Shown here: positions 1 through 24,087 of the stretch, piece after piece | How positions within the stretch are numbered: the stretch's first letter is position 1 | Layout: every line of letters starts with the position of its first letter | DNA from: Candidatus Nanoarchaeia archaeon | Lineage (GTDB): Archaea > Nanobdellota > Nanobdellia > UBA10117 | NCBI GenBank assembly: GCA_035283085.1 | Contig: DATEUM010000059.1 | Span: 1 to 24,087, forward strand | Direction: 5' to 3' | Length of the DNA stretch: 24,087 nt | The notes under the pieces: model-generated | The model's input: the letters and a program-made list of their open reading frames with translations, nothing else | Database searches by the model: none | Told to the model about the DNA's origin: nothing | Made by a program: the position numbers and the translations under genes

Positions 1-1311
1 CTAGAGAAAAAATCTGAGAACATCAGTACAGTCATAAGCCAAATAGACGCAGATCTTCAGCATAAGAGAACTTTTCAGCACATAATTCATATGGCGCATC
101 CTTCTGCATTGCAGAAGCACATGAGCGGCGAGATATTTATACAAAACTTGCGATCTCCAAGACTGCAAAATTTTGTTTTTGGGCTTGACAGAATAAATAT
201 ACACGGCACTACTGGAAAAGTACCCAAGACGCTTGCAGAATTCTTCAAAGACATATTATATTTGGCAAATTATGTCAGTTCGTTTACAGAGCCAGTATTT
301 GGCATAGATGGTCTTAACCACTATGCTGCCAAATTCGTAAAAAATCTGGAAAAAAATCAACTCGTCAAAGAGTTTACGGCATTTTTAGAGGAGCTTGCAA
401 AATTGGGCAGATTTTACGTGAGCGTAGAACTCGGCAAACCCAGGTATGTAGAAGATGCTGAATACGATGCCAAAACATCTGAAGAGCTGGGAAAAATCCT
501 TCTAAATATAATGGCCAAAGCCAATCAAAATATCTATCCAATCGTAAAGATATGGGACAAAAAGCGGCTCAGGGACGATTTCAGCTTCTTGCCCAGATTT
601 TATTTGGTTAACATGCTGCCGAAGTGGCAGACAGACAACGTTTCAATTGTTGGAGAGTCAAGATTTGATTATAGCTGGCGCGGCCTTTATGGTACTGGAA
701 AGGTTGGCGAGATGCAAAACATTGCAGTCAACTTGCCAAGGCTGGCGCTAAAGAGCAAAAATACTGAAGAATTCATGAAAAATTTAGAATTATTGATTAG
801 CGAATGCATCGAATGCCATCTAAACATGATGGAGTTGACCGTAGGAGAATTTTTGAGAAAACACAAGACTTTGCTTCCGTCCGGTACGAGGGGCCATTGG
901 CGCATAGTCGCAGCTTCAGATTGCAGCTATGCGGTATCCATAGCAGGTTTGAATGAGGTCCTAGAGATTTTGAGGAAAAAGGGCGGCAAGAATATTGATC
1001 CTAATACGGTGCTAAAGCACTGTTTGTCATCGATGAAAGTCAGAGACGCAACTCCAATAAGGCTTGTTTTGCGGGAAGATTGCGATGAAACTATTACAAA
1101 AAGATTTTACGAACTCGATTCAAGATCTTTTCCAGAAGCAAAGAGCTCGAAACAATATTCCGTTGGAGTTGCTTGTGGTGACTTCGAAGAAGGCGGACAC
1201 TGCCACAAACTGCTGTTGGGCGGCCATGTCCACAAAATGAGCAAGCAAGAATACTTAAAAGCCTTAACAAAGCTCGACAAAACAGAATTTGGTTGCATAT
1301 TTGTAAAATGA
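1..1311 (+). CDS. NrdD (class III anaerobic ribonucleotide reductase)-like barrel protein, probably catalytically inactive; 5' end lies outside the window
   Basis: Frame 1 is open from base 1 (LEKKSENIST...) to TGA 1309-1311. NrdD-like motifs in order: KHMSGEIFIQNL (cf. AH.sGdihiHDL), NIAVNLPRLALKS (cf. vislNLPRiAles), SIAGLNEV (cf. gyiGihEt), HKLLLGGHV (cf. pLanGGfI). No C-terminal CxxC Zn ribbon and no R..GY glycyl-radical loop. Confidence 0.75.
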   Translation, partial: LEKKSENISTVISQIDADLQHKRTFQHIIHMAHPSALQKHMSGEIFIQNLRSPRLQNFVFGLDRINIHGTTGKVPKTLAEFFKDILYLANYVSSFTEPVFGIDGLNHYAAKFVKNLEKNQLVKEFTAFLEELAKLGRFYVSVELGKPRYVEDAEYDAKTSEELGKILLNIMAKANQNIYPIVKIWDKKRLRDDFSFLPRFYLVNMLPKWQTDNVSIVGESRFDYSWRGLYGTGKVGEMQNIAVNLPRLALKSKNTEEFMKNLELLISECIECHLNMMELTVGEFLRKHKTLLPSGTRGHWRIVAASDCSYAVSIAGLNEVLEILRKKGGKNIDPNTVLKHCLSSMKVRDATPIRLVLREDCDETITKRFYELDSRSFPEAKSSKQYSVGVACGDFEEGGHCHKLLLGGHVHKMSKQEYLKALTKLDKTEFGCIFVK

Positions 1312-2747
1312 CAGTCGATCTAAAAAATCCTGAGCAAAAAGCCAAATACAAATTGGCTATAGAGAAAGCACTTGATAAGATTCTTTTGGAAGGCGTGCCC
1401 GAAGGCAATATAGTCAGAACGGAAGAAGGCCATAATTTTGAGATTACAAACCCCAGCGAGATTAATTTTAGATTGGGCACTACAATAATACAGGTTAAAC
1501 CGGTTGGCGCAGACGAACCTGTAATAATAGCAAAAAAATCCACTTCAGACCACGTAATACAAAATATTAATTATTATTTAGCTGCAGAAAAAGATAATGT
1601 CACGCTGGTTCCCGAACTTGTTGGAGGCAAGCAGCCTGAAAGTGGCAGACCCGCGTACACCTATTCATTGAAACATGGCAGAGATCTTACTAAAATTGCC
1701 GCAACAACAAATGGTGTGGAATTTTTAAACACCAATGAAGCGGCTGCGCTCTTTGCATATGCGTTAGGTGGCGTGCCGAAAGAGCAATTGAGAAAAAGAT
1801 GGGGGAAACTCAAAATAAAGGACAATGGTTGGCCGAAGGATACAATTACTGACACTTTTGTAGATTTTCCTGATTCATATATACCTCCAAACATAAGGGA
1901 AAATTTGAAAAAGAACAACGCAAGGACTGAGGACGAGAGCATTATATTAGCTATAGCTGAAAAGCAGACTATTGCGAAAAAAAATGGAAAGGAATTGGGA
2001 AATTACGAAAATACTATTAACGAATTTGTGGACTATATTTTGCAAATTTCTGCTAAAAGATACGAAAGGGTAGTTGGCATTTACGAGAACTTAATTAAAC
2101 AGTGCGACGACCTTGAGGCGCGCCTTAAGAGTTCGCCCGCATTTTCCAGGCAGGCTTTGACCGCGTTTAAAAAACGAAAAAGTACTTACATAGCAACTAA
2201 AAGTGAATCTGAACATGAGCTCAAGGGCGTGCGATACGAAATTAGCCAGTTCAACGAGAATCCTCTCGACTTTTCTACACCAACAGTATCGGTTTTCTTA
2301 GACCCCAAACCAGAGAATATACTATTGAAATGTGTGTTTGACGCAGACGTTATTGAAAAGTCGTATATAAAAATAGTAGACCAGACTCTAGAATCAATAA
2401 ATAATGGACCATCATATAAATTTTTGCGAGGCGCGCCGGCATTTCAATATTTCTTGTTGAATTTTGAAACCCGCGAAAATCATCCACCAGGAGTCAAAAG
2501 ACAGCTGACCGAAGCGTGCAAGGAAATGAGGAAATATTGGATAACTAATAAAGATTTACCTGATGACCGATACCACTTATGGAAATCCCCGCGTTTTCTC
2601 AAAACCATGGAAACGCTTGCGATTTATTACAGAGATTCCAGACTTACAAGAAGTACTGCAAATCAAGCCCAGGATAGGTTTAATAATTATTTGCGAACAA
2701 TTGAGCTTCGATATCCCGCGGAAGCGATTACATACCTTGAGCTGTAA
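1308..2747 (+). CDS. Protein kinase-like / aminoglycoside-phosphotransferase-like fold protein (putative)
   Basis: Long ORF; ATG 1308 overlaps the upstream stop (ATGA). Motifs VIIAKK, LVPELVG, HGRDL, FLDPKPENILL (D at 2301) and VFDAD (2334-2348) match the order of kinase-like subdomains. Confidence 0.55.
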   Translation: MTVDLKNPEQKAKYKLAIEKALDKILLEGVPEGNIVRTEEGHNFEITNPSEINFRLGTTIIQVKPVGADEPVIIAKKSTSDHVIQNINYYLAAEKDNVTLVPELVGGKQPESGRPAYTYSLKHGRDLTKIAATTNGVEFLNTNEAAALFAYALGGVPKEQLRKRWGKLKIKDNGWPKDTITDTFVDFPDSYIPPNIRENLKKNNARTEDESIILAIAEKQTIAKKNGKELGNYENTINEFVDYILQISAKRYERVVGIYENLIKQCDDLEARLKSSPAFSRQALTAFKKRKSTYIATKSESEHELKGVRYEISQFNENPLDFSTPTVSVFLDPKPENILLKCVFDADVIEKSYIKIVDQTLESINNGPSYKFLRGAPAFQYFLLNFETRENHPPGVKRQLTEACKEMRKYWITNKDLPDDRYHLWKSPRFLKTMETLAIYYRDSRLTRSTANQAQDRFNNYLRTIELRYPAEAITYLEL

Positions 2748-2752
2748 TACTT

Positions 2753-3712
2753 ATGTTGCGATACCTAGGCCTCACTATTGGGCCGCAAGCGCCGAACAAG
2801 ATAAAGCGATTTTCCCTGGACGAAGTTATAAAAATTAGCGACAAAATCCGCAAATTTTTTCCAGAAATTGATGGCATAGAGATAAGATTTGGCGACGTCC
2901 GGGATAAGGAAACTGGCGCCATAACTGAAGCCGGGCCGAGCGTAGATGAAATCTTCAACGCATTAGAGGAATTGGACGACCGATTTGATTCCATTGCTTT
3001 TCATTTGTCCGAGCATACACTAGATTTGCTGCAAAATGGGAAACTGGGCGATCATAATAGTTTTCTGGATGATTTTGACCATGTTGTTGGGCATCTGACA
3101 GAATACGAGAACCTCTGGGCAAAGATTGTGGATGACACATATTCCAAAACCATGCATTTTGAACCTTATGTTTTAAGGAAAATATTAGTTGAAAACGGGA
3201 GCAAAGATTCATTCAGGTATATAGCGAGATTCGCAAACCGCAGGAAAGCCGCAATGGTTTATGATACGGGGCATCATGCCCAGGCTTTCCAGACTGTTGA
3301 CCCAAAGAGGAATAAGTTTTATGACAGCATCAAGCCCTACATTACCAGAGCGGATGGCGAGTATGGCTATGTGAGCAGGAGAAAATTGGAATGGCTCCGC
3401 TCAATGGCTTATGCCATAAGACACGCGCATGTGCACGGAGTCCGCGTCAAAGAAACTGATGAGGGCTGCGACTGGGAAGACCACGTGCCGCTTGAAAGCA
3501 GGAAAAATTGGACAACGCCCGTACAGGCAGGCATAATCGCAGTTTTGCTGGATAATGCGCCGAATTTTGGCGGTTACACGATAGAGCTCAATAGGACACA
3601 CATAATAGACAGGGAAAACAAGATTACTTTAGACAACATAGGGAATACCATGTATGCGTTTGAGAAAAAGAGATTCAACTGGCGCTGGAATATAAAATAT
3701 GTTAAGGAATAG
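2753..3712 (+). CDS. Xylose isomerase-like / AP endonuclease 2 family TIM-barrel metalloenzyme
   Basis: Motifs in family order: DGIEI, SIAFH, HFEP, YDTGH, HAHVH, DHVPL, YTIE. Starts 5 nt after the upstream stop. Confidence 0.75.
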   Translation: MLRYLGLTIGPQAPNKIKRFSLDEVIKISDKIRKFFPEIDGIEIRFGDVRDKETGAITEAGPSVDEIFNALEELDDRFDSIAFHLSEHTLDLLQNGKLGDHNSFLDDFDHVVGHLTEYENLWAKIVDDTYSKTMHFEPYVLRKILVENGSKDSFRYIARFANRRKAAMVYDTGHHAQAFQTVDPKRNKFYDSIKPYITRADGEYGYVSRRKLEWLRSMAYAIRHAHVHGVRVKETDEGCDWEDHVPLESRKNWTTPVQAGIIAVLLDNAPNFGGYTIELNRTHIIDRENKITLDNIGNTMYAFEKKRFNWRWNIKYVKE

Positions 3713-3854
3713 GGTAAAACAGACAAGCTCTGTTGAAAATCTCCGCTAGACTGGGGAAAGCTTATTGTCTAAGAAGGCTTTAGCTAGACTTGGCTTCTGG
3801 TTAACTCTGAAGCTTTGCCAATAGAACTTTTTCAATGGAGCCAAACAGTCAAAT

Positions 3855-3865
3855 AAGCTTTTAAA
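3855..3865 (+). promoter_or_regulatory. Candidate BRE/TATA box for the 3895 gene
   Basis: AAGCTTTTAAA ending 30 nt upstream of ATG 3895. The same AAGCTT(T)TTAAA-type signature precedes the 6544 and 10541 starts. Confidence 0.45.
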
Positions 3866-3894
3866 GCTTCATTCTGGCTTTTAAATGAAGGAAA

Positions 3895-4449
3895 ATGGCA
3901 TTAAAATTAAGTGATGAGGATTCCAAAGCCTTAAATCACTTAAGTGACATTGATGTTAATATGGAGAAGTATACTCTGCGTCATGTTTTGGACAAAGTTC
4001 AAGGTGACCTTTGCGATGAGCTGGCTTACATCAATCACACCGCCAGAACTGGAAGTGGAAATGGCGCATTTTGGATTTCCTTGCCAAATAACGCAGGGCT
4101 TTATTTGGCGGAGAAGGAAAACAAAGTTCTAATGCAATTAGTTTATCCTAACAGCTATCAATTAGCAGATATACCTGGAGGCCGAGAAGCAGAAGCCGAC
4201 GCATCTTTATATCCATGGCTGTCTGACACCAATTACAAATCTCAGACGCATAAAGTTCTGGAGCAGGTTTTAGATCCTGCGGCTTATGGCGTCAACAATG
4301 GCAGCGAATTTGACAAAAATAAATACGACGCGCTCGTAGAAAACGGAAACGTCATAGGAAGAAAGTTATTGAATTTGTATGTAAACTTATTATTGGAAGA
4401 ACAAGTACACAGGCAAGCTTACGGCGCCAGGCCAAACCAAGAATACTAA
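3895..4449 (+). CDS. Hypothetical protein (184 aa)
   Basis: Protein-like ORF with purine-rich GAAGGAAA before ATG and an upstream TATA-like box; no recognised motif. Confidence 0.7.
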   Translation: MALKLSDEDSKALNHLSDIDVNMEKYTLRHVLDKVQGDLCDELAYINHTARTGSGNGAFWISLPNNAGLYLAEKENKVLMQLVYPNSYQLADIPGGREAEADASLYPWLSDTNYKSQTHKVLEQVLDPAAYGVNNGSEFDKNKYDALVENGNVIGRKLLNLYVNLLLEEQVHRQAYGARPNQEY

Positions 4450-4787
4450 GATTTCCGCTTTAATGCGGTCATAGCTGCTTCTTGCACTAATTTCAGGGTT
4501 GCATCGTCGAACTTTTCCTCGCTCGTACCATATGCTTGCAGTTTAGTTCCATCATTCAACATCCGCCAGGCGTAGAAATCCCAGTTTTGTTTGTTGGGAT
4601 TGAGTTCGACATCAAATCTGTATTGCTTTTCATTTATCTTTTCAAATTTCTCATATATTCCGCCAGCAATTTTGTAACTTTCCTTAGAAAGAATATCCTC
4701 TGCAGAGCCTTCTTCTTTCATTACATCAATGGCTGCCTCTACCTTACTTGCGATGCTTTCCAAATTCTTGATTTCGGTAGCTGCCAT
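4446..4787 (-). CDS. Hypothetical protein (113 aa)
   Basis: Lys/Glu-rich ORF with AAGGT upstream; convergent 4-nt overlap with the previous gene. Confidence 0.7.
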   Translation of the reverse strand: MAATEIKNLESIASKVEAAIDVMKEEGSAEDILSKESYKIAGGIYEKFEKINEKQYRFDVELNPNKQNWDFYAWRMLNDGTKLQAYGTSEEKFDDATLKLVQEAAMTALKRKS

Positions 4788-4895
4788 TTATTTTACCTTT
4801 ACAACATAAGAGCAAATGCTAGCACTTTTACTATGAACAAACCTGTAATCTTGAGGTACGCTGGATCTATATAGGATAAATCCATCAGGTTCAGC

Positions 4896-5042
4896 TTAGT
4901 AGATGACTAAGCCACACTTCAAGCAAAAGACCTCGCCTGTGAAGTAGTTTGTGCTTATGTCCTCTGACTGGCAGGCCGGGCACTCCTCCATAGTCCAAGC
5001 TTTTGTCTTGACCTTCGGCATTGTAGCCGTTTTCGTTTTCAT
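4896..5042 (-). CDS. Small stand-alone TFIIB-type zinc-ribbon protein (about 48 aa)
   Basis: ECPACQSEDISTNYFTGEVFCLKCGLVI matches the TFIIB Zn-ribbon pattern. Start placed at MKTKT because SD-like GGTGGGG directly precedes it and TTTTAAAC lies further upstream. Confidence 0.7.
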   Translation of the reverse strand: MKTKTATMPKVKTKAWTMEECPACQSEDISTNYFTGEVFCLKCGLVIY

Positions 5043-5169
5043 CCCCACCATTTCAAACACCCCAATCACACTAACGCAATTTTGTTTAAAATATCTTTCT
5101 TCGAGATATGTAGTATCACAAACCATAAAGTATGTCAGAATGTGATAACAAAACGAGCAATTTGGCGGT

Positions 5170-5427
5170 CTAGCCAGGCACGCTTCTTTCACCAGGCTTG
5201 CTCACATATTGCACAAATGCCCATCTCTGGTCTATTGATGTGTTGTTTTTCAGGCGCGCAACAAGAGTGTCAGGGCTATCATCTGAGTCCACGACTTTCC
5301 TGTCATAGACAGCTACATATTGGCCTGCATACTTTTCCTTCAAGGATTTTAAATTCCTGCAGTACCACTCGAGATTCGCATTCCCTTTCCTAAGGATTTC
5401 CTCTTTTGAAATATTTTTGGATAACAT
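5170..5427 (-). CDS. DUF5678-like small protein
   Basis: LKEKYAGQYVAVYDRKVVDSD resembles the DUF5678 pattern (l..kY.G.wVA.....VV) as I recall it; GGAG upstream. Confidence 0.6.
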   Translation of the reverse strand: MLSKNISKEEILRKGNANLEWYCRNLKSLKEKYAGQYVAVYDRKVVDSDDSPDTLVARLKNNTSIDQRWAFVQYVSKPGERSVPG

Positions 5428-5433
5428 ATTACT

Positions 5434-5745
5434 TCATTCTCCAGTATTCCAGCTTTTCTTTTCCAGCTTGCCAGCTTCTTCGCAAATTATCTTTGCCAAT
5501 TTTTTGACATCCCTCTGCCTGCCCTCAAGCCATACCTTGACATTATCCCCACGAGTGCCCATGGGGTATGTTATGGAGTCCTCATATGCAAATTCCACCT
5601 TTACAGTCCTGCCTCCAGTCTCAACAGCAAAGACGTGTGATCCGCCAGAGTCGTAACTGATAGACCTTGCCCCTAGTTTTGATATGGATTTCCTATACAA
5701 GGGTTCGAATGACCTTCTGTCCCCATAAAGAAATAGTTCGCGCAT
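5434..5745 (-). CDS. Hypothetical protein (about 103 aa)
   Basis: Start moved to MRELFLYG (5745), 1 nt after the TAA of the upstream gene (TAAAATG), which removes the 74-nt overlap of the longer ORF call. Confidence 0.6.
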   Translation of the reverse strand: MRELFLYGDRRSFEPLYRKSISKLGARSISYDSGGSHVFAVETGGRTVKVEFAYEDSITYPMGTRGDNVKVWLEGRQRDVKKLAKIICEEAGKLEKKSWNTGE

Positions 5746-5746
5746 T

Positions 5747-6160
5747 TTAGTCTTGGCAAAATTCTTGATTTCCTTCGCCGTGTGCAAGGGCCAATAGAAC
5801 ATGCTTGTGGGGCGGAGCATTCTCCTTTATCTTTTCTGCAGTGACGCCCAATCCCAGGTAACCATCGCTCTTTACCACCTGGTCAATTATCTTGTTGATG
5901 TATTCATTCTTGAACTGGTTCAATGGGATATAGCTGTCTTCACTATCTTCAGGATGCAGCTCTATGCCGCTTTCGTCGAGCAGTTCCTTTCCCTTCCAGA
6001 CCTTTTCAGAAAATATTGGGCAGACATAGCCAAGTGGTATATCTTCAACCCGCACAGCCACTCTCAGAAGGCTGTCGAATTTTAACGCTACAGTTTTGGT
6101 TTTTGCAGGATTCAATAAGCAATGCTCCAAAGCCCCGCGGCTGAAATCCTCTATTGGCAT
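5747..6160 (-). CDS. Hypothetical protein (up to 137 aa, start uncertain)
   Basis: Fills the gap in a co-directional run of small genes and couples to the next start; no recognised motif. Confidence 0.55.
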   Translation of the reverse strand: MPIEDFSRGALEHCLLNPAKTKTVALKFDSLLRVAVRVEDIPLGYVCPIFSEKVWKGKELLDESGIELHPEDSEDSYIPLNQFKNEYINKIIDQVVKSDGYLGLGVTAEKIKENAPPHKHVLLALAHGEGNQEFCQD

Positions 6161-6199
6161 AAATAGAAAAAGAATGATAGCCTTAAAAATTAATCGCCA

Positions 6200-6544
6200 T
6201 TACCTGCCTAGGGCTGCTGCCACATCTGATGTCACGCATACTGATGTGCAGGCGCTTGGGCATACCCTATTGTCTCCGTTAATTGCCCTCTCAAGCTCGC
6301 AGGGATTTGTGCATTCAGCAGAGCTTCCTGCAGGGCATCCTGATGAAGAGCTAGCAAAGAATTTTGAGCCGCAGCTTATTCCAGAGTCAATATCCACACA
6401 GCCTATTGGCGCAGTTGCAAATCCTGTAAAAACATTGCTCCCGAGGCCAAATGTGTCGCCAAAGAAAAATATAATATTGATGCCGACGGCAAGAACGATA
6501 AGGAAGCCTATGAGCGTGATTGTGCGGTCATCATCCAGTGCCAT
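6200..6544 (-). CDS. Membrane-anchored small Cys-rich surface protein
   Basis: N-terminal hydrophobic helix (ITLIGFLIVLAVGINIIFFF), TGFA motif, then 8 Cys in about 60 aa including GCVDIDSG; TTTAAA about 24 nt upstream of ATG. Confidence 0.75.
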   Translation of the reverse strand: MALDDDRTITLIGFLIVLAVGINIIFFFGDTFGLGSNVFTGFATAPIGCVDIDSGISCGSKFFASSSSGCPAGSSAECTNPCELERAINGDNRVCPSACTSVCVTSDVAAALGR

Positions 6545-6567
6545 GGCACTGGATAAGGTTATTGCAA

Positions 6568-6578
6568 TTTAAAGCTTT
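6568..6578 (-). promoter_or_regulatory. BRE/TATA box for a probably leaderless 6544 gene
   Basis: Minus strand reads AAAGCTTTAAA-like, about 24 nt upstream of the ATG. Confidence 0.5.
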
Positions 6579-6592
6579 TGCACTAACTAAGA

Positions 6593-6683
6593 GGTAAGTC
6601 TCAGGCTTAGGGCTTCGCAGCACCTCACGTTCAAGCGTGGCTTGTGCGGTTGAGAAAAAGCAGCCCCTGTGTTGAGAGATACC
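6593..6683. repeat. Dispersed palindromic element, copy A (inner module inverted)
   Basis: Plus strand GGTA-AG-TCTCA ... GGGCTTCGCAG ... GCAGCCC ... TGAGA-GA-TACC. Folds into a long rod (GGGCT/AGCCC, GCAC/GTGC, CACG/CGTG). Ends shared with the copies at 10893, 13591 and 17090. Confidence 0.7.
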
Positions 6684-6701
6684 CCTTCCGTCAAGAACTG
6701 A

Positions 6702-7430
6702 CTAGTTCAGTTGAAGGAATTCTTCCACGCTATTGACTAATTTTCCGTTTCGACTTAAAACTGACGCCTTGAGTTCTTCAGGGGCACTGGAAAATGTACA
6801 TGGGACTAGACGCTCTGCTCTGTGCAGCTCAAATCCCGCATCTGCAGCAGAATCCCCTAAGGTATAAATTTTATCATAAGGCTTGCTTGCGACCTCCATC
6901 AACCCGAGGTATTTGCCGCGCATCCCAGCATGGAGGCCGAGCTTTTCGAAGCCAGCTATAATGTCATCTTTAATCTTGAATCTAGTGCAATAGACATCCA
7001 TTATCGCTTCGCGTATGTTCGCTGCACGAAAAACGGCGTCAAGCAATTGTGCAGGCTCTGCGGATACGACATAGATGTCATCGGTGCAGTTTGAAAGCGC
7101 TTCTCTAACAGAAGGTCTTATGTATTTTCCATAACCCCCGGAACACTCTTTAACAAAACTTATTGGAATTTTTGCCGGCCTGATGTACACGATATCACAA
7201 ACCTGCAAGGACGTGGTCTCTCCAGTCATGGTGGGATCGTCAAAAACGCTGAACAAGCCCCTCGCAAATTTCCTGCAGCTTTTAACTACAAGGCCTCTGA
7301 ACGCTAAATCAAGCTTTTTGAGGCCTGCCTGTTGTTTGTAATAATCCAAGAGGAGATTTTCGAGCAGTGTCCTGCCATTAATCTTAGGAACTATTGTGCC
7401 ATCACAATCCAATACCCTGGCAATCTTCAT
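6702..7430 (-). CDS. HAD-superfamily hydrolase (phosphoserine phosphatase-like)
   Basis: Motif I LDCDGT right after MKIARV, motif II VVSA, motif III K (GMRGKY), motif IV LGDSAAD. Confidence 0.8.
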   Translation of the reverse strand: MKIARVLDCDGTIVPKINGRTLLENLLLDYYKQQAGLKKLDLAFRGLVVKSCRKFARGLFSVFDDPTMTGETTSLQVCDIVYIRPAKIPISFVKECSGGYGKYIRPSVREALSNCTDDIYVVSAEPAQLLDAVFRAANIREAIMDVYCTRFKIKDDIIAGFEKLGLHAGMRGKYLGLMEVASKPYDKIYTLGDSAADAGFELHRAERLVPCTFSSAPEELKASVLSRNGKLVNSVEEFLQLN

Positions 7431-7480
7431 GCATGGAATTGAAACCAAAGTCTTAAAATGCCTTTCAATAGTTTCGTGTT

Positions 7481-8674
7481 ATGTTAATCGGCCTCGTTGG
7501 GAAGCCATCATCCGGGAAGAGCACGTTCTTCAAAGCTGCGACTCTCGCAGATGTAGAGATATCTGAAAGGCCTTTTACCACAATAGAGGCGAACCAAGGG
7601 GTAGGCTTTGTCAGGGTAAATTGCCCCGAAGTTGAGCTCAAAACTAAATGCAACCCAAGAACAGGCTTTTGCATCGACGGCCAGCGTTTTGTGTCTGTAA
7701 AAATGATAGATGTTGCTGGCCTGGTCCCTGGAGCACATCTGGGCAAAGGCCTTGGCAATAAATTCCTATCCGATCTTATACAGGCAGATGCGCTAATCCA
7801 TATCGTAGATGCGAGCGGAGGGACTGATGAGGAAGGAAAAAAAGTCCCAGCAGGAAGCTACGACCCTGTTAATGATGTCAAGTTCCTCGAAGAAGAGATA
7901 AATAAATGGTTCTTCAGCCTCTTGAAAGAGAACTGGACTAAATTTATCAAGCAGTCGCAAAAGAAAGAGGTTGACAAGGCGCTTGCAGAGCAGTTCTATG
8001 GCTTCAAAATTACTTTAGACCAGATTAAGCATGCGCTAAAACGGACAAAATTAGAAGACAAAAATCTCATGGAGTGGACAGATGCAGATATCCTAAGTTT
8101 TGCCACAATTCTGCGCCAATCTTCAAAACCAATTGTAATTGCGGCAAATAAAATCGATGTGCCAGCTGCTAAGGGGAATCTTGACAGGTTGAGCAAGGAG
8201 TTCCCACAGCAAATGATCATTCCCTGTTCAGCCGAATCCGAACTTGCGCTAAGGGAAGCGGCAAAGAAGGAAATCATAAAATACATACCAGGGGATAATA
8301 AATTCACGCTGGCTAAAGAGGAAGCTCTTAATGAAAACCAGAGGAAAGCCCTTGACTTCATACAAGCCAAAATCTTAACCCAGTGGAAATCAACAGGGGT
8401 GCAGCAGTGCTTGAACTCTGCAGTATTTGACTTCTTGAAATATATTGCAGTCTTTCCCGGCGGCGTCCATAAATTAGGAGATTCTCAGGGAAGGATACTC
8501 CCAGATGTATTTTTGCTTCCCCCTGACAGCACACCCTTGGATTTTGCTGCAAAGATACACACTGATTTTGCAAAGAATTTCATAGCTGCCATAAATGTAA
8601 GGACGAGGCAAAAAATCGGCAGGGACACAAAGCTGAATAACCTTGATGTAATAGAGCTGGTGGCTGGAAAGTGA
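7481..8674 (+). CDS. ychF: Archaeal YchF/Obg-family translation-associated NTPase with C-terminal TGS domain
   Basis: GKPSSGKST (G1), PFTTIEAN (G2), DVAGLVPGAHLGKGLGNKFL (G3), NKID (G4), TGS-like LPDVFLLP...IHTD. Confidence 0.93.
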   Translation: MLIGLVGKPSSGKSTFFKAATLADVEISERPFTTIEANQGVGFVRVNCPEVELKTKCNPRTGFCIDGQRFVSVKMIDVAGLVPGAHLGKGLGNKFLSDLIQADALIHIVDASGGTDEEGKKVPAGSYDPVNDVKFLEEEINKWFFSLLKENWTKFIKQSQKKEVDKALAEQFYGFKITLDQIKHALKRTKLEDKNLMEWTDADILSFATILRQSSKPIVIAANKIDVPAAKGNLDRLSKEFPQQMIIPCSAESELALREAAKKEIIKYIPGDNKFTLAKEEALNENQRKALDFIQAKILTQWKSTGVQQCLNSAVFDFLKYIAVFPGGVHKLGDSQGRILPDVFLLPPDSTPLDFAAKIHTDFAKNFIAAINVRTRQKIGRDTKLNNLDVIELVAGK

Positions 8675-9097
8675 TCAGCAGCCAAAGAAATATGCTTGCA
8701 TCTTTCTCCAGGAATATGCCTCTGATTTGTGTTCCCTGGCTTCGCTCCGCTTTACTTCACTGATATAAACCCGCCCGTGCTTGTTTTTACCTTGTAATTT
8801 GGCATCGCCTTTTTCAGTAACCAGTATCTTTACAAGATTCTTGCCGTCAGGGAGTCGTATATTGCCCACAGGCTCGTGAATTGCTAGGCCAGGCGCGTAA
8901 CCGCCCCCAATTATTTTATCTTTGTGCAATACGACTGTGTAGAGGTATCCGCCTCTTGATTTTCCTGCATAAGCTACAGAAATGTCAGCTTCGTCAAATC
9001 CTTTTACGCGTTTTTCCAAATCTGCAGAAGTATCAACCTTTATGACTATGCCACTTTGGCTTTTGCTTCCAATCTTTATGTTGTAGTATCTTTCCAC
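8675..9097 (-). CDS. Hypothetical protein (140 aa, GTG start)
   Basis: Stop abuts the ychF stop (TGATCA); TTTTTATATA box upstream on the minus strand. Confidence 0.6.
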   Translation of the reverse strand: MERYYNIKIGSKSQSGIVIKVDTSADLEKRVKGFDEADISVAYAGKSRGGYLYTVVLHKDKIIGGGYAPGLAIHEPVGNIRLPDGKNLVKILVTEKGDAKLQGKNKHGRVYISEVKRSEAREHKSEAYSWRKMQAYFFGC

Positions 9098-9181
9098 AGA
9101 TCATCATTGCTAAGGATATATAAAAATAATTGTATGCACCAGTTAACTAATCTATTTAAAGTGCAATTTGCTTTTATCAGC

Positions 9182-9472
9182 ATGAAGACTTACGAGGCTA
9201 AGTACAGCTTCAAGGCTATGATATATGACGGCGCATGGATGGGGCCTGTTGATGAAAGTGATACTTACAAATTCGAAGCCAAGGACGACAATGATGCAAG
9301 GGTAAAGGCTGAAGAATACAAACCTCAGCTGCTGAAAAAATTCTTTTCACCAGAAAACATAACCTTGGAGAGCCGGACTGAAGCAAGAGCAGTTCCTTCT
9401 GGAGAGAGAATGATGCAGATGAGCAGGCCTCCAGAAGTGACATCAACAGGCTTTCACTCAAATCCTGGGTAA
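9182..9472 (+). CDS. Hypothetical protein (about 96 aa)
   Basis: Start moved to MKTYEAKY; TATTTAAA about 22 nt upstream suggests a leaderless transcript divergent from the 9097 gene. Confidence 0.6.
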   Translation: MKTYEAKYSFKAMIYDGAWMGPVDESDTYKFEAKDDNDARVKAEEYKPQLLKKFFSPENITLESRTEARAVPSGERMMQMSRPPEVTSTGFHSNPG

Positions 9473-9504
9473 ACTTAATAACTTACTTTGCTATTTTATT
9501 TCTT

Positions 9505-10458
9505 ATGAGCGACCTTGAAACCAAGATAAATTCTGGCAAATCCAGCTATAGGGATTCCATAATAGATGCGGCAAAGCAGAAATGTGATGGCTGCGGCTCA
9601 AAAGAGCTAATAAAAGATAACCACAGCGAACTTGTCTGCAACAAATGCGGCCTTGTACAGGAAAATTTGGTACTTGACGCTGCGCCACCTGCTGGAAGCG
9701 GCTCTGAAGATGGAGAAAAGAAAGTGCACTGGGGCCCTTCTTCAAGCATAAATCGGCATGACAAGAACCTGCCGACTTACATAATGGGCAACAAGGATGC
9801 GCATGGCAAATCAATATCATTGAAGAATAAACAGCTAATGTATAGGATGAAAAAATGGCAGGCAAGGATAAGGGTGAGCAACAATCTTGAAAGGAGCTTG
9901 TCGCAAGGCCTATCATTGTTTGACGCGAGAGCGGGCCAGATGGGCCTTCCCGGCGACATAAGGAAACATGTTGCATATCTTTACAAAAAGGTTTTAGAGG
10001 CTAGCATGCTTCGCGGCCGCTCATCAGAAAGCATGCTCGCAGCCACGACATATGCGGCCTGCAGGGAAATGGCCCTGCCAAGAACGCTCGATGAAATAGC
10101 TTCATATTTTACAGTTAAAAAGCGGGATGTGGGAAGGGATTACAGGTTTATGAAAAGGGAATTGCACCTTTCCATAGGATTGCAGTCTCCACACTTGTAT
10201 CTTCCGAAAATGTGCGCTGAACTGGGGCTTGGCATTGAAACTCAGCAAAAAGCAAAGGAAATTTTGGAAGAGGCCAAGTCAAGCCGCGGCCCGCTGTCAC
10301 AGGTTTCCGGCGCGGTATACATGGCGAGCATCATCAAAAATGAAAGGCGCACGCAAAGAGAAGTGGCCGATGCGGCCGGGGTAACGGAAGTCACTGTAAG
10401 GAATGCATACAAAGAAATGGCAGAAAAACTCAACTTGCAGCACATTCAATGCCTTTAA
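9505..10458 (+). CDS. tfb: Transcription initiation factor IIB (TFB), divergent in the B-reader
   Basis: Zn ribbon CDGC...CNKCGLV, HDKNL, cyclin repeat 1 LRGRSSE...PRTLDEIA, C-terminal HTH RRTQREVADAAGVTEVTVRN.YKE. Confidence 0.92.
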   Translation: MSDLETKINSGKSSYRDSIIDAAKQKCDGCGSKELIKDNHSELVCNKCGLVQENLVLDAAPPAGSGSEDGEKKVHWGPSSSINRHDKNLPTYIMGNKDAHGKSISLKNKQLMYRMKKWQARIRVSNNLERSLSQGLSLFDARAGQMGLPGDIRKHVAYLYKKVLEASMLRGRSSESMLAATTYAACREMALPRTLDEIASYFTVKKRDVGRDYRFMKRELHLSIGLQSPHLYLPKMCAELGLGIETQQKAKEILEEAKSSRGPLSQVSGAVYMASIIKNERRTQREVADAAGVTEVTVRNAYKEMAEKLNLQHIQCL

Positions 10459-10506
10459 CCGCCCTGTGCAACCAATTTCGGGCAGAACATTCCAAGCGGG
10501 GACAAG

Positions 10507-10518
10507 AAGCTTTTTAAA
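10507..10518 (+). promoter_or_regulatory. BRE/TATA box for rps17e
   Basis: AAGCTTTTTAAA about 23 nt upstream of ATG 10541; no SD, so probably leaderless. Confidence 0.55.
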
Positions 10519-10540
10519 TGTCGTTATCGACCCTCAAAAT

Positions 10541-10732
10541 ATGGGAAGAATAAGAACAAATATTGTCAAGAGACAGGCAGAGAACCTGTATCAAGGCAAC
10601 AAGGACAAATTTAGCAAGAAGTTTGACGAAAACAAAAAGGCCCTTGAACCAATTGCAGAATTCCCTACCAAAAAATTAAGAAACTTGATTGCAGGCTACA
10701 TCACGAAAAAGTTAAAGGCAAGTGCAAGCTAA
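10541..10732 (+). CDS. rps17e: 30S ribosomal protein S17e
   Basis: MGRIRT.IVKR...F..KFDENKK...TKKLRN.IAGYIT signature; true start is MGRIR, inside the longer ORF call. Confidence 0.95.
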   Translation: MGRIRTNIVKRQAENLYQGNKDKFSKKFDENKKALEPIAEFPTKKLRNLIAGYITKKLKASAS

Positions 10733-10766
10733 CTTTTTCGGGACCCGCAAAATCGTAAGATTTTGC
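10733..10766 (+). terminator. Candidate terminator/hairpin after rps17e
   Basis: T-run (CTTTTTC) right after the stop, then a perfect 8-bp stem GCAAAATC-GTAA-GATTTTGC (10747-10766). Confidence 0.4.
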
Positions 10767-10892
10767 TCGGTTACCAAAAACTGAAAACTCAGGCAGCTTA
10801 ACCACATACAGGCAGAAAAGCGATGACAATGAATACAGCGAAGACGAATTGCAATACGAAACCCTTTTTAGAAATCCCTACGGCTTTACTAA

Positions 10893-10952
10893 GATTAAGT
10901 CTTAAGTCTGGAGCTGCTCAAGCACTGCGAAGCCTTGAGATGAGAGATAACC
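10893..10952. repeat. Dispersed palindromic element, copy D
   Basis: GATTA-AG-TCTTAAGTCTGGAGCTGC-tcaagca-CTGCGAAGCC-ttgaga-TGAGA-GA-TAACC; about 51 of 63 columns identical to the reverse complement of 13588-13650 by hand alignment. Confidence 0.8.
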
Positions 10953-10986
10953 TTAATCACCAGTTAGCGATAAGAGGAGGCACATA

Positions 10987-11271
10987 GTGGAAGAGCATAG
11001 CATCTTTATCGGAGGCAAGCCGTTCATGAATTACGTAACAGCTGTTGTGATGCAGTTTACTACAAAGGGAGCAGCTAGCGTCGTCGTGAAATCTAGGGGC
11101 AAATTTATCAGCAGGGCTGTGGATGTTGTAGAAGTGGTCAGAAAGAGGTTCCTGAATGACCAAATCGAGGTCAAGGATGTCAAAATAGGCTCTGAGGATT
11201 TCACAAACAGGGAAGGCAAGCCTGTTAGTGTCAGCACTTTGGAGATTACGCTGGGAAAGAAGCAGAAGTAA
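10987..11271 (+). CDS. albA: DNA/RNA-binding protein Alba
   Basis: IFIGGKPFMNYVTAV, VKSRGKFISRAVDVVE, VSTLEITL; GTG start after strong SD GAGGAGG. Confidence 0.95.
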   Translation: MEEHSIFIGGKPFMNYVTAVVMQFTTKGAASVVVKSRGKFISRAVDVVEVVRKRFLNDQIEVKDVKIGSEDFTNREGKPVSVSTLEITLGKKQK

Positions 11272-11338
11272 TCTATATGCCTGAGTTTCTAGTTTCCTCT
11301 ATACAAATCATTTTATAACCGATCAGCAAAAGATTTGC

Positions 11339-12796
11339 ATGCTTGAGGGTTATCTTGTACAAGAACAACCTAAAGTCGAACTTGTTGCAGTACTAAAAGG
11401 TATAGGTTCTTTTGAAGGTCTTGGCCCTGATCACATCGCGGCATATGCCGCAAGAGGCGATTTCGCATTTGAAAGTTCTGCACAGCTTGTGCAAGCCGAC
11501 CGCGAAAAAAACGCGCTGGGTAAAAAGACGCGCGGTGTTCTGGCAAATTCCTTTGGCAAAGGCCATGGTTCTGTTGGCGACATGACGGCATTTGTCTTTT
11601 CCATTGAAAATCTTACGAGGGCCGCAACCCTTCAGCTATGTTTCCCAGAATATTTGGAGCATGAGCAGCAATCCCTCAGAAGGGTGCAGGCTAAAAGAGG
11701 CATTTACTTGCCGCCTGCCCTGGAGAAATCCGCATTGGCGAATGAAGTCAAAACAACTCTGGAGGATTCGGTGCAGCTTTACAAAGAGATGGCAGGCATA
11801 GGCCTGCCTGACGACAAAAAGGAAAGCTCTGTGCCCGAAGAAGATGCGCGATTCGTATTGCCACTTTTGACCAGAACTAACATCACTACAAAGGGCAACG
11901 CCCGCGAGCTGATACACCTTTACACAATGAACCAGCAAGGCGAAGTGCCGTCTTACGTCGCGGATATAGTTTTAGCGATGCATGGGAAGGCAAAAGACGC
12001 GGCACCGCACACATTTGCCAGAGGGTCGTTGAACTATGAAACCCTGGGATTTTTCCCCTCGATGACTCTGTACGCATCCGAAAACCGCACATTAAATGAA
12101 ATAATCAAGACTAACAGCAATGATGATGTAGCTTTTGTGAAGCATAAGGTAGATGAAGAAACTATGCAGAGGGCAGTTGAGCAGAAAAGAGAGGAGGAGC
12201 TTGCAAACCTAAAACATGTTCGCGACGGCGAACACATGTCTGGGTTTTTGTTCCCGATATCACTCGCTGGTTTCCATCAAACCATTCGGCAAAGGACGTG
12301 GCATCATACTTGCGAGTCTATTTATGATGCTGCAGTCAGAGGCACCATAAAGTTACCTCCAAGCATAGAAAAATCAGAATGGAATATGCGATATTTGTCA
12401 CAATGCAGCGAAATGCTGAACTTGTACAAAGATCTTACTGATGCGGGAGTACCGAGAGCAGAAGCTGTTGGCGTCATACCGCATGCGACTATGCTCTATG
12501 ATTTTATTCAAGTTGACGGTTGGAATGCGGTGCACGCTATCGGCAAAAGAACTTGTTTGGAAGCGCAATGGGAAATCAGAAGCATATGCAATCAGATAGC
12601 GGCGCATCTCAGGGAAAAGAAATCGCCGCTTGGCGAATATGCGCAGCCACAATGTTTGACATATGGCCTTTGCCCAGAAGAAAAGAAAAGCTGGGCTGAA
12701 AATCCTGAAAATTCCACATGCAGCATATACAAGCGGTTGATGAAGCAGGGAAAACTTGATCAGGAAAAATGGCGTGCTACTGAAGAGACAAAGTGA
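11339..12796 (+). CDS. thyX: FAD-dependent thymidylate synthase, tandem two-domain form
   Basis: Two ThyX-like domains: GHGSVGD, QQSLRR, EDARFVLP, GNAREL (domain 1); QTIRQR...ES, EAVGVIP, KRTCLEAQWEIR (domain 2). Directly upstream of tmk; TTTTATAA about 21 nt upstream. Confidence 0.85.
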   Translation: MLEGYLVQEQPKVELVAVLKGIGSFEGLGPDHIAAYAARGDFAFESSAQLVQADREKNALGKKTRGVLANSFGKGHGSVGDMTAFVFSIENLTRAATLQLCFPEYLEHEQQSLRRVQAKRGIYLPPALEKSALANEVKTTLEDSVQLYKEMAGIGLPDDKKESSVPEEDARFVLPLLTRTNITTKGNARELIHLYTMNQQGEVPSYVADIVLAMHGKAKDAAPHTFARGSLNYETLGFFPSMTLYASENRTLNEIIKTNSNDDVAFVKHKVDEETMQRAVEQKREEELANLKHVRDGEHMSGFLFPISLAGFHQTIRQRTWHHTCESIYDAAVRGTIKLPPSIEKSEWNMRYLSQCSEMLNLYKDLTDAGVPRAEAVGVIPHATMLYDFIQVDGWNAVHAIGKRTCLEAQWEIRSICNQIAAHLREKKSPLGEYAQPQCLTYGLCPEEKKSWAENPENSTCSIYKRLMKQGKLDQEKWRATEETK

Positions 12797-12797
12797 A

Positions 12798-13580
12798 ATG
12801 GCAAAAGGTTTTTTTGTTATGATAGATGGCCCTGACGGCGTGGGCAAAGGCACTCTTACCAATGCTGTCATCAAGCATCTTGTAGAACAGGGAAAAGAAG
12901 TTCTTGAGCTGCAAAGGTGGTGGCTGAAGCACGGCTGGCACCCACCAATAGGCGAATTAAAATCAAGAAAAATCAATGTCCTTATTTCTGCAGAGCCAAC
13001 TTTTGTCGGCGTTGGCAAAGAGATTCGGAATGAAATTATCAGCACAGAGGCTAGAAAAGCAGGAAGAAAATATTCCGCACGGCAAACTGCGGAGGCTTAT
13101 GCTCTCGATCGCACAGTATTGTACCAAAATGTGATAATTCCTGCGCTGAAAGCAGGCATTACAGTCATACAAGAACGAGGTTTTCCGTCAAGTTTGGCAT
13201 ACCAGACGCTTCAGGCTAAAGAATCTGGAGAAAGTCTTACAATGGAACATATCGCACAAATGGAAGGCAACCAGCTTGCAATGCAATTTCCTCCAGACTT
13301 GCTGGTAATACCCACAGTAAATGCTGAGGAAGCCATAAAAAGACTGGAGAAAAGGTTTGAGAAAAAGGATGACGCCATTTTTGAAAAGAAAAATTTCCAG
13401 GAAAAGCTAAGGGCTTTATACAATACAGTGGAATTCATAGCAGTTTTTGAGAAGTTGGGGACGAAAGTGGTTTTTGTGGATGCCAGCAAGCCAATATCAG
13501 AGACTGAAGCCCAAATCATTGACATACTGAACCAGTACATCAAGAGCAGCAAGCCCACACTAAGCAAGTGGTTCAAATAA
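12798..13580 (+). CDS. tmk: Thymidylate kinase
   Basis: P-loop IDGPDGVGKGT, EPT, AYALDR, IQER...SSLAYQ, PDL. Start at MAKGF, 1 nt after the thyX stop. Confidence 0.9.
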   Translation: MAKGFFVMIDGPDGVGKGTLTNAVIKHLVEQGKEVLELQRWWLKHGWHPPIGELKSRKINVLISAEPTFVGVGKEIRNEIISTEARKAGRKYSARQTAEAYALDRTVLYQNVIIPALKAGITVIQERGFPSSLAYQTLQAKESGESLTMEHIAQMEGNQLAMQFPPDLLVIPTVNAEEAIKRLEKRFEKKDDAIFEKKNFQEKLRALYNTVEFIAVFEKLGTKVVFVDASKPISETEAQIIDILNQYIKSSKPTLSKWFK

Positions 13581-13590
13581 TATGTGGTTA

Positions 13591-13653
13591 GGGTTATCTC
13601 TCAACATCAGGCTTTGCAGTTCCCTGAGCAGCCTCAGACTGAAGACTTAACCC
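13591..13653. repeat. Dispersed palindromic element, copy B (overlaps the XPD 3' end)
   Basis: Minus strand GGGTTA-AG-TCTTCAGTCTGAGGCTGC-tcagggaa-CTGCAAAGCC-tgatgt-TGAGA-GA-TAACCC; 6-bp terminal inverted repeat GGGTTA/TAACCC. Confidence 0.8.
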
Positions 13654-15585
13654 TTCAGCATCAGTCGTGAAAAACTTCTTCACTTTCTCTGTTGTCAAGC
13701 GTGTGACAACAGGCCTCCACTCTGGAGGAATGCACTTGAGGTAATTTTTCCAGGTAAACCTTTCATCAACAAAAATCACGCAGCCACGGTCTTCCATAGA
13801 CCTGACACAGCGGCCTGCGGCCTGCAAAGATTTTGTCATAGCAGGATATATGTAACCATAATCCCAGCCTTTTCCAAACTTGAAATCGTAATAATCAATT
13901 AGTGATTGCGTTTCCAAATCAGGAGTTGCCAGAGGAACACCTACAACAATTACGCACTCAAGATTTTTTCCAGGAAGATCAACGCCTTCAGACATCGAGC
14001 CGCCCTGCACTCCAAACAATACTGCGCCCTTTTCAGAATTTAATTTGAAATTATACAGGATTGCAGCCCTCTGCGCTTTCGTCAGGTCTGGCTTGTCAAC
14101 AAAAATCTGCTTTGATATTTTGCCTTCCATGTACGACATTATTGACTGCATAAACAGATATGATGGGAAAAATACTGCAACATTGTGCGGGACTTCACTT
14201 ATTGTATTGAGGCAGATTTTTGCAATCTTATCAAATTCTTCAGGATCCCTTTTGGTGAATTTCGTAGTAACAGAAGGTTCTATCAGGACAAGCCTGTTTT
14301 TGGCCTCGAAAGGACTTGGGTAAGTCTTGATGTCTGTCTTTTCCAATTTGAAGCCCAGCAAATCCCTGTACAATTCTCCAGGCACTAATGTGCCTGACAT
14401 CAATACTGCAGACCTGCATTCATTAAAAACCTCTGCAGAAGACACTGAAGGGTTAAGGCAGTTGTAACTTATCTCAACAAAGGACAATTTGTTCCTGCCA
14501 TATTTCTTTTTCAGCACGCGGGCAAACCCATTATCCTCGCCGAGCCACGCTTTTAGGAAATCAGCAACGCTGCCCATTGATGATTTCTTTTCCCTTTTCC
14601 TGATTTCCTCAGCCGCATTTTCCAGGTCATCTATCAAATTAGAATAATTAAAGCCGGTGGACATTACAACTTCCTCAACAAACCTGTCTTTTTTCAGCAG
14701 GCTCTCATTCTTGCTTTCCAAAAACTCTTTTCTCAAGTTATCAAGGCAGTTGTTCAGATTGTTCATTGCAGTAGCCAAATCATCGAAATGCAATGCCTTA
14801 GCCTCCTTTGCTGCCCTGCTGACAGTGAATTGCGACAGCTTTTCTGATAGGATTTCCCTTATCCTGCCTGGAAGATTATGCGCCTCGTCCACTATTATTA
14901 TGGAATTTTTCAGCTGCTTGTTCAGCCTGCTAAGAAATGCCTTCCTTACAGAAGGGTGAAATATGTGGTAGTAGTCTGCTATAACAACAGTGGACTCTTT
15001 TCCCAATAAAGAGGCGAGCTCATAGCTGCAGAACTCATCCTTATACCTCTGCGTCAAATCTTCGGCGTGCAATATCTCTCCCTGCTGAATTTCCATCATG
15101 GCAAAGGCAGCCTTTCCCTGCAATCTATCCGAACCCGCGCCCCATACCGCATTGTAGAATGGGCATCTCTCCTCCGCAACCAGCTCGCGGCAAAAGGAAT
15201 GGAACTCCTTGCTTCCCAGCACATCGACAGAAGGGTGCGAGCACATCCATTTCTTTCCTATCAAGTCAGTCACATTGAATTTCAGGTTGTGCCTTTTCTT
15301 TATTTTCTGCAAAGTCTCGATTGCAATCGCGTGCTGCGTGTGCTTTGGCGTCAGGAAAAATACAGTAAGGCCTTCCTTCAGGGCAGCATCAAGTGCGGGG
15401 CTTAGTGTGGCTGCTGTCTTTCCCAGTCCAGTAGGGGCGTGCGCGATAAGGCACTTGCTGTTTTTAATGGAATTTTCCACATCAGAAATCAGCTGCTCCT
15501 GTATAGGCCGCAGTTCGTTGAAAGGAAAGTACATATTCTGCAGACCAAACAAATCTATAAAAGACTTTATTTCCTCCAGAAGCAA
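13594..15585 (-). CDS. xpd: XPD/Rad3-family 5'-3' Fe-S DNA helicase
   Basis: Q motif RPIQ, motif I APTGLGKT, four Fe-S Cys (WMC, SFC, RCPFY, FCSY), DEAH, SGT, SEGVD, QAAGRCVR; TTG start. Confidence 0.9.
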   Translation of the reverse strand: MLLEEIKSFIDLFGLQNMYFPFNELRPIQEQLISDVENSIKNSKCLIAHAPTGLGKTAATLSPALDAALKEGLTVFFLTPKHTQHAIAIETLQKIKKRHNLKFNVTDLIGKKWMCSHPSVDVLGSKEFHSFCRELVAEERCPFYNAVWGAGSDRLQGKAAFAMMEIQQGEILHAEDLTQRYKDEFCSYELASLLGKESTVVIADYYHIFHPSVRKAFLSRLNKQLKNSIIIVDEAHNLPGRIREILSEKLSQFTVSRAAKEAKALHFDDLATAMNNLNNCLDNLRKEFLESKNESLLKKDRFVEEVVMSTGFNYSNLIDDLENAAEEIRKREKKSSMGSVADFLKAWLGEDNGFARVLKKKYGRNKLSFVEISYNCLNPSVSSAEVFNECRSAVLMSGTLVPGELYRDLLGFKLEKTDIKTYPSPFEAKNRLVLIEPSVTTKFTKRDPEEFDKIAKICLNTISEVPHNVAVFFPSYLFMQSIMSYMEGKISKQIFVDKPDLTKAQRAAILYNFKLNSEKGAVLFGVQGGSMSEGVDLPGKNLECVIVVGVPLATPDLETQSLIDYYDFKFGKGWDYGYIYPAMTKSLQAAGRCVRSMEDRGCVIFVDERFTWKNYLKCIPPEWRPVVTRLTTEKVKKFFTTDAEGLSLQSEAAQGTAKPDVER

Positions 15586-15642
15586 ATGGCGCTCTATACT
15601 GGCTGTTTATGACAAATATATAAGATAATTCAATACTGTCAT

Positions 15643-15666
15643 ATATATTACAAAAGAGTAATATAT
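15643..15666. promoter_or_regulatory. Inverted repeat, candidate ArsR operator next to the TATA box
   Basis: ATATATTAC-AAAAGA-GTAATATAT (9-6-9), abutting TTTAAA (15666-15671) about 24 nt upstream of the arsR ATG. Confidence 0.55.
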
Positions 15667-15694
15667 TTAAACCACAATTTCCTACTGTCAGGGT

Positions 15695-16015
15695 ATGAAT
15701 AATCACAAGCAATTCTTTGCCGCGCTCTCAAATGAGGGAAGGTTGGAGATTGTTAATGCCCTAAGCAATGGCCCTTTGAATGTAAGCCAAATTGTTATTT
15801 CTACTGGATTCAAGCAATCTCGGGTGTCAAGAAGTTTGGATTGCCTGAGCTGCTGCGGCTTTGTTTCTGCCGTAAAGAATGGAAGAGAAAGGATTTACAA
15901 GCTGAACGATTCAGTGATGCACGTCCTGAAAGCCATAGAAAAGCATGAGATGTCCACAAAAAACCAGTGCAAATGCGGAGTTGAAAAGAAAAATGGCCAT
16001 AGATGTGATATGTAA
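15695..16015 (+). CDS. ArsR/SmtB family transcriptional regulator
   Basis: FAALSNEGRLEIV..L, LNVSQI, QSRVSRSL..L..CGFV...KNGRERIYKL; extra Cys/His residues in the HTH and C-tail. Confidence 0.88.
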   Translation: MNNHKQFFAALSNEGRLEIVNALSNGPLNVSQIVISTGFKQSRVSRSLDCLSCCGFVSAVKNGRERIYKLNDSVMHVLKAIEKHEMSTKNQCKCGVEKKNGHRCDM

Positions 16016-16136
16016 GATGACGGTTGACGAAACGAAGACTGCGCACAAGGCAGAATACAACGGAAAAATGTATTACTTTTGCAGCGCGGGCTGCCATCAG
16101 AGATTTAAAGCTAATCCCGCACTATTTGTGAGATGA
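15993..16136 (+). CDS. Stand-alone YHS/TRASH metal-binding domain protein (47 aa)
   Basis: MAIDVICKMTVD...EYNGKMYYFCSAGC..RF.ANP. Confidence 0.85.
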   Translation: MAIDVICKMTVDETKTAHKAEYNGKMYYFCSAGCHQRFKANPALFVR

Positions 16137-16140
16137 ACGA

Positions 16141-17076
16141 ATGGAAAACAAGACAATCGAGATGAGCCCCAATCTAATATATGCGCTCATAATTATTGGA
16201 GTTGCGATAGCCGCAGTATTGGGCTTTATTCTGAAGGTTTCTCCATATCTCATAACTTTGGCGCTGTTGATGGGCATCGTGGGCTTTACAGCGACATTTG
16301 TTGCATGTCGCAAGCATTGCCTATCACAGATGCACTGCGCAATGTGTGGAATGGTTTTCGGCATGATTCCGGCGTTTATTGTTGGAACTATTCATGCCCT
16401 GCAAACAGGGGACTTTGTCTGGCCCATAATCACGGGAACAATTGCAGGCGCTGCTCTAGGAATACCTTTTGGCAACATAGGCGGCGATATGGGCCGGTTA
16501 GAAGCGGTAATGGCTGCGCCAATGGCAGGAATAATGGGCTCTATGACAGGAGTCATGGTAAGAATATATAATGTGGATTTGTTCATGATTGCTTTTGCAG
16601 CGATAATACTGTTTGTCCTGGGCGAGACCGCGTATATGGTGCACAAAACTTCTGGCAGGAAGCTGGATATGAAAAGCATAGGCATTGGCTGCATTCTTGG
16701 GCTAATATTTCTTGTACCAGTATCCCTAATTTCATTCCCAACAAATGTTGCTGCTACAGACTTGCAAGGTTTCTTGCAGGAAAGTGCCCCATCCGCTGCT
16801 GCTGAAAAGCAAGAAATTGGCATAAGAATTACCCGTTACGGATATGAGCCAGCTAATATAGATGTGAAAAAGGGTGCGGCGGTAAAGCTCAACTTGCAAG
16901 CAGATCCTGACGCAGGATGCGCAAGGGCTTTTACAATTCCTAGTTTGGGCATACAAAAAGTAGTGCAGCCAGGCGGCACAGAGACTGTTGAGTTTACAGC
17001 ACCAAACGATGAAAACATTAATATTCCGTTCCAGTGCTCAATGGGCATGGCCCGAGGTATGATCGATGTTGTCTAA
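16141..17076 (+). CDS. Multi-pass Met/Gly/Cys-rich membrane protein fused to a C-terminal cupredoxin-like domain
   Basis: Several hydrophobic segments with HCLSQMHCAMCGM and MAGIMGSMTGVM; C-terminal GYEPANIDVKKG..V, GCA, FQCSMGM..G. Confidence 0.8.
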   Translation: MENKTIEMSPNLIYALIIIGVAIAAVLGFILKVSPYLITLALLMGIVGFTATFVACRKHCLSQMHCAMCGMVFGMIPAFIVGTIHALQTGDFVWPIITGTIAGAALGIPFGNIGGDMGRLEAVMAAPMAGIMGSMTGVMVRIYNVDLFMIAFAAIILFVLGETAYMVHKTSGRKLDMKSIGIGCILGLIFLVPVSLISFPTNVAATDLQGFLQESAPSAAAEKQEIGIRITRYGYEPANIDVKKGAAVKLNLQADPDAGCARAFTIPSLGIQKVVQPGGTETVEFTAPNDENINIPFQCSMGMARGMIDVV

Positions 17077-17089
17077 CTGCCGTACTATG

Positions 17090-17195
17090 AAATCTCTCAA
17101 CACCGAAGCTTCGCAGAAGCGAGGCACAGCTGAACCGCAGTTCAGGTTGTGTAAGGGCTGCGCAAGATATGCAGCCATAGACCTTAGACTTACCC
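17090..17195. repeat. Dispersed palindromic element, copy C (long internal loop)
   Basis: Minus strand GGGTA-AG-TCTAAGGTCTATGGCTGC-[about 50 nt with hairpin CTGAAC/GTTCAG]-CTGCGAAGC-ttcggtgt-TGAGA-GA-T; collinear with copies B and D. Confidence 0.7.
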
Positions 17196-17214
17196 TTTGT
17201 AGTGGGGTGAAAGC

Positions 17215-19257
17215 ATAGCAACTGATCCGATCTGCGGCATGTATGTGGACGATAAATCTGCGACCATTACTAAGACTATCAAAGAAACCAAATATTACTT
17301 CTGCAGCTCCAATTGTCTTGTAGCTTTTGAAGCTCCTGAAAAGGAGATGAAGAGGCTGAAATATGAGGCCATTTTTGGCGGAATCTTCGCAGCAATTGCA
17401 ATGACGCTGTTTTTCCTTCAAGACTTTCAATACCATGATATAGCAGCTCTCTTGGTCACGTTGCCTGTGCAGTTTGTAATTGGCAGAAGGTTTTACAGTG
17501 GCGCTTGGGATGGCCTCAAGTCAAAGAGCGCAAATATGGACACTTTGATTGCGCTCGGCACGTCTGCCGCATGGTTCTATTCTGCATATGTAACGCTGAC
17601 TGGAGGAGATGGCGTTTATTTTGAAGTTGCGGCCATAATCATTGCCGCTACAGTAATTGGAAAATATCTCGAAGAAATTATGAAGCACAAGGCAACTGCA
17701 GCCTTGCACAAATTGATGGACCTGCGGCCTAAAATTGCAAAAGTTTTGGTGAAAGGCAAGGAAATTGAAAAGCCTATTTCTGAGGTTAAAGTTGGCGATA
17801 TATGCGTAGTAAGGCCTGGCCAGTCAATACCTACAGACGGTGTTGTGTTTGATGGCCACTCTGAAGTCAACGAGTCAATGGTAACCGGCGAATCTATGCC
17901 AGTCTCAAAATACAAGGGCGATTCTGTAATCGGAGGCACGATAAATGAAGGTGGCTTGTTGAAAATTAAAACTACTAAAGTCGGCGAGGACACTGTTCTG
18001 CAGCAGATAATTGCACTCGTGGGACAAGCACAGCTGCAAAAAATACCAATTCAGCATCTTGTCGATAAGGTTGCTGCAAGATTTGTTCCTGCCGTAATAT
18101 TAATTGCGCTCGGCGCGTTTGCGTTTTGGTCTCTCACAGGCCAAGAATTTATCTTCGCACTTACAATCGCAATTTCAGTCCTGATTATAGCATGCCCCTG
18201 TGCCTTAGGGCTTGCAACTCCGACAGCGCTTGTGATAGGAATAGGAAAAGCCGCTGAACAAGGCATTTTGGTCAGAGCAGGTTCTGCACTTGAACTGGCA
18301 AAGAATGTTGATACGATTGTTTTTGATAAGACAGGCACGCTGACAAAAGGAAAGCCTGATGTCATTGACATTGTTGCATTGAAAGGTAAGAAAGATGACG
18401 TTTTGAGAATAGCAGCAATTGCAGAATACGGCTCTGAACATCCACTTGGAAGGGCAATTGTGAAAAAAGCTGATGATTCGAAACTTAAAGTTCCAGAAGG
18501 CAGCAAATACAAGACCCTCGCAGGAAAAGGCATTATTGCAGCCTACAAGGATTCGGCAATTTTTGTAGGCAACAGGGATTTGATGAGTGAATACAAGATA
18601 AATCTAAGAAAGGTCGAGCCTGTGTTAAAATCATACGAGGCGCAGGCTAAAACAGCAATCCTTGTCGCTTTTGATAGGCAAATAATAGGCATTATTACGC
18701 TGGCTGATACTCTAAAAGAAACTTCTCCTAATGCTGTGGAGAGATTGAAAAAACTAGGCAAGGAACTCATATTATTAACTGGTGACAATGAAAAGACTGC
18801 CAAGGAAATAGCAAGGCAGGTAGGCATAACAAAAATACTTGCAAATGTAAAACCTGGAGACAAAGCAGCAAAAATCAAGGAACTACAAGCGCAGGGAAAG
18901 AAAGTTGCAATGGTCGGCGATGGTGTCAATGACGCACCTGCTCTGGCGCAAGCAGATTTGGGCATAGCAATAGGCTCTGGAACTGATGTTGCAAAAGAAA
19001 CTGGCCAGATAGTTCTAATTAAGGACGATTTGCGTGATGTGGCAAAAGCCATCGAAATAAGCACTAAAACCATCAACAAGATTAAACAGAATTTAGTCTG
19101 GGCATTCGGCTACAATGTGGCAGCAATCCCAATAGCTGCAGGCCTATTGTATCCTAGCTTCGGCCTGCTTTTGAGTCCCATTATAGCGTCTATAGCTATG
19201 GCAACTTCTTCGGTATCTGTTGTAAGCAATAGTTTGCTGATGAAATTGATGAAATAA
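17215..19257 (+). CDS. copA: Cu(+)-exporting P1B-type ATPase with N-terminal YHS domain; probable ATA start
   Basis: CPC (TM6), DKTGT, SEHP, TGDN, GDGVND, YN and MATSS (P1B-1 signature). The YHS start ATDPICGM lies upstream of the annotated ATG 17239, beginning at in-frame ATA 17215 after SD GGGGTGA. Confidence 0.92.
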   Translation: MATDPICGMYVDDKSATITKTIKETKYYFCSSNCLVAFEAPEKEMKRLKYEAIFGGIFAAIAMTLFFLQDFQYHDIAALLVTLPVQFVIGRRFYSGAWDGLKSKSANMDTLIALGTSAAWFYSAYVTLTGGDGVYFEVAAIIIAATVIGKYLEEIMKHKATAALHKLMDLRPKIAKVLVKGKEIEKPISEVKVGDICVVRPGQSIPTDGVVFDGHSEVNESMVTGESMPVSKYKGDSVIGGTINEGGLLKIKTTKVGEDTVLQQIIALVGQAQLQKIPIQHLVDKVAARFVPAVILIALGAFAFWSLTGQEFIFALTIAISVLIIACPCALGLATPTALVIGIGKAAEQGILVRAGSALELAKNVDTIVFDKTGTLTKGKPDVIDIVALKGKKDDVLRIAAIAEYGSEHPLGRAIVKKADDSKLKVPEGSKYKTLAGKGIIAAYKDSAIFVGNRDLMSEYKINLRKVEPVLKSYEAQAKTAILVAFDRQIIGIITLADTLKETSPNAVERLKKLGKELILLTGDNEKTAKEIARQVGITKILANVKPGDKAAKIKELQAQGKKVAMVGDGVNDAPALAQADLGIAIGSGTDVAKETGQIVLIKDDLRDVAKAIEISTKTINKIKQNLVWAFGYNVAAIPIAAGLLYPSFGLLLSPIIASIAMATSSVSVVSNSLLMKLMK

Positions 19258-19311
19258 ATGGAAAGAGCGTACATTGGAAAAGGTTTAAAGGATTTTGGGG
19301 GCTAGTTTAGC

Positions 19312-20001
19312 ATGCATGACTGTGAGCGGTGCGGGAAGTCGTTCGATTCCGAGGATGCCTTGAGGCAGCATAATGTTGCCAAACACGGCTCTGAGGACGT
19401 AAAGCCAAAGAAAAGCAAGTTCGTGTTCAAGGCGCTTGCAATTGTCATAGTTATTATTGGCGTAGCCATTGTGGCTTTCCTGCTGTTTTCAAAGCCATCC
19501 TATTCGCCTCTGCCTGCGGCAGAGCATGTCAAGGGCAATGGCACAATCGAAATCTTAGAGTTCAGCGATTTCCAGTGCCCTGCCTGCGGTGTTGCATATC
19601 CGCAGGCAAAGCTTTTCCTGGAGAACAGCTCTGACAAGGTGCGCTTTGTCTACAAGCACTTTCCCTTGACACAAACGCACCCTTTCGCATTTAAAGCCGC
19701 AGAAGCTTCCGAATGTGCTGCTGACCAGGGCAAGTTCTGGGAGTATCATGATATGCTTTTTGAAAACCAGCGCAGCCTCAAGGAGCCTGATTTGATAAGA
19801 TATGCAGAGAACATCGGGCTGGACAAAGAGTCTTTTAAGGTATGCCTGGATAGCGGGGCAATGGCTAAACGCATAAAAGCAGATATGGCTGAAGGCAGCC
19901 GCCTTGATGTCAGCGCAACACCGACATTCTTTATCAGCGGCAAGAAATTTGAAGGTGCCTTGACAGCCGAAAAATTTGAACAGGAGGTTGCAAACGCATG
20001 A
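19312..20001 (+). CDS. DsbA-family thiol-disulfide oxidoreductase with N-terminal C2H2 zinc finger and TM anchor
   Basis: CERC-x12-H-x4-H, TM helix, EFSDFQCPAC, YKHFPL, AAEASECAADQGKFWEYHD, TPTFFI; TTTAAA at 19284-19289. Confidence 0.88.
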   Translation: MHDCERCGKSFDSEDALRQHNVAKHGSEDVKPKKSKFVFKALAIVIVIIGVAIVAFLLFSKPSYSPLPAAEHVKGNGTIEILEFSDFQCPACGVAYPQAKLFLENSSDKVRFVYKHFPLTQTHPFAFKAAEASECAADQGKFWEYHDMLFENQRSLKEPDLIRYAENIGLDKESFKVCLDSGAMAKRIKADMAEGSRLDVSATPTFFISGKKFEGALTAEKFEQEVANA

Positions 20002-20612
20002 AAATACTTGCAGTAATATTGATAGCTGCAATTGTCGGCGCAGTTGTTGGCACCATAGTAACGACTGCGGCACTGAGCCTGATGGCAGATAAGTCGAAAG
20101 ACGATTTGATAAAAGATTTTTACGAGATTGAGAATGCTGTATACGTGAGCCCGCACGGCTTGCGCAAGTCAATGGATGAAGGCAAAGACAACTTTATTCT
20201 TGTAGACCTGAGGAGCCAGGAAGAGTACGAAAAGGAACACATCATAGGCGCCGTAAATATCCCTGCATATAAGGATCCCAATACGTCTGCATACGGTGAT
20301 GTCGAGCGAATTGTGGGCGCATTCAAAGAATTGCGGGCAGAGAATCCTGACAAGGAAATCATAGTTTACTGTTACAGCATGCCCTGCATGACGGGCCGGA
20401 AAATAGGCCTGATGTTAGTTGAGAACGGAATTTATGCCAAGCATCTTGGCATAGGGTGGAACGAATGGCGATATTACTGGACTATGTGGAACCATGAAGG
20501 GGAATGGGAATCCACCAATGTTACAGATTACATAGCAAGCGGCCCTGAGCCCGGAGTGCCAAAACTGAAAAATACTGGCAGCCCTTGCACAGTGGGAAGT
20601 CTCGGCTGCTGA
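19998..20612 (+). CDS. Exported rhodanese-like domain protein
   Basis: Signal/TM N-terminus, LVDLRSQEEYEKEHIIGAVNIP, IIVYCYSMPC, LGIGWNEW. Confidence 0.85.
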   Translation: MKILAVILIAAIVGAVVGTIVTTAALSLMADKSKDDLIKDFYEIENAVYVSPHGLRKSMDEGKDNFILVDLRSQEEYEKEHIIGAVNIPAYKDPNTSAYGDVERIVGAFKELRAENPDKEIIVYCYSMPCMTGRKIGLMLVENGIYAKHLGIGWNEWRYYWTMWNHEGEWESTNVTDYIASGPEPGVPKLKNTGSPCTVGSLGC

Positions 20613-20629
20613 CAACAAGATAAATAGCA

Positions 20630-21097
20630 ATGACACCATCAAGTACTGGAGAGATGCTCGGAAAAATACTATTAGTTCTGGCAATTGCTGGCATCATAGT
20701 TTCTGCCTGGCTGACCTGGCACCATTATTGGGTTAATTATCTTAGCGGGGCTGGCGACTGGTGCGACGTTAATGCGCTATTCAACTGTGATGTGATTGCG
20801 CAAAGCGCCCATTCTCAAATTTTAGGCATACCAGTAGCCGTAATTGGCCTGCTATGGTTTTCCGCTGTTTTAGCTTTTCCCTTATTTGTAAAAGTCTTAG
20901 GACAAAAGAAGGCAACATTGGCATTAATGGGCTGGTCCATATTAGGCACCATTGGAATCGGGTTGTTTGTTTATATCGAAATTTTTGCCATAAAAGTGAT
21001 ATGCTTGGGCTGCACACTCGCGCACATTATTGGCCTGGCCATACTAGCGGTGTCCTTGCTGATGCTGCGCAACAGCCGCCCAGCAAATGTCTTATAA
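20630..21097 (+). CDS. Vitamin K epoxide reductase (VKOR) family protein
   Basis: Loop Cys pair WCDVNALFNC..IAQS.HS.ILGIPVA and CLGC at the start of TM4. Confidence 0.9.
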   Translation: MTPSSTGEMLGKILLVLAIAGIIVSAWLTWHHYWVNYLSGAGDWCDVNALFNCDVIAQSAHSQILGIPVAVIGLLWFSAVLAFPLFVKVLGQKKATLALMGWSILGTIGIGLFVYIEIFAIKVICLGCTLAHIIGLAILAVSLLMLRNSRPANVL

Positions 21098-21608
21098 AAC
21101 AATGCTTTCAAATTTAGGCATGAGCATAGGTTCAAAAAAGGTGGGTCTGCTGCTCATAGTCTTTGCATTAGTCCTATTGCTAACTCTCACATTTGTCAAG
21201 GCAGGTCTTGACGCGCAGTCAATAGCATTATGCGATGCATTTGAGGAAGACATGGAAAGCTGCCCTGCACACAATAGCAATACCTCATGGTTCCTTACCG
21301 GGGCCTTTGGCCTCTCATTTCTGGTACTAGGATTTGGCGGTTATCTTACGTTTATGCCGAAGCCTGCGCCAGTCATTGTAGAACAGAAAAAAGTATTCAA
21401 AGAAATTGATATGGCAAGATTGGATGAAGACGAGAGGAAGCTCTATGAAATTATAAAAGCCAGAGGCGGTTCGGCATTTCAATCAGAGCTTATCAGAGAA
21501 CTAGGGCTGAGCAAAGTAAAAGTTACAAGGATCCTAGACAAGCTGGAAATGTCTCAAATCCTGGAAAGAAAAAGAAGAGGAATGACGAATATTATAGTTC
21601 TGAAGTAA
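21087..21608 (+). CDS. Two-TM membrane protein with C-terminal winged-HTH domain (start may be 21102 or 21120)
   Basis: TM1, loop with ALC..SCPAH, TM2, then LDEDERKLYEII...FQSELIRELGLSKVKVTRILDKLE...LERKRRGMTNII. Confidence 0.8.
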   Translation: MSYKTMLSNLGMSIGSKKVGLLLIVFALVLLLTLTFVKAGLDAQSIALCDAFEEDMESCPAHNSNTSWFLTGAFGLSFLVLGFGGYLTFMPKPAPVIVEQKKVFKEIDMARLDEDERKLYEIIKARGGSAFQSELIRELGLSKVKVTRILDKLEMSQILERKRRGMTNIIVLK

Positions 21609-21709
21609 AATAACAGCTATAACAAAAATAACAATTTTTAAATAAAGTATTAGAAATAAATAATTTACGAAGCGAAAAGCTGTGAAACTCCCTAAGCCAA
21701 AACATTTAA

Positions 21710-21729
21710 ATATTAGAATATTCTAATAT
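21710..21729. promoter_or_regulatory. Perfect 20-bp palindrome, candidate operator of the second ArsR
   Basis: ATATTAGAAT|ATTCTAATAT, lying between TATA box TTTAAA (21705-21710) and ATG 21736. Confidence 0.7.
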
Positions 21730-21735
21730 GATATT

Positions 21736-22047
21736 ATGAGAGACTTGTATAAAGCTCACGCTGAGGTCTGCAAGGTATTTTCCAATTCAACCAGGTTGGA
21801 AATTTTGAACCATTTGAGAAATAAGGAGCTATCAGTAACAGAGTTGATAGAAAAAACGAAGCTGAGCCAGGCCAACATTTCCCAGCACTTATCAATTATG
21901 AAATCTAAAGGTATTGTTGCATCAAACAGGAAAGGCAAAAATGTCTATTACAAACTTGTAAATCCAAAAATCATCAGAGCATTTGACATAATAAGGGAGG
22001 CTTTGGCTGAAAATCTTGGAAAACGAAAGCTAGAGGTGCTAAGATGA
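21736..22047 (+). CDS. ArsR/SmtB family transcriptional regulator
   Basis: AEVCKVFSNSTRLEIL..L, ELSVTEL, SQANISQHL..M...GIV...RKGKNVYYKL. Confidence 0.9.
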   Translation: MRDLYKAHAEVCKVFSNSTRLEILNHLRNKELSVTELIEKTKLSQANISQHLSIMKSKGIVASNRKGKNVYYKLVNPKIIRAFDIIREALAENLGKRKLEVLR

Positions 22048-22571
22048 AAAAACTATTGGTAGTGCTTGCTTTGAGCATGTTATTATTAAATGCAAGTTCA
22101 GCCTTTGCTGATGCGGGCCATCAAAGTGGGATTGAGGAGGGTAAAAATTTAGTAGAAAGTAATGTACCTTGTGATAATTTAAGTGATGAGCAACTTGAAG
22201 CAATTGGAGAATACTTCATGGAACAAATGCATCCTGGAGAAGCCCATGAAATGATGGATAAAATGATGGGTGGGGAAGGTTCTGAAAGTTTAAGGCAAGT
22301 TCATATCACAATGGCAAAAAGGCTTTATTGCAATGAGGACATTAGCGGAATGATGGGCTCTGGAGGCATGATGGGCTGGCAAAATCCACAAACAAATATG
22401 GTGCAGGGAATGATGGGAAATTGGTATGGCCCAGCGTACTGGCCTTTTGCCAACATCCCTTATATTATTCTGCTAATTGGAGCGATAATTCTGGTTTACT
22501 CTTTGGCAACTAAATCATCAAATGATTCAATCCGAAAGAAAAGTAAAAAACATGGCAAAAGAAACAAATAA
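22044..22571 (+). CDS. Exported Met/His-rich protein with C-terminal TM anchor
   Basis: Signal peptide, CDNLSDEQLEAIGEYFMEQMHPGEAHEMMDKMMGG...HITMAKRLYC, Met-Gly tracts, C-terminal TM. Confidence 0.75.
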   Translation: MKKLLVVLALSMLLLNASSAFADAGHQSGIEEGKNLVESNVPCDNLSDEQLEAIGEYFMEQMHPGEAHEMMDKMMGGEGSESLRQVHITMAKRLYCNEDISGMMGSGGMMGWQNPQTNMVQGMMGNWYGPAYWPFANIPYIILLIGAIILVYSLATKSSNDSIRKKSKKHGKRNK

Positions 22572-22749
22572 GAAATTGGTTAGCGATAGCAGCCTCATAA
22601 TTGTTGTCCTTTTAGTTCTACTACTCCTGTTCGGCTTTGGTGGAGGTTTCGGCTATATGGGCGGGATGATGTTTTTTGGGCCCGTAGCTATGCTGCTAGT
22701 ATTAGTGCTGATAGTTTGGTTAATAGTTTCTTTAACTAGGAAAGATTAG
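22552..22749 (+). CDS. Small two-TM membrane protein (65 aa)
   Basis: Two hydrophobic helices joined by GFGGGFGYMGGMMFFG. Confidence 0.7.
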   Translation: MAKETNKKLVSDSSLIIVVLLVLLLLFGFGGGFGYMGGMMFFGPVAMLLVLVLIVWLIVSLTRKD

Positions 22750-22757
22750 AGGCAAAA

Positions 22758-23282
22758 ATGAGAATAAATAATATAGATGTTGAGAAAGCAAAGGCATTTG
22801 TTGAAGAAGCCAAAACAGATAAAAGCAAGGCTATTAAAGTAAAAAAAGTTGAGGGTGAATGGATTTTTGAAGAAGGCAAGCCACAGTTCCGGGCAACGCT
22901 GCAGCACGGCAATAAAGCTACAGAACTTGAATCCGATAGCGCAGAATTTATGGGTGGCTCTGCTCTGAAGCCTGACCCTGTACAGTATTGCTTGTTCGGG
23001 CTCGCAGCTTGTTTTGCACAAACATTTGTTTCAATAGCTGCTGAGAAGGGTATAGAGTTACAAAAACTAAAAGTATCCGCTGAGAATAAAGTAAATTTAG
23101 CAAAGGCGCTGGGCTTGAGTGACGAACCAATTGTTGAGAATGTTAAATTTATTGTAGAAGCAACAAGCCAAGGTAATAAAGACAAGCTTAAAGAGATAGC
23201 AATCCTGGCGAGAGAAAGATGTCCAGGTGTCTATTGCCTAACTAACCCTATAAAGCTGGATGTAGAGAGCAAGTTTGAGTAA
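22758..23282 (+). CDS. OsmC/Ohr-like family protein
   Basis: GGSALKPDPVQYCLFGLAAC and distal RCPGVYCLTNP Cys pair, with typical OsmC spacing. Confidence 0.85.
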   Translation: MRINNIDVEKAKAFVEEAKTDKSKAIKVKKVEGEWIFEEGKPQFRATLQHGNKATELESDSAEFMGGSALKPDPVQYCLFGLAACFAQTFVSIAAEKGIELQKLKVSAENKVNLAKALGLSDEPIVENVKFIVEATSQGNKDKLKEIAILARERCPGVYCLTNPIKLDVESKFE

Positions 23283-23340
23283 TTTAATGTGAAACTAGTT
23301 TCATCAGTATGTATTAGTGCTGTTTCTATGTAATAAATGC

Positions 23341-24036
23341 ATGGATAAGCCAGAAGAAAAGGCAAAGACAAAAGTTAAGGCAGAGCCTTTGGTGATGATT
23401 TTGCTTGTTGCAGCCATAGGAATTCTGGCCTTTAATGAGATGCAAATCCTGTCCATTGGGAATACAAACGTTGTAAGTGCGGCACAATCAAGTACAGGCG
23501 GTAGCGTTACAAACGCCCTGAGCAATGCAGCATCAGCTTTAAGTGTTCTGCCTACAGGAATTCCTGCAGTATATGGCGCTGAGCTAGACGTCAGCTATGA
23601 TGATGTCTCTGCAGATAATCCTCAGAGCGCAAATGCGGCAATAGGAAAGCTTGCAAATTTGGACAAATCCATAACTCTTAGCGGAGATTTGCAACAGAGA
23701 TACATCGATATTGCGTCACAGATAAGCTGTGAATACTGCTGCGGTGCAAAGGCCATAATTTTTGAGAACGGCCAGCCAGCCTGCGGATGCGCGCACAGCT
23801 ATGCGATGCGAGGCCTTGCAAAGTACCTGCTGACTGAACATCCAGAGCTTTCTGATGAACAGATACTTGAGGAGATGGGAAAATGGAAAGTCCTCTTTTT
23901 CCCAGGGGTACACGAACAGAAGGCCCAAGTTATGCAACAACAGGGCATAGAAATGAATTACATCAACCTTGCTTCCAACAAGTATAGGGGAATTGAGAAG
24001 GGCGCGACTGGCGGAAGCATGGTAGGAGGTTGTTAG
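23341..24036 (+). CDS. Membrane-anchored protein with SCEYCCG...CGCAH Cys cluster
   Basis: Start placed at MDKPEE; TM helix, Ser/Ala linker, Cys cluster, C-terminal MVGGC. Confidence 0.75.
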   Translation: MDKPEEKAKTKVKAEPLVMILLVAAIGILAFNEMQILSIGNTNVVSAAQSSTGGSVTNALSNAASALSVLPTGIPAVYGAELDVSYDDVSADNPQSANAAIGKLANLDKSITLSGDLQQRYIDIASQISCEYCCGAKAIIFENGQPACGCAHSYAMRGLAKYLLTEHPELSDEQILEEMGKWKVLFFPGVHEQKAQVMQQQGIEMNYINLASNKYRGIEKGATGGSMVGGC

Positions 24037-24037
24037 G

Positions 24038-24087
24038 ATGAATTGGATTTTAGTTGCGCTTCTAGCTGGCGTGGTCTTGCTAGCAGG
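24038..24087 (+). CDS. Partial CDS, signal-peptide N-terminus (possible lipoprotein), runs off the window
   Basis: ATG 1 nt after the previous stop, SD-like GGAGG upstream, MNWILVALLAGVVLLA. Confidence 0.55.
   Translation, partial: MNWILVALLAGVVLLA

What the first reader, a model, noticed from the sequence alone, without database searches (positions are those of the whole stretch)
1..1311. NrdD-fold pseudoenzyme: class III RNR barrel lacking both catalytic Cys and the whole radical domain
Seen: NrdD-like motifs occur in order across the barrel. Aligned from memory to E. coli NrdD, FNCML (Cys175) corresponds to QNFVF (Phe, codon 172-174) and the thiyl-radical PMGCRSF (Cys384) to IVGESRF (Glu, 655-657), while the Glu of GIHET is kept (GLNEV). 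The protein stops just where the Zn ribbon and RxxGY glycyl loop would begin. Established: class III RNR needs the Gly radical and the finger-loop Cys. Inference: this is a non-catalytic paralog with an intact reading frame, possibly a nucleotide sensor, a regulatory heterodimer partner of a real NrdD, or a repurposed scaffold.
Basis: partly seen in the sequence, partly recalled or inferred. Interest (0 to 1): 0.7.

Follow-up and report, generated by a model that had tools for sequence, protein, structure and literature searches.

The report
Dead anaerobic reductase turned DNA-binding regulator
The first 1311 bases encode the tail of a DPANN-archaeal protein that is a catalytically dead anaerobic ribonucleotide reductase; in all full-length relatives it carries a DNA-binding head, so it is most likely a transcription factor, a use of this enzyme that I did not find described.

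Summary
ORF 1-1311 (436 codons, cut at its 5' end by the contig start) is a class III RNR (NrdD) barrel. Pfam NRDD scores above its cut-off, and the model of its 61%-identical orthologue matches solved NrdDs at Z about 30. It has no cysteine at either catalytic position and ends six residues before the T4 zinc ribbon.

It has also lost the HxHD triphosphate motif, the GGQ strand and loop 2. No stand-alone glycyl-radical piece, NrdG or true NrdD was found in its 82%-complete genome.

Full-length relatives (about 600 aa) add an ArsR/TrmB-type winged helix and an ATP-cone whose phosphate-binding Lys-Arg is replaced. The family is one clade, present in 23 of 39 species of the order, mostly in genomes without NrdD.

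A TATCAC box next to BRE/TATA is the most enriched hexamer in the promoters of these genes. It also marks a neighbouring mini TFB zinc-ribbon gene, which lies in the window at 4896-5051.

Best reading: a transcription factor built on a dead RNR scaffold. Sensing of nucleotides is not supported by the residues, and partnership with NrdD is not supported.

This scan noted the same family at least eight times in other genomes. I found no paper describing it.

The parts
1..1311 (+). C-terminal 436 codons plus TGA stop of the wHTH / ATP-cone / dead-NrdD gene. Window residue 1 corresponds to residue 184 of the 619-aa orthologue P0002. The wHTH and ATP-cone part lies off the contig.
127..150 (+). GEIFIQNL, the remnant of the NrdD triphosphate-binding G-x-I-H-x-H-D-L motif. 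The changes are His to Phe46, His to Gln48 and Asp to Asn49.
   Evidence: motif defined in PMC4493059
166..180 (+). QNFVF, the position of the first catalytic Cys (E. coli C175, T. maritima C125), here N57 or F58. There is no Cys.
646..666 (+). IVGESRF, the finger-loop remnant. E219 (nt 655-657) replaces the thiyl-radical Cys (E. coli C384).
730..747 (+). NLPRLA, a barrel motif kept in true NrdDs and in the dead clades. Asn is in 38 of 39 and Pro in 37 of 39 family members.
946..957 (+). GLNE. E319 aligns with the Glu of E. coli GIHET and is kept in 24 of 39 family members.
1219..1227 (+). GGH motif, shared with true NrdDs, near the end of the barrel. The protein stops 27 residues later, where the Zn ribbon would begin.
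1308..2747 (+). orf2, 479 aa. Its ATG overlaps the TGA stop of the dead-NrdD gene (ATGA). It looks protein-kinase/APH-like (catalytic-loop-like FLDPKPENI). A homologue was found only next to the nearest orthologue.
2753..3712 (+). orf3, 319 aa, a xylose-isomerase/AP-endonuclease-2-like TIM barrel (a lead only). It completes the tight three-gene operon.
4896..5051 (-). Mini TFB-type zinc-ribbon gene (51 aa, PF08271 above its cut-off). It is the conserved convergent partner at the far side of the variable gene slot.
5062..5148 (-). Promoter of the mini zinc-ribbon gene. It carries TTATCACA (5148-5141), TGTGATAC (5120-5113), the composite TATCTCGAAGAAAGATATTTTAAAC (5108-5084) and GTGAT (5069-5065). 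The same box family sits in the promoters of the dead-NrdD genes in other loci. This is the candidate operator.

Best explanation
The gene encodes a transcription factor built from an inactivated class III ribonucleotide reductase. The full protein is about 620 aa, of which the window holds the last 436. It consists of an N-terminal ArsR/TrmB-type winged helix, a degenerate ATP-cone and an NrdD alpha/beta barrel.

The barrel has lost both catalytic cysteines, the triphosphate motif, loop 2, the zinc ribbon and the glycyl-radical domain, so it cannot reduce nucleotides.

Inferred mechanism:
- The barrel serves as the dimerisation and signal-receiving body, as NrdD is a dimer.
- The two winged helices bind TATCAC half-sites that flank the BRE/TATA of its own promoter and of the nearby mini TFB zinc-ribbon gene.
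- This controls its own operon, which here includes a kinase-like and a TIM-barrel protein, and the zinc-ribbon gene.
- The sign of regulation and the signal are unknown. If a small molecule is sensed, it is not bound at the canonical RNR nucleotide sites.

Shown: fold, loss of catalytic and nucleotide-binding residues, domain architecture of the orthologues, conservation, and the enriched promoter motif. Inferred: DNA binding, TATCAC as the operator, and dimerisation.
For: Fold:
- Pfam NRDD scores above its cut-off.
- The AF2 model of the 61%-identical orthologue has pLDDT 87.5.
- It matches class III RNR structures at Foldseek E 1e-13 to 1e-16 and VIA Z 26-30, against 18-20 for class I and II.

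Losses:
- Residue table against 20 true NrdDs, alignments and no conserved Cys column.
- No stand-alone Gly-radical or Zn piece, no NrdG and no other NRDD match in the genome.

Architecture:
- wHTH families HTH_24, HTH_5, MarR and TrmB match P0002 and P0003, and 33 of 39 family members of at least 430 aa match a wHTH profile built from the family.
- The linker is an ATP-cone. Pfam ATP-cone matches 5 of 31 members.
- The best PDB profile hit is the S. thermophilus NrdD cone.
- For the isolated domain model, all 50 top PDB hits are ATP-cone proteins.
- The cone's Lys-Arg positions hold Asn/Thr/Asp and Glu/Asp.

Selection:
- The family is one clade with support 99.
- It is present in 23 of 39 species and 16 of 21 genera of the order.
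- dN is 0.28 with dS saturated.

Cis element:
- GTGATA/TATCAC is the top hexamer of 2080 tested, found in 15 of 22 promoters against 5 of 160 control pieces.
- It sits beside BRE/TATA in at least 8 lineages, including an Aenigmatarchaeota locus.
- The same box marks the mini TFB zinc-ribbon gene promoter in 11 loci and in the window.
- The full composite occurs only once in this genome.
Against: - The wHTH and cone of this particular gene are not in the assembly. They are inferred from orthologues.
- DNA binding is untested.
- The TATCAC box could belong to another factor, or be a lineage-specific promoter element.
- The loci are related, so the enrichment statistics overstate independence.
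- The window's own promoter is missing, so autoregulation cannot be checked here.
- Seven of 22 promoters lack an exact TATCAC.
- Conserved polar residues inside the barrel (Asn and Arg of NLPR, Glu of GLNE, Arg and Asp of RFxxLD, GGH, and the finger-loop WQ...RFD..W) would also fit a new ligand site or a new catalytic site.
Confidence: 0.65

Rival explanations
1. It is a nucleotide-sensing regulator, an archaeal analogue of NrdR. The dead barrel or the cone still binds ATP, dATP or dNTPs and tunes DNA binding to the precursor pools.
For: - The scaffold comes from a protein with three nucleotide sites.
- An Arg or Lys often replaces His114 of the HxHD motif (21 of 39 members).
- The barrel interior keeps conserved polar residues.
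- ThyX and thymidylate kinase lie 10 kb away in the window.
- Earlier notes of this scan place the longer sister clade next to working RNR genes (untested here).
Against: - Canonical ligand-contacting residues are gone in this clade. The HxHD motif reads F-x-(R/Q)-N, GGQ is deleted, loop 2 is deleted and the Mg-binding Gln is not kept.
- The PAE helix start is lost, and the cone's Lys-Arg is replaced by Asn/Thr/Asp and Glu/Asp.
- There is no TATCAC box upstream of the genome's only RNR gene.
- The gene occurs with either RNR class.
Confidence: 0.2
2. It is a non-DNA protein scaffold or regulatory subunit. It would pair with a working RNR (NrdD or NrdJ) or with the co-transcribed kinase-like protein, and the wHTH would serve protein contacts.
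For: - The ATGA overlap with orf2 indicates co-translation.
- NrdD forms dimers (established knowledge).
- A divergent CBS-pair gene lies beside it in 15 of 25 loci.
Against: - Most genomes with the family have no NrdD.
- orf2 has a homologue only beside the nearest orthologue, and the downstream slot holds unrelated genes elsewhere.
- The recognition-helix region INFSTAHKYLEQLE is nearly invariant, and it goes with a conserved DNA motif.
Confidence: 0.08
3. It is an enzyme with new, non-radical chemistry in the old barrel, fused to a wHTH as in bifunctional enzyme-repressors.
For: A set of polar residues inside the barrel is conserved in at least 80% of members: N244, R247, E278, R354, E359, R368, H409 and the WQ...RFD..W finger loop.
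Against: - No known RNR-fold enzyme works without a radical (established knowledge).
- The substrate phosphate sites are eroded.
- Several of these residues are also kept in true NrdDs and may be structural.
Confidence: 0.05
4. It is a decaying pseudogene or an assembly artefact.
For: The gene is cut by the contig end, and the genome is only 82% complete.
Against: - There are 436 codons without a stop.
- Orthologues of 566-709 codons without stops occur in 23 species genomes.
- dN is well below that of the neighbouring genes.
- The AF2 model is confident.
Confidence: 0.02

Closest known systems
Class III (anaerobic, glycyl-radical) ribonucleotide reductase NrdD (T4 1H7B, T. maritima 4COJ, P. 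copri 8P27, S. thermophilus 9DCA)
   Same: - Ten-stranded alpha/beta barrel with a finger loop (Z about 30 over about 390-405 residues).
- Preceding ATP-cone.
- Shared motifs NLPR, GLNE, RFxxLD and GGH.
   Different: - No thiyl Cys and no second Cys.
- No HxHD triphosphate motif; the GGQ strand and loop 2 are deleted.
- No Zn ribbon and no glycyl-radical domain; no activase found in the genome.
- An N-terminal wHTH is added.
NrdR (bacterial repressor of RNR genes: Zn ribbon plus ATP-cone)
   Same: A DNA-binding module is fused to an ATP-cone derived from RNRs. NrdR structures are among the fold matches of the cone domain.
   Different: - DNA binding is by a wHTH, not a Zn ribbon.
- It carries a whole dead catalytic barrel.
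- The cone's Lys-Arg is lost.
- No box was found at the RNR gene in this genome.
- No common descent of the whole protein is implied.
The longer wHTH-NrdD-like clade of other archaea (about 760 aa, for example P0055 from Promethearchaeota, annotated as 'anaerobic ribonucleoside-triphosphate reductase')
   Same: - wHTH head (14 of 35 rows match the profile).
- Dead barrel without either Cys.
- The shared finger-loop motif P-x-W-Q...R-x-D-S-x-W-K.
   Different: - That clade keeps the Zn ribbon and a degenerate C-terminal loop (C-terminal HMM E 1e-13 to 1e-16).
- It retains the first His of HxHD more often.
- It is a separate clade in the tree.
ArsR/MarR/TrmB-type archaeal wHTH regulators with a C-terminal sensor domain
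   Same: An N-terminal wHTH (HTH_24, HTH_5, MarR, TrmB hits) is followed by a large effector or dimerisation domain. Candidate operator half-sites lie around BRE/TATA.
   Different: The C-terminal domain is an RNR catalytic subunit. I did not find this reported for any regulator.

Membership tests
Class III RNR NrdD (active enzyme) | RNR alpha/beta barrel with finger loop; Pfam NRDD match | tested here: met
   PF13597 scores 37 bits against a cut-off of 26.2. The orthologue's model matches at Z 26-30.
Class III RNR NrdD (active enzyme) | Equivalog-level score (TIGR02487, cut-off 326 bits) | tested here: not met
   26.9 bits
Class III RNR NrdD (active enzyme) | Thiyl-radical Cys on the finger loop (E. 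coli C384) | tested here: not met
   The column holds E219. It is Cys in 20 of 20 true NrdDs and in 0 of 39 family members.
Class III RNR NrdD (active enzyme) | Second active-site Cys (E. coli C175, T. maritima C125) | tested here: not met
   The column holds N57 or F58. It is Cys in 20 of 20 true NrdDs and in 0 of 39 family members.
Class III RNR NrdD (active enzyme) | C-terminal Zn ribbon and glycyl-radical loop (RxxGY) | tested here: not met
   The protein ends after the last barrel strand. No separate piece was found in the genome.
Class III RNR NrdD (active enzyme) | HxHD triphosphate-binding motif | tested here: not met
   It reads F-I-Q-N in the window. The motif is defined in PMC4493059 and PMC11226230.
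Class III RNR NrdD (active enzyme) | Activase NrdG in the genome | tested here: inconclusive
   The best TIGR02491 match has E 0.2, but the genome is only 82% complete.
ATP-cone (PF03477) | Beta-hairpin plus helical cone fold | tested here: met
   Tested on orthologues only, because this part is off the window. All 50 top PDB hits of the domain model are ATP-cone proteins. Pfam ATP-cone matches 5 of 31 members.
ATP-cone (PF03477) | Basic Lys-Arg of VxKRDG that binds the phosphates | tested here: not met
   The two positions hold N/T/D and E/D/N/W. The role of the residues is described in PMC11226230.
wHTH transcription regulators (ArsR/MarR/TrmB type) | Winged-helix DNA-binding domain | tested here: inconclusive
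   It is present in orthologues (HTH_24 E 1.5e-8; 33 of 39 members). The window's own N-terminus is missing and was not found elsewhere in the assembly.
wHTH transcription regulators (ArsR/MarR/TrmB type) | Sequence-specific DNA binding at target promoters | not testable with these tools
   Only indirect evidence: TATCAC box enrichment.
NrdR | N-terminal Zn ribbon plus a nucleotide-binding ATP-cone; boxes at RNR promoters | tested here: not met
   It has a wHTH instead of a Zn ribbon. The cone's Lys-Arg is lost. There is no box upstream of nrdJ on contig C18.

The most novel reading that the evidence does not exclude
The dead-NrdD regulator and the mini TFB zinc-ribbon protein form a two-promoter switch that brackets a slot of fast-changing genes. 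The regulator reads a cellular signal, possibly nucleotide pools, through a non-canonical site in the old barrel. It then controls a zinc-ribbon decoy that competes with TFB for RNA polymerase. This would give these host-dependent archaea a global brake on transcription, coupled to DNA-precursor or host-derived metabolite supply.
Probability: 0.12. Interest if true: 0.85.

Novelty: new variant of a known kind. Interest (0 to 1): 0.6.

Why it matters
- Ribonucleotide reductase is among the best studied enzymes, yet I found no description of a catalytic subunit recycled as the body of a transcription factor.
- The family is widespread in DPANN archaea, and a longer sister clade occurs in other archaea. 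Public annotation labels members either as a generic wHTH regulator or, wrongly, as the working reductase. That mislabelling can distort metabolic reconstructions, for example a call of 'has anaerobic RNR'.
- Archaea lack NrdR, so an RNR-derived regulator is a natural candidate for the missing control of DNA-precursor genes.
- In this DPANN clade, however, the nucleotide sites are eroded and the candidate targets are its own operon and a TFB zinc-ribbon mimic. This points to a different and testable regulatory circuit.

Tried and rejected
- A profile of the first four family members found no NrdD among PDB sequences. The link needed Pfam and fold comparison.
- The missing N-terminus was not found on another contig.
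- The CBS-pair gene that lies upstream in 15 of 25 related loci was not found in this assembly with one query.
- dN/dS could not be computed because synonymous sites are saturated. Only dN is quoted.
- The search for homologues of orf2 returned only itself.
- HMM iteration and phmmer did not link the downstream genes of different loci.
- PADLOC gave no defence-system match for ten slot genes.
- A C-terminal Zn-ribbon and Gly-radical HMM found nothing credible in the six-frame translation of the genome (best E 0.04). This rejects the 'split but active RNR' reading.
- No TATCAC box lies upstream of the class II RNR gene or of thyX.
- Literature searches for a wHTH-NrdD fusion or an RNR pseudoenzyme found nothing relevant.

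Full report
**Where it lies.** The window is contig C59 of a 568-kb, 96-contig genome that is 82% complete. It carries a TFIIB/TFB gene, and related loci come from Woesearchaeota, Nanoarchaeota, Pacearchaeota and Aenigmatarchaeota MAGs. The organism is therefore a small-genome DPANN archaeon. The ORF at 1-1311 is open from base 1, so the contig starts inside the gene. It has 436 codons and a TGA stop at 1309-1311.

**The observation.**
- Pfam NRDD matches above its gathering score (37 against 26.2 bits), while the NrdD equivalog model is far below its cut-off (26.9 against 326).
- I fetched E. coli K-12 nrdD.
- In MAFFT alignments with E. coli NrdD, true NrdDs and the family, the finger-loop Cys column holds E219 (nt 655-657). 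E319 of GLNE aligns with the Glu of GIHET.
- The protein ends after the last barrel strand.
- An AlphaFold model of the 61%-identical full-length orthologue P0002 has pLDDT 87.5. It matches class III RNRs at Foldseek E 1e-13 to 1e-16.
- VIA gives Z 26-30 with rmsd 2.8-5.0 Å over 389-406 residues. Class I and II RNRs score 18-20.
- The model's last residue corresponds to T4 residue 537, just ahead of the Zn ribbon.

**Further losses.**
- Aurelius et al. (PMC4493059) define the triphosphate motif H-Y-H-D and name the effector residues Q161, Q210 and Q218, loop 2, and the phosphate-binding helix start.
- I mapped these through a true NrdD (P0070) that HMMER aligns residue by residue to T. maritima NrdD.
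- I then tabulated 20 true NrdDs, 35 members of a longer dead clade and 39 family members.
- In the family the two His and the Asp of HxHD read F, R/Q/K and N. In the window they are F46, Q48 and N49.
- The GGQ strand is deleted, and loop 2 with its Arg and Gln is deleted.
- The Mg-binding Gln and the P-A-E helix start are not kept.
- NLPR, the Glu of GLNE, RFxxLD and GGH are kept, and so is a finger-loop motif (WQ...RFD..W) specific to the dead clades.
- No Cys column exceeds 13 of 32 sequences.
- The genome has one NRDD match only and no NrdG.
- It has no separate Zn-ribbon or Gly-radical piece. The best E was 0.04, while positive controls scored 1e-13 to 1e-35.
- It does have a class I/II-type RNR on contig C18.
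- The 'split but active' alternative is rejected.

**What the whole protein is.**
- A search of 5.8 billion proteins found three relatives. An exhaustive HMMER search found 49 cluster representatives at E below 1e-30.
- Full-length members are about 590-640 aa. They begin with a winged helix matching HTH_24, HTH_5, MarR and TrmB. A profile of that region matches 33 of 39 members of at least 430 aa.
- Between the wHTH and the barrel lies an 80-residue domain that is an ATP-cone.
  - Pfam ATP-cone matches 5 of 31 members, best E 5e-5.
  - The best PDB profile hit is the cone of S. thermophilus NrdD.
  - For a model of the domain alone (pLDDT 90.7), all 50 top PDB hits are ATP-cone proteins: class III and Ia RNRs, NrdR, and NrdB with a cone.
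  - The Lys-Arg that binds the phosphates (PMC11226230) is replaced by Asn/Thr/Asp and Glu/Asp.
- The window's own N-terminus is not in the assembly.

**Evolution and selection.**
- A maximum-likelihood tree of 102 proteins puts the family in one clade (SH-aLRT 99).
- A second clade of about 760-aa proteins is also Cys-less, and many of its members match the wHTH profile. It keeps the Zn ribbon and a degenerate C-terminal loop.
- True NrdDs fall in a third group, together with another truncated dead lineage.
- One member of the longer clade is from Promethearchaeota and is annotated as a working anaerobic RNR.
- Within the window's order, 23 of 39 species genomes carry the gene as an open frame of 566-709 codons. 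I exclude one weak hit that is a real NrdD.
- Only 6 of 39 genomes have an NrdD above the equivalog cut-off, and 27 of 39 have a class I/II enzyme.
- The family occurs with NrdD in 4-5 genomes and without it in the rest, including this one.
- Against the nearest orthologue dN is 0.28 with synonymous sites saturated. The two co-transcribed genes have dN of 0.73 and 0.87.

**Context.**
- The gene's TGA overlaps the ATG of orf2 as ATGA, and orf3 follows after five bases.
- orf2 looks protein-kinase/APH-like (language-model lead at 0.94, and a catalytic-loop-like FLDPKPENI). orf3 looks like a xylose-isomerase/AP-endonuclease-2 TIM barrel.
- Homologues of these genes were found only beside the nearest orthologue, plus orf3 in one further locus. 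In other loci the same position holds unrelated genes.
- Upstream, 15 of 25 loci have a divergent CBS-pair gene and a DUF63 membrane protein.

**A candidate operator.**
- When I read the promoters of the family's genes in 22 loci, TATCAC/GTGATA recurred directly upstream of BRE/TATA, and often again downstream of it.
- An unbiased test of all 2080 hexamers ranks it first: 15 of 22 promoters against 5 of 160 control intergenic pieces, p = 6e-13. Overlapping words come next.
- The loci are related, so the p-value is inflated. Still, at least eight lineages with 25-45% protein identity keep the box, including an Aenigmatarchaeota locus.
- Most 'background' occurrences turned out to be the promoter of a small convergent gene at the far side of the variable slot. 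It is a 45-63-aa stand-alone TFB-type zinc ribbon (PF08271 above its cut-off). Its promoter reads TATC(A/G)CGAAGAAAGATATTTTAAA in 11 loci.
- The window has this gene at 4896-5051 on the minus strand, with boxes at 5062-5148. The full composite occurs only there in the genome.
- No box lies upstream of the RNR gene.

**Reading.** The evidence best fits a transcription factor on a dead RNR scaffold that regulates itself and the zinc-ribbon gene. DNA binding, dimerisation and the signal remain inferences.
- The 'nucleotide sensor' idea is weakened for this clade by the loss of every canonical ligand contact, but it is not excluded.
- The 'partner of NrdD' idea is not supported.

**Prior knowledge.**
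- Full-text searches found no paper on such a fusion.
- Earlier notes of this scan describe the same family in at least eight other genomes. One note covers the same DPANN cassette with the zinc-ribbon gene and a shared motif. I had reached the motif and the zinc-ribbon gene independently before reading that note.
- The finding is therefore real and interesting, but it is not new to this scan.

Noticed in passing
window 4896-5051 (-), promoter 5062-5148: A stand-alone 51-aa TFB-type zinc-ribbon gene (PF08271, 31.8 bits against a cut-off of 29). Its strongly conserved promoter, TATC(N)CGAAGAAAGATATTTTAAA, is found in 11 related loci. It could be an RNA-polymerase-docking decoy.
   Followed up: partly
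window 1308-4449 (+): A slot of fast-changing genes lies between the dead-NrdD gene and the zinc-ribbon gene. Here it holds a kinase/APH-like protein (FLDPKPENI), a xylose-isomerase-like TIM barrel and a 184-aa protein related to the C-terminus of a 439-aa protein in L003. Other loci hold unrelated genes at this place. There were no PADLOC hits.
   Followed up: partly
window 11339-12796 (+): The ThyX protein is 485 aa with two Thy1 stretches, about twice the usual length. This suggests a tandem-duplicated or fused ThyX. It overlaps a thymidylate kinase gene (12756-13580).
   Followed up: no
G000 contig C18:1515-4800 (+): The genome's only working-type RNR is an open frame of 1093 aa. The Pfam large-subunit match is split into two stretches (profile positions 2-456 and 417-523), which could reflect an insertion such as an intein. 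The same layout occurs in 11 genomes of a sister family.
   Followed up: no
proteins P0055-P0143 (rep search): A separate clade of about 760-aa NrdD-like proteins has neither catalytic Cys, and many members match the wHTH profile. They keep the Zn ribbon and a degenerate Gly loop (for example RLSSKY, RSSATY). One is from Promethearchaeota and is annotated as a working anaerobic RNR.
   Followed up: partly
proteins P0062, P0064, P0065, P0072, P0091, P0128: Another truncated, Cys-less NrdD-like lineage (about 590-660 aa, no wHTH detected) groups with true NrdDs in the tree. IMG annotates it as 'ribonucleoside-triphosphate reductase'.
   Followed up: no
related loci L014-L031, upstream of the family gene: A divergently transcribed CBS-pair protein (about 180 aa) and a DUF63 membrane protein are conserved neighbours in 15 of 25 loci. 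The CBS gene was not found in this assembly.
   Followed up: partly
window 16141-20612 (+): A copper-handling cluster: a cupredoxin-domain protein, a P-type ATPase, a DsbA-like thioredoxin with an N-terminal C2H2 zinc-finger match, and a rhodanese.
   Followed up: no

Follow-up and report, generated by a model that had tools for sequence, protein, structure and literature searches.

The window, a stretch of 24,087 nucleotides (contig DATEUM010000059.1, positions 1 to 24,087 of the forward strand), belongs to a 568-kb, 82%-complete metagenome-assembled genome (MAG) of a Candidatus Nanoarchaeia archaeon, a DPANN or Woesearchaeota-like organism. Four imperfect palindromes, here called copies A to D, lie in it among unrelated genes. 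The features are as follows.

6096-6572 (+ strand) and 6702-7448 (- strand): convergent ORFs flanking copy A, the second with a weak HAD match
6585..6691, + strand: copy A, long form of about 100 nt (model match E = 4.8e-9)
6595-6604 and 6673-6681, + strand: left arm TAAGTCTCAG and right arm TGAGAGATA of copy A, coordinates from pattern search
6612-6618 and 6660-6665: inner module of copy A, GCTTCGC ... GCAGCC, inverted relative to the arms
10403-10732 and 10987-11271: genes for S17e and Alba, with copy B in the 254-nt spacer, in the sense of both genes
10747..10766, no strand assigned: perfect 8-bp hairpin GCAAAATC-GTAA-GATTTTGC just past the S17e stop, from hairpin scans
10886..10959, + strand: copy B, short form (model match E = 6.3e-14)
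10896-10905, 10941-10949 and 10927-10933: left arm, right arm and GCGAAGC of copy B
13580 and 13594-15585: thymidylate kinase stop and XPD ORF, the convergent junction of copy C
13585..13659, - strand: copy C, short form (model match E = 1.5e-14)
13640-13649 and 13595-13603, - strand: left and right arms of copy C
17076 and 17239-19257: stop of a cupredoxin-domain gene and a copA-like P-type ATPase gene, with copy D between them in antisense
17081..17202, - strand: copy D, long form of about 115 nt (model match E = 6.1e-7)
17183-17192 and 17091-17099, - strand: left and right arms of copy D, whose core contains extra hairpins
17125..17151, - strand: small hairpin inside the copy D core, CACAAC-CTGAAC-TGCG-GTTCAG-CTGTG, predicted by minimum-energy and centroid folding alike

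The four copies had been proposed in a sequence-only reading of this DNA, and all are present and recovered by a covariance model trained on genome-wide copies of the element. The gene contexts given there are likewise correct: the weak HAD match, S17e/Alba, thymidylate kinase/XPD, and cupredoxin/P-type ATPase, the latter with a YHS domain. Copies B and D had been matched by hand at about 51/63; the similar pair is instead B and C, which are 82% identical over 68 nt. The last ~20 codons of XPD, together with its TAA stop (13594-13596, within GAGAGATAA), fall inside copy C.

The window copies are members of a family with approximately 62-78 detectable copies genome-wide. An nhmmer scan of the genome returned 90 clusters at E<0.05, 62 of which score at least 20 bits, and the covariance model returned 78 matches at E<0.01. 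The same model finds no match in 36 of 40 related genomes, and the family stands far above chance; a diverged sister family is seen in one neighbouring genus (14 weak matches each at E<5, compared with 0-1 in control genomes). The element is non-coding and roughly palindromic, typically ~70 bases long with a range of 55-120 nt. It occupies ~5-13% of intergenic junctions and is rarest between divergent genes, which fits the expectation for tolerated insertions. As proposed from the window, both orientations relative to transcription occur throughout the genome (20 same-sense among co-directional genes, 13 antisense, 12 convergent and 6 divergent). Many contigs terminate within a few hundred bases of a copy.

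The consensus of the element is ACTGGGKTAAGTCTCAAG ... TGWTGAGAGATWCCCCAGT, in which imperfect inverted ends of ~20 bp surround a variable core. The ends are at least 90% conserved and the core is not, varying freely over 25-70 nt; the half-sites lie 25-100 bp apart at variable spacing. Just outside the arms, ACT is found in 24/33 left flanks and AGT in 21/33 right flanks, giving a combined flank and arm consensus of ACT(G/A)GGGKTAAGTCTCAAG on the left and TGWTGAGAGATWCCCC(A/T)GT on the right, a terminal inverted repeat of the kind that marks MITEs. A mismatch between the arms, AG against GA, had been described as invariant. Among the 43 copies with a left arm recognisable by pattern search, 34 carry AAG and the remainder ATC, ATG, AAA or others; the ATC variant is a perfect complement, the perfectly complementary arm TATCTCTCA is present in about 8 copies as judged by eye, and in the sister genus the position varies freely. 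Written antiparallel, the mismatch is moreover A.A plus G.G rather than tandem sheared G.A. The retention of the AAG/GAT asymmetry in most copies despite perfect-palindrome variants suggests some constraint beyond plain decay, a point that counts against a mobile repeat. The inner GGCTGC/GCRAAGC module, put forward as a shared feature, shows little conservation, being direct in 25 copies, flipped in 10 and unrecognisable in 26, and the core is inverted relative to the arms in 10/62 copies; the suggestion of a d(GCGAAGC) mini-hairpin is not supported, its module being missing or flipped in most copies.

In the main element, paired cells amount to 68.9% as compared with 67.4% in shuffles, and the covariation score was reached by 187/500 shuffles. 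The covariance-model scan suggested earlier yielded many further genomic copies and no significant covariation. RNAalifold finds no consensus pairs, and the arms within a copy complement each other no better than arms taken from different copies (p = 0.25-0.62). Copies A-C have weak DNA folds, with z-scores between 0.1 and -2.5; the value for copy B is 0.1, and no single stable global hairpin forms there. A known Rfam family, named in advance as a refuting outcome, was not encountered: there are no matches at the gathering score across the whole window and none at E<=1 over 6000-17600. Overall, what is conserved resembles imperfect ~20 bp terminal inverted repeats more than a single-stranded DNA hairpin read via unpaired bases.

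The sites occupied by the element point to insertion. Housekeeping genes carry copies in their very short spacers and final codons, and tightly coupled ribosomal-protein cistrons are among the genes affected. In three related genera, L22 and S3 overlap by 4 nt and S3 and L29 are 0-1 nt apart, with no element; here, the S3/L29 spacer is 100 nt and contains a copy, and the L22 frame reads through a copy and is 15-30 codons longer than in those genera. Similarly, the XPD gene of a relative (68% identical) stops 6 nt from the neighbouring gene without an element. Co-assembled strain variants differ within the element as well. In the rrp4/rrp41 spacer the element ends are the same and the core is unrelated and 10 nt shorter between flanks that are ~95% identical, and in the rpoB/rpoA1 spacer a 4-nt cluster differs in the core and a hairpin pair is present in one allele only. 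From these empty junctions in relatives and the differing strain variants, we conclude that the main element behaves as inserted DNA. At the four window copies themselves, no empty-site variants occur in the assembled contigs of four public runs, all of the same strain and in a form that hides rare variants, which counts against a mobile repeat. Two further results do so as well. No target-site duplication was detected at offsets of 0-15 on each side with k = 2-8 (the best excess, 8 compared with 4 cross-pairs, is a dinucleotide), and no two copies are near-identical, as proof of recent transposition would require; unrelated pairs reach 80-94% identity at best.

The search for a cognate HUH/RAYT enzyme came back empty. 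The 82%-complete genome contains no match to the Y1/HUH transposase family (PF01797) and none to the TnpB zinc ribbon, DDE_Tnp_1 or DDE_3 transposases, and no autonomous parent element was found; each of these weighs against mobility. PF01797 matches occur in only 3/40 relatives (G006, G017 and G039) and do not correlate with hairpin counts. The genome has one tyrosine recombinase gene, presumably the chromosome-dimer resolvase XerA of the housekeeping Xer type. Long left-right end pairs of the main element exist among those listed, none of them shown to bracket a transposase gene. The description of a dispersed repeat that is uncharacterised and non-autonomous, and that lacks a cognate enzyme in its vicinity, is supported. 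Its reading as a REP/attC-type single-stranded DNA hairpin, recognised through conserved unpaired bases, is not supported, given the absent covariation, the weak folds, the variable mismatch and the lack of a Y1/HUH match in the genome.

A second, simpler class of repeat is nested within the main element, which serves as a landing place for it: small hairpins with a bulged purine, arranged mostly as inverted pairs. Each consists of a lower stem, an unpaired A or G on the 5' arm, and an upper stem of the pattern A-N-C-N-R-A-A-N. The sequence-only reading had not set this class apart, and copy D contains one of these hairpins. The lower stems are variable but complementary (CAC/GTG, TAC/GTA, CCC/GGG, CCA/TGG), and many complementary stem variants exist; this evidence is circular, since the sequences were chosen as hairpins. 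The polarity of the bulge, at 75 compared with 8, is independent of that selection. Hairpins with the CTGAAC...GTTCAG stem, the same as at 17125..17151, number 34 in this genome, and across the genomes of one family the count ranges between 0 and 34. Hairpins with GAAAAT...ATTTTC arms, the A-rich type that the stem of the hairpin at 10747..10766 fits, are enriched over a reversed-pattern control in this family of genomes, and stems of both types are conserved across several families of the order, with no recognisable transposase to accompany them. Adjacent oriented hairpins are arranged +- in 19 cases, ++ in 4, -- in 3 and -+ in 0, that is, 19/26 as inverted pairs, and given this symmetry both strands present the same picture. 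Compensatory stem changes and a polar bulge, the marks of a true hairpin, are a property of the small class and not of the main element.

Taken together, we assign a probability of about 0.62 to the reading that the four stretches belong to a MITE/REP-like DNA repeat, non-coding, non-autonomous and specific to one lineage, with imperfect ~20 bp inverted ends and a variable core. The family is a new one within a familiar class of selfish repeats, and an enzyme that moves it has yet to be found. The ends would be recognised by a DNA enzyme that acts in trans and creates no target duplication, and this enzyme may either be missing from the 82%-complete assembly or be of an unrecognised type. The core could turn over as the inverted arms, and the ~70 copies among themselves, recombine or undergo template switching.

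Several known systems bear a likeness to the element. It shares with MITEs (Sulfolobus SM1-4, Neisseria Correia elements and the archaeal MITEs of PMC11602168) its short, non-coding, multi-copy nature, imperfect ~20 bp terminal inverted repeats, variable interior, mostly intergenic location in one lineage, and size variants from internal insertions; it differs in that no target-site duplication, no parent insertion sequence sharing its ends and none of the four transposase families searched for was found, and in its high density of at least 62 copies in 0.57 Mb. In an archaeal MITE census, DPANN genomes have the highest MITE densities among archaea, with a Woesearchaea genome and Ca. Altiarchaeum hamiconexum, both DPANN, singled out for the highest (PMC11602168). 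Bacterial REP/BIME/REPIN sequences, mobilised by RAYT (Y1 HUH) enzymes (PMC2817692, PMC3116915, PMC3733652), are likewise high-copy extragenic palindromes at gene ends in both orientations and form mosaics of different hairpin types. The inverted pairing of REPINs is seen here in the small class only, which also resembles REPs in persisting over long evolutionary distances. REPs are, however, 20-40 nt hairpins with a GTAG or CGTC foot tag in bacterial hosts, accompanied by a single-copy RAYT gene that is usually REP-flanked, whereas the main element is 55-120 nt, tagless, poorly folding and archaeal, and such a gene is absent from this incomplete genome. Rickettsia palindromic elements also occur in a reduced genome and are read through in proteins, as in the XPD and L22 tails; here the read-through gives C-terminal tails only, most copies are intergenic, and there is no sequence relationship. 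Sponge mitochondrial RHEs (PMC2800124) and Volvox palindromic repeats (PMC2670323) are reported as nested hairpin families in small genomes with no transposase known; their hosts and sequences are unrelated, and they are simple palindromes, rich in GC or in AT, that lack conserved asymmetric ends. Finally, integron attC sites and IS200/IS605 ends are imperfect palindromes whose unpaired bases could give strand polarity and which leave no target duplication; the main element, dispersed among housekeeping genes, differs in that no integron integrase, cassette array or TnpA was found and no covariation supports a folded form.

Beyond the main reading, it is conceivable, if unlikely, that the small outward-facing hairpin pairs and the main element make up an archaeal equivalent of REPIN systems, one that a structure-specific enzyme other than Y1/HUH maintains across order-level divergence or that serves a host function on either strand, such as a bidirectional RNA or DNA signal.

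Bacterial REPs act secondarily on mRNA, through 3'-end protection, uncoupling of cistron stability or marking of processing sites. That the element is itself such a functional RNA, in 3' untranslated regions or between cistrons, seems improbable. Its copies lie 2-20 nt past stop codons and 5-40 nt ahead of the next Shine-Dalgarno sequence, those within operons (e.g. L22-S3-L29 and S17e-Alba) are necessarily transcribed through, G.U slightly exceeds A.C at putative pairs on the defined strand (~67 vs 41 cells), and the nested small hairpins show compensatory stem variants, with the circularity noted above. Against these stand the lack of orientation preference relative to transcription (20 vs 13), the absent covariation and consensus fold, folds that barely beat shuffles and in copy B do not, and the lack of an Rfam match. 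Only ~10% of junctions carry the element, the core can be wholly different between strains at the same site, and related genera do without it at the same junctions, where genes work with 0-4 nt spacers. Effects on mRNA from hairpins in 3' ends and between cistrons would instead be a tolerated by-product and not the element's reason to exist.

Quite improbable, in our assessment, is a role of the ends or hairpin pairs as double-stranded or extruded DNA sites for a host protein in nucleoid organisation, topology or replication, with copies kept because they are useful. Bacterial BIMEs bind IHF and gyrase, and the strong conservation of the ends around a free core, the order-wide CTGAAC/GAAAAT stems and the symmetry of the pairs (19 +- vs 0 -+) would suit such sites. 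However, the main element is limited to one genus-level lineage, a small-hairpin copy number of 0 to 34 within one family is hard to square with an essential chromosomal role, the half-sites are variably spaced, and no candidate for the binding protein was found. A short coding module (a peptide cassette or small ORF, G-L/V-S-L-K ... L-R-D) is highly improbable and already largely refuted: one frame is open in 23/38 copies where about a third would be expected, many copies measure 54, 51 or 48 nt, ATG precedes some copies and L22 and XPD read through theirs, but variability has no three-base periodicity, most copies have stops within 2-7 codons on their flanks and no start codon, the left- and right-arm frames differ in many copies, and copies of 55, 53 and 56 nt occur often too.

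Strong pressure towards DNA loss is generally assumed for genomes this small (~0.7 Mb). Despite this presumed pressure, at least 1% of the present genome consists of two interlocking repeat classes, which are present even where ribosomal-protein genes are translationally coupled and which extend L22 and XPD by a tail. In practice, such repeats fragment assemblies and lead gene callers to extended or spurious ORFs. Selfish or semi-domesticated palindromic repeats thus thrive in DPANN archaea that have no recognisable transposase, raising the matter of what moves them; what most deserves attention is that the small hairpin pairs are conserved order-wide.

The four stretches that the sequence-only reading had described as REP/attC-like hairpins are present as described, and they belong to a real family of dispersed repeats, which we refer to as the main element. 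A search of the 568-kb host genome with two motifs (left TAAGTCTYWA, right TGAGAGATW) finds about 40 copies besides the four in the window. A nhmmer-type profile trained on 30 short copies returns 90 clusters at E<0.05, 62 of which score at least 20 bits and span 4,058 bases, and the genome scan with a covariance model that had been proposed, here built on 37 copies, yields 78 matches at E<0.01 with all four window copies among them. The short form has ~55 nt between the arm motifs, or ~75 nt with the conserved flanks, and the consensus ACT(G/A)GGGKTAAGTCTCAAG - variable core - TGWTGAGAGATWCCCC(A/T)GT. Conservation is confined to the two ends while the core varies freely; long forms, for example copies A and D, hold additional material within the core, and in 10 of the 62 copies, copy A included, the inner module is flipped relative to the arms.

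Main-element features in the window and on contigs of the host genome (C numbers)
Window 6585-6691 (+): copy A
Window 10886-10959 (+): copy B
Window 13585-13659 (-): copy C
Window 17081-17202 (-): copy D
L252 3482-4057 (equivalent to C93): extended L22 locus
C10 212, C17 87, C19 97, C26 186, C58 168: copies near contig ends
C88 4060-4123 of 4151, C84 14865 of 15089: copies near contig ends
C8 335-410, C17 87-146, C84 7164-7231, C75 5178-5244, C50 4369-4424: copies beside tRNA genes
C47 9826-9883 and 6548-6627, C56 2456-2519, C10 900-963, C93 426-489 and 1167-1223: left-extension subfamily

The host genome encodes TFB, Alba, S17e, XPD, a split RNA polymerase A subunit and exosome subunits, and its nearest XPD is that of a 'Woesearchaeota' MAG (68%), followed by Altiarchaeota MAGs (40-45%). 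From these features, the assembly (0.57 Mb in 96 contigs, 82% complete) and the genome sizes of relatives (0.3-1.2 Mb), the host is a DPANN-type archaeon with a genome of ~0.7 Mb; its source metagenomes are soil, sediment and groundwater. The main element is restricted to this lineage. It is undetected in 36 of 40 related genomes, and two genomes of a sister genus each give ~14 weak matches (controls 0-1) to a diverged version, GTTAnnTCTTA ... TTAAGAGMTTCCCC. The multi-copy contigs found in a metagenome scan all come from the same organism, at 99.9-100% identity, and 106 single pattern matches in IMG/VR viral contigs are, by a rough estimate, near chance level and provide no link to a virus.

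Compared with related genomes, copies of the main element are inserted DNA. Three other genera of the family have L22/S3 overlapping by 4 nt and S3/L29 separated by 0-1 nt. The host S3/L29 spacing is 100 nt, with a copy in between, and the host L22 frame crosses another copy, reaching 191 codons versus 161-176 in three relatives, so that 1 nt separates its new stop from the S3 start codon. Similarly, in the relative with 68% XPD identity, 6 nt separate the XPD stop from the neighboring gene, and the host XPD runs ~20 codons into copy C, ending at a TAA within GAGAGATAA (window 13594-13660). The C-terminal tails of L22 and XPD are thereby predicted from their reading frames to be encoded by main-element copies.

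The element also varies between strains: two contig pairs in the assembly resemble strain variants of single loci and reveal rapid turnover. The rrp4|rrp41 variants have ~95% identical flanks and the same element ends, but unrelated cores that differ by 10 nt in length. The rpoB|rpoA1 variants (flanks 95-97% identical) differ in a 4-nt cluster in the core and in a hairpin pair that one allele alone carries, at the precise junction of GAGAGMT and the outer TCCCAGT. A comparison for empty sites at copies A-D, which had been suggested as a check, found none in assembled contigs of public runs, which represent the same strain; copies A-C are unchanged there. One public-run contig has 13 other letters in place of 468 nt at window 8655-9124, a strain-level deletion or replacement that spans a 140-codon ORF (8675-9097, minus strand) and is unrelated to the repeats.

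Many host contigs terminate close to a main-element copy, no more than a few hundred bases away. In addition, the contig pairs C84/C88 and C51/C58 are strain variants whose overlaps fall at spacers carrying the element, and the assembly thus seems to be broken up by the repeats. A metagenome contig (L206) links C93 to C57.

We considered whether the repeats act as RNA in the 3' ends of genes or between cistrons. An Rfam search with the main element returns nothing at gathering score and nothing at E<=1, which rules out a known RNA family. RNAalifold finds no consensus structure among the copies, and the structure proposed by the sequence-only reading did not hold up: when imposed, it pairs 68.9% of cells versus 67.4% in column shuffles, with an ordinary covariation score. 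A left flank pairs with its own right flank no better than with that of another copy; the ssDNA folds of copies A-C surpass shuffles by only 0-2.5 standard deviations, and in that of copy B the global hairpin is not formed at all. The AG/GA mismatch, said to be invariant, gives way to a perfect complement or to other triplets in a minority of the copies. A K-turn or tandem sheared G.A pairs were rejected, since the mismatch written antiparallel is A.A plus G.G and the sister family varies freely at this position. Hammerhead, C/D-box and bulge-helix-bulge readings (TGATGA etc.) were rejected by eye: the motifs have the wrong order and spacing, and they are not conserved from copy to copy. A coding cassette was likewise rejected: one reading frame is open in 23 of 38 copies, above chance, but the variability follows no codon period, and stop codons bracket most copies. 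The main element is thus under neither RNA-type nor coding-type constraints. An RNA role for the repeats is unlikely, and it would apply especially to the small hairpin pairs described below.

As the earlier reading had noted for the window, copies lie in both orientations relative to neighboring genes (sense 20, antisense 13, convergent 12, divergent 6; no bias). They occupy 9% of tandem, 13% of convergent and 5% of divergent junctions, and a presence at only ~5-13% of junctions excludes a general transcription terminator. Five copies lie ~10-60 nt from tRNA genes (Val, Arg, Phe, Pro, Glu). Although these adjoin tRNA genes, a tRNA-intron link was rejected, since none of the introns consists of the main element; introns are predicted in 16 of the 24 detected tRNAs, and the longest intron (70 nt, tRNA-Gly on C28) holds two unrelated hairpins. 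One subfamily has a conserved left extension, ATG...AAAAC...ACGAA, in which an ATG-started short frame enters the element just upstream of the Shine-Dalgarno and start codon of the real gene; a duplicated gene start is one possible origin, a fortuitous upstream ORF another. A perfect 22-nt palindrome, ATCCAGTGCCATGGCACTGGAT, at window 6533-6554 within the 3' end of ORF 6096-6572, lies 40 nt before copy A and belongs to neither repeat class.

The second class consists of small bulged-purine hairpins. Perfect hairpins (stem of at least 8 bp, loop 2-6 nt) number 226 distinct in the genome versus 45-64 in simulated genomes, and a single architecture makes up most of this excess. It comprises a lower stem of 3-6 bp (CAC/GTG, TAC/GTA, CCC/GGG, CCA/TGG, GCCC/GGGC), one unpaired purine in the 5' arm, an upper stem of 7-10 bp with the pattern A-N-C-N-R-A-A-N (AGCTGAAC, ATCTGAAC, AGCGGAAC, AGCGAAAC, AGAAAATC, ACAAAATC and others) and a freely variable loop of 2-6 nt. 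The polarity of the bulge is 75 versus 8, a bias that cannot stem from the search, which was symmetric. Among neighboring hairpins the arrangement is +- 19 times, ++ 4 times, -- 3 times and never -+; the pairs therefore face outward, and both DNA strands present the same picture. Arrays of 4-6 also occur.

Small hairpins in the window and on host contigs
Window 17125-17151: small hairpin in copy D
Window 10747-10766: small hairpin
C26 4341-4549, C49 13120-13225, C5 1495-1593, C84 4583-4656: further small hairpins
C1 1070-1202, C28 8697-8827: four-hairpin array

Within the main element, nested small hairpins are found repeatedly at three positions. The first lies between TTAAG and TCT, the second is the apical core (as in copy D and on contigs C14 and C71), and the third separates the right arm from the outer 3' flank. 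Unlike the main element, the small hairpins are shared, in stem sequence and architecture, with other families of the order (genomes G018, G031, G005, G008 and G012). CTGAAC-N2-6-GTTCAG occurs 34 times in the host, 14 in G012, 12 in G018 and 5-7 in several other genomes (reversed control 0-1). For CTGAAC and GAAAAT hairpins, copy numbers are also high in G005, G007 and G009, and G002, G004 and G011 have none. In 300 further genomes, all from the same class, the hairpins are infrequent. Relative to genes, their orientation is unbiased. One array of four hairpins (GCTGAAC..., GATCTGAAC..., AGAAAATTGT..., AGAAAAAGC...) is present twice, the two loci being 89.6% identical, which suggests that arrays move or are copied as whole units. 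A role of the repeats as DNA-binding sites, which again would concern especially the hairpin pairs, seems rather improbable.

The statement that the window contains no cognate enzyme extends to the assembled genome, as no Y1/HUH or TnpB was found in the 82%-complete assembly, nor any DDE_Tnp_1 or DDE_3 transposase. Small-hairpin abundance does not track Y1 or TnpB genes in relatives. Mobilization by HUH/RAYT or IS200-605 enzymes was rejected, with no enzyme found in the assembly and no correlation among relatives. The only tyrosine recombinase gene is presumed to encode a housekeeping Xer-type protein. No target-site duplication was found at the main element, and the 'TA' beside some nested hairpins is not a duplication, as it is self-complementary and belongs to the covarying lower stem. 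The lack of both a target duplication and a recognizable transposase counts against a classical MITE.

The best-supported reading, to which we assign a probability of about 0.6, takes the main element to be a MITE/REP-like DNA repeat that is non-autonomous and specific to this lineage. For its movement we infer a trans-acting enzyme, for which the conserved inverted ends would be the recognition target. Insertions would be tolerated at gene ends and between cistrons, and the core may turn over through recombination or template switching, both between the arms and among copies. A census reports a high MITE density in DPANN genomes (PMC11602168). The most unusual feature is presented by the small hairpin pairs, in their persistence across the order and their strand symmetry.
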